DNA from: a virus
Strand: one strand, 5' to 3'
Length of the DNA: 22,035 bases
UHGV virus genome: UHGV-0200595
Shown: piece by piece, positions 1 through 22,035 of the stretch
How the letters are laid out: the number at the start of each line of letters is the position of its first letter
How positions within the stretch are numbered: position 1 is the first letter of the stretch
Made by a program: the position numbers and the translations under genes
The notes under the pieces: model-generated
Database searches by the model: none
What the model saw: the letters and a program-made list of their open reading frames with translations, nothing else
What the model was told of the DNA's origin: nothing

Positions 1-36
1 CAAGAAAACGATAGCAGCCTCAATGCACCCACACTC

Positions 37-60
37 AACCCGCTTTGGCGGGTTTTTTTA
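37..60 (+). terminator. Rho-independent terminator ending an upstream gene that lies mostly outside the window
   Basis: Stem AACCCGC (37-43), loop TTTG, stem GCGGGTT (48-54), followed by a T-run through about 59. Confidence 0.8.
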
Positions 61-93
61 TACCCAATCACTTGATTTGAGCTGAAAAATTGA

Positions 94-113
94 TACTGTA
101 TATACATACAGTA
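94..113. promoter_or_regulatory. LexA (SOS) box
   Basis: TACTGTATATACATACAGTA is a 20-nt palindrome. It differs at one position from the E. coli consensus TACTG(TA)5CAGTA. TTGATT (73-78) and TTGATA (90-95) -35-like hexamers lie nearby. The exact promoter was not resolved. Confidence 0.8.
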
Positions 114-318
114 TTCGGCGAGATATATAAGCGTGTAAAAACCTTTCGTTAACCAGAACAGATACTAAGTGATTAAAAAATACCCATAAATATGAACGTA
201 AATGCATCAAATTTACATACAGCGCGAATTAAATGATTACACTCGTTATATTTCCTCCCGCAACAAAAATTGCGTATAACCGTGTATTTTCATTTTCCCT
301 TAGTAGCAAGGAGGTATT

Positions 319-531
319 ATGAAAAATTTTCAGGGAACCATTAACCGCAAGTATGTGGTCATTCGTCGGGATGATATGTCGGTTGTGGCGGAAATGGATT
401 ATTTCCCGGATACCGAGAGAGCTATTTGGATACGTAGCGGAAGAACGCTGAATATTCGCCCGCTTAAGCCAGATGAGCGGGTTGTTTCTCCCACAGTTCT
501 CCGTGAAATGGTTTGCCAGTTTATTGGGTAA
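319..531 (+). CDS. Hypothetical 70-aa protein, the first rightward ORF after the LexA box
   Basis: Strong SD AAGGAGG (308-314) lies 4 nt before the ATG. The sequence looks soluble and protein-like. No family recognised. Confidence 0.65.
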   Translation: MKNFQGTINRKYVVIRRDDMSVVAEMDYFPDTERAIWIRSGRTLNIRPLKPDERVVSPTVLREMVCQFIG

Positions 532-533
532 AC

Positions 534-555
534 TTGAAGCCGTTTAAGGCTTCAA
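534..555 (+). terminator. Hairpin after the 70-aa ORF, a possible weak terminator
   Basis: 8-bp stem TTGAAGCC/GGCTTCAA with a 6-nt loop. It is followed by TAATAATAT, which is A/T-rich but not a clean T-run. Confidence 0.3.
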
Positions 556-618
556 TAATAATATCCCTGCATGCCTGAACAACATGCAACCTGATAACGA
601 TGCGTCACTGAGGAAACT

Positions 619-1218
619 ATGGCGCATCTACAACTAGTCAAACAAACCTCTTCAGGATTACTGCTCCCGGCAACGCCGGAAAGTGGCGATTTCCTGCAAC
701 AAATTAAAATTGGTGAGTGGATACACGCTGACTTCAAGCGTGTGCGTAATTACGCATTCCATAAGCGATTTTTCAAACTTCTACAGCTTGGTTTCGATTA
801 CTGGACGCCAACAGGTGGCGTTATCACTCCGCGTGAGAGGAAGCTGGTTTCTGGCTTTGTTGATTTCTTGTGTGAGTCAGTAGGCCGGGAACATACCCCG
901 GCACTGAGCGATGCAGCAGAGCAGTATCTGCACGAAATCGCCACCAGGAGAACCGGGGACGTTGCTCTGCTCAAATCTTTCGATGCTTTCCGTGAATGGG
1001 TAACCGTTCAGGCTGGTTTTTTCCTGGAGATTGTCTACCCGGACGGCAGCCGCGGGCGCAGGGCTAAATCCATCTCTTTTGCGAATATGGACGAAGGCGA
1101 GTTTCAGCAGGTTTATAAAGCCGTACTCAACGTACTGTGGAATTGGATCCTGTTCCGAAAATTTTCTTCTCCGGAAGAAGTTGAGAACGTCGCCGCGCAG
1201 CTTCTGGAGTTCGCATGA
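619..1218 (+). CDS. nin-region protein, DUF1367 (YdfU-like) family
   Basis: 199-aa ORF with SD GAGGA upstream. The sequence recalls lambdoid DUF1367/YdfU proteins. The stop overlaps the next start (ATGA). Confidence 0.75.
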   Translation: MAHLQLVKQTSSGLLLPATPESGDFLQQIKIGEWIHADFKRVRNYAFHKRFFKLLQLGFDYWTPTGGVITPRERKLVSGFVDFLCESVGREHTPALSDAAEQYLHEIATRRTGDVALLKSFDAFREWVTVQAGFFLEIVYPDGSRGRRAKSISFANMDEGEFQQVYKAVLNVLWNWILFRKFSSPEEVENVAAQLLEFA

Positions 1219-1508
1219 TGGCTGATTTACGAAAAGCATCACGCGGCCTGATGTGTACAGTCAGGATCCCCGGTTACTGCAACCATAATCCCGAAACATC
1301 TGTGCTTGCGCACTACCGGATGGCCGGCACTTGCGGGACCGCAACAAAACCACACGATATGCAGGCGGCGATCGCCTGTTGTGCCTGCCATGACCTGATC
1401 GACGGTCGGGTAAAAACCGATGACTACAGCAAAGAAGAACTTCGCCTGATGCATGCAGAAGGCGTTTTCCGTACGCAAGAAATCTGGAGAGAGAAAGGGC
1501 TGATATGA
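1215..1508 (+). CDS. YbcO/DUF1364-like Cys/His-rich putative nuclease
   Basis: 97 aa with Cys/His clusters (CTVRIPGYCNH...CCACHDLIDGR). The size and position before Q match DLP12 YbcO. ATGA overlaps at both ends. Confidence 0.7.
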   Translation: MMADLRKASRGLMCTVRIPGYCNHNPETSVLAHYRMAGTCGTATKPHDMQAAIACCACHDLIDGRVKTDDYSKEELRLMHAEGVFRTQEIWREKGLI

Positions 1509-2047
1509 TTTACCCAACCAATACAGGAAAACCAGGTGAACACCTTCGCCTTAGCACACTCGAGAGCGTATGGATTCAGGGCAAGTTGCGTATGTGGGGC
1601 CGTTGGTCGTACATCGGCAGCGGTAAACCTGGCAACATGTTTAACCAGTTGCTGACGTCTAAAAAACTGACCAAAACAGCGATAAATGAGGCGCTCCGCA
1701 GAATGAAGCGGGCAGGGCTGGATAAACCGGAACTTGAGGCATTTTTGCGGGATATGATTAACGGTAAACAAAAAAGCTGGCTTGCACACTGTTCGGATGC
1801 GGAGGCGTTAAAAATCGACGGGGTTATCGGTGAAGTCCTGGCGGATCATCCCAGATTGTTCAATATCCTGAGTCAGCGTTATGTGGGGCGGGGGATGAGT
1901 AAGCGCATGATGGCCGAGAGGTTAAATGAAGTACATCCAGAATGGTGCTTTAGCACATGCGAAAAGCGGATCGCTAATTGGTTAGCTGTCGCAGAATATA
2001 TGCTTTATATCCCCATGCATGAATCATTTGCTCAAAAAATGACTTGA
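1505..2047 (+). CDS. Late-gene antitermination protein Q (non-lambda Q family)
   Basis: 180 aa with an LRMWGRW motif reminiscent of Q-family antiterminators. It is the last gene before a promoter plus terminator pair and the lysis and structural genes. Confidence 0.75.
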   Translation: MIYPTNTGKPGEHLRLSTLESVWIQGKLRMWGRWSYIGSGKPGNMFNQLLTSKKLTKTAINEALRRMKRAGLDKPELEAFLRDMINGKQKSWLAHCSDAEALKIDGVIGEVLADHPRLFNILSQRYVGRGMSKRMMAERLNEVHPEWCFSTCEKRIANWLAVAEYMLYIPMHESFAQKMT

Positions 2048-2072
2048 CTTTTTACGCACAAATTGCTCAAAT
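2044..2072 (+). promoter_or_regulatory. Candidate late promoter PR'
   Basis: -35 TTGACT (2044-2049) overlaps the Q stop. A 17-nt spacer precedes an extended -10 TGcTCAAAT (2064-2072). A transcript ending at tR' would be roughly 75 nt, like lambda 6S RNA. Confidence 0.5.
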
Positions 2073-2131
2073 TCTGGTACGCTTCGCATAGCTGTATCGC
2101 GAGGCGAATGACAGACATAAACGCAACACTT

Positions 2132-2157
2132 AACCCGCCATCGTGCGGGTTTTTTGT
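2132..2157 (+). terminator. tR'-like rho-independent terminator, the presumed target of Q antitermination
   Basis: Stem AACCCGC (2132-2138), loop CATCGT, stem GCGGGTT (2145-2151), then TTTTTTG. Confidence 0.85.
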
Positions 2158-2660
2158 GCCCTAAAAGTGAGGGGCAGTACGGTAAACGCGGTGGTGGTTG
2201 TGGATACCGGCTTTTCATCTTGCACTGGTTTAGCGTCAGTCAGTGGCAGTTGCCGAATGAAGCGGATTACCTGAAGCTGCAGGCGCTGTTTGCACAGGTG
2301 GCGGCAGAAAAGCATCTGCGTGATGAACTGGAAAAGCCACACCACCAGCTTGTAACAACATACGGTGAACTGAACCGAAAATATGCAGAGTTACAGGAAG
2401 AGTACAAATCTCTCTGGCGACATTTTTCTGTGTCCGTACTGGTTCCCTACACCGACGCCTGGACGCACAAGCCCGTGCAATTTTATCCCGGCAAACATCC
2501 CTGTGAAAAACCGGCTGACATGCTGAGGCAGATAATTGAAACCAGCAACCGTCCTGGGGATTTGGTCGCGGACTTTTTCATGGGATCGGGTTCTACTGTA
2601 AAAGCTGCGTTATCGTTGGGGCGTCGCGCGGTTGGTGTGGACGGTTTGAACAGACTGTAG
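2154..2660 (+). pseudogene. Remnant of a beta-class N6/N4 DNA methyltransferase: TRD plus AdoMet motif I, with no catalytic (D/N/S)PPY motif
   Basis: Contains HPCEKPADMLRQII...GDLVADFFMGSGSTVKAALSLGRRAVGVD, the HPxxKP and FxGxG region of PF01555-type enzymes. No DPPY-like motif is present anywhere. The annotated start sits inside the tR' T-run. The ORF stops soon after GVD. Confidence 0.7.
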
Positions 2661-2694
2661 GGGAGATTAGTGAAATTGTTGCGGGAGGAAGGAA

Positions 2695-2712
2695 GCCCCG
2701 CTAAACCGGGGC
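2695..2712. terminator. GC hairpin between the convergent methylase relic and hicB
   Basis: GCCCCG-CTAAAC-CGGGGC. There is no clean U-run on either strand; the minus side has TTCCTTCC. Confidence 0.3.
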
Positions 2713-2722
2713 CGTAAAATCA

Positions 2723-3154
2723 TCATTGCTTCAGTTCATGGCGGGCAGCTTCAGCGATGAAGTGACTGCGGTCGCGATAAACGTTGCTGGCCTTTACTGC
2801 ATTATCGATCCGCTTAATCAGCGTATCAGGTAATGAGATGTTTATGCGCTGAGGCTTGCCTTCGAATTCTGACAAATCAACGTCGACCATAACCCAGCTG
2901 TCGAAGTCTTTATATTCTGGATTAACGGAATAAACCAGATAGCCAGCATCCTTGATATCTTCGACAGCAACATCGTTATTCTGAACCAGGTCTTCGACAA
3001 CCATCAGGATAGCTTCTTTCACCATTGGGGCAATCTGGTCCTGAGTATCAGCAGCGGAGAAACATCCGTAATCGTAAGCTGAAAACGCGGGAACGATCAT
3101 ACCGTAGGCGGTCTTTTCATCTTTCGGCGTCTCGACGCCCACTGAGAAGAACAT
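2723..3154 (-). CDS. hicB: HicB-family antitoxin with a C-terminal ribbon-helix-helix DNA-binding domain
   Basis: 143 aa. It has a HicB-like N-terminal fold and a C-terminal RINISLPDTLIKRID...RSHFIAEAARHEL RHH motif. SD GGAGG lies 5 nt upstream. It sits immediately downstream of hicA. Confidence 0.85.
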   Translation of the reverse strand: MFFSVGVETPKDEKTAYGMIVPAFSAYDYGCFSAADTQDQIAPMVKEAILMVVEDLVQNNDVAVEDIKDAGYLVYSVNPEYKDFDSWVMVDVDLSEFEGKPQRINISLPDTLIKRIDNAVKASNVYRDRSHFIAEAARHELKQ

Positions 3155-3178
3155 ATCAACCTCCAGAGAGGGCGGGGA

Positions 3179-3361
3179 TTAGAACCCCGCCAGTTTTTTA
3201 ATGGATTTGACAGTGCCGAGAGGTAAGTCCTTTTTTGGATGCGGAACCGGAAAAGTTTTTCCGGTTATCGGTGACCACCATATCTGGTGGCTTCCTCCGT
3301 TATGCCTTTTGAGTTCACATCCGGCAGCAGTCAATTCCTTTATCAGGTCAGTAGATTTCAT
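3179..3361 (-). CDS. hicA: HicA-family mRNA-interferase toxin
   Basis: 60 aa from the internal ATG (MKSTDLIKELTAAGCELKRHNGGSHQIWW...HPKKDLPLGTVKSIKKLAGF), with the typical HicA length and GSH motif. SD GGAGGA lies 3 nt upstream. The track ORF's 12-aa N-terminal extension is unlikely to be real. Confidence 0.88.
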   Translation of the reverse strand: MKSTDLIKELTAAGCELKRHNGGSHQIWWSPITGKTFPVPHPKKDLPLGTVKSIKKLAGF

Positions 3362-3383
3362 GTTTCCTCCTGGCCTGAAAACT

Positions 3384-3435
3384 ATTATACACACCAATAC
3401 ACACGAAGCAATATTTTGTGTGTATTCGTGTGTAA
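3384..3435 (-). promoter_or_regulatory. hicAB promoter with a four-site palindromic operator
   Basis: On the minus strand, -10 TATAAT (3389-3384) and -35 TTGCTT (3411-3406) are separated by 16 nt. ATACACAC occurs at 3387-3394 and 3397-3404. It is mirrored by GTGTGTAT at 3418-3425 and GTGTGTAA at 3428-3435, symmetric about 3411. Confidence 0.65.
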
Positions 3436-3456
3436 ATTTGATGGGGTGTTATTAAC

Positions 3457-3479
3457 GGGCCGCTGGTGGCCCTTTTTCA
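3457..3479 (+). terminator. Second plus-strand terminator just upstream of the holin gene
   Basis: GGGCC (3457-3461), loop GCTGGT, GGCCC (3468-3472), then TTTTTCATTT. Confidence 0.55.
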
Positions 3480-3496
3480 TTTACAGGAGAAAAAGT

Positions 3497-3889
3497 ATGT
3501 CTGAACCCTTATCCGGTTCCGGCACGGCTGCTGCGCTCGGAGGGGCGACGGTGTTCGGGCTGTTTACCGGAACGGATTTCGGGATTGTGTTTGGCGCATT
3601 TGCCGGGGCGCTGTTTGTGGCCACGATGCCGCAGGCGCTTTCAGCCTGGCGGGTGGCGGCGCATTTTCTGGTGTCGTTCATAGTCGGTGTGCTGGGAGCG
3701 CGTGTGCTGTCAGTCTGGATTGCATCAAAAACAGGTTATGACGGCACATCGGCGGATGCATTGTGCGCGGTGCTGGTATCGGTGGTGTCGGTAAAGGTTC
3801 TGTCGTTCATTCACCAGCAGGATATTACATCACTGGTGTCCGGCCTGTTCTCCCGCCTGCGGGGCGGAGGAGGTGGCAATGGCAGGTAA
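3497..3889 (+). CDS. Holin-like multi-pass membrane protein
   Basis: 130 aa from the ATG at 3497 (SD AGGAG at 3485-3489). It has 3-4 hydrophobic Gly/Ala-rich segments and a charged C-terminus. It is the first gene of the lysis cassette. The track ORF start at 3287 would run through the hicA promoter, so it was rejected. Confidence 0.75.
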   Translation: MSEPLSGSGTAAALGGATVFGLFTGTDFGIVFGAFAGALFVATMPQALSAWRVAAHFLVSFIVGVLGARVLSVWIASKTGYDGTSADALCAVLVSVVSVKVLSFIHQQDITSLVSGLFSRLRGGGGGNGR

Positions 3890-4157
3890 TATTCCAGGAT
3901 TGCTGAATGTGGCGCTATGTACGGTTATCGTGCTGGCGCTTTTTTTTTACCGCAGAAAAGACGCCACGCATAAACCTCTGGTGTCGTGGCTAGCCTGGCT
4001 GCTGATGTTGATATATGCGGTCGCGCCGCTCAGTTTTCTGTGCGGTCGTCCTCTTCCCGGTAACTGGGCGGTGGTGCTGGCTAATCTGTTGTTCTGTGTG
4101 CTGGTGGTATGGGCGCGCGGGAATGTGTCAAAAATCCTTTCATTACTGAGGCACTGA
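3879..4157 (+). CDS. Second holin or antiholin-like protein with three transmembrane segments
   Basis: 92 aa from the ATG at 3879 (GGAGG 5 nt upstream); a GTG at 3873 is an alternative start. It has three clear TM helices and overlaps the end of the previous gene. Confidence 0.7.
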   Translation: MAGNIPGLLNVALCTVIVLALFFYRRKDATHKPLVSWLAWLLMLIYAVAPLSFLCGRPLPGNWAVVLANLLFCVLVVWARGNVSKILSLLRH

Positions 4158-4158
4158 G

Positions 4159-4704
4159 ATGAAATCGAAGGACGTTATTTTTGATGAAATCCTCGGAAAA
4201 GAGGGAGGCTACGTAGACCATCCCGATGACAAGGGCGGCCCGACAAAGTGGGGTATCACTGAAAAAGTGGCTCGGGCACATGGATACCTTGGCGATATGC
4301 ACGATTTAACTCGAGGACAGGCGCTGGAAATTCTCGAGGCTGATTACTGGTACGGACCCCGTTTCGACCAGGTTTCCGCGTTATCCCCCGATATTGCCGC
4401 CGAGCTGTGCGACACGGGTGTGAATATGGGGCCGTCCGTGGCGACGAAGATGCTTCAGCGCTGGCTGAACGTATTCAACCAGGGCGGAAAACTTTACCCG
4501 GATATGGATGCCGATGGGCGTATCGGCCCACGGACTCTTAATGCGTTACGGGTATATCTGCAAAAACGAGGCAAAGACGGTGAACTGGTGTTGCTCACAT
4601 CGCTGAACTGCACGCAGGGAGAGCGCTACCTTGCTCTGGCCGAGAAACGCGAGGCTAATGAGTCCTTTGTATACGGCTGGATGAAGGAGCGCGTCGCACT
4701 ATGA
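4159..4704 (+). CDS. Endolysin: glycoside hydrolase family 108 muramidase with a C-terminal PG-binding-3-type domain
   Basis: N-terminal ILGKEGGYVDHPDDKGGPTKWGIT is the GH108 EGGY catalytic signature. The protein is 181 aa and follows the holins. Confidence 0.9.
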   Translation: MKSKDVIFDEILGKEGGYVDHPDDKGGPTKWGITEKVARAHGYLGDMHDLTRGQALEILEADYWYGPRFDQVSALSPDIAAELCDTGVNMGPSVATKMLQRWLNVFNQGGKLYPDMDADGRIGPRTLNALRVYLQKRGKDGELVLLTSLNCTQGERYLALAEKREANESFVYGWMKERVAL

Positions 4705-4883
4705 AGCGAAAGCACAGGACACATCGAATGCCGCGAACAAAAACGAAAAAGGCACTGGTAGCGATACTGGTGCCCTTTTTGTTAGTGGGCTGCGCCAGCC
4801 TGGAAAAAGCGCGTCAGCTTTTCGATACCGCTTCTCAGGTCTGCCGGCTTATTAATAGCGTGCGGCAATGTACGCAGAACTGA
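4701..4883 (+). CDS. Small lysis-cassette lipoprotein (o-spanin-like or BRP-like)
   Basis: ATGA overlap with the endolysin stop. A basic N-terminus precedes the hydrophobic ALVAILVPFLLVG and lipobox Cys31 (LLVGC, codon 4791-4793). The mature peptide is about 29 aa with two further Cys. Confidence 0.65.
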   Translation: MKRKHRTHRMPRTKTKKALVAILVPFLLVGCASLEKARQLFDTASQVCRLINSVRQCTQN

Positions 4884-5139
4884 TCACCCGCGAAGGCAGA
4901 ATATTTTACTGAAAAATGACGTTGGCCAGCGCGTCCGGAAAGCAAAAAATTCTGCGGAGTGCGGTGTTTTTGAATAATAAATGCTGATTTCGATTTTCAC
5001 GATTCAGATATCGATCACTGGTATTACAGCAGCCCTTCAATGAGGGGCTGCGATAATGCCAAAGTTCGCCATCGGCACCCGCCGCGCACCCTGCGCACTG
5101 GTCGATGGTGGACTTTTCAAATTTCAACATCGAGGCTGT

Positions 5140-5931
5140 ATGTGCGAAGAATTAACAATCGTCTATCGCCCGTTAAATGAACTGATACCGTGTGCAAGAA
5201 ATGCCAGAACCCACAGTGATGAGCAGGTGGCGCAATTGGTCGCCAGTATTAAGGAATTTGGCTGGACAAATCCGGTGCTGGTTGATGAAAACGGAGAGAT
5301 TATTGCCGGACATGGTCGTGTCATGGCCGCAGAATCGCTTGGCATGGATATCGTTCCGGTAATTGTCCTTACGAATCTGACAGACGATCAGAAACGGGCG
5401 TATCGTCTGGCAGATAACCGGCTGCCGATGAATGCAGGCTGGGATGTGGAACTGCTGAGGCTGGAAATTGCAGATTTGCTGGATGCTGATTTCGATATTT
5501 CTCTGACAGGGTTTAACCAGGCAGAGATTGACGAACTGCTGACTGAAATTACAACAGACACAGAAAGCGGCGATGAGCCGTACACAGCAAAAATTGATAC
5601 GCCTGTTTATGAGCCGTCAGGAGAAAAGCCTGATATCGGAGAATTGTACGACGACGAGAAGACTCAGGAACTGGCAGAGCGTATCCGCAAAGCCGGGCTT
5701 GACCCAGAGATCGAAAAATTCCTCCTGAGTGCAGCAGAGCGGCACACCATTTTCAATTTCAGCAAAATTGCTGATTACTATGCTCACGCTCCGGCAGAGA
5801 TACAGGCGCTGTTCGAAGAATCCGCACTGGTGATCATTGATTTTCAGCAAGCCATTGAACACGGTTTTGTCCGTATGACTCAGCGCATGGTGGAGATCAT
5901 GCATGGAGATGAGGAGGAGGAATATGCGTGA
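5140..5931 (+). CDS. ParB/Srx-like N-terminal-domain protein with an unassigned C-terminal domain
   Basis: YRPLNELIPCARNARTHSDEQVAQLVASIKEFGWTNPVLVD..IIAGHGRVMAA (GHGR at 5308-5319) and RAYRLADNRL..AGWD..LL match the ParB-like module seen N-terminal to phage DNA methylases. The preferred start is the ATG at 5140 (GAGG upstream); the track start at 5056 is possible. Confidence 0.8.
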   Translation: MCEELTIVYRPLNELIPCARNARTHSDEQVAQLVASIKEFGWTNPVLVDENGEIIAGHGRVMAAESLGMDIVPVIVLTNLTDDQKRAYRLADNRLPMNAGWDVELLRLEIADLLDADFDISLTGFNQAEIDELLTEITTDTESGDEPYTAKIDTPVYEPSGEKPDIGELYDDEKTQELAERIRKAGLDPEIEKFLLSAAERHTIFNFSKIADYYAHAPAEIQALFEESALVIIDFQQAIEHGFVRMTQRMVEIMHGDEEEEYA

Positions 5932-6775
5932 TGATTTTTGCGCATTTATTCTGACCCACGGACGGCCGGATAATGTGCTGACATACCGCACTCTGCGCCG
6001 GGCGGGTTACACCGGAAAAATATATATCGTTGTTGATGACGAGGATAAGACCCGGCAGCAGTATATTCAGGCGTTTGGCGATCAGGTGCTGGTATTTTCT
6101 AAAACGGATATTGCCAGCCGCTTCGATGAAGCAGACAACTTTGGCGACCGTCGCTCAATCTTTTATGCCAGGAATGCCTGTCCGGACCTGGCAAAAAAGG
6201 TTGGGTGTAAATATTACATCCAGCTCGATGACGACTATCACGAGTTCCAGTTTCGGGTGGATCGCAACTATGACCAGGCCTATTTCCCGATAAGGAAACT
6301 GGATGAGATCCTTTCTGAAATGCTGGCGTATTACGAATCAATACCTGCGCTTTCCATCGCTATGGCGCAGGGTGGTGATTTTCTTGGTGACAATGGCGGC
6401 CACGCCGCATGGGTGAAACGGAAGGCGATGAACAGTTTTATCTGTTCCGTTGAGCGACCGTTTTCATTCGTGGGGCGCATTAACGAGGACGTGAACACAT
6501 ACACGAACCTCGGACGGTGCGGCGAACTGTTTATGACAGTGGGGGCTGTGCAGTTGGGCCAGAAGCAGACGCAGAAAAACAGCGGCGGCATGACTGAACT
6601 GTATCTGGATTCTGGTACCTACGTTAAAAGTTTTTACTCCGTCATGTATGCGCCGTCGTGCGTGAAAATCGCACTGATGGGCGCCAGCCATAAACGCATT
6701 CACCATCAGGTCACCTGGAACAACGCTGCAGTAAAAATCCTTCACGAAAAATATAGGAAGAAGACACCCTGCTAA
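5924..6775 (+). CDS. GT-A fold (GT2-like) glycosyltransferase-like protein
   Basis: N-terminal beta-strand and loop FILTHGRPD, DxD-type motif QLDDDY (6227-6235), and an ED motif GRINEDVN (6485-6490) about 85 aa later, as in GT2 enzymes. The start ATG at 5924 follows GGAGGAGG and overlaps the ParB-like stop by 8 nt. An ATG at 5903 is an alternative start. Confidence 0.6.
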   Translation: MRDDFCAFILTHGRPDNVLTYRTLRRAGYTGKIYIVVDDEDKTRQQYIQAFGDQVLVFSKTDIASRFDEADNFGDRRSIFYARNACPDLAKKVGCKYYIQLDDDYHEFQFRVDRNYDQAYFPIRKLDEILSEMLAYYESIPALSIAMAQGGDFLGDNGGHAAWVKRKAMNSFICSVERPFSFVGRINEDVNTYTNLGRCGELFMTVGAVQLGQKQTQKNSGGMTELYLDSGTYVKSFYSVMYAPSCVKIALMGASHKRIHHQVTWNNAAVKILHEKYRKKTPC

Positions 6776-6792
6776 CAACAAGGGGGTGATAA

Positions 6793-7044
6793 GTGATTCC
6801 GTATCAAAAAGTTGAGTCTCTGGCTGCGTGCCGTATGACACCGCAGCAGATAGCCGATGCTCTCGATATCGACCTGGATGAGCTGAAACAGGATCGGGAA
6901 TGCCTCGGAAAATTTTATAAGTACATCAGAAAAGGAAGAGCCAAAGGCGAAGCCGAACTGAGGGCTGCGCTGTTCAAGCGTGCCCGGAAAGGCGATGCCT
7001 TTGCCCTGCGCGAATTACTCAAGGTGGATAAAAATCAGGACTAA
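6793..7044 (+). CDS. Small HTH-like protein preceding the terminase genes
   Basis: 83 aa from a GTG start; an internal Met at MTPQQIADAL is an alternative. The helix-turn-helix-like MTPQQIADALDID is followed by a basic helical tail. Position is immediately 5' of terS. Confidence 0.55.
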   Translation: MIPYQKVESLAACRMTPQQIADALDIDLDELKQDRECLGKFYKYIRKGRAKGEAELRAALFKRARKGDAFALRELLKVDKNQD

Positions 7045-7047
7045 CTG

Positions 7048-8127
7048 ATGAGCAGACAGGACTGGGTTGCATTGCGGCAGGAGTACATCGCTGAATACAC
7101 CCGATCCGGCATATCCCAGGAAGAATGGTGTAAAGCGAAGGGATTAAATTACAACACTGCTCGCCGCTACCTGAAAAAACCAACCAATGATACGCAAACC
7201 GAAGTGCGCAAAACTGCGCAAAAAGGTGCGCAAAAGAAAACTGCGCAAACTGCGCAAAAGCGAACCGACAAAACAGGGAAGAAAAAATCCAGAGTGATGG
7301 TTTCTCCCGTTGCAGAAAACGACCAGGAAATTTCATTCGATCCCGATGAATTCGGCATTTCAGACCAGCAGGCGAAGTTTGCGATGCTGGTTGCTCAGGG
7401 TAAAAACCTCATCGAAGCATACCGCCTGGCTGGGTATAAATCTGAGGGGAATGCGGCGAGCGCCGGGGCAAGCCAGTTATTAAGAAATACTAAGGTTTAT
7501 CGCGCCATCTCCTGGTTCCGTAATCAGTACCAGAAACGTTACACCGCTGACCTCGATTTACTGGTGGGCCAGCTTATGTCCATTGTCATGGCTGACCCGA
7601 ACGAACTGGCACAATTTCGGCGTGTTAACTGCCGTTATTGTTGGGGTGAAAATCACCTCTATCAGTGGCGTGATATAGAGGAGTTCGACAAAGCCGCAGA
7701 GAAGGCCAGCAAGGACGGTAAGCCTGTGCCTGAGTACGGTGGCCTCGGATTCGTTGATAACGCCATACCCAATCCGGACTGCCCGAAATGCTGCGGTGAG
7801 GGGCGGGGTGAAATCCATATTGCCGATACCACCATGCTTGATGGCGATGCGCGACTGCTTTACGCCGGGGCTAAGTACGGGAAATTCGGCGTCGAAATAC
7901 TGATGGAGGACAAGGGTGCAGCGCGCCGCGAACTTCTGAAGTATCTGGCGACGGTGAAAAAAACGTTGCCGGAAAATGGTGAAGGATCTGCAAATACGGA
8001 TCTGGATGATGAATGGAAACGCCTTCGCAATGAAAAACTGCGCACCGAGATTGAGAATCTCAAGAAAGGCGCTGGTGGCGCTATCCCGATTGAAACATCA
8101 ACGATGAGCACTTTATTCGGAAAATGA
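7048..8127 (+). CDS. Terminase small subunit (P27/Terminase_2-like core) with an N-terminal HTH and a C-terminal CxxC...CxxC region
   Basis: The core ISDQQAKFAMLVAQGKNLIEAYRLAGYKSEGNAASAGASQLLRNTKV resembles Terminase_2 small subunits. It is directly upstream of terL and overlaps it. Confidence 0.8.
   Translation: MSRQDWVALRQEYIAEYTRSGISQEEWCKAKGLNYNTARRYLKKPTNDTQTEVRKTAQKGAQKKTAQTAQKRTDKTGKKKSRVMVSPVAENDQEISFDPDEFGISDQQAKFAMLVAQGKNLIEAYRLAGYKSEGNAASAGASQLLRNTKVYRAISWFRNQYQKRYTADLDLLVGQLMSIVMADPNELAQFRRVNCRYCWGENHLYQWRDIEEFDKAAEKASKDGKPVPEYGGLGFVDNAIPNPDCPKCCGEGRGEIHIADTTMLDGDARLLYAGAKYGKFGVEILMEDKGAARRELLKYLATVKKTLPENGEGSANTDLDDEWKRLRNEKLRTEIENLKKGAGGAIPIETSTMSTLFGK
7191..7258. repeat. Array of the octamer TGCGCAAA inside terS
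   Basis: Perfect copies start at 7205, 7215, 7227, 7242 and 7251. There is a 7/8 copy (TACGCAAA) at 7191. All copies are in the same orientation. Confidence 0.85.
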
Positions 8128-9539
8128 CCTCGATTAACCCAATCTTTGAACCGTTCATTGAGGCGCATCGCTACAAAGTCGCCAAGGGAGGCCGGGGTAG
8201 CGGTAAGTCATGGGCTATTGCAAGACTGCTGGTTGAAGCATCGCGTCGACAGCCGGTACGCATCCTGTGCGCTCGTGAACTGCAAAACAGCATCAGCGAC
8301 TCGGTAATCCGCTTGCTTGACGACACTATAGTGCGTGAAGGGTATTCGGCAGAGTTCGAAATACAGCGTTCTATGATTCGCCATCTCGGAACCAATGCTG
8401 AATTCATGTTCTACGGCATCAAAAACAACCCGACGAAAATTAAATCGCTCGAAGGTATTGATATTTGCTGGGTGGAAGAAGCAGAAGCGGTAACGAAGGA
8501 ATCATGGGATATCCTGATACCAACCATCCGCAAGCCGTTCTCTGAAATATGGGTGAGCTTTAACCCGAAGAACATCCTCGACGATACCTACCAGCGATTC
8601 GTCGTAAATCCTCCAGATGATATTTGTTTGCTGACGGTTAACTACACCGACAATCCTCACTTTCCCGAAGTTCTCCGGCTGGAGATGGAAGAGTGCAAAC
8701 GCAGAAATCCGACACTGTATCGTCATATCTGGCTGGGTGAGCCGGTAAGCGCAAGTGATATGGCAATCATCAAACGTGAATGGCTTGAAGCTGCAACCGA
8801 TGCACACAAGAAACTCGGATGGAAAGCGAAAGGCGCGGTTGTTTCTGCGCATGACCCATCAGATACAGGGCCAGATGCTAAAGGTTACGCGTCCCGCCAC
8901 GGTTCGGTTGTTAAGCGGATTGCTGAAGGTCTGTTGATGGACATCAACGAAGGCGCTGACTGGGCTACATCGCTGGCTATTGAAGATGGCTCAGACCATT
9001 ACTTGTGGGATGGCGATGGCATTGGTGCTGGTCTTCGCAGGCAGACAACTGAAGCGTTCTCCGGCAAAAAAATTACCGCAACGATGTTCAAGGGTAGCGA
9101 GTCGCCATTCGATGAAGATGCACTATATCAGGCCGGAGCATGGGCCGATGAAGTCGTGCAGGGTGACAACGTTCGCACTATTGGTGATGTGTTCCGCAAT
9201 AAGCGAGCGCAATTTTATTACGCGCTGGCTGACAGGCTGTATCTGACATATCGGGCGGTTGTCTACGGTGAGTATGCAGACCCCGACGACATGCTGAGTT
9301 TCGACAAAGAAGCGATAGGCGAGAAGATGCTGGAGAAGCTGTTTGCAGAACTGACGCAGATTCAGCGCAAATTCAATAACAACGGGAAGCTGGAGCTTAT
9401 GACTAAGGTCGAAATGAAGCAGAAGCTCGGTATTCCATCTCCTAACCTGGCTGATGCACTGATGATGTGTATGCATTGCCCTGAGCTGGCAGCGCAACCT
9501 GACTATTCCAGTTACTCAATTCCTTGTGGTGTAGGTTGA
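8124..9539 (+). CDS. Terminase large subunit (PBSX/Sf6 gp2-like)
   Basis: Walker A KGGRGSGKS near the N-terminus, WVEEAE Walker B-like motif, 471 aa. It lies between terS and the portal gene. Confidence 0.95.
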   Translation: MTSINPIFEPFIEAHRYKVAKGGRGSGKSWAIARLLVEASRRQPVRILCARELQNSISDSVIRLLDDTIVREGYSAEFEIQRSMIRHLGTNAEFMFYGIKNNPTKIKSLEGIDICWVEEAEAVTKESWDILIPTIRKPFSEIWVSFNPKNILDDTYQRFVVNPPDDICLLTVNYTDNPHFPEVLRLEMEECKRRNPTLYRHIWLGEPVSASDMAIIKREWLEAATDAHKKLGWKAKGAVVSAHDPSDTGPDAKGYASRHGSVVKRIAEGLLMDINEGADWATSLAIEDGSDHYLWDGDGIGAGLRRQTTEAFSGKKITATMFKGSESPFDEDALYQAGAWADEVVQGDNVRTIGDVFRNKRAQFYYALADRLYLTYRAVVYGEYADPDDMLSFDKEAIGEKMLEKLFAELTQIQRKFNNNGKLELMTKVEMKQKLGIPSPNLADALMMCMHCPELAAQPDYSSYSIPCGVG

Positions 9540-9540
9540 T

Positions 9541-11739
9541 ATGGCAGAAAAAAAGATGACTGAATGGCATCGCAGAGTGCTACGCAACTTCGATAAAGCC
9601 TGGTCAGCAACGCAGGATATGCGAAAACAAATTGTCACGGCGCAGCGATTTGTCAGGGTATCCGGTGCCCAGTGGGAGGGCAGTACTAATGCGGGATATT
9701 CTTTTGATGAGGGGCGATTTGAGCATTACCCGCGCTTTGAATTGAATAAAATTGCTCGTGAGTGTGATCGCATCATTGGCGAGTATCGCCAGAACCGTAT
9801 CAGCGTTAAATTCAGGCCGAAGGATGATAAAGCGTCAGAAGCATTGGCTGAGAAGATGAACGGTAAGTTCCGCGCCGATTATCAGGAAACATCCGGTGGA
9901 GAGGCGTGTGATAACGCGTTTGATGATGCTGTAACGGGGGGATTTGGCTGCTTCCGTATGTGTGCTGACTACGAAGATGAGATGGACCCGAGTAATGAGC
10001 AGCGACGCATCAGCCTTCTCCCTGTTTACGACCCAGCGACATGCGTCTTCTTCGATCAGGACAGCAAGCAATATGACCGCTCTGATGCTATGTGGGCTAT
10101 GGAAATGTTCTCCATGACGCCCAAAGCGTTCGAGGCTGAGTATCCTGATTCCATCGCTGCGAGTCTCTCACGTGACGACACTGGCACACAATATGACTGG
10201 TCGACACCAGATGCTATTTATGTTGGGCGCTATTACGAAGTTCGTATTGAGAAGGTCAGGCTCACCGCATGGCGCAACACGGTTAGTGGAGAAACGGCAA
10301 TCTATGATGAGGAGCAAATCAAAGACATTGTCGATGAGTTAACTGATGGTGCTTTTGAAATAATTGGTGAGCGCACGGTGAAGAAACGCCGTGTCTATTG
10401 CGGCCTACTGTCAGGTGCTGAATGGCTGGATGAACCCAAGCGTATCCCAGGTGAGCATATCCCACTTATTCCGGTCTATGGTCGCCGCTCATTTGTTGAT
10501 AATCAGGAGCGCATTGAAGGTCATGCAGCAAAAGCGATGGATGCGCAACGTCTTGAGAACCTGATGGTTTCCATGATTGCAGATAACGCTACCCAGGCTG
10601 GCGGCGATGGTATCCCTATCGTGGATGTTGATTTTATTCCTGGTCCTTTAATGAATCACTGGGCAGAGAGGAATAAGAACAGGCCAGCTGTTCTACCCAT
10701 GACCAGTAAGAAGGACAAAAACGGAGCAATTATTTCACAGGCTCAGGTAGCCGGATGGACTCCTCCAACTCAGATGCCTCCTGCTCTTGCCGGACTGTTG
10801 CAGTACACCGGGACAGCTATTCAGCAAATTACAGGTGCGTCGCAGCTTGAGAACATGCCGAGCAACGTTGCTACCGATACCGTTGATAGCATCTTTAACC
10901 GGATGGACACGCAGTCCTATATCTACATGGACAACATGGCTAAATCCATGCGCCGCGCTGGCGTCGTGTGGCTTTCTATGGCGCGTGAAGTCTATGGCAG
11001 CGATACGCCGATGCGTATCGTTAATGAGGACGGCAGCGATGATGTGGCACTGATGACTGGCGAAGTGGTTGACCGCCAGACAGGGCAGGTTATTGCGCTA
11101 AATGACCTGTCGCATGGCAACTATGAAGTTACTGTCGATGTCGGTCAGTCATTCGCCACTCGCCGTGATGCGACAGTTAAGTCGTTACTTTCCATGCTGT
11201 CACTTATTCCGCCAGGAACACCGAAACATGACCTGGTGTCTTCCATGATTCTCGACAACATGGATGGCGAGGGTATTGATGACCTGAAAGAGTTCAACCG
11301 AAATCAGTTGCTTCTGTCTGGCGTTATTAAGCCACGAACACCCGAAGAGCAGCAAATGGTTGAACAAGCCAGACAGCAACAGGCAAGCCAGCCTGACCCG
11401 GCAATGTTGGCTGCACAAGGTCAGTTCCTTGCAGGACAAGCGGAATTGCAAAGAGCGCAGAACGAACAGGCAGCCATTCAGGTTAAAGCATTCCAGGCTC
11501 AAACAGATGCACAGGTTGCAGCGGCAAACGTTGTGAAAATCCTTGCATCTGCCGATAGCCAGCAGAAGTCTGATATCCGTGAGGCTCTGAAACTCCTCGG
11601 ACAGTTCCAGCAACAGCAAGGAGACAATGCCCGTGCTGATGCAGAGCTTGTTTTGAAGGGGCAGGCACAAGGGCATGCACAGCGCATGGATATCAGCAGC
11701 ATCCTGCAAAAAACCACGCATCAACAACCACAGCAGTAA
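9541..11739 (+). CDS. Portal protein (P22 gp1-like) with a Gln-rich C-terminal barrel
   Basis: Blocks matching recalled P22 gp1: KKRRVY, GEHIPLIPVYG, PEEQQ..., DPAMLAAQGQFLAGQAELQRAQNEQ, ELVLKGQAQGHAQRMDI. The protein is 732 aa. Confidence 0.95.
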   Translation: MAEKKMTEWHRRVLRNFDKAWSATQDMRKQIVTAQRFVRVSGAQWEGSTNAGYSFDEGRFEHYPRFELNKIARECDRIIGEYRQNRISVKFRPKDDKASEALAEKMNGKFRADYQETSGGEACDNAFDDAVTGGFGCFRMCADYEDEMDPSNEQRRISLLPVYDPATCVFFDQDSKQYDRSDAMWAMEMFSMTPKAFEAEYPDSIAASLSRDDTGTQYDWSTPDAIYVGRYYEVRIEKVRLTAWRNTVSGETAIYDEEQIKDIVDELTDGAFEIIGERTVKKRRVYCGLLSGAEWLDEPKRIPGEHIPLIPVYGRRSFVDNQERIEGHAAKAMDAQRLENLMVSMIADNATQAGGDGIPIVDVDFIPGPLMNHWAERNKNRPAVLPMTSKKDKNGAIISQAQVAGWTPPTQMPPALAGLLQYTGTAIQQITGASQLENMPSNVATDTVDSIFNRMDTQSYIYMDNMAKSMRRAGVVWLSMAREVYGSDTPMRIVNEDGSDDVALMTGEVVDRQTGQVIALNDLSHGNYEVTVDVGQSFATRRDATVKSLLSMLSLIPPGTPKHDLVSSMILDNMDGEGIDDLKEFNRNQLLLSGVIKPRTPEEQQMVEQARQQQASQPDPAMLAAQGQFLAGQAELQRAQNEQAAIQVKAFQAQTDAQVAAANVVKILASADSQQKSDIREALKLLGQFQQQQGDNARADAELVLKGQAQGHAQRMDISSILQKTTHQQPQQ

Positions 11740-11829
11740 TTAACCCATAACGTGCAATGGCTGTCTTTATGAGGCCGGGCACCCTATTGCCTTCCGATGG
11801 GCTGAACATCGAGTAAACAGGGGTAACAA

Positions 11830-12723
11830 ATGGACCAGATGGCAGAAAACACACCAGAAGTTGAAATCGAAACCGACACGTCAGAGCAGATCCCTGACGA
11901 TGTTGAACTGGCTGAAGAAGTCGAAACAGAAGATGACGGTGAGTCCTCCGGCGATGATGCAGAGGAAGTTGCTGAATCTGATGACGACGAATCAGAGCAG
12001 GAATTCTACTTTGGTGACGAAAAGCTGGATTCGCCAACCAGCGAGGATGGGGCAGGGCATGGACTGGTAAAACATCTGCGCAGGACGATTAAAGAGAAAG
12101 ACCGTGAGCTAAAAGAGCTAATGCGTCAGTCTCAGAAACCCGTCGAGCAGCAGCCGGTAATCACTCAACCACCGCGAATGCCAAAAATGGATGATGAGGA
12201 CATCGGTTTCGATGAAGAACTCTACCAGCAACGCATGGCTAAGTGGGCAGAGGACAACGGCAGATACCAGCAACAGGAGATGGCCCGTAAGCAGCAGGAA
12301 CAGGCGTTTCAGGCTGCCTATCAGGACCGGGTATCTAAATATCAGCAACGAGTAAAGAGCCTCAAAGTTCCCGGATATCAGGAAGCTGAACAGGCCGTGC
12401 TTGATGAAATACCTATCGAGACACAAAACGCGATCCTGTTTGAGTCAGAAAAGCCGGAAATCGTTGTTCTGGCACTTGGTCGCAACGCTGAACTGCGCAA
12501 GCAACTGGCTGAAGCCACCAACCCCGTAGCAATTGGTCGTCTGCTGGAACGTATCGAATCGAAAGCCAGAATCATGCCAAAAGCAAAAACCGCAGCCGCC
12601 ACAACCCCGACAGTCAAGGGGAGCAACGGCGCACTTATTAATAACCTCGACAAACTGAAAGCCAGGGCGCGAGAAACGGGGGACTGGACGCCGTATTTCG
12701 CCGCTAAAAAGGCAAAAAAATAA
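11830..12723 (+). CDS. Scaffolding protein (P22 gp8-like)
   Basis: 297 aa with an acidic N-terminus, a helical and charged middle, and a basic C-terminal helix-turn-helix-like tail (GDWTPYFAAKKAKK). It lies between the portal and coat genes. Confidence 0.8.
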   Translation: MDQMAENTPEVEIETDTSEQIPDDVELAEEVETEDDGESSGDDAEEVAESDDDESEQEFYFGDEKLDSPTSEDGAGHGLVKHLRRTIKEKDRELKELMRQSQKPVEQQPVITQPPRMPKMDDEDIGFDEELYQQRMAKWAEDNGRYQQQEMARKQQEQAFQAAYQDRVSKYQQRVKSLKVPGYQEAEQAVLDEIPIETQNAILFESEKPEIVVLALGRNAELRKQLAEATNPVAIGRLLERIESKARIMPKAKTAAATTPTVKGSNGALINNLDKLKARARETGDWTPYFAAKKAKK

Positions 12724-12741
12724 CTTATCGGAGCATTAAGC

Positions 12742-13995
12742 ATGGCTAACCAATTAGTAAAAGATCTGGAGATCATGTTCGAAAACTACATTGAAGGCTT
12801 TGAGGCCGCCTGCGTAGTTTCCCGTAACGCTAAAAAATTCCGCCCCGGTGATACTGTAATGCAGCGGGCCGGTGATGTCCTGTATCGTCCTCAGCATTAC
12901 CACATGAATATTGAGGAAGGTCTGGACCTCAGCGGCAAAACACCCACCGCGCTGGTTCAGCGTTTGGTTCCTTCTGTGTTCAAGGAGCCGAAAAACATTC
13001 TGTACACTCTGGATGCACGTGAAATGCGCGACCCTGAACATAAAACAGAGGCTGGTCGTGCTGCTGGTATGCGTCTTGCTGCACAGATTGACTCTGACAT
13101 TATCTCCATGGTCACGCAACGTGCTACCAACGTGCTTTCGATGGCAGACTCAACTACAGGTACGCAGGGGCGTGATTTGTGGAACTGTGCGGCTGGTATT
13201 GATGCCATTATGACAGCAATCGGTGTACCGCAGGGTATCAACCGTCGCTCTTTCTGGAACCCCTTCAACTACAAAGACCTTGCTGGCGAGCTTGGTCACC
13301 GTGCATACGCACAGGGCACAACCCTGACTGCTTATGAGAAAGCGCAGATTCCTCCCGTTGCGTCCTTCGATAGCTACAAGACCGATATTTCTGGTCGAGT
13401 TCCGAAGGGTACAGCAACTTCCCTGACGCTGGCGGCTGAACCTGCGCACAAGGTTGAAGCGAAAGATGCCAACGATATGCCAGTGGACAACCGACAGGGG
13501 ACCATTACGGTATCTGCTGAAGGTTTGCAGGTTGGCGATGCGTTTACCATTGCAGGGGTGAATTCCGTACACCAGATCACTAAAGATACCACCGGGCAGC
13601 CGCAGGTATTCCGCGTTCTGGCAGTTAGCGGAACGATGGTAACTATCTCCCCGAAAATTCTGCCGCCTGACAACGCGGATGTCGCCAGCCGTCCATATGC
13701 CAACGTTGATGCTAACGCGGCAAGTGGCGCAGCAATCACCATTCTCAACAAGAACGCAGCACCTGCTAACCTGTTCTGGGCTGACGGTTCTGTTGAACTG
13801 ATGTACGGCAAACTGGCGTTCCCGACTGGTCAGGGGCCGCAGGTAATGACAGCAACCACTGAGCAGGGAGCAACGCTGATCATGTCTTACGCTTTCGACC
13901 ACATCAAAGGCGTAACCACAGCACGCTTCACTACCCTGTACGGTTGCTCTGTATTGGTCCCTGAATACACGGGCATCGTTATTGCCGGGCAGTAA
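12742..13995 (+). CDS. Major capsid (coat) protein, P22 gp5-like
   Basis: 417 aa at the gp5 position. Similar blocks include FTIAGVNS, NLFWADGSVEL and the C-terminal ...GIVIAGQ. Confidence 0.9.
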   Translation: MANQLVKDLEIMFENYIEGFEAACVVSRNAKKFRPGDTVMQRAGDVLYRPQHYHMNIEEGLDLSGKTPTALVQRLVPSVFKEPKNILYTLDAREMRDPEHKTEAGRAAGMRLAAQIDSDIISMVTQRATNVLSMADSTTGTQGRDLWNCAAGIDAIMTAIGVPQGINRRSFWNPFNYKDLAGELGHRAYAQGTTLTAYEKAQIPPVASFDSYKTDISGRVPKGTATSLTLAAEPAHKVEAKDANDMPVDNRQGTITVSAEGLQVGDAFTIAGVNSVHQITKDTTGQPQVFRVLAVSGTMVTISPKILPPDNADVASRPYANVDANAASGAAITILNKNAAPANLFWADGSVELMYGKLAFPTGQGPQVMTATTEQGATLIMSYAFDHIKGVTTARFTTLYGCSVLVPEYTGIVIAGQ

Positions 13996-14000
13996 TCTTA

Positions 14001-14025
14001 ATGGGGCTTCGGCCCCATTTTTATT
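14001..14025 (+). terminator. Intrinsic terminator immediately after the coat gene
   Basis: Stem ATGGGGC, TTCG tetraloop, stem GCCCCAT, then TTTTATT. Confidence 0.75.
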
Positions 14026-14036
14026 GGGAGAAGACA

Positions 14037-14225
14037 ATGGCACGAACAATGCTCTACAAGCCTGGCCGCATGATTACCTGCGGTCAGTTGGCTGTCGATT
14101 ACATCATTGTGGATGATGACGAAGTTAAATCTCATCTGAAAAAAGGGTGGGTGAGGACCCCTGAAGAAACCACTGCGAAGCAAAAAGACGCGAAGGCAGA
14201 AGAAGATGGCAAAAACAAAGGGTGA
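14037..14225 (+). CDS. Hypothetical 62-aa protein between the coat and gp4 genes
   Basis: The ATG at 14037 follows GGGAGAAG. The track start at 14001 lies inside the terminator stem. The ORF overlaps the gp4-like start by 20 nt. Confidence 0.5.
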   Translation: MARTMLYKPGRMITCGQLAVDYIIVDDDEVKSHLKKGWVRTPEETTAKQKDAKAEEDGKNKG

Positions 14226-14670
14226 TCTCGTTCTTAAGGCTTTGCGAAAAGCTGGGCTTTACTCAGAGACAACGGTGACGCTTGCTGAACCACAGGATAT
14301 CAGCAATGCGTTGATTGACCTGGAAGACATGATGGCTGCATGGCAGGCAAATGGCATTGAGCTTGGGTATAATTTTGCCCCGGATGACGAAAAACCAACG
14401 CCTCACGATGAGTCAGGACTACCTGCATGGGCTTACGAGGGAGTCTCACTTAAACTGGCCGTTCAAATGTGCATTGACAACGTTATCGTGCCTTCCGACA
14501 TCCTCCTGACCGCAGCCGACAATGCCTACCAGACAATATGTATTTCACTTACCACTATCCCCTCTCTTGCACGCCGTAGCGATATGCCACGAGGTGCTGG
14601 CAACAAAGGCGCTTTTGCCAGAAATGAGTTTTACAACGAATGCAAAACGCCTGGCACGCGAGGTGACTAA
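14206..14670 (+). CDS. Head-completion / tail adaptor protein (P22 gp4-like)
   Basis: MAKTKGDLVLKALRKAG...LEDMMAAWQANG parallels P22 gp4 (KTKGDLVRAALRKLG...LEAMMAEW). The protein is 154 aa. Confidence 0.9.
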   Translation: MAKTKGDLVLKALRKAGLYSETTVTLAEPQDISNALIDLEDMMAAWQANGIELGYNFAPDDEKPTPHDESGLPAWAYEGVSLKLAVQMCIDNVIVPSDILLTAADNAYQTICISLTTIPSLARRSDMPRGAGNKGAFARNEFYNECKTPGTRGD

Positions 14671-16098
14671 ATGCCGGTTCAGCAATTACCTCTGATTAAG
14701 GGAACGGGGAAAGACTTTGCCGAAGCTGATTACATTGATGCCATTCCGGTCAACATGCTGGCAACTCCCAGAGAACTCCCCAGCGCAGCCGGATACATGC
14801 GCTCTTTCCCGGGAATAAAGAAACGCGCGGATGTTGAGGGAAAATCAAGAGGAGTTATTTACAACACCAGAGAGAACATTCTCTACCGTGTTCTGGGGGG
14901 CCGTGTCTATCGCGGGGAAAAAATCATCGGCTATGCACAGGGGGCCGGACGTGTGTCGCTGGCGTGCAGCGCCACCAGTCAGGCGGTCGCCGCTAATAGT
15001 GAAATGATTTTGTTTCGCTATGACGGCACAGTGAAGTGGCTGGAGAACTGGCCGGAGAAAGAGGACGGTGTTGAATATGCCCAGTATGAAATTGGCTCTG
15101 TAAGGGATATCTGTCGTGCCGGGGCCCGGTATGTGTGGATTAAAGATGGCTCTGACCTGTTTGGGGTGACAGACCTGGAGGATGAGTCACACCCTGACAG
15201 ATTCCGGCCATTTTACCGGGCAAACTCTCAGCCTGATGGCATAAGGGCGGTTGCGGAGTGGAAGGGGTTTATTGTCTGCTTTGGTTCATCAAGTATTGAG
15301 TATTTTTCCCTGACAGGGGCGACGGGGGCCACCTCACCGCTCTATGTGGCAAATAACTCCCTGACAGTAAATAAAGGTATTGCCGGGACACACTGCAAGG
15401 CACCGTTCGCCGGGGCGTATGCATTCATCAGTAGCGCTGCCTCTGGCCTGCCGTCCGTTTATCTTGTTGATGCGGGGCAGTTGCAAAAAATAGCCACTCC
15501 GACGATTGAAAGGGTGCTGAGGGGGTACACAGCTGATGAGCTGGCAACGAGCTCGCTTGAGTCCTTAAGTCTCGACGCTCACGAGTTACTGATAATGCAT
15601 CTGCCGCGACACACCCTGTGTTATGACATGAGTGCGAGTCAGAACGGGCCGCAATGGTGCCTTCTAAAAAGTGGCGTCGGTGATGATGTGTATCGGGGTA
15701 TTGATTTTCACTATGACGGAAGTGCCATCACGGTAGGGGATAAACAGCTGCCTGTCCTGGGAGAGTTAAGTTTTGATATTTCATCGCAGTACGACTCGCC
15801 GACAGAGCACCTGTTATTCACCCCCATGATAAAGGTTCCTGACAAAAGACTGTTCGATTTTGAGGTGGAAGCCATAACCGGCTTTACCGGAGATGATGAA
15901 AGATTTTTCCTTTCCACGACTTTTGACGGACTCACTTTCGGGCGGGAGGTGATGGTTCCCTACAGCCGCAGGCACCAGTATGACAGACGGATAAGGTGGC
16001 CGCGTATCGGCCGGGTCAGGCGAAACGTTGGCTTTAAGCTCAGGTTCGTGTCGCTGGCACCTTTATCTGTCTCGGGTTGTACCGTAAGGATTGAATGA
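14671..16098 (+). CDS. Packaged-DNA stabilisation / tail hub protein (P22 gp10-like)
   Basis: MPVQQLPLIKGTGKDFAEADYIDAIPVNMLATP, DLEDESHPDR, FGSSSIEYFSLTGAT and NGPQWC closely parallel recalled P22 gp10. The protein is 475 aa. Confidence 0.95.
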   Translation: MPVQQLPLIKGTGKDFAEADYIDAIPVNMLATPRELPSAAGYMRSFPGIKKRADVEGKSRGVIYNTRENILYRVLGGRVYRGEKIIGYAQGAGRVSLACSATSQAVAANSEMILFRYDGTVKWLENWPEKEDGVEYAQYEIGSVRDICRAGARYVWIKDGSDLFGVTDLEDESHPDRFRPFYRANSQPDGIRAVAEWKGFIVCFGSSSIEYFSLTGATGATSPLYVANNSLTVNKGIAGTHCKAPFAGAYAFISSAASGLPSVYLVDAGQLQKIATPTIERVLRGYTADELATSSLESLSLDAHELLIMHLPRHTLCYDMSASQNGPQWCLLKSGVGDDVYRGIDFHYDGSAITVGDKQLPVLGELSFDISSQYDSPTEHLLFTPMIKVPDKRLFDFEVEAITGFTGDDERFFLSTTFDGLTFGREVMVPYSRRHQYDRRIRWPRIGRVRRNVGFKLRFVSLAPLSVSGCTVRIE

Positions 16099-16619
16099 TG
16101 GCGAACGAGAAACTACTGACAGATTTTCCACTTTTTAACGGCCAGTTAACCCCCTCCATGCTGCCGGGAAACTTTACGGCCAGTTATCGGCTCCATGTTC
16201 TGACGCAGGCAGACCACTCTCAGTCATCCTCTGAGTTTCTGCGATTTGTCGCCAGAGAAACCCATGATGCGCAGGTGGTCAATGATGAACAGGATAATTC
16301 TATCGCTGCGCTACAGGAAGACTATGTCTCGAAGTCAGCAGAGGAGACGCAGCGTATAACCTCATCTCTGGATGTGGGCGGAGAATATCTTGTTAAGGGA
16401 CAAAAAGTGGTGGGGCCGCGGGATACCGGCTGGCGCGCATCCATTGGAAAAGCATCAAAGGCCGGAATCAACGGGAGCACTACTTATACGGTCGGAACAA
16501 GCTACTCGCAGTCACAGGTTCAGGCTATTGCGAAAGGTCTGGAAGAGTTGCGGCAGTGGGCCGTGGCTATACAGACAGCGATGGGGGCGGCATCCGGTCA
16601 CGGGCTGATTAACGAATGA
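16095..16619 (+). CDS. Tail needle (P22 gp26-like), short form
   Basis: DAQVVNDEQDNSIAALQEDYVSKS, GQKVVGPRDTGW, YSQSQVQAIAKGL and the C-terminal HGLINE parallel P22 gp26. It is 174 aa, versus about 233 aa as I recall for P22. Confidence 0.85.
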   Translation: MMANEKLLTDFPLFNGQLTPSMLPGNFTASYRLHVLTQADHSQSSSEFLRFVARETHDAQVVNDEQDNSIAALQEDYVSKSAEETQRITSSLDVGGEYLVKGQKVVGPRDTGWRASIGKASKAGINGSTTYTVGTSYSQSQVQAIAKGLEELRQWAVAIQTAMGAASGHGLINE

Positions 16620-17071
16620 TTTTATTCACGCCAACAAGAAATATCGACCTTATCGAAGCGGTCGGAAACCACAAGGACATTATTGCCGGAAGTAACAATG
16701 GTGACGGGTTCGACTACAGACCGGAGTGCCAGTACTTTGAAGTGAATGTACACGGACGGTTCGGCGGCATTGTTTACTATCAGGAGATTCAGCCGCAGAC
16801 CTTTGAATGTCACGCTATGTACCTGCCGGAGATTCGCGGATTCAGTAAGGATATTGGGCTGGCATTCTGGCGATACATTCTCACTCATACGACCGTCCAG
16901 TGTGTCACATCATTTGCTGCACGCAAATTTCGTCATGGCCAGATGTACTGCGCAATGGTTGGCCTTAATCGTGTCGGAACCATCAGGAAATACTTCAAAG
17001 GCGTGGACGATGTGACGTTTTACAGCGCCACACGTGAAGAACTAACCGACTTCCTGCATCACGGGAGATAA
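16616..17071 (+). CDS. P22 gp14-position protein (virion assembly / ejection-associated)
   Basis: 151 aa with an ATGA overlap to the needle gene. Assigned mainly by conserved gene order (26-14-7-20-16). Confidence 0.55.
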   Translation: MILFTPTRNIDLIEAVGNHKDIIAGSNNGDGFDYRPECQYFEVNVHGRFGGIVYYQEIQPQTFECHAMYLPEIRGFSKDIGLAFWRYILTHTTVQCVTSFAARKFRHGQMYCAMVGLNRVGTIRKYFKGVDDVTFYSATREELTDFLHHGR

Positions 17072-17073
17072 CC

Positions 17074-17763
17074 ATGTTATATGCATTTAAGCTGGGCAGG
17101 AAACTGCGCGGCGAGGAGCCCTTTTGCCCTGAAGGAGGCGGCGGCAAAGGTGGTGACAAGGGGGCAAAAGAGGCTGCAAAGGCTCAGAAATATGCGGCTG
17201 ATCTCCAGCACAAGCAGTGGCAGACGGTTATGAACAACCTGAAGCCCTTTACGCCACTTGCCGGAAAATACATCCCCATGCTGGAAGGGCTGAGCACCCT
17301 GGAAGGACAGGAAAAGGCGCTCAACGATTACTTCAACTCAGATATGTTCAAAAACTTAGCCAGCCAGTCACGGTATCAGACGCTGGCATCAGCTGAGGCT
17401 AATGGCAGCCTTGGTTCAACGGCCACGGGCAATCAGTTGGCGTTTATTGCCCCCTCTCTGGGTCAGTCCTGGCTGTCAGACCAGATGAACAATTACAACA
17501 ACCTGGCAAATATTGGTCTGGGTGCGCTTCAGGGGCAGGCAAACGCCGGGCAGACGTACGCCAATAACATGAGCCAGATTGCTCAGCAAAGTGCGGCGCT
17601 CGCAGCAGCGAATGGTAACAGGCCTTCCGGTTTTCAGTCGGCAATAGGCGGGGCTGCTTCGGGTGCGATGCTTGGCGGCGGTATTGCAAATTTAATTGGC
17701 TCATCAACTCCCTGGGGGGCCGGGATTGGTGCAGGTTTAGGTTTATTGGGGAGCTTATTCTAA
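17074..17763 (+). CDS. Ejection (E) protein, P22 gp7-like
   Basis: Begins MLYAFKLGRKLRGEEP like recalled P22 gp7. It is 229 aa with a Gly/Ala-rich C-terminus. Confidence 0.8.
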   Translation: MLYAFKLGRKLRGEEPFCPEGGGGKGGDKGAKEAAKAQKYAADLQHKQWQTVMNNLKPFTPLAGKYIPMLEGLSTLEGQEKALNDYFNSDMFKNLASQSRYQTLASAEANGSLGSTATGNQLAFIAPSLGQSWLSDQMNNYNNLANIGLGALQGQANAGQTYANNMSQIAQQSAALAAANGNRPSGFQSAIGGAASGAMLGGGIANLIGSSTPWGAGIGAGLGLLGSLF

Positions 17764-19124
17764 TGGCAACGTGGCAACAGGGTATTAATTCTGGAGGGCT
17801 TCTGGCTGGCATTGGCGCGCAAAATGAGAACGCACCAAGGGCAAGTGACATTAACGCAACTCTTGGCCTGATTCGCGAGAACAACGAGTTAGCACGCTCA
17901 GGGGCAAACAATGTGGCTCTGACAGGGCTGCGTGGTCTGGCTGGCGTCGCTGATATTTATCAGCAGGAGCAGCAGAAACAACGTAAGGCGGCATTCCAGA
18001 AAGGCTATGCGGATGCTTATGCGTCCGGCGACAGAGAGAAGATGCGTAATCTTGTTACTGAGTTTCCTGAGGAGTTTGAGGAAGTCCGTAAAGGAATGGG
18101 GTATGTCGATGATGCTCAGAGGGATGATTTTGGCAATCTGGCGCTTAGAGCACAGGTAGCCTCTTCGCTCGGGCCGGGCGCATTTGGCAAATTCATGATA
18201 GACAATGAGAAGGAAATGCGCCGCCTCGGTGTTCCGCCAGAAATCATCGCTGACATGCATGTTAATGACCCGCAGGGCTTCCAGCAGTTCGCTGGCAATA
18301 TGGCGCTGTTTTCTCTCGGTCATGAGAAGTACTTTGATATCAAAGACAAAATGGAAGGGCGAAACCTTGAGCGTCGGGGACAGGATATCACCATGCGTGG
18401 CCAGACGCTTTCCCATAACGCGATGATGGCCCAACTAAATCACGACAAATTCATTAATAAAAAATCTCTGGCAGAAATTCAGCGTGCCGGTGGCCTGAAT
18501 GAAATGGACGTGCACACATTAAATTCTCAGATAGCGTCTACCGGCTTTGACCCACTGACAGGGAAATCTGCGACAGGCGCACGAATGGGGCAGGCGAGAA
18601 AATGGTTAGAAGGCAATGATGCTTTCAACGAGGCATTGATAACAGGTGAGCGAGGAATAGAGAAGATAGACAAAATCCTCGACCAGCCTGAGCTTGACGG
18701 TGTCGGTAAATTCAGCGGTCGGATGCCCGATATTGCAACCTCCGAGGATGGATTATCCAACCGCAACATAATCGAAGAGTTGAAGTCCAGCGCGTTTGTT
18801 CAGAACGTGCAAACCCTCAGAGGCATGGGGGCGCTTTCTAACGCCGAAGGCCAGAAACTGGAAAATCTCATCGCCAGACTGGATATAACCCAGCCAGAAG
18901 CAGTGGTCAGGAAACAGCTAGCCGAAATCCGTGAGCAGTATGCTGTCTTACAAGCCGTTGCGGAAAAAGAATCTGAGTCAATGGGCTACAAATCCTCCGG
19001 CTACGACACATACGTATTGGAGCGGGCGGCTCGGAGAGCCGAACGTCAGCCACAGGGCACCGCGAAGGTGGGGCAGCAGCAAACCACTACTGGCAGCAAC
19101 TTTTCTTCACTATGGGGTGATTAA
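17763..19124 (+). CDS. Ejection protein, P22 gp20-like
   Basis: 453 aa. Assigned by order and size. The start overlaps the gp7-like stop. Confidence 0.7.
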
Positions 19125-21292
19125 TGGCTAAAGCATGGAAAGATGTTATCGCCTCTCCACAGTATCAGGTGTTAGCACCAGAACAAAAAGTACAGGCTCA
19201 AGCGCAATATTTTGATGAGGTTGTTGCCCCTAAGGCTGGTGATAAATGGGCTGAAGCAAGAGAGCAGTTTTATGCTGCATACCCTCCGCCGCCGCAGCAG
19301 AAAGAAGAACCATCATTGATGCAACAAGCTGGCGATTGGCTCACAGGTGGTCAAAGTGCAGGGCAAATAGCAGAGCAGGCTGCTCGTGGTCTGGTAAACA
19401 TACCTTTCGATGTATTGCAGGGCGGAGCTAGCCTGATTAACGCGCTTAGTCAGGGGCTTGGCGGACCAAAGGTTTTGGATGATATTTATCGTCCTGTGGA
19501 GCGACCGACAGACCCTTATGCTCAGGCTGGAGAAACAATTGGTGGGTATCTTCTGCCAATTAGTACGGCTGCCAAAGCTGCTGGTGCGTCGGCAAAACTC
19601 GCAGGTGATATTGGTTCTGCTGGCAATATGATTGTTGGTTCGCTTGCCGAAGCAGCTAATCAGGATGGGGATTTTGCGCAAAATGCAGCCATTAACGGTG
19701 GTATCAACTTTGGGGTTCAGGGCGTGTTGTCGGGTGCAGGAAGGCTGATGTCTTCTAGGTCACCCCAAATGCTTGGTTCTGGTGCAATAAAGTCTGCGGC
19801 GGATGTGTCGAGAATGGCAAAGTCTGGCTCAGGAAGGGAACTCATTGCCAGTCAGGCTGCTAATGTATCCGATGATGTAGCAAAAGCCGCAGAGGCAACT
19901 GGAGTAGATATCAACGTATTAACGCCGGGCATGAGATCAGGCAGCCGTGGCCTTGCTCAGGCGGAAGGGATTCTGGCATCAAAGCCTGGTATTACACAGG
20001 ATGCACACACCAGAGCATTCAGTGAAATAGAGTCGAAATTTAACTCTGCTCTGGATGGGCTTGGGGCTGAAGCAGGAACCGCATCAGAGAAAAGTGCAGC
20101 GATAAAACAACGAGTTCTGGCTGGCATTGACAGCATGAAGGCTTCTGAAAAGGCAGCATGGGCTGACGTTCGTTCAACGATGCCAGATGCAAAGGCCAGA
20201 ATGTCAAATCTCAACGCAATAATTCAGGGAGATATCGTTGCAGGTCTGCCGATCACTCCTGAGATGAGGCAATTCGCGTCAGCTTATGCTAAATCAGGTA
20301 AAAATGGCATCACCTTTGACGCAATGAAGACATGGAGAGGTAAGCTGGCTGATGCCGAGCAGAAGTATATAAGGTCGGGTGAGGCTGATACGGCCAGACG
20401 CATGGCAGAGCTTCGAGACGCTGCAACAGAAGACATGCGCATGATAGCTCAAAAAGGTGGCTTCATTGACCAATGGAACGCTGCTAATGACTTATCTAAA
20501 GCACGATTTGCAGCGCAGCGGCAGGCAGAGACAGCTCTTGGTAAAGACCTTGCAACCGATCAGTTGATAACTAATGGTGCAAAAGCGTTACAGAACTCAG
20601 CAAAAAGTGGAGCAGGTCAGTTTCATAAGATAATTGGTGCGTTACCTGAGTCGGAGCGCGCGCCAGCAATTGCATCAATATTACAGGATGCAGTGTCGCA
20701 AGGGGGGCGTGGAGGTAAATCTGAAGGTGCTGGGATTAAACATATCGCGACTATTCTTACTCCGCAAAACGTGAAGGCAATTAGTCGATATTCTCCTGAA
20801 CTTGGCAGAATTGCCAAGGCGTATGGAGAGCTTGCAAGAGCTGCAACGAAACCACTCCGATATGTTGAACAAACAGGGCGATCTATGCCAGCCATTAGTA
20901 CCCTTGAGAACGGTCTTCATCCAGTTTTCGTGAGTGCATTGTCTGGTGCTTTTCGAATTGCGGGGGCGTTTACAGGATTTTCTGGTGGTGGGGTATTGGG
21001 GGCAATAGCAGGAGGGGCCGCAGGTGGCGCTCTTGACGCCATGTCAAAAGCTGCAATAACTAAATTATCTGCAACCAGAAGCGGTCAATACGCTATTGAA
21101 AAAGCAGTTCAGGAAGCTACAAAGGCAGTCAAGGTTGGTGCAAGCAGTGGAGCTTTAGCGGATGCGGAGCGCAGATTTATGGCAAACAAAGCAGCCGTAA
21201 AAGCAATCCGTGATGCTATTGGTAACGATGAATTTCAACGCTTAGCGAGGGGCGGTATAGTGGCATCACTAAGCGGAATGGTGCAGGAATGA
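19124..21292 (+). CDS. Ejection protein, P22 gp16-like (long form)
   Basis: 722 aa, Ala/Gly-rich, with a hydrophobic Gly-rich segment near the C-terminus ([24 protein letters not shown]). It is the last gene of the ejection-protein block. Confidence 0.7.
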
Positions 21293-21667
21293 TTAGTTAC
21301 CCACGGATGAATTGAGCTTATTTCTGGTAGATGTGGCAATTTTCCCAACATTTTTTAACCAAGATCTTAAGAAAGAGATCTCGTCTTTAATATCATGAAT
21401 ATCCTCACTCTTTATACGATCAAGCTTGCCCTCTAGGCACTCGATAGAACTCTCAACACTAGACAGCGACATTCTTAAATCGTCTTGATCACGCTCCATA
21501 GAGTATTTTAGCGCCCAATGTTCGTTTTCTAGGTCCTTTATTTTTTGGGTTATGGAGTTCATCTGATAGTCATGTACAAACCCGGAAATAATTAACGCAA
21601 CTAAGCATAACCATTCAAACACACAAATCTCCTTATTTTTCCTTACTCTACCATGAGGATATGCCAT
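21293..21667 (-). CDS. Small membrane-anchored coiled-coil protein in the accessory slot
   Basis: One TM helix (FEWLCLVALIISGFV) is followed by a heptad-like charged region. The region is visibly AT-rich. An alternative GTG start at 21622 follows AAGGAG with 6-nt spacing; the ATG at 21667 has no SD. Its stop codon directly abuts the gp16-like stop. Confidence 0.6.
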   Translation of the reverse strand: MAYPHGRVRKNKEICVFEWLCLVALIISGFVHDYQMNSITQKIKDLENEHWALKYSMERDQDDLRMSLSSVESSIECLEGKLDRIKSEDIHDIKDEISFLRSWLKNVGKIATSTRNKLNSSVGN

Positions 21668-21677
21668 GATTTACCCA

Positions 21678-22034
21678 TCAAACTACCCACCAGTTTGCTT
21701 CTCTGGATACGAGCCTTGCAGTTTTTATGGAATTAATTACCCCATGCTCAAGAGCCTCGTTAGCATCCAAAATGGTCGAGTCTGCTATCAAGGATGCCCA
21801 CCTAACATTAGGTCCAATGTCGATATTGAACGTCTCAATGAAGCGATCAAGATCGTTATCGAGGCATTTCCCATACTCTCGCAGCCTGGCATGGTCGGCG
21901 GCTGGGGTGGAAAAGCCTCATGATAACCGGGCAGATCCTATGGGCAAAACGGAGGGAAAGTTTGTGCTTTTTGTGCAGTGTCTGACGAGGTAGTTAGCAG
22001 GGCTTCGTCAGTGAATGATGATTTGTGATGCGGA
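21678..22034 (-). other. Minus-strand open frame entering from the window edge, interrupted by an in-frame TGA (21918-21920). Either a possible pseudogene or two genes
   Basis: Hand translation gives ...FPSVLPIGSARLS*GFSTPAADHARLREYGKCLDNDLDRFIETFNIDIGPNVRWASLIADSTILDANEALEHGVINSIKTARLVSREANWWVV*. The downstream part has no ATG or GTG start. The coding strand is ambiguous because plus-strand ORFs overlap it. Confidence 0.35.
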
Positions 22035-22035
22035 T

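Follow-up and report, generated by a model that had tools for sequence, protein, structure and literature searches.

The first part of the 22,035-nt stretch of virus genome UHGV-0200595 analyzed here (hereafter, the window) most likely represents the SOS-input module of a lambdoid Citrobacter prophage with a Gifsy/Rac/Qin-type early region and a P22-type virion. It is probable that, in this module, a LexA-controlled promoter over positions 94-113 drives the expression of a 70-aa antirepressor of the GfoA family which binds a short repressor and induces the prophage. This account is built on the LexA box and its conservation, the gene and its homology to GfoA, the gene order, the geometry of the candidate promoter, and the repressors of related prophages (Table 1).

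Table 1 Features of the putative SOS-controlled module and the genes downstream of it
Feature	Position	Strand	Basis
Intrinsic terminator	37..61 (hairpin and T-run, 37-54)	+	Terminator scan; 7-bp stem
Candidate -35 hexamer TTGATT	72..77	+	16 nt upstream of the box; assigned from the common geometry
Predicted LexA (SOS) box TACTGTATATACATACAGTA	94..113	.	Left arm TACTGT is also the candidate -10 hexamer
AT-rich 205-nt leader, presumed 5' UTR	114..318	+	Occupies the dinI slot of Gifsy-type operons
Shine-Dalgarno sequence AAGGAGG	308..314	+	Read from the sequence; AGGAGG invariant across relatives
70-aa gene, predicted GfoA-family antirepressor	319..531	+	phrog_1813; similarity to GfoA orthologues
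Structured intergenic region (hairpins 534-555, 568-588, 599-628)	534..628	+	Fold z = -6.2
DUF1367 gene, irsA/STM1020 homologue	619..1218	+	Pfam DUF1367, 1.3e-94
Q-type late antiterminator	1505..2047	+	Pfam DUF1133 and Phage_antitermQ; phrog_753

The first-pass annotation of this DNA reported a near-consensus LexA box, an observation that we confirm. The sequence TACTGTATATACATACAGTA departs from the LexA consensus TACTGTATATATATACAGTA at a single position, and no other site across the 22 kb window matches the consensus with three or fewer mismatches. Under the same threshold, no match was obtained in any of 100 dinucleotide-preserving shuffles, and just two sites in the window fit the looser motif CTGT-N8-ACAG. 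We fetched 15 loci that encode close relatives of the 70-aa ORF, and in 12 of these a LexA box is located 213-226 nt upstream of the ORF start. The arms of the box are essentially invariant among the relatives, most of the variation being confined to the central position 11 (A, T, G or C). The distance between the box and the ORF is fixed also in the loci that lack hok upstream (L012-L015), and with the box retained regardless of the presence of hok, it is linked to the ORF, not to hok. The LexA box at 94-113 is more than a chance match.

Absence of the box from relatives that keep the ORF had been named in the first-pass annotation as evidence against the proposed control. The exceptions are the three remaining loci (L009-L011), from Salmonella enterica subsp. 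houtenae and metagenome contigs, which keep the leader and the ORF (76% amino acid identity) and lack a 55-bp block equivalent to window positions 68-122, that is, the candidate promoter together with the box. The association between the box and the ORF holds for most of the related loci, and the expression of the ORF is apparently not always LexA-dependent.

When the loci of the window family are anchored on the box, they share the arrangement TTGAnn (TTGATT, TTGATC or TTGAAC), 16 nt, TACTGT. The dinI-type operons of Gifsy-2, SPN3UB, SEN34, mEp237 and Chris1 display TTGAAT or TTGATC, 17 nt, TACTGT. With the left arm of the box at the position of the -10 hexamer, bound LexA would occlude RNA polymerase. 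In an alternative, recA-like reading, the promoter consists of TTGATA (90-95), a 16-nt spacer and TATTCG (112-117), and the box covers this site too. The candidate hexamers are weak, and a consensus promoter scan flagged neither of the rightward readings. In Gifsy-2, replacement of this segment by PBAD abolished induction by mitomycin (PMC3121763), and nalidixic acid induces the Gifsy dinI operons 14-23-fold (PMC8072944).

The placement of the box just after a terminator, also pointed out in the first-pass annotation, is borne out by the hairpin and T-run at 37-54. This terminator is kept in all relatives as well as in Gifsy-2 and Qin, and in near-identical relatives it constitutes the 3' end of the hok mRNA. 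It is predicted to close the upstream unit and to insulate the SOS unit; in the Gifsy prophages, each LexA box follows a terminator-like palindrome (Lemire 2011, PMC3121763). From nt 14 onwards, over the 11.2 kb compared, the window is identical to a metagenome scaffold (L002/L024), the first 13 nt being different. Directly upstream, this scaffold and a C. freundii genome carry a hok/sok toxin-antitoxin locus (Rfam sok, 93 bits). A megablast search with window positions 1-620 detected no match in phages or complete E. coli genomes, and a distant blastn search of the same segment against phages recovered the terminator only.

The ORF downstream of the box is preceded, as originally described, by a strong Shine-Dalgarno sequence. 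It is intact in all relatives, where translation would start at one aligned position with ATG, GTG or TTG, and codon positions 1 and 2 are 92-94% identical compared with 86-87% at position 3. The conserved start position and the stronger conservation of the first two codon positions indicate that this is a real gene. The protein is identical to one from Citrobacter freundii, and its close relatives comprise only nine protein clusters. A terminator-like hairpin within the ORF (458-482) is kept by one related locus (L012) and absent in two others (L005 and L009); given this uneven retention, it probably arises incidentally from the coding sequence.

The first-pass annotation treated the 70-aa protein as an orphan, which our searches overturn. 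By homology, the ORF is a member of the GfoA/phrog_1813 family, which the databases leave unannotated, and not an orphan. Among PHROG families, the protein hits phrog_1813 (5.7e-18), which carries no functional assignment. Phage genomes searched with tblastn contain distant homologues of 35-46% identity, and a profile search expanded the family to at least 352 protein clusters in Citrobacter, Enterobacter, Klebsiella, Salmonella, Leclercia and Hafnia.

To connect this family to characterized antirepressors, the Gifsy proteins were recovered via the primers of Lemire, Figueroa-Bossi and Bossi 2011 (PMC3121763). The gftA primer matches STM1020.1n of Gifsy-2 (L020, 11464-11685), and the primer used for the irsA deletion matches the beginning of STM1020, a DUF1367 gene. 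Phage SEN34 and 50 IMG/VR prophages contain the site of the gfoA 5' primer; the gfoA 3' primer region matches SEN34 (38/40) and mEp237, with no match in an exact search of IMG/VR. The mEp237 protein is 94% identical to that of SEN34. These GfoA orthologues consist of 82 aa and start with TTG in SEN34 and the IMG/VR loci and with GTG in mEp237; nearly all of the IMG/VR gfoA loci contain a LexA box 388-392 nt upstream, ahead of dinI.

In BLASTP comparisons, the 70-aa protein is similar to the GfoA orthologues of SEN34 and mEp237 (2e-6 to 3e-6), with a modest identity of 31-36% over 47-57 residues. Higher similarity was observed to SPN3UB gp59 and to the proteins of Chris1 and ZC-S1 (3e-11 to 2e-19). 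In turn, SPN3UB gp59 and the Chris1 protein match the GfoA orthologues at 1e-14 to 1e-16, and the ZC-S1 protein only at about 4e-6. Alignment of the two subfamily profiles with hhalign gave E = 6.6e-6 and a probability of 85% over 57 columns, and one protein (P0009) is a natural intermediate, with an N-terminal half of the window type and a C-terminal half of the SPN3UB type. The GfoA orthologues themselves match phrog_1813 at 3e-11, phrog_340 being their best family. For GftA, which belongs to phrog_4847, BLASTP against the 70-aa protein found nothing and hhalign yielded a non-significant E = 0.26; the hhalign comparison with E. coli Rem was not significant either (E = 0.057). The relation of GftA and Rem to GfoA rests on the literature.

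The gene order agrees with the sequence similarity. The homologue follows dinI directly in SPN3UB, Klebsiella phage ST846-OXA48phi9.1 and Citrobacter phage Chris1, and in SPN3UB it is directly followed by the NinB/DUF1367 gene. In these three phages as well as in SEN34, mEp237 and Gifsy-2, the homologue is located between dinI and DUF1367/NinB. The DUF1367 protein of the window is 57% identical to STM1020 of Gifsy-2, the irsA homologue.

The 70-aa gene could instead be an accessory gene (moron) which is induced by SOS under LexA control and whose product, for example, modulates RecA or the SOS response in place of the missing DinI, or acts on the host. The family itself leaves room for such a function: every name given to the at least 352 clusters is 'hypothetical protein', and Pfam and NCBIfam scans of the 70-aa protein, the GfoA-like proteins, GftA and Rem returned no family. 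The first-pass annotation had proposed profile-HMM and structure searches on the 70-aa protein, and of these, the profile comparison agreed with the link to GfoA, and the structural comparison yielded no match. The AF2 model (pLDDT 86.5; four strands and a C-terminal helix) had no significant match among PDB and BFVD structures, that is, solved and viral folds, and a profile search of PDB sequences with the protein found nothing. The absence of dinI further implies that this slot was remodelled. An accessory role is disfavored by the homology of the protein to GfoA orthologues and by its location in their genomic slot, every characterized occupant of which (GfoA, GfhA, GftA and Rem) is an antirepressor; moreover, the protein shows no similarity to DinI. 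We regard the accessory-gene scenario as unlikely.

Repressors were identified in related prophages. In the C. freundii prophage that shares the identical ORF (L023), the repressor has 138 aa, is 46% identical to GtgR over the full length and is encoded next to ydaS/ydaT and dicB-like genes. A prophage with an 86%-identical ORF (L005) encodes a 135-aa repressor with 68% identity to GtgR over the full length. Neither of these proteins contains an Ala-Gly cleavage site, and both are also related to DicA; they are assigned to the short, predicted non-cleavable class of repressors that antirepressors inactivate. The immunity region of the prophage itself was sought via contigs encoding its DUF1367 protein, and the only identical contig begins 2.4 kb upstream of the window. 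This region lies outside the window, and the contig differs from the window in the first 13 nt, so we infer a cognate short repressor from the relatives. [quoted passage not shown] Together, the GfoA homology, the synteny and the Gifsy-type repressors of the relatives support the suggestion of the first-pass annotation, made by analogy with Gifsy, that the gene codes for a LexA-gated small antirepressor.

Downstream of the ORF, the genes are arranged in the order DUF1367, YbcO, Q-type antiterminator, methylase, hicAB, lysis cassette, and P22-type terminase and portal, and Q is the downstream end of the rightward gene string shared with the 70-aa gene. This arrangement raises the possibility that the LexA-controlled promoter mainly drives the nin genes and Q (DUF1367, YbcO, Q), feeding the SOS signal straight into late-gene activation, with the small ORF being secondary. 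A terminator scan found no convincing terminator between position 531 and Q, and according to Lemire 2011 (PMC3121763), the LexA-regulated operon includes the irsA homologue. The ORF is nevertheless divided from the DUF1367 gene by a conserved promoter-like site (534-562), which leads into that gene, and by the structured region, which in the predicted fold sequesters the DUF1367 start codon and in which covariation was counted for the 568-588 stem; these elements suggest separate control. Moreover, non-polar irsA deletions in Gifsy left induction unaffected, the antirepressor alone being sufficient (PMC3121763). A promoter primarily serving the nin genes and Q is thus very unlikely.

There is a still slimmer chance that the module is a relic of a Gifsy-like ancestor, non-functional in a mosaic prophage that perhaps uses a different, cleavable repressor. 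Such decay would fit the loss of dinI, the loss of the promoter and the box in L009-L011, the retention of rem after hokD without any LexA box in E. coli Qin, and the location of the immunity region outside the window. It is difficult to reconcile with box arms that are essentially invariant next to a leader that falls to 67-74% identity, with an ORF that is intact in all relatives and constrained at codon positions 1 and 2, or with the complete-looking lysis and P22-type structural modules of the window.

Finally, it is hardly credible that the box governs a leftward transcript, such as an antisense RNA to the 3' end of the hok mRNA, with the ORF unrelated: the consensus scan flags a minus-strand promoter-like site, TTTACA-18-AATACT (139-110), that overlaps the box, and hok/sok is directly upstream in near-identical contigs, but this site, including its -35 element TGTAAA, is not conserved in relatives, the distance between the box and the ORF is constant in loci without hok, and Gifsy-type operons carry the same box and promoter facing rightward.

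Under the LexA-controlled antirepressor account, the module would function as follows. In undamaged cells, LexA is predicted to bind the box over the -10/start region of the promoter with the -35 hexamer TTGATT and to keep the unit off, and the terminator would shield it from upstream transcription. Following DNA damage, self-cleavage of LexA would allow the promoter to fire. The presumed transcript, with its 205-nt leader, would express the 70-aa protein and probably continue towards DUF1367, YbcO and Q. The putative target of the GfoA-family protein is a short non-cleavable repressor of the GtgR/GfoR/DicA type, which it would bind and take off the operators, resulting in induction. The predicted links in this chain are the binding of LexA, the site where transcription starts, how far the transcript extends, and what the protein targets and does.

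The leader is the part of the module that deviates most clearly from the Gifsy design. The dinI gene of Gifsy-type operons begins some 19 nt past the box, and in the window family, a non-coding stretch of 193-206 nt is present instead. The first-pass annotation correctly described the leader as AT-rich, the GC content of positions 101-300 being 32.5% compared with 45-55% in the flanking genes. The additional suggestion that it could be a regulatory RNA found no support. An Rfam search of the leader produced no match at E <= 1, it folds no more stably than its shuffled counterparts (minimum free energy, z = +0.48), and folding of the alignment identified no pair with compensatory changes and no covariation. 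The leader also diverges faster than the third codon positions of the ORF (67-74% versus 86-87% identity to relatives). The regulatory RNA proposal is accordingly unsupported by these comparisons, and a modest role as a 5' UTR is conceivable. The conserved blocks are CGTTATATT (244-252), which is invariant, and the ribosome-binding region.

Two other interpretations of the leader were rejected. A decayed dinI gene is not apparent, given that tblastn with six DinI proteins against ten leaders produced only short, inconsistent matches (E >= 0.01), and blastn against dinI-type operons found only the terminator and the box in common with the leader region. A conserved small ORF within the leader is also untenable, the only candidate frame being broken by a 4-nt indel in relatives.

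In relatives, the leader contains a promoter-like sequence, GTGAAA-17-TATATT, which includes the invariant CGTTATATT block; the version in the window is weak (GCGAAT-17-TATATT, 224-252). Such sites in the leaders of relatives could provide for LexA-independent expression. The leader of L012 also harbors a terminator-like hairpin, TGCGT-AGAAA-ACGCA, with a T-rich tail, which the window does not keep, and in Gifsy-2, a terminator-like hairpin is present between dinI and gftA. Furthermore, a weak leader hairpin can pair the Shine-Dalgarno sequence and the AUG. A speculative extension, which we consider rather unlikely, is that dinI was lost and the 205-nt leader gained as a second layer of control, such that the antirepressor is gated by more than LexA and the protein possibly acts in trans on the repressors of other resident prophages, with cross-talk in Citrobacter polylysogens. 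The basis offered for this second layer is that most relatives combine GTGAAA-17-TATATT with a terminator-like hairpin shortly before the ribosome-binding site, along with the small hairpin that involves the Shine-Dalgarno sequence and the AUG.

The mechanism proposed here has been known since 2011, and the window most likely adds a predicted Citrobacter, dinI-less, P22-virion example to the Gifsy-type class of LexA-controlled antirepressors. The Gifsy layout consists of a terminator-like palindrome, the LexA box, dinI, a small antirepressor gene (gftA, gfoA or gfhA) and the irsA homologue (PMC3121763), and the antirepressor genes start with GUG or non-canonical codons (Lemire 2011, PMC3121763). 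The closest counterparts are GfoA and GfhA of Gifsy-1 and Gifsy-3 (PMC3121763). As in those systems, a small homologous protein (70 aa here, 82 aa in the GfoA orthologues) is encoded in the nin region, in a string that comprises the terminator, the promoter with the overlapping LexA box, the antirepressor, the DUF1367/irsA homologue and Q; non-canonical starts are shared as well, here in the relatives, and short, predicted non-cleavable repressors occur in related prophages. In contrast to GfoA and GfhA, no dinI separates the box from the putative antirepressor in the window, where the 205-nt non-coding leader is found instead. The identity is only 31-36%, the best PHROG family is phrog_1813 compared with phrog_340, the C-terminal GYRVT tail is missing, and the host and virion module are Citrobacter and of the P22 type, respectively, with the antirepressor activity here being predicted. 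Deletion of dinI in Gifsy had no effect on induction (Lemire 2011, PMC3121763), which makes dinI a typical component of the module that is not essential to the mechanism.

The parallel with GftA of Gifsy-2 is one of position and of the repressors in related prophages. The gftA gene lies in the equivalent slot, with dinI on one side and STM1020 on the other, behind a promoter with the same LexA-box geometry, and the target of GftA is GtgR, to which the repressors of the related Citrobacter prophages are 46-68% identical; the protein sequences of GftA and the window ORF, however, show no significant similarity. FsoA of Fels-1 differs in that the Fels-1 repressor, rather than LexA, controls it (PMC3121763). 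[quoted passage not shown] The hok 3' end and the terminator of Qin are recognizably similar in sequence to those compared here, and Qin likewise has a DicA/YdaS/YdaT-type immunity region. Unlike the window, Qin has no LexA box upstream of rem, a feature in which the box-less loci L009-L011 resemble it, and the inducing signal for Rem is unknown according to its authors (PMC10448788). Tum of coliphage 186 and AntC of N15 follow the same regulatory logic, being LexA-repressed antirepressors of a non-cleavable repressor (PMC3121763). Tum differs in length (146 aa), in its fusion to a DinI-like half (PMC3121763) and in genomic position.

For the long leader of an SOS gene, there is a precedent in tisB. 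The tisB leader is structured and is targeted by the IstR-1 RNA, whereas for the leader in the window, neither a stable or covarying fold nor an antisense partner was detected. The similarity consists in the distance from the LexA box to the start codon, which exceeds 200 nt in both cases (236 bp for tisB, PMC8072944; 225 nt here), so that a long 5' UTR in this position is not unprecedented.

If the account is correct, the trigger for induction of these prophages would be a LexA-released antirepressor and not RecA-stimulated cleavage of the repressor, and with such a trigger, induction could be reversible and shared between co-resident prophages. The dinI-less variant shows that the module can be built without dinI. 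The main value of these observations lies in the annotation of a widespread unnamed family and in the prediction of the induction route of these prophages: the GfoA/phrog_1813 family, which is spread across the Enterobacteriaceae, constitutes a gap in annotation, being uniformly 'hypothetical' and devoid of a Pfam or NCBIfam model or a solved structure. Related prophages carry LT-II-like and STb-like enterotoxin genes, and in those, SOS-inducing antibiotics (fluoroquinolones) could mobilize the prophages or raise the expression of the toxin genes.

The region between the predicted antirepressor ORF and the DUF1367 gene (529-630) is predicted to fold into three hairpins, with a minimum free energy of -33.2 kcal/mol (z = -6.2). 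The hairpin at 568-588 recurs in Gifsy-2, SPN3UB, Chris1, SEN34 and mEp237, phages or prophages with dinI-type operons, with compensatory changes in the stem. In the covariation count, both sides had changed in 4 of the 5 stem pairs and 98% of the cells were paired; none of 500 shuffles reached the covariation score of this stem. An Rfam search of the intergenic region returned no match. It is possible that irsA/DUF1367 genes have here a cis-regulatory element that has not been described before.

Features in the window and in related loci
Feature	Sequence	Position	Strand	Details
Terminator-like hairpin	window	458-482		within antirepressor ORF; 9-bp stem, then TGTTTCTCCC
Promoter-like TTGAAG-17-AATAAT	window	534-562		directly 3' of antirepressor ORF stop; overlaps first intergenic hairpin
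Hairpin	window	568-588		stem GCAUG/CAUGC; constant 9-nt loop CCUGAACAA
Hairpin	window	599-628		loop holds DUF1367 SD; AUG paired
hicAB toxin-antitoxin pair	window	2723-3397	minus	inserted between methylase and holin genes
ParB_N gene (291 aa) and adjacent TAGT/PF20691 gene (about 290 aa)	window	5056-6775		between lysis cassette and small terminase
hok/sok type I toxin-antitoxin locus	L002	2088-2413		Rfam sok, 93 bits; Hok, 50 aa
Heat-labile enterotoxin type II A/B gene pair	L006	11417-12213		Pfam Enterotoxin_a, LT-IIB; 3' of lysis cassette
STb_secrete (heat-stable enterotoxin B-like) gene	L013; L015	4014-4235; 1300-1521		upstream of terminator and LexA box
IS (rve transposase)	L001	5835-6946		between ydaS/ydaT genes and replication region

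The promoter-like site that follows the antirepressor ORF reads TTGAAG-17-GATAAT in the related loci L009 and L012, and the equivalent position 3' of gftA in Gifsy-2 carries TTGACT-18-CATAAT. This site could serve as a separate promoter for DUF1367, YbcO and Q. The terminator-like hairpin inside the ORF is present in L012 and absent from L005 and L009; the coding sequence probably gives rise to it incidentally.

Upstream of the ORF, three loci of the Salmonella houtenae type (L009, positions 4683-5012, L010 and L011) retain the terminator, the leader and the ORF itself, and lack 55 bp equal to window positions 68-122, which hold the candidate -35 element and the predicted LexA box. The predicted SOS operator has thus been cleanly lost along with the candidate promoter.

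In L002, a metagenome contig near-identical to the window, the hok/sok locus stops just short of the position where the window begins, and the order of hok and the antirepressor ORF matches that of hokD and rem in the E. coli prophage Qin. Because the first 13 nt of the window differ from L002, the window's own upstream neighbor may be different. The 3' end of hok and the terminator are covered by a weak isrK-like Rfam match (20.7 bits, below threshold).

Among the accessory genes, the ParB_N and TAGT/PF20691 genes, with Pfam labels taken from a contig identical to the window from nt 14 over the 11.2 kb compared, may constitute a DNA-modification pair of the 7-deazaguanine type; the nin region of SPN3UB encodes a queuine tRNA-ribosyltransferase. 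The hicAB pair encodes a HicB of 143 aa and a HicA of about 60 aa, the latter figure coming from the identical contig. The related prophages L006, L013 and L015 carry enterotoxin-like morons. The C. freundii prophage with the identical 70-aa protein (L001) contains an IS and therefore may be defective.

What the first reader, a model, noticed from the sequence alone, without database searches (positions are those of the whole stretch)
2723..3361. hicAB toxin-antitoxin pair lying antisense inside the Q-dependent late transcript
A complete hicA-hicB operon sits between tR' and the holin gene on the opposite strand. Once Q antiterminates at tR', late transcription must run head-on through hicAB and its promoter. 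Antitoxins are typically labile. Convergent late transcription, or the antisense RNA it makes, could therefore shut off HicB resupply and release the HicA RNase only when the late operon fires. That would make the pair a built-in late-phase switch for host or competitor mRNA shut-off or abortive infection, rather than a passive addiction module. This is an inference from geometry only.
Basis: inference. Interest (0 to 1): 0.5.

Follow-up and report, generated by a model that had tools for sequence, protein, structure and literature searches.

The report
Antisense hicAB toxin-antitoxin cassette before phage lysis genes
A complete, self-regulated hicA-hicB toxin-antitoxin cassette really does sit backwards between the phage's late-gene activator Q and its lysis genes, and this backwards placement recurs in many phages. 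It is a known kind of prophage passenger gene, and nothing here shows that it acts as a late-phase switch.

Summary
hicA (3361-3179) and hicB (3154-2723) are intact. The catalytic His is kept, HicB has an RHH DNA-binding tail, and both genes are under purifying selection (dN/dS 0.03-0.17). They have their own promoter, which overlaps a 20-nt inverted-repeat operator.

The pair lies antisense between a Q-like gene with its promoter/terminator module (2044-2151) and a terminator-guarded holin-endolysin cassette (3457-4704). It is a compact mobile cassette of about 740 bp. In all 16 phage-context loci among its 18 closest relatives it is antisense to the late genes, next to at least 3 Q families and at least 5 holin families. 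In 83 loci of the wider family, 41 are antisense to both flanks and about 12 are co-directional.

The same cassette type is also carried on about 60-kb E. coli plasmids. One phage lineage carries an intact copy in sense orientation.

So the geometry is real and non-random. Release of HicA by late transcription remains pure inference. The likeliest reading is an autonomous moron that is expressed in the lysogen, insulated from the lysis genes, and probably damped during lytic growth. It is a new member of a known kind, of modest interest.

The parts
1505..2047 (+). Q-like late-gene antiterminator (DUF1133 type)
   Evidence: Pfam DUF1133 8.4e-102 and Phage_antitermQ 5e-08. PHROG 753 'anti-termination protein Q-like' 2.7e-75. 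It lies after the DUF1367 and YbcO genes, as in the E. coli O84:H7 prophage L020.
2044..2073 (+). Candidate late promoter pR' (TTGACT, 17-18 nt spacer, TCAAAT/CAAATT), overlapping the Q stop codon
   Evidence: Read from the sequence. The leader that follows is conserved downstream of DUF1133 genes in L020 and L017. It was not called by the consensus scan, so it is inferred.
2132..2157 (+). Intrinsic terminator, candidate tR'
   Evidence: 7-bp stem followed by TTTTTTG. Fold -15.2 kcal/mol, z -3.0. Conserved in E. coli prophage L020, with changes in the loop only.
2154..2660 (+). Truncated N6/N4 DNA methylase remnant
   Evidence: Matches only Pfam profile positions 121-210 of 221. Full-length homologues of about 350 aa occupy the same place in L006, L007, L009 and phiP27.
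2694..2713 (-). Hairpin 3' of hicB; marks the downstream end of the cassette (weak terminator or mRNA-end stabiliser)
   Evidence: Fold -14.7 kcal/mol, z -0.9, no T-run. The plasmid copy has a canonical terminator at this position. Similarity among loci ends just beyond it.
2723..3154 (-). hicB antitoxin (partial RNase-H-fold N-domain plus C-terminal RHH DNA-binding domain)
   Evidence: dN/dS 0.02-0.16 against relatives.
3171..3191 (-). Conserved GC hairpin spanning the hicA stop codon and the hicA-hicB spacer. Read on the + strand it looks like a terminator (hairpin followed by AGTTTTTT).
   Evidence: It is retained in the plasmid-borne copy, so it belongs to the cassette and is not a phage-specific insulator.
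3179..3361 (-). hicA toxin (RNase, catalytic His25)
   Evidence: dN/dS about 0.03-0.17 against relatives.
3366..3411 (-). hicAB expression signals: SD AGGAGG 3371-3366, -10 TATAAT 3389-3384, -35 TTGCTT 3411-3406 (16-nt spacer)
   Evidence: Read from the sequence. TATAAT, TTG and AGGAGG are conserved in nearly all copies, including the plasmid copy.
3388..3434 (.). Inverted-repeat operator (20-nt arms, 7 nt apart). It overlaps the -10 and spacer, flanks the -35, and marks the upstream end of the cassette. It is the presumed HicB (RHH) binding site.
   Evidence: the repeat finder I1, 90% complementary. Conserved across loci, and similarity between loci begins at the outer arm.
3457..3480 (+). 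Intrinsic terminator directly upstream of the holin ribosome-binding site; belongs to the holin module
   Evidence: Conserved in phiP27 (which has no hicAB) and in L008, where a G-T wobble is valid only on the + strand.
3497..4704 (+). Lysis cassette: holin (Phage_holin_8) 3497-3889, holin (Phage_holin_3_7) 3873-4157, GH108 endolysin 4159-4704
   Evidence: 82-87% DNA identity to the holin modules of phiP27 and of several hundred E. coli prophages.

Best explanation
This is an autonomous, self-repressed type II hicAB toxin-antitoxin cassette: a classical hicAB operon whose HicB antitoxin has an RHH DNA-binding domain. It is carried as a moron in the Q-to-lysis gap of a lambdoid phage.

Shown:
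- Both genes are intact and under purifying selection.
- The cassette has its own promoter, embedded in an inverted-repeat operator.
- It is a discrete unit of about 740 bp, found in many different phage backbones and on plasmids.
- In phages it is overwhelmingly placed antisense to the surrounding operon.

Inferred:
- In the lysogen, host RNA polymerase transcribes hicAB from its own promoter, and HicB (or the HicA-HicB complex) represses it at the operator.
- The module serves the lysogen as an addiction element and/or an abortive-infection defence.
- The backwards orientation, together with the + strand terminators at 2132, 3171 and 3457, keeps the constitutive hicAB promoter from driving the holin and endolysin genes.
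- The same orientation keeps the strong late promoter from over-expressing the toxin-first operon.
- After induction, Q-modified polymerase must read through all three terminators and cross hicAB head-on. This probably lowers hicAB transcription in the last part of the cycle as a by-product. There is no demonstrated consequence for HicA activity.
For: - Domain and active-site identity.
- Purifying selection.
- Conserved -10, TTG, SD and operator, with sequence similarity between loci starting at the outer operator arm and ending after the 3' hairpin.
- Presence/absence polymorphism. The same holin module with its terminator occurs without hicAB in phiP27 (which has stx2e there) and in several hundred E. 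coli prophages.
- The same cassette sits between a different Q and a different holin in E. coli E7-1N7.
- All 16 phage-context loci among the 18 close relatives are antisense, with at least 3 Q families and at least 5 holin families.
- Wider family: 41 loci antisense on both flanks versus about 12 sense. By crude context classes, 19 are fully antisense and 1 is fully sense (two-sided binomial 4e-05 if the classes were independent).
- Plasmid copies in 286 E. coli genomes keep the promoter and intercistronic hairpin.
- Literature: HicB represses hicAB at palindromic operators and is degraded by Lon in E. coli K-12 (PMC10865869). hicAB has been noted in late operons of Mannheimia prophages (PMC4553209). 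Antisense genes embedded in phage operons couple expression to the life cycle in S. aureus phages (PMC11087260).
Against: - No expression, toxicity or binding data exist for this cassette.
- A prophage HicAB in P. putida was a functional TA but contributed neither to prophage stability nor to defence against the phages tested (PMC12894663). The presumed benefit to the lysogen is therefore not established for any prophage hicAB.
- PADLOC has no model that matches either protein.
- The orientation bias could partly reflect common descent. Recombination within the shared cassette swaps flanks but preserves orientation, so the context classes are not independent events.
- The insulation argument is weakened by one lineage that tolerates an intact sense copy upstream of its lysis genes.
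Confidence: 0.55

Rival explanations
1. Q-dependent late transcription, by polymerase collision and/or antisense pairing with hicAB mRNA, stops HicB resupply. Labile HicB decays and HicA RNase is freed only in the late phase. HicA then acts as an adaptive switch for host or competitor mRNA shut-off, or for abortive infection.
For: - The geometry is confirmed: late transcripts must cross hicAB.
- The orientation is non-random across phages.
- HicB is a Lon substrate in E. coli K-12 (PMC10865869).
- TA systems can be activated by loss of transcription: the type III systems ToxIN and AvcID (PMC10853763, PMC9934689).
- Prophage TAs can modulate production of their own phage: PfiT/PfiA (PMC7264888).
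Against: - There is no direct evidence.
- Activation by transcription shut-off takes time and is outrun by fast lysis (PMC9934689).
- HicA would also cleave the phage's own late mRNAs.
- Antisense copies also sit in nin-region, tail and baseplate operons, and the cassette is common on plasmids. The Q/tR' setting is therefore not special.
- An intact sense-oriented copy exists.
Confidence: 0.1
2. Autoimmunity avoidance. The antisense placement is selected so that lytic-cycle transcription silences the whole module, toxin included. A defence or addiction system that is useful in the lysogen then does not interfere with the phage's own lytic growth. This follows the logic of a noncontiguous operon or excludon.
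For: - There is a precedent for life-cycle switching by antisense genes embedded in phage operons (Tha/Ith in S. aureus phage 80alpha, PMC11087260).
- The antisense bias holds across many operon positions, not only the Q-lysis gap.
Against: - Silencing transcription of a type II TA removes the antitoxin supply as well. It is not an obvious way to make the module safe.
- No anti-phage activity is known for this hicAB type (PMC11594946, PMC12894663).
Confidence: 0.15
3. No adaptive meaning. hicAB is a selfish addiction cassette. It entered the lambdoid gene pool once or a few times in this orientation and spread by homologous recombination between collinear mosaic phages, which preserves orientation automatically.
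For: - The cassette is itself a stretch of shared homology between otherwise different phages.
- Close relatives are on plasmids.
- Decayed copies exist: L017/L018 have HicA H25Q, an operator deletion and a truncated hicB.
- The P. putida prophage HicAB2 had no measurable role (PMC12894663).
Against: - Antisense placement is seen at at least five unrelated kinds of position: the Q-holin gap, the lysis-terminase gap, baseplate genes, minor-tail genes and NinB-NinG. It is seen in hosts with GC from 35 to 57%. These placements need separate insertion events.
- Purifying selection is strong in most copies.
Confidence: 0.15
4. Counter-defence. The phage carries HicB mainly as an antitoxin decoy, to neutralise a host-encoded HicA that would otherwise abort infection.
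For: Acquisition of antitoxins by phages is described as a common counter-measure to TA defences (PMC11594946).
Against: - The toxin gene is intact, keeps its catalytic His and is under purifying selection.
- The antisense orientation would lower, not raise, HicB supply during lytic growth.
Confidence: 0.04

Closest known systems
Classical hicAB type II toxin-antitoxin operons with RHH-type HicB (Gerdes 2024 classes 3/4; B. pseudomallei HicAB 6g26, Y. pestis HicA3B3 4p78)
   Same: - Toxin-first gene order with a 24-nt spacer.
- HicA domain with the catalytic His.
- HicB with an N-terminal HicA-binding domain and a C-terminal RHH.
- A palindromic operator over the promoter (PMC10865869).
   Different: - Sequence identity to the solved proteins is low (E 1e-09 to 1e-12).
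- This subfamily has a conserved GC hairpin across the hicA stop codon.
- It is found mainly in enterobacterial prophages and on about 60-kb E. coli plasmids.
Phage morons in the Q-to-lysis gap of lambdoid phages (stx2e in phiP27, LT-IIb in SerU phage), and antisense morons such as lambda bor (bor from general knowledge)
   Same: - The same insertion site upstream of a homologous holin module.
- Own promoter and 3' hairpin.
- Presence/absence polymorphism among related phages.
- In L004, hicAB sits beside pertussis-like and LT-IIB-like toxin genes in the same gap.
   Different: - stx and LT genes are co-oriented with the late operon and are boosted by Q.
- hicAB is oppositely oriented, so Q-dependent transcription cannot express it.
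Noncontiguous operons / excludons: an antisense gene with its own promoter inside an operon (Tha/Ith in S. aureus phage 80alpha, PMC11087260)
   Same: An independently promoted unit embedded antisense in a long phage transcript whose activity changes between lysogeny and lysis.
   Different: - In 80alpha the reciprocal regulation was demonstrated, and it involves the lysogeny (cI) operon and an inhibitor protein.
- Here nothing has been measured, the crossing transcript is the Q-dependent late one, and the embedded unit is a TA pair.
TA activation by loss of transcription (post-segregational killing; type III ToxIN and AvcID during phage-induced host shut-off, PMC10853763, PMC9934689)
   Different: - Those cases involve gene loss or global host shut-off and RNA antitoxins.
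- Here the proposed trigger is local head-on transcription, the antitoxin is a protein, and activation is hypothetical.
hicAB in other prophages (Mannheimia lambda-like phages PMC4553209; P. putida P1 HicAB2 PMC12894663; mycobacteriophage Adephagia PMC11373665)
   Same: hicAB carried as accessory genes inside phage genomes, sometimes within late operons.
   Different: - None of these reports addresses orientation relative to late transcription.
- The functions tested so far (stability, defence) were negative or unresolved.

Membership tests
HicAB type II toxin-antitoxin (classical, RHH-type HicB) | HicA toxin domain (PF07927) | tested here: met
   E 2.6e-17, 63 bits against a cut-off of 27, covering residues 5-59. 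PHROG 353.
HicAB type II toxin-antitoxin (classical, RHH-type HicB) | Catalytic histidine of HicA | tested here: met
   His25 in 'GGSHQ' aligns with position 24 of B. pseudomallei HicA, which is Ala in the deposited 4c26/6g26 chains. That this position is the catalytic His24, mutated to Ala in those entries, is from general knowledge. The degenerate copies L017/L018 have Gln here.
HicAB type II toxin-antitoxin (classical, RHH-type HicB) | HicB antitoxin N-terminal domain plus C-terminal DNA-binding domain | tested here: met
   PF15919 2.4e-28 and RHH_1 2.1e-4 at residues 103-143. Aligned to 6g1n and 4p78.
HicAB type II toxin-antitoxin (classical, RHH-type HicB) | Bicistronic operon, toxin first, closely linked genes | tested here: met
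   hicA stop codon at 3179-3181 and hicB start at 3154 (about 24 nt between them), on the same strand.
HicAB type II toxin-antitoxin (classical, RHH-type HicB) | Palindromic operator in the promoter, bound by HicB | tested here: inconclusive
   A 20-nt inverted repeat overlaps the -10 and spacer and is conserved across loci. Binding itself is not testable here.
HicAB type II toxin-antitoxin (classical, RHH-type HicB) | HicA toxicity, neutralisation by HicB, and proteolytic lability of HicB | not testable with these tools
   Requires expression and stability assays. Purifying selection on both genes is the only indirect support.
Lambdoid Q-dependent late operon | Q antiterminator gene followed at once by a promoter, a short leader and an intrinsic terminator | tested here: inconclusive
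   The Q assignment rests on weak Pfam homology (5e-08), PHROG 753 and gene position. The terminator is clear and is conserved with the leader in E. coli prophage L020. The promoter is only a candidate, and antitermination activity is untested.
Lambdoid Q-dependent late operon | Co-oriented lysis and morphogenesis genes downstream with no intervening promoter | tested here: met
   Holins, endolysin, terminase and structural ORFs are all on the + strand. No + strand promoter-like site was found in 1900-4300. A terminator precedes the holin.
Phage moron | Self-contained unit with its own promoter and 3' hairpin, present or absent between otherwise related phages | tested here: met
   Cassette boundaries are shown. 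Homologous holin modules lack hicAB in phiP27 and E. coli prophages. GC is 47% against 50% for the whole window and 57% for the holins.
Noncontiguous operon / excludon | Antisense unit inside an operon with reciprocal transcriptional regulation | tested here: inconclusive
   The geometry is met. Reciprocal regulation is not testable without RNA data.
Known anti-phage defence systems (PADLOC) | Match to a curated defence-system model | tested here: not met
   No PADLOC model matched HicA or HicB at E <= 0.01.

The most novel reading that the evidence does not exclude
Antisense embedding of hicAB in phage operons is a selected architecture that ties the module to the phage life cycle. Lytic, Q-dependent transcription collides with and pairs against hicAB transcription and cuts off HicB. 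The freed HicA RNase then acts in the last minutes before lysis, for example to shut down host or co-infecting-phage mRNAs, or to abort a failing induction. This would be a cis-wired, transcription-geometry trigger for a type II toxin-antitoxin system.
Probability: 0.1. Interest if true: 0.65.

Novelty: new member of a known kind. Interest (0 to 1): 0.33.

Why it matters
How type II toxin-antitoxin systems are triggered, and what prophage-borne ones are for, is still unsettled. This cassette gives a clean, testable case. It is compact, its promoter and operator are defined, and it sits in a defined head-on collision with a switchable, very strong transcript. Natural 'controls' exist: the same cassette on plasmids, an intact sense-oriented copy in one phage lineage, and decayed copies in others.

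The marked excess of antisense placements across many phage operons is the one result here that goes beyond routine annotation. It suggests that orientation is under selection, whether for insulation, silencing or triggering. If it is only insulation, the finding is an ordinary moron.

Tried and rejected
- **Rfam scan:** the whole window gave no hit at gathering thresholds, so no known RNA element explains the hairpins.
- **PADLOC and NCBIfam:** neither had a model for these proteins.
- **The + strand terminator-like hairpin at 3171-3191 as a phage-specific insulator against read-in late transcription:** rejected as the primary reading, for three reasons.
  - The hairpin is kept in the plasmid copy.
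  - Its T-run is simply the reverse complement of the Lys-Lys codons at the end of hicA.
  - One variant (L008) keeps pairing only through a G-U wobble on the hicAB strand.
- **Antisense + strand ORFs over hicA (3201-3455 and 3025-3201):** these reappear in other loci, but only as shadows of the conserved hicA frame. I treated them as spurious.
- **phiP27 L27, a small minus-strand ORF at the equivalent site:** its translation does not resemble the HicA sequence.
- **Origin of the window:** I looked for it in E. coli. No genome covers more than 33% of the region. The exact HicB occurs only on three ENA metagenome contigs, one of them a 24-kb scaffold that matches the window.
- **Literature:** searches of the held library found no paper that describes hicAB between Q and the holin, or its triggering by late transcription.
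- **Structure prediction and the large protein-database searches:** not used. Domain and PDB sequence matches already settled identity.

Full report
**1. What is there**

On the minus strand, hicA (3361-3179, 60 aa) is followed after about 24 nt by hicB (3154-2723, 143 aa).
- Pfam gives HicA_toxin (2.6e-17) for the first. It gives HicB_lk_antitox (2.4e-28) plus a C-terminal ribbon-helix-helix domain for the second.
- PHROGs files both under 'moron' families.
- Against solved structures, HicA aligns end to end with B. pseudomallei HicA (4c26/6g26) and Y. pestis HicA3. His25 sits at the catalytic position.
- HicB aligns with B. pseudomallei HicB (6g1n) and Y. pestis HicB3.
- In Gerdes' scheme this is a classical hicAB operon with an RHH-type HicB (PMC10865869).
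- Both genes are under purifying selection relative to 15 relatives (dN/dS 0.03-0.17).

**2. Anatomy of the cassette**

I aligned the window with 18 closely related copies (76-97% HicB identity). Similarity begins at the outer arm of a 20-nt inverted repeat (arms 3388-3407 and 3415-3434, 90% complementary). It ends just beyond a hairpin 3' of hicB (2694-2713).

Read on the hicAB strand, the order of elements is:
- the outer repeat arm;
- a TTGCTT -35 (3411-3406);
- the inner repeat arm, which fills the 16-nt spacer;
- a perfect TATAAT -10 (3389-3384);
- AGGAGG (3371-3366);
- the hicA start codon.

TATAAT, TTG and the Shine-Dalgarno sequence are kept in almost every copy. This is the layout expected for HicB autorepression at a palindromic operator (PMC10865869). 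Binding itself is inferred.

A GC hairpin (3171-3191) spans the hicA stop codon and the intergenic spacer and is conserved in nearly all copies.

**3. The setting**

Upstream on the + strand are DUF1367, YbcO and a Q-like gene (1505-2047; DUF1133, weak Phage_antitermQ, PHROG 'anti-termination protein Q-like').
- A TTGACT-containing candidate promoter overlaps the Q stop codon.
- About 85 nt further on there is a clean intrinsic terminator (2132-2151).
- This leader-terminator module is conserved directly after a DUF1133 gene in an E. coli O84:H7 prophage, where tRNAs and lysis genes follow it. I accept it as pR'/tR' by position and conservation. Antitermination is not demonstrated for this Q type.
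- A truncated methylase (2154-2660) follows, and then the antisense hicAB.

Downstream there is a second + strand terminator (3457-3472), then the holin ribosome-binding site, two holins, a GH108 endolysin, and later the terminase and structural genes.
- The pre-holin terminator belongs to the holin module. It is present in phiP27, which carries stx2e instead of hicAB at this site.
- It is also present in L008, where a G-T wobble keeps the stem only on the + strand.
- No + strand promoter-like site lies between hicA and the holin.

Lysis-gene expression should therefore depend on antiterminated transcripts that cross hicAB head-on.

**4. The cassette is mobile and its orientation is not random**

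Among the close relatives, E. coli E7-1N7 carries the cassette (90.6% DNA identity) between a different Q (273 aa) and a class II holin, again antisense.

Two of the 18 close loci are chromosomal or unclear. In all 16 phage-context loci the cassette is antisense to the flanking late genes.
- Q families seen: DUF1133, PF06323 and the E7 type.
- Holin families seen: Phage_holin_8/3_7, class II, lambda-S-like, HP1-like and a 92-aa type.
- Other neighbours seen: a full methylase, a glycosyltransferase, or a pertussis-like/LT-IIB toxin pair.

A profile scan of IMG/VR found 517 relatives. I examined the best 80 loci (44-97% identity, host GC 35-57%), together with the window, E7-1N7 and L004, 83 loci in all.
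- 41 are flanked on both sides by opposite-strand genes.
- About 12 are co-directional.
- By a crude clustering of flanking gene families, 19 context classes are fully antisense and 1 is fully sense. The nominal two-sided binomial is 4e-05.

The antisense copies sit in five kinds of place:
- the Q-holin gap;
- between the lysis genes and the terminase;
- among baseplate genes;
- among minor tail genes;
- between NinB and NinG.

Annotated phage records agree. Pasteurella Pmp4 and Moraxella Mcat18 are antisense, and Acinetobacter vB_AbaS_Gln is sense.

Caveats:
- My gene calls are longest-ORF calls.
- The context classes are not independent events.
- Recombination inside the shared cassette would swap flanks while preserving orientation.

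**5. Facts that limit the 'late-phase switch' reading**

- The nearest E. coli relatives other than E7-1N7 (about 74% DNA identity) are on about 60-kb plasmids in 286 genomes. They keep the promoter, the intercistronic hairpin and a canonical terminator. The module is therefore generic and not adapted to Q or tR'.
- Antisense copies occur in operons that are not Q-dependent late transcripts, such as the nin region.
- One Pasteurellaceae-like phage lineage carries an intact copy (catalytic His present, own promoter) in sense orientation between NinG and the lysis genes.
- The literature held here notes the argument that antitoxin-bound toxins are unlikely to be liberated by preferential antitoxin degradation (PMC11594946).
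- TA activation by transcription shut-off takes time and can be outrun by fast lysis (PMC9934689).
- A functional prophage HicAB in P. putida affected neither prophage stability nor defence (PMC12894663).
- A freed HicA would also cleave the phage's own late mRNAs (inference).

**6. Points in favour of the switch idea**

- HicB is a Lon substrate in E. coli K-12 (PMC10865869).
- Loss of transcription does activate some TA systems (PMC10853763, PMC9934689).
- Prophage TAs can tune production of their own phage (PMC7264888).
- Antisense genes inside phage operons are used to switch expression between lysogeny and lysis (PMC11087260).

Some damping of hicAB transcription by the late transcript is physically likely. 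I put this at roughly two chances in three. Whether it matters is open.

**7. Most likely mechanism**

The cassette is an autonomous, autorepressed TA moron. It is expressed in the lysogen, where its role would be addiction and/or defence; this role is unproven.

The backwards orientation, together with the flanking + strand terminators, has two effects. It keeps the cassette's constitutive promoter from leaking into the holin and endolysin genes. It also prevents the late promoter from over-expressing a toxin-first operon. Silencing during lytic growth would then be a by-product, or possibly a benefit.

Confidence is about 0.55. Silencing to avoid self-interference is about 0.15. Neutral descent is about 0.15.

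**8. Novelty and score**

hicAB in prophages, including in late operons, is already described (PMC4553209, PMC11594946). Morons in the Q-lysis gap are classical. This is a new member of a known kind.

The family-wide antisense bias is a modest new observation that makes the orientation question testable. Interest is 0.33.

Noticed in passing
window 3388-3434; L006-L015 and L019 promoter regions: The two operator arms co-vary at their central base. The pairs are G/C in L008 and L010-L012, T/A in L006, L007 and L009, and C/G in L013-L015 and L019. The repeat therefore stays a perfect palindrome in 11 loci with three different bases. L009 differs from its close relatives L011 and L012 by a double change. 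The HicB RHH strand (PQRINISLP) is identical in all of them. This could reflect arm-to-arm gene conversion, a symmetric but base-tolerant protein contact, or a hairpin or cruciform. On the late (+) transcript the repeat folds at -37.9 kcal/mol (z -4.8).
   Followed up: partly
L017 and L018 (IMG/VR contigs), hicAB region around 5770-6430: A decaying copy of the cassette sits in phages with a homologous Q and holin. The HicA catalytic His is replaced by Gln, 12 bp of the inner operator arm are deleted, hicB is interrupted after 35 codons, and dN/dS for hicA is about 0.6. This looks like loss of the toxin followed by loss of the antitoxin.
   Followed up: partly
L004 6607-8289 (Citrobacter meridianamericanus prophage): Directly next to hicAB in the Q-to-holin gap lies an AB5-type toxin pair. 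The A subunit is a 300-aa pertussis-S1/Scabin/LT-A-like protein and the B subunit is a 126-aa LT-IIB-like protein. Both are co-oriented with the late genes.
   Followed up: partly
window 5056-6775: Between the lysis cassette and the terminase lie a ParB_N-domain gene (5056-5931) and a gene whose product hits PF20691 'TAGT' (5903-6775 in my ORF list; a 283-aa gene call on the metagenome scaffold). This may be a DNA-modification pair. Related phages (L009-L012) carry a 499-aa family-2 glycosyltransferase next to hicAB instead.
   Followed up: no
window 2154-2660: The DNA methylase downstream of tR' is only a C-terminal remnant (Pfam profile positions 121-210 of 221). Full-length copies of about 350 aa occupy this place in L006, L007, L009 and phiP27. 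On another metagenome contig (L023) the remnant is shorter still (146 aa).
   Followed up: partly
L021 (E. coli plasmid pQ503) 2893-4650, and 286 E. coli genomes: A hicAB about 74% identical in DNA is common on about 60-kb conjugative-type E. coli plasmids. There too it is antisense to its neighbours (TraL and others), and a second, partial HicB pseudogene lies about 1 kb away.
   Followed up: partly
L022 8183-8335 (just outside the window start) and L001 2678-2830: A Hok/Gef-family type I toxin gene lies in the early-right (nin) region of the same phage scaffold and of the E. coli E7-1N7 prophage. These phages therefore carry two unrelated toxin modules.
   Followed up: no
window 3245-3266: A perfect 10+10 palindrome (AACCGGAAAA/TTTTCCGGTT) lies inside hicA, in the codons for TGKTFPV. 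The scan scored it as terminator-like on the + strand. It is probably a coding coincidence, but it is conserved with the protein motif.
   Followed up: no

Follow-up and report, generated by a model that had tools for sequence, protein, structure and literature searches.

A mobile two-gene phage module of a ParB-like protein and a TAGT-family glycosyltransferase, with a possible role in DNA glycosylation

Directly upstream of the terminase genes in a 22,035-nt stretch of the virus genome UHGV-0200595 (the window), the gene of a ParB/Srx-like protein (gene 1) is followed, in translational coupling, by that of a TAGT-family GT-A glycosyltransferase (gene 2), and the two genes form a mobile module. 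We consider it somewhat more probable than improbable that the pair is a self-contained late module that glycosylates phage double-stranded DNA after replication, at or before packaging. DNA glycosylation by the pair is an unproven proposal drawn from sequence comparison; DNA is a plausible target because the characterised members of the gene 2 family glycosylate DNA.

Results

Genomic position and gene boundaries

The module and its downstream context comprise the following features:

5140–5931, + strand: gene 1, ParB/Srx-like protein, 263 aa plus stop (ParB_N, phrog_620, AF2/Foldseek)
5140–5544, + strand: putative nucleotide-binding ParB/Srx domain of gene 1, aa 1–135 (alignment to Noc/ParB boxes)
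5545–5655, + strand: acidic linker of gene 1, aa 136–172, predicted to be disordered (AF2 pLDDT, alignment)
5656–5928, + strand: helical, family-specific C-terminal domain of gene 1, aa 173–250, plus acidic tail (no Pfam match)
5911–5931, + strand: translational-coupling junction with Shine-Dalgarno sequence GAGGAGGAGG (5911–5920), gene 2 ATG (5924–5926) and gene 1 TGA (5929–5931)
5924–6775, + strand: gene 2, TAGT-family GT-A glycosyltransferase, 283 aa plus stop
6793–9539, + strand: context outside the module, with an 83-aa TerS-like ORF (6793–7044), TerS (7048–8127) and TerL (8124–9539)

The pair sits between lysis genes and TerS in the window and shares its strand with Q; TerL is followed by a P22-type portal and coat gene. 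The context genes were assigned by Pfam to Terminase_2, Terminase_3, P22_portal and P22_CoatProtein, and the 83-aa ORF corresponds to phrog_309. Across loci, the pair was almost always located directly upstream of terminases, which belong to at least five unrelated families, and the genes upstream of the pair were heterogeneous. The start of gene 1 at 5140 is supported by DNA homology to E. coli phages, which begins at approximately 5133, and by diverse homologues that start within a few residues of it; an upstream ATG at 5056 was rejected as start on the same two grounds. The intergenic DNA upstream of gene 1 was not conserved with E. coli phages. Scanning the surroundings of the pair for promoters yielded nothing above shuffled expectation, the terminator scan returned weak terminator-like sites inside coding sequence, none of them convincing, and a search for parS-like or other cis elements found weak repeats of chance quality and no convincing palindrome.

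The 8-nt overlap of the two genes described in the earlier note can be read directly in the sequence (ATGCGTGA). Close spacing is general among 53 diverse loci, as the genes overlap or are at most 7 nt apart in 47 of them and overlap by 8 or 11 nt in 26. The Met codon at 5924 was the start in all 11 aligned homologues of gene 2, which mostly begin with MRDDFC or a close variant.

Gene 2 is a TAGT-family GT-A glycosyltransferase

The proposal that gene 2 encodes a GT-A transferase, originally made on a few hallmark motifs, is upheld by the Pfam TAGT profile (PF20691; 123.9 bits at a cut-off of 27.5, profile positions 4–205 of 205) and by a GT-A fold with R...DDD...ED catalytic motifs. The hallmarks named, FILTHGRPD at the N-terminus, DDD (D102–D104, 6227–6235) and ED (E188-D189, 6485–6490), are located where they had been claimed, together with G13-R14-P15 (5960–5968) and FDEADNF (6122–6142). 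R14, D102–D104 and D189 were invariant among 40 homologues with 61–84% identity, and E188 was conserved in at least 90% of them. Gene 2 also matched positions 1–259 of 270 of phrog_842 (E = 1e-98), which additionally contains the T-even beta-glucosyl-HMC-alpha-glucosyltransferase, and its relatives are named "GREB1-related protein" in RefSeq/UniRef. A sequence search of the PDB retrieved nothing meaningful, and no model matching gene 2 was found in NCBIfam or PADLOC. The protein is basic, including its C-terminal 69 aa with a segment charge of +7. The AF2 model of gene 2 is of low confidence over the last 70 residues.

Gene 1 combines a ParB-type domain with a conserved C-terminal half

Gene 1, annotated as ynaK in its E. 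coli orthologues, has more than 7,900 homologues. It scored above the gathering cut-off for Pfam ParB_N (PF02195; 38.4 bits, cut-off 26.3), and phrog_620 covers its full length (E = 2e-80). Foldseek with the AF2 model retrieved Noc (7nfu, E = 2e-7), ParB-CTP, PadC, KorB and Srx. The motifs GHGR (aa 57–60), RAYRLADNRL (86–95), AGWD..ELL (99–106) and TGF..EID.LL (123–134) were found at the positions given previously. Characteristic residues of the N-domain are N21, R23, S36, G57-x-x-R60-x-x-A63 and D92-N93, and box II (GERR) and box III (EN) were matched in the alignment with Noc/ParB. The NTP-binding motifs GxxRxxA, (E/D)N and N/Q-x-R are thus present, with N21, G57, R60, A63, D92 and N93 being invariant and R23 mostly conserved. 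Judged from published positions, we infer that these residues are equivalent to those of ParB176 and MxParB.

A function as partition ParB was rejected: the score against TIGR00180 was 41.3 bits and thereby below the cut-off of 58.45, no HTH family was hit in the Pfam scan of gene 1, the window genes examined did not include parA, no parS-like repeat was detected, and the protein is strongly acidic (net charge −34, pI 4.3). The lack of an HTH and the net charge also make it unlikely that gene 1 is a DNA-targeting module, as had been suggested in the earlier note, and a role as activator or clamp fits better. No support was found for gene 1 acting as a nuclease for host DNA.

The region beyond aa 135 had been described as an acidic linker followed by a helical domain. 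Both elements are present, but the description as simply these two does not suffice, because the linker carries a strong motif and the whole C-terminal half is conserved; the idea of a mere linker was rejected for the same reasons. The motif Y-[ST]-x-K-[IV]-x-x-P-x-Y-x-P (aa 148–159, nt 5581–5616; here Y148-T-x-K-I-x-T-P155-x-Y157-E-P159) lies within a segment with pLDDT below 50 in the AF2 model (aa 136–160). Its residues Y148, P155, Y157 and P159 were invariant in 38 homologues, and the motif also occurs in distant representatives. The C-terminal region had no match in Pfam, and the C-terminal domain matched 1,190 clusters when 1.84 billion representatives were searched. Among the matches listed, it was almost always C-terminal, mostly in proteins of approximately 250–300 aa, besides shorter entries and a few longer ones. 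We propose that this domain serves for docking of the glycosyltransferase and/or for dimerisation. The AF2 model of the C-terminal domain is of low confidence.

The pair is linked across bacteria, archaea and their viruses

Homologues of gene 1 were located directly upstream of a glycosyltransferase gene in 54 of 59 diverse genomic loci, which were drawn from Proteobacteria, Bacteroidota, Firmicutes, Verrucomicrobia, Spirochaetes and one archaeal MAG; the remaining five loci were cut or partial. In the converse comparison, 77 of 80 viral loci contained a gene 1 homologue with the glycosyltransferase beside it. The neighbourhood check for co-occurrence that the earlier note had called for therefore came out in favour of linkage. 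Among complete E. coli genomes, about 18% (about 1,000 of 5,426) have the pair, annotated as ynaK and "GREB1-related protein", and it was also found in the archaeal virus HHTV-2. In Lactobacillus phage c5, whose complete 31.8-kb genome has no annotated integrase, the pair constitutes ORF1 and ORF2 directly after cos. Vibrio phages of 191 kb contain a 44%-identical glycosyltransferase amid replication genes; none of its neighbours is annotated as ParB, and the ORF directly upstream encodes 139 aa without assignment. The coupling, though very strong, thus has exceptions.

When the ORFs of the 59 loci were all clustered, no third conserved partner emerged: apart from packaging genes, antisense shadows and the pair itself, nothing occurred in more than 13 loci. 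The only candidate for a natural ParB-glycosyltransferase fusion was a 161-aa fragment (P0241), which is probably a frameshift or gene-calling artefact. Some loci additionally contain second TAGT paralogues, a phosphatase-cytidylyltransferase gene, UDP-galactopyranose mutase, epimerases or class I methyltransferases.

The ParB-type domain is exchanged between effectors

The N-terminal 135 aa of gene 1 are the ParB module of N6/N4 methylase fusions, as had been recognised from the sequence motifs: aa 5–144 matched positions 33–175 of 633 in phrog_498 (E = 6e-53), the N-domain matched PADLOC MTase_II (E = 5e-43), and in one locus (L135) an N-domain with 69% identity to gene 1 is fused to an N6/N4 DNA methylase. 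Gene 1 itself does not have the covalent ParB-N6_N4_Mtase layout, as the Pfam scan detected no methylase domain. The L135 fusion occupies the matching slot upstream of homologues of the 83-aa ORF and TerS, so that the suspected alternation with ParB-methylase fusions was indeed observed. Another locus (L140) retains the N-domain with 65% identity, whereas its C-terminal region has been exchanged together with the subtype of its glycosyltransferase (26% identity). Homology of gene 1 to either locus ends at approximately aa 135. In line with this exchange, the C-terminal region of gene 1 co-varies with the glycosyltransferase, with a Mantel r of 0.62 compared to 0.36 for the N-domain (bootstrap 95% interval of the difference 0.16–0.34).

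Search for acceptor-making enzymes

Neither TET/JBP nor a thymidylate-synthase-type hydroxymethylase nor a C5-methylase was seen in the window or in the complete c5 genome, and the same enzymes were absent from vB_EcoS-666R9, a 38.7-kb E. coli phage record that ends within the tail genes. Precomputed Pfam annotation of the 10 kb on either side of four diverse homologues contained no TET_JBP, and hydroxymethylase and C5-methylase were likewise not seen there. In 139 loci, TET was screened for indirectly, through the 25 commonest Pfam families of each set. In the genomes and neighbourhoods inspected, gene 2 thus did not show the association of TAGTs with TET/JBP (5mYOX) or hydroxymethylase, and the only known DNA acceptors of TAGT-type enzymes would be missing.

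Discussion

Proposed function and alternative explanations

In the mechanism that we favour, gene 2 would be the catalyst, a GT-A enzyme that depends on a metal and takes its sugar from a nucleotide-sugar donor, and gene 1 its cognate partner with a ParB-type NTP-binding domain, a disordered linker carrying the motif and a family-specific C-terminal domain. Going by the analogy to the ParB-like activators of phage thymine dioxygenases and to KorB-KorA, gene 1 probably forms a dimer and either keeps the basic glycosyltransferase on duplex DNA or activates it there. Its role would be that of an NTP-gated clamp or activator, and not that of a domain directing the enzyme to a sequence. The modification may serve to shield progeny DNA from host nucleases. 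DNA as acceptor, activation by gene 1 and the protective role are all points that we infer. A bolder version, which is possible but on balance doubtful, is that the dyad glycosylates DNA without a hydroxymethyl-pyrimidine precursor. The result would be a chemically new mark, set on a canonical base, on the backbone or at a DNA end by an enzyme that a ParB-like, NTP-binding clamp keeps on duplex DNA. Its makers would be prophages in about one in five E. coli genomes as well as bacterial and archaeal phages, and it might have escaped notice since the genes would be silent in lysogens.

The glycosyltransferase could instead modify a protein, either its own partner gene 1 or a universal packaging or host protein, and thereby regulate a step at the start of packaging. 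We regard this as unlikely, although several observations would fit. GREB1, the eukaryotic relative whose name the relatives of gene 2 bear, modifies ER-alpha, no acceptor-generating DNA enzyme was found in the genomes and neighbourhoods inspected, and the linker motif is conserved although the region is predicted to be disordered. As the module moves among phages with unrelated terminases, portals and capsids, a protein target would have to travel along, and gene 1 is the only constant partner. Gene 1, the most economical candidate for the target, might accordingly be substrate or adaptor; its disordered linker has the invariant hydroxyl residues Y148, T149, Y157 and S/T160. A protein target is harder to reconcile with the phage members of the family, which all act on DNA as far as they are characterised or assigned, and with the N-domain being 65–69% identical to N-domains at the equivalent genomic site, including that of a DNA-methylase fusion. 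Furthermore, the glycosyltransferase is basic, as nucleic-acid enzymes should be, and the extra TAGT paralogues and sugar-nucleotide genes of some loci resemble DNA glycan-building clusters.

Even less probable is that the pair represents an ordinary TAGT cassette glycosylating 5-hydroxymethyl-pyrimidines, with an oxidase or hydroxymethylase that is encoded elsewhere, is too divergent for detection or is supplied by a co-resident element. Thousands of contigs retrieved by 5mYOX profiles lack a TET/JBP Pfam annotation and were considered by the authors as possibly very divergent members, the genes most often found beside those of phage dioxygenases encode glycosyltransferases, ParBs and terminases, and several pair-bearing phages such as HHTV-2 have many hypothetical genes. 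However, the well-annotated lambdoid Rac-type genome contains no plausible candidate, the unassigned ORFs of c5 are all small, and neither the 59 loci, with no third conserved partner, nor the four contigs inspected for TET_JBP within 10 kb pointed to one. It is very improbable that the glycosyltransferase acts on a host envelope polymer in lysogenic conversion or superinfection exclusion, comparable to TarP or GtrABC, or that two genes without functional relation have come to lie side by side where insertions are tolerated. Pfam scans of either protein yielded no membrane or secretion family, the pair resides in a late operon with translational coupling to a ParB-fold protein, and its hosts have wholly different envelopes (Gram-negative bacteria, Gram-positive bacteria and haloarchaea); it is also present in c5, with no annotated integrase. 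Chance adjacency is excluded by the linkage in 54/59 and 77/80 loci and by the co-variation.

Significance

All known glycosylation of phage DNA takes place downstream of hydroxymethylated pyrimidines. The module has the enzyme type and a ParB-like partner, while the acceptor-making step was not found. If DNA is the substrate, this could be a new modification with bearing on restriction, type IV defence, sequencing artefacts and phage therapy; if a protein is the substrate, a glycosyltransferase family of the DNA type would have been redirected to proteins. Identification of the substrate would also test the concept of ParB-fold proteins as general activators or clamps of DNA-modifying enzymes, the ParB-like module now being common to three effector classes: methylase, dioxygenase and glycosyltransferase. 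Experiments on the system are easy: there are two small genes, E. coli serves as host, and Rac-like or P22-like prophages that can be induced are at hand.

Comparison with known systems

The earlier note did not recognise the pairing as a described system, which is not tenable for this kind of pairing. The TET-associated glycosyltransferases (TAGT) were defined by Iyer et al. 2013 (NAR 41:7635), who according to later papers also noted ParB homologues in phage DNA-modification clusters, and ParB-like proteins were hypothesised in 2013 to direct the modification machinery; a ParB-like activator of a DNA dioxygenase was demonstrated in 2026, and RefSeq annotates the pair as ynaK and GREB1-related protein. 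A published account of the ParB-like/TAGT dyad itself was not found in a full-text literature search, and glycosyltransferases go unmentioned in a survey of ParB-fold fusions (Kaljevic et al., PNAS 2025, PMC12704722).

Gene 2 resembles the phage enzymes of the TAGT family and phrog_842 in the full-length profile match, the GT-A fold, the motifs, the phage origin and the frequent proximity to ParB and terminase genes. The R...DDD...ED motifs define phage GT-A enzymes that glycosylate 5hmC in DNA, and the T6-type TAGT is "likely responsible" for the second glucose on glucosyl-hmC (Burke 2021; Pyle 2023/2024). It differs in that no hmC/hmU pathway was found with it in the genomes and neighbourhoods inspected and in that it is obligatorily coupled to a dedicated ParB-like gene. 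Sequence identity to the viral TAGT matches in BFVD is low, at approximately 13–29% once Lactobacillus phage fragments are set aside; a single T-even-type enzyme was found (Klebsiella phage PKO111), with 13%. Eukaryotic and very distant GT-A relatives of the phage enzymes with common active-site motifs are GREB1 and the base-J glucosyltransferase (JGT). The DNA substrate of JGT is hmU, and its identity to phage GT-A enzymes is about 9%, whereas GREB1 O-GlcNAcylates a protein, ER-alpha, at T553/S554.

For gene 1, the closest functional precedent is ParB176, as phage thymine dioxygenases acting on dsDNA need cognate ParB-like activators (5mYOX176/ParB176; O'Toole et al., PNAS 2026, PMC13229309). 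Like ParB176, gene 1 is a small ParB-like protein consisting of an NTP-binding domain, a short helical segment, a disordered linker and a C-terminal domain; both have no DNA-binding domain, are encoded beside the partner enzyme and retain the NTP-motif residues. The cognate specificity of ParB176 for 5mYOX176 has its parallel in the co-variation of gene 1 and gene 2. The partner enzymes differ, a dioxygenase for ParB176 and a glycosyltransferase for gene 1. Activation was not lost when NTP-binding residues were mutated in ParB176 (O'Toole et al., PNAS 2026, PMC13229309), hence the NTP-gated clamp is not established even for the dioxygenase precedent. With the canonical CTPase clamps ParB, Noc and KorB, gene 1 has the ParB/Srx fold and the motifs GxxRxxA and (D/E)N in common. 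The ParB-N6/N4 methylase fusions (phrog_498) are alike in the N-terminal 135 aa, with 69% identity in L135, and in the genomic slot, but their effector is a covalently attached methylase, whereas gene 1 has its own C-terminal domain and a separate, coupled effector.

Results

By gene content and Pfam matches, the window is the late region of an enterobacterial (pro)phage, lambdoid and of the P22 type, with the following gene order.

+ strand: DUF1367, YbcO and Q antiterminator genes, first in order
2154-2660, + strand: 168-aa ORF, putative methylase remnant, just 3' of the Q antiterminator gene
2723-3154, - strand: HicB-like antitoxin with ribbon-helix-helix C-terminus, antisense, flanked by the Q region and the lysis genes
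+ strand: holin, then GH108 endolysin, upstream of gene 1
5140-5931, + strand: gene 1, ParB-fold protein
5924-6775, + strand: gene 2, GT-A glycosyltransferase of the TET-associated (TAGT) family
6793-7044, + strand: 83-aa TerS-like ORF with GTG start, between gene 2 and TerS
+ strand: TerS (Terminase_2), then TerL (Terminase_3), downstream of the 83-aa ORF
+ strand: P22 portal, coat and tail accessory genes, last in order

Judged by lambdoid gene organization, the position of the pair downstream of Q on the same strand, between lysis and terminase genes, would place it in the late transcript. The 83-aa ORF aligns with a central stretch of the TerS profile phrog_309 (positions 145-218 of 319), and TerS comes next in almost all of the enterobacterial loci examined; the ORF resembles a detached or additional TerS-like DNA-binding piece. 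The ORF at 2154-2660 corresponds, with 72% identity, to the last 149 aa of an adenine N6/N4 DNA methylase, which a related phage encodes at its full length of 350 aa (L071:1863-2915). Because the N-terminal half of this methylase is absent from the ORF, the copy in the window is probably an inactive, 5'-truncated remnant.

The ATG of gene 2 (5924), which is preceded by GAGGAGGAGG, and the stop codon of gene 1 (TGA, 5929-5931) create an 8-nt overlap of the two genes; all motifs quoted in the earlier note were found in place. The start of gene 1 is supported by DNA similarity to E. coli phages, which begins at about 5133, and that of gene 2 by the same initial methionine in 11 of 11 aligned relatives, most of which begin with MRDDFC or a close variant.

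A profile scan for gene 2 with one genome per species yielded 59 loci from Enterobacteriaceae, Bacteroides, Veillonella, Clostridia, Verrucomicrobia, Spirochaetes, Patescibacteria and an archaeal MAG. A gene 1 homologue was located directly upstream on the same strand in 54 of them, the remaining five being contig-end cuts or partial matches, and in the reverse scan from gene 1 the glycosyltransferase followed downstream in 77 of 80 viral contigs, truncation affecting two of the other three. Linkage of the pair, on which the earlier note had made its proposal depend, was seen from both sides. The two genes overlap or are at most 7 nt apart in 47 of 53 loci, with an overlap of 8 or 11 nt in 26. 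Upstream neighbours are heterogeneous, and downstream of the pair follow packaging genes of at least five terminase families (Terminase_6N, Terminase_3, GpA, TerL_ATPase and T7-like) and then portals. No third gene family conserved with the pair was found in the 59 loci. Judged by these neighbourhoods, the two genes are a mobile module. Vibrio 191-kb phages contain a related glycosyltransferase without any adjoining ParB-annotated gene.

Cultured carriers include the Lactobacillus phages c5, LL-Ku and phi jlb1, Nocardia phage NTR1 and the haloarchaeal virus HHTV-2. In phage c5, the pair constitutes ORF1/ORF2, the first genes after the cos site (L141 1-1713), and an HNH endonuclease gene is the last before cos. 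Of four metagenomic neighbourhoods examined, two likewise carry HNH genes upstream of the dyad and a third carries them downstream (cf. L143 10368-10748). Among 5,426 complete E. coli genomes, 1,004 contain the pair, 893 of these covering at least 80% of the query; in RefSeq, gene 1 is annotated as ynaK and gene 2 as "GREB1-related protein". It resides in Rac-type prophages with recET, kil, sieB and trkG, directly 3' of trkG (ON470614.1, 19290-22619). None of the E. coli matches to the window exceeds 95% identity, nearly all lying at 80-90%, and among named gene 1 proteins those of Citrobacter come closest (90% identity); the window probably originates from an enterobacterial genus other than that of E. 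coli.

Gene 2 covers the whole profile of the Pfam family "TET-associated glycosyltransferase" (PF20691, E = 1e-35) and matches phrog_842, annotated as beta-glucosyl-HMC-alpha-glucosyltransferase, with E = 1e-98. Its best matches in a viral structure library were TAGT proteins, and the beta-glucosyl-HMC-alpha-glucosyltransferase of a T4-like phage was also recovered. The non-transferase fold that the earlier note had named as refuting its proposal was thus not assigned, and the identification as a transferase holds. Among 40 aligned homologues, R14, D102-D104 and D189 are invariant and E188 nearly so; these R...DDD...ED motifs are the defining feature of the phage GT-A enzymes for which glycosylation of 5hmC in DNA has been shown, and the base-J glucosyltransferase, a distant relative of those enzymes, shares them. 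Addition of the second glucose to glucosyl-hmC has been assigned to a T6-type TAGT. The pI of gene 2 is 8.6, and its C-terminal 69 residues have a pI of 9.7 and a charge of +7.

Residues 1-135 of gene 1 form a ParB/Srx domain with a Pfam score above the cut-off, and Foldseek matched the model to Noc, CTP-bound ParB, PadC, KorB and sulfiredoxin. These matches, together with those of gene 2, confirm the observation and fold predictions of the earlier note. The NTP-binding signature is retained, with G57-x-x-R60-x-x-A63 aligning with GERRxRA and D92-N93 with EN. The spacing of N21, R23, S36 and R60 is nearly that of N14, R16, S29 and R56 in ParB176, the ParB-like activator of the thymine dioxygenase 5mYOX176 (O'Toole 2026), and the two sets of residues may be equivalent. 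Gene 1 is not a partition ParB: it scored 41 bits on the curated model for such proteins, against a cut-off of 58, and matched no HTH family. Its net charge is -34 and its pI 4.3 (family median 4.6), a strong asymmetry to the basic gene 2. Ocr and ArdA are acidic phage anti-restriction DNA mimics, and the acidity of gene 1 is reminiscent of them.

The segment after residue 135 is predicted to be disordered (pLDDT below 50), and the AF2 models of both proteins are weak in the C-terminal parts. In the homologue alignment, this segment holds the invariant motif Y-[ST]-x-K-[IV]-x-x-P-x-Y-x-P and is followed by a helical domain with many invariant positions. The C-terminal region matches no Pfam family, and an exhaustive search of 1.84 billion representatives returned 1,190 clusters. 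Among the clusters listed, it is almost always C-terminal, usually in proteins of about 250-300 aa, with few longer ones and shorter ones that resemble fragments, indicating that the region is specific to the gene 1 architecture.

The alternation with ParB-methylase fusions that the earlier note had asked about is real: in one locus (L135), the gene 1 N-domain (69% identical over aa 5-135, where homology stops) is fused to an N6/N4 DNA methylase, and the fusion lies upstream of the same 83-aa ORF and TerS. In another (L140), an N-domain with 65% identity carries an unrelated C-terminal region, and the adjoining TAGT is only 26% identical. In 75 non-redundant pairs, Mantel correlations with glycosyltransferase distances were 0.62 for the C-terminal region and 0.36 for the N-domain (bootstrap 95% interval of the difference 0.16-0.34), a signal that could partly stem from N-domain recombination instead of physical contact. 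In our reading, the domain swaps and this co-variation make the N-domain a generic module and the C-terminal half the portion specific to the effector, with a role in docking and/or dimerization.

Variants include second TAGT paralogues, a TAGT-methyltransferase fusion and an inserted gene between the two, and at some loci UDP-galactopyranose mutase, epimerases or dehydratases are added downstream, giving these gene sets the look of glycan-building clusters. The inserted gene of six viral contigs (L085, L088, L089, L094, L095 and L100; e.g. L088:2942-3895) encodes about 320 aa, a histidine phosphatase (His_Phos_1) fused to a cytidylyltransferase-like domain, and may make an activated donor. 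Architectures at L031:3581-5275, L021:189-1739 and L129:1689-3391 comprise a TAGT-class I methyltransferase fusion with a second TAGT behind it, a ParB-like protein with a Methyltransf_23-like domain fused to its N-terminal side, and tandem TAGT paralogues. A dyad-bearing metagenomic phage (L145:17837-20316, L146:8659-11138) has four consecutive Glycos_transf_2-type genes directly after the capsid gene; these may be a glycosylation system of their own that acts on the virion or elsewhere.

Discussion

We consider a partner-assisted action on DNA somewhat more probable than not. Gene 2 would be the catalyst and gene 1 its cognate activator or clamp. DNA would more plausibly be contacted by the basic glycosyltransferase, since gene 1 is very acidic and lacks a DNA-binding domain. 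The constant place beside unrelated terminases fits a pair that acts on concatemers after replication, at about the time when they are packaged. That the enzyme modifies the envelope, or that the two genes are adjacent by chance, seems very improbable.

The established DNA acceptors of the enzyme family are all 5hmC, glucosyl-5hmC or, for the distant JGT, 5hmU. No TET/JBP, hydroxymethylase or C5-methylase was found in the window, in the record of E. coli phage vB_EcoS-666R9 (38.7 kb, breaking off in the tail genes), in the complete phage c5 genome or, by precomputed Pfam annotation, within ±10 kb of four diverse homologues; the TET screen over all 139 loci was indirect. C5-methylase fragments lie about 5 kb upstream of the pair in only 6 of 59 loci. 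This leaves three possibilities, the first being a new acceptor on DNA. A cryptic oxidase that supplies a known acceptor is, in our estimate, a long shot. A protein target is rather unlikely, but less so than an oxidase: GREB1, a relative, O-GlcNAcylates ER-alpha, and the conserved Tyr/Thr/Ser motif of gene 1 itself would be a candidate acceptor. Modification of DNA by the pair is plausible but unproven. The dyad is of interest as an abundant and tractable system that might reveal new DNA chemistry.

The earlier note had regarded the pairing as undescribed, which is only partly right. Our full-text literature search found no paper on the ParB-TAGT dyad itself, but the components and the idea of a ParB plus a modifier are known and annotated. 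According to papers citing it, Iyer et al. (2013) illustrated ParB homologues in DNA-hypermodification gene clusters. GT-A enzymes glycosylate 5hmC made by a methylase and TET, with ParB and terminase among the neighbours listed, and about 65% of the glycosyltransferase contigs, without dioxygenase or ThyS, were judged less obviously DNA-related (Burke 2021; Pyle 2023/2024). A survey of phage ParB-fold fusions covers N6/N4 methylase and Methyltransf_23 and does not mention glycosyltransferases (Kaljevic 2025). A subclass of phage thymine dioxygenases depends on a cognate ParB-like protein to act on dsDNA; this protein combines an NTP-binding domain with a linker and a C-terminal domain and has no DNA-binding domain, both of its domains are needed, the pairs are specific, and predicted complexes put the enzyme between the two ParB domains, by analogy with KorB-KorA (O'Toole 2026). 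The pair in the window is best read as a putative glycosyltransferase version of this ParB-assisted DNA-modification theme.

Follow-up and report, generated by a model that had tools for sequence, protein, structure and literature searches.

Little is understood of how short-tailed phages pass their DNA through the inner membrane by way of the gp7/gp20/gp16 conduit, and to our knowledge SieA is the only protein that interferes with the DNA-transfer step of this conduit. The stretch of virus DNA analysed here (UHGV-0200595, 22,035 nt in full, hereafter the window) bears on this problem near its end, where a small AT-rich gene on the minus strand abuts gene 16. The question raised by the locus is what this gene is, whether it is maintained for its protein, and whether that protein might do the work of SieA in a phage with a different gene 16.

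An hkcB allele abutting gene 16

The junction and the genes that meet at it comprise the following features.

19124..21292, plus strand: gene 16 of the HK620 type, ejection/DNA-transfer protein of 722 aa (PHROG 770, E = 1.9e-202)
21290..21295: stop-to-stop junction TGA/TTA at which gene 16 (plus strand) meets hkcB (minus strand), spacer 0, without a terminator
21293..21622, minus strand: coding sequence of the hkcB family, 109 aa, GTG start, TAA stop at 21293-21295
21629..21634, minus strand: Shine-Dalgarno sequence AAGGAG, located 6 nt before GTG 21622 and visible in the sequence itself
Layout of the hkcB product: predicted hydrophobic N-terminal anchor at about residues 1-16, heptad-patterned helix, near-invariant C-terminal motif E73-S106: EDIHDIKDEISFLRSWLKNVGKIATSTRNKLNSS

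The first-pass annotation, made from the letters of the window, had called the product one of unknown type, which is wrong. The protein matches PHROG 5962 (E = 1.1e-46), the hkcB family, which takes its name from HK620 and has also been recorded in epsilon34 and CUS-3; the match runs from residue 16 to residue 122 of the longest reading frame and covers profile positions 1-107 of 109. The corresponding tblastn E values were 2e-46 for HK620, 6e-27 for epsilon34 and 1e-24 for CUS-3. At the protein level, identity was 67% to HkcB of HK620 (NP_112088) and 45-47% to epsilon34 gp14, SEN22 and the HkcB of CUS-3, and in HK620, epsilon34, SEN22 and CUS-3 the gene abuts gene 16 in the identical position and orientation. 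hkcB is an accessory moron carried by P22-like phages whose gene 16 is of the HK620 type, and the minus-strand gene at 21293-21622 represents a new allele of it. The gene itself has long been known; what is new here is the allele, the corrected start, the conserved C-terminal module, the predicted topology, and a quantification of synteny and of the exclusivity with sieA. The genome paper of epsilon34 names the region the "ant moron", regards it as the part of the late operon that is most fluid, and gives the function of hkcB as unknown (PMC2629481). Our search of the literature on hkcB found no report of expression, phenotype or function.

The window allele shares its main traits with the HkcB proteins of HK620, epsilon34 and CUS-3: a length of 107-109 aa, a GTG start with a Shine-Dalgarno sequence, a predicted N-terminal anchor, a predicted coiled coil, the C-terminal motif, low GC, and a convergent junction with gene 16 that has no spacer. 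It differs in belonging to a distinct sub-lineage, for which the best match in an E. coli genome is below 80% at the DNA level, and in its upstream neighbour, which is a truncated ClpP-like gene in the window and hkcC, a lipoprotein gene or yafO beside other hkcB alleles. The exact protein (100% identity) was found in six metagenomic contigs only.

The family as a whole is small and confined to P22-like phages and prophages of enterobacteria. A HMMER scan of 1.84 billion representative proteins returned 8 matches at E <= 1e-3, only 5 of them at E <= 1e-10, and therefore gave no wider superfamily; the GTDB species-representative genomes contained no hkcB relative. Among 5426 complete E. coli genomes, 154 (about 2.8%) carry hkcB, including UTI89, IHE3034 and CE10, with K1 and UPEC strains among the carriers. 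hkcB was present too in Salmonella, in Leclercia and in one genome that is more distant. With HkcB as query, Pfam, NCBIfam and PADLOC gave nothing beyond sub-threshold coiled-coil matches (HOOK, Tup_N, Rad50, PspC, and DpdH at 20.8 bits), which we set aside because we treated them as compositional. A structural or tailspike-associated relative would have spoken against a moron with a role in exclusion, and no hkcB homologue was of that kind.

As first described, the minus-strand reading frame extended over 21293-21667, with its TAA directly abutting the TGA of a gp16-like gene at 21290-21292, and coordinates and sequence agree on both. Two starts had been proposed for it, ATG 21667, which would encode 124 aa, and GTG 21622. 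The choice falls on the GTG and thus on a product of 109 aa rather than 124 aa, for three reasons: the PHROG 5962 profile begins at residue 16 of the long reading frame; no in-frame start precedes the equivalent GTG in epsilon34, CUS-3 or an E. coli prophage (L012); and the GTG together with a Shine-Dalgarno sequence (AAGGAG or GGAGG) is present in all 59 full-length IMG/VR hkcB loci. A Shine-Dalgarno sequence likewise precedes hkcB in HK620, epsilon34 and CUS-3. ATG 21667 is confined to the hkcB lineage of the window itself, and we rejected it as the start. The extension of the long frame appeared conserved in tblastn because the upstream DNA is itself conserved; in HK620 this DNA is the beginning of a divergent gene, hkcC, the start codons of hkcB and hkcC lying 30 nt apart. 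With the GTG start, the window HkcB falls within the family traits of 104-109 aa in length, a GTG start and a strong Shine-Dalgarno sequence.

The drop in GC that had been noted where the coding strand flips was borne out by a windowed profile: hkcB has 37.9% GC compared with 50.3% for the window, and with a standard deviation of 3.2% among 330-nt windows the gene lies in the lowest 0.9%. GC skew also flips its sign at hkcB. A hairpin scan of positions 20900-22035 found no terminator-like structure, in agreement with the earlier description of a junction with neither spacer nor terminator.

A gp20-type gene (Pfam Inj_translocase, E = 5.5e-74) lies ahead of gene 16, the other partner in the junction. 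The gp16 of the window is 85% identical to that of HK620 and 72% identical to that of CUS-3, and its similarity to P22 gp16 is found only in residues 64-209. There are at least two types of gene 16, whose common part is an N-terminal segment of about 150 residues. With the hkcB family alignment we found 64 IMG/VR loci for analysis. In every one of these 64 loci, hkcB was convergent with an HK620-type gene 16, and the spacer was zero in 63; the same zero-nt junction was found in HK620, epsilon34, CUS-3 and our comparison loci L006-L013, L018-L021 and L023. Among the examples examined, P22-type gp16 goes with sieA (P22 and HS1) and HK620-type gp16 with hkcB. This association between HkcB and one type of gp16 may be plain physical linkage.

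A separate observation concerns the gp16 proteins of HK620 and CUS-3, whose identity is stated as 26% in PMC10883804 and came to 76.7% in our BLASTP comparison of the GenBank-annotated proteins. The discrepancy bears on why the ejection proteins of HK620, and not those of CUS-3, partly escape SieA (PMC10883804).

Selection on hkcB and the predicted architecture of its product

A short AT-rich reading frame could be spurious, a candidate that we rejected: homologues occur in both phages and prophages, and dN/dS among hkcB lineages was 0.14-0.33. For the C-terminal 43 codons, pN was 0.15-0.23 while dS was 1.2-1.35. Overall, hkcB is under purifying selection. Over an alignment of 18 sequences 17 columns are invariant, mostly in the C-terminal part, and the last approximately 45 residues are near-invariant with the pattern EDIHxIxDxIxxLKxWLxNVGxIATSTRxKLNxS, which the window HkcB carries. 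Its D74, H76, I82, W88, N91, V92, G93, A96, S98, K102 and S106 all belong to the invariant positions. In the N-terminal two-thirds of the protein the pattern is kept and the residues are not.

At the DNA level, a conserved block spans the 3' ends of both hkcB and gene 16. We considered a non-coding element and rejected it, as synonymous sites vary within the block; its conservation arises because both genes are constrained at the protein level. A search of the hkcB region against Rfam returned only a chance match to PhotoRC-II (E = 0.18).

The model produced by AlphaFold2 from the 18-sequence alignment is one unbroken helix over residues 2-108, with a mean pLDDT of 80. Throughout the family, hydrophobic residues recur at the 3-4 spacing of heptads, the register shifting twice, and the charged domain of about 90 aa contains 14 K/R and 17 D/E. 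Profile searches of the PDB returned generic coiled coils only (designed coiled coils, vimentin and GCN4), and a fold search of BFVD with the single-helix model gave no match. An N-terminal transmembrane helix followed by a heptad-like domain of roughly 90 aa had been proposed from the letters; the helix and the periodicity hold up, whereas the transmembrane part is a prediction whose core is short in this allele. The apolar stretch at the N-terminus covers the first 13-19 residues. Here its core comprises just 13 (W4-V16); averaged over 17 residues the Kyte-Doolittle value is 1.87, and over 19 it is 1.42, compared with 2.2-3.1 for other members. A membrane anchor is therefore the likely prediction from sequence, and a short one in the window allele. 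Two natural chimeras, P0009 and P0010, are without the anchor.

The distribution of positive charge gives this anchor a probable direction. In all 19 members the stretch ahead of the anchor is free of K and R, and the 15 residues that follow it contain 1-4 of them (2-4 in 18 of the 19). By the positive-inside rule we infer an orientation with the N-terminus out and the C-terminus in, which favours placing the rod at the cytoplasmic face of the membrane. Taken with the structural model, HkcB is predicted to be a bitopic inner-membrane protein, the rod of which is probably an oligomeric coiled coil.

Accessory status, neighbours and probable expression

The slot that hkcB occupies was assigned from its position to sieA and immI, and P22 supports the assignment. 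There sieA shares the position and the orientation of hkcB, lying 22 nt after gene 16 and being followed by orf59a, mnt, arc and ant; sieA of P22 and sieA-B of HS1 both lie on the opposite strand, 21-22 nt past gene 16. No homologue of SieA, of type A or type B, was found within 3 kb of hkcB in any of the 64 IMG/VR loci. Among P22-like phages, sieA is carried by 22 of 66 (PMC10883804). Occupancy of the slot is not equivalent to a function, for the ant moron also has toxin-like, ClpP-like and lipoprotein genes.

The description of the gene as a moron was sustained on several grounds: its composition is foreign in every lineage (in six lineages, 33-41% GC for hkcB compared with 48-57% for gene 16), viable relatives whose gp16 is of the same type do without it, and the region is documented as the hypervariable "ant moron" (PMC2629481). 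The C-terminus of HK620-type gp16 occurs without any moron in Bas106, Louie, Huey, Dewey and phiSG1. In some further E. coli prophages with an HK620-type gp16 the slot is taken by other genes, one of them for a soluble protein of 140 aa, and the 3' end of gene 16 was matched in about 278 E. coli genomes as against 154 for hkcB. From these moron-less relatives, other slot genes and unequal genome counts it follows that virion function does not require hkcB. E. coli CE10, moreover, has an intact hkcB although IS3 truncates its gene 16 and its virion genes have been lost.

Late transcription had been expected to run antisense across the gene, as it is already known to do across this slot in P22. 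A sister contig (L006) bears this out, with the tailspike gene lying beyond hkcB on the late strand.

Upstream of hkcB, three further features of the window bear on how the gene might be expressed.

21645..21653, minus strand: candidate extended -10 element TGGTAGAGT, with TGGTATCCT in HK620 and epsilon34; weak and putative
21678..21926, minus strand: 3' remnant of a ClpP-like gene, about 83 codons, just upstream of hkcB, with 91% DNA matches to annotated ClpP-like genes
21920..21947, minus strand: promoter-like TTGCCC-16-TATCAT with 9/12 matches, lying across the rearrangement junction and directed towards hkcB

A consensus sigma-70 promoter was found upstream of hkcB neither in the window nor in HK620. 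The upstream alignment does conserve a block resembling an extended -10 element (TGnTAnnnT), 24 nt before the GTG, which was not called in the consensus promoter scan. That scan gave 3 sites against 1.9 expected, and the one at 21920..21947 is present in every truncated variant; it may be a chance match. The ClpP-like remnant was cut by the rearrangement and has an in-frame TGA at the junction, whereas L006 and L011 carry the whole gene, encoding 178 aa. It belongs to the context and lies outside hkcB.

A co-oriented mnt-like gene lies no more than 3 kb upstream of hkcB in 55 of the 64 IMG/VR loci. In CUS-3 and UTI89 the genes form a one-strand string, mnt-mnt-X-yafO-hkcB, with hkcB last, and in the most distant member of the family (L022) 36 nt separate mnt from the start of hkcB, an interval in which no terminator is predicted. 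In such loci hkcB could plausibly share a transcript with mnt. In P22, mnt is a prophage-expressed gene, and this, together with the linkage, suggests by analogy that hkcB is expressed in lysogens.

Candidate functions and comparison with known systems

We consider it possible, at a probability of roughly 0.35, that HkcB is a prophage-expressed exclusion factor analogous to SieA and not homologous to it. A gene that occupies the sieA slot, does not co-occur with sieA and accompanies the other type of gene 16 is most economically read as a functional SieA analogue. The proposal draws on circumstantial evidence of a positional and comparative kind, namely the slot, the exclusivity with sieA, the linkage with mnt and the retention of hkcB in a degraded prophage. 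If it is right, the prophage would express hkcB from a short-leader promoter of its own, by read-through from the mnt operon, or both. A very short N-terminus would lead into one membrane helix, then into a coiled-coil rod of about 90 residues and finally into the conserved 45-residue end. When a phage with an HK620-type gp16 arrives, this C-terminus would engage its gp16/gp20 conduit at the inner-membrane end, and the engagement would block or abort delivery of the phage's DNA. Against the proposal, a rod in the cytoplasm could not reach the periplasmic part of the conduit, and the possible sites of action are therefore restricted. A decoy for virion proteins was also considered, and HkcB showed no resemblance to the window's own virion proteins.

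We think it rather unlikely that the further step is correct, in which HkcB would represent a new class of exclusion protein, a single-pass coiled-coil rod of the inner membrane that binds the HK620-type gp16/gp20 conduit at the cytoplasmic face through its invariant C-terminal 45 residues and serves as the counterpart of SieA in those P22-like phages, about half of the total, that have a gene 16 of the HK620 type. Such a class, if real, would explain the lack of sieA in phages with HK620-type gp16, and HkcB would become an easily handled small probe for studying the opening of the inner membrane by ejection proteins.

A second function for which the evidence has to be weighed involves no exclusion. 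HkcB could be a lysogenic-conversion or regulatory protein in the manner of PspB or ZipA, acting on a host inner-membrane process (envelope stress, division or transport, for instance) or on prophage maintenance or induction. Its predicted architecture resembles that of small N-anchored cytoplasmic coiled-coil regulators, and a PspC model matched weakly (E = 0.032). The retention of hkcB in the degraded CE10 prophage, its place in the immI neighbourhood together with mnt, and its presence in about 2.8% of complete E. coli genomes would all fit such a role. Nevertheless, HK620 retains hkcB despite a decayed ant/immI region, so the gene is not tied to the control of Ant; a role in host physiology leaves the strict adjacency to gene 16 in 64 of 64 loci unexplained; and no homology to host regulators rose above noise. 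On balance a regulatory role appears doubtful, although it deserves to be taken seriously.

The predicted topology, with the conserved domain in the cytoplasm, would also suit an abortive-infection or membrane effector that senses a component of the incoming phage, then damages membrane integrity or some other essential process, and so kills or arrests the cell instead of keeping the DNA out. Small single-pass membrane proteins are common among abortive-infection effectors, hkcB resides in a prophage moron, and in CUS-3-type loci it directly follows a gene for a toxin of the YafO family. We regard this as quite improbable: most hkcB loci are without a YafO-like gene, a single helix of 109 aa offers no sensor or enzymatic domain, and PADLOC returned only weak coiled-coil matches (DpdH at 20.8 bits and PbeC at 12 bits).

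Two further explanations fare much worse. A lytic or virion accessory role, as a helper in ejection-protein assembly or a spanin- or holin-like factor, might be read from the direct adjacency to the ejection-protein genes, from weak profile matches to XhlA (E = 0.58) and 'hol-like' (E = 0.0011), and from the layout of i-spanins, which likewise combine an N-terminal membrane helix with a coiled coil, but it is very improbable given that hkcB lies on the strand opposite the late operon, outside the lysis cassette and without an o-spanin partner, that viable phages with the same type of gp16 do without it, that CE10 kept it after the loss of virion genes, and that the HkcB profile matches no other reading frame of the window. 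Equally hard to credit is a locus that acts as DNA or RNA, its convergent transcription tuning late read-through to the tailspike gene with the reading frame secondary: the zero-nt junction without a terminator, the conserved block over both 3' ends and the influence attributed to the ant moron of P22 on the frequency with which late transcription gets as far as the tailspike gene (PMC2629481) are consistent with it, but synonymous sites in hkcB are near saturation while amino acids are kept (dN/dS 0.14-0.33), the GTG and Shine-Dalgarno sequence are retained in 59 of 59 loci, Rfam gave nothing above noise, and moron-less phages make their tailspike normally.

The consequences differ according to which of these accounts is correct. 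As it stands, hkcB fills the sieA slot in phages with the other major type of gene 16. Should HkcB be an exclusion factor, it would add to SieA a second tool for dissecting conduit function, unrelated to the first and far simpler, and it would be a host-range determinant relevant to typing and therapy phages. Should it not be one, it would be one more conserved hypothetical moron gene.

Returning to the proposed exclusion by HkcB, we compared the protein with known systems that interfere with DNA entry or share its predicted architecture. Several small phage membrane proteins block DNA entry by related phages, among them Sp and Imm of T4, gp15 of HK97 and the lactococcal Sie2009, and several of these are single-pass proteins with an N-terminal anchor. 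The injection blockers of T4 and P22 are also covered in PMC11436027. HkcB showed no homology to T4 Sp or Imm, HK97 gp15 or Sie2009 in PHROGs, Pfam or PADLOC, and none of the four is a continuous coiled-coil rod, unlike the HkcB model. In addition, T4 Sp is believed to be exposed on the periplasmic side, while for HkcB the prediction is the cytoplasmic side. In overall layout HkcB resembles the i-spanin Rz and proteins of the PspB type, in which a membrane helix at the N-terminus is likewise followed by a helical or coiled-coil domain of comparable size. By contrast with HkcB, i-spanins belong to a lysis cassette, have an o-spanin partner and adopt an N-in, C-out topology, the N-terminus of HkcB is without the positive charges that an N-in signal anchor would carry, and neither Pfam nor PHROGs gave a spanin profile match for it.

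SieA, known in types A, B and C, is a multi-pass inner-membrane protein with the cytoplasmic motif FxRYPxEAxxFNK (PMC10883804); this motif is absent from HkcB, which has a single N-terminal hydrophobic segment only. A two-sequence BLASTP search of HkcB against P22 SieA gave E = 0.011 over 45 aa, and against HS1 SieA-B it gave no match. The two proteins are unrelated in sequence, and SieA has several membrane helices where HkcB is predicted to have one anchor and a coiled coil. The exclusion function of P22 SieA has been demonstrated, whereas HkcB is known from sequence comparison. What the two have in common is their setting: both are encoded by prophage morons in the slot between genes 16 and 9, on the strand opposite late transcription, and the predicted membrane location of HkcB would place it, like SieA, at the inner membrane.

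Upstream neighbours of hkcB and a second AT-rich stretch

In the window, hkcB, the gene for a predicted membrane-anchored helical protein, is directly preceded on the same strand by the remnant of a ClpP-like gene. The full-length gene is present in the sister contigs L006 and L011. ClpP-like proteases are encoded in immI modules, and a ClpP-like gene sits right behind an mnt-like Arc-family gene in many P22-like and lambdoid prophages of E. coli. The breakpoint is common to the window and comparison loci L008, L009 and L010, as is a TGG-to-TGA change. One further gene call overlaps the remnant:

21678-21926, minus strand: ClpP-like gene (PF00574), 3' remnant with approximately 83 of 178 codons left
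21666-21923, plus strand: 85-aa ORF, called as a gene in contig L007

Since this ORF runs antisense to the remnant and we found no independent support for it, it is probably a spurious call. The sole other stretch of the window that matches hkcB in AT-richness lies at positions 1-420 (34-36% GC in 330-nt windows), with nin-region-like ORFs downstream; it may be a further moron or a regulatory region.

Chimeric and surviving hkcB genes

Two hkcB genes are natural chimeras, encoding P0009 and P0010 (L021 252-587). In both, unrelated sequence has taken the place of the membrane anchor and the rest of the N-terminal two-thirds, while the conserved C-terminal 45 residues are retained and the junction with gene 16 still has no spacer. 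A decayed P22-like prophage of E. coli CE10 (L018; NC_017646 828261-838608) has lost its virion genes, and it carries a frameshifted tailspike gene and a gene 16 truncated by an IS3 element. Despite this decay, the prophage keeps intact copies of hkcB, hkcC, mnt, ant and the ClpP-like gene.

Gene 16 and other occupants of the ant moron

The N-terminal part of the ejection protein gp16 (window 19124-21292), at residues 59-264, is matched by PHROGs labelled "transglycosylase" and "lytic tail fiber protein". In some relatives, including E. coli JA0266 and L022, the most distant hkcB member, a full SLT lytic-transglycosylase domain is fused to gp16:

L022 8319-10931 and L027 1014-3734: gp16 with SLT fusion, 870-906 aa

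By BLASTP, gp16 of HK620 (L001 4370-6538) and CUS-3 (L003 4322-6481) share 76.7% identity, which disagrees with the 26% given in PMC10883804.

In other P22-like prophages, the gene-16-proximal part of the ant moron encodes other envelope proteins:

L004 1365-1715, L002 3502-3921 and L023 7514-7918, minus strand; L026 3890-4309 and L027 3885-4583: other gene-16-proximal ant-moron genes

One of these occupants, from E. coli MBT-5, is a membrane protein of 116 aa with four helices, and several others are lipoproteins (epsilon34 gp15 type, Leclercia, JA0266). This region seems to be enriched for envelope-targeted morons.
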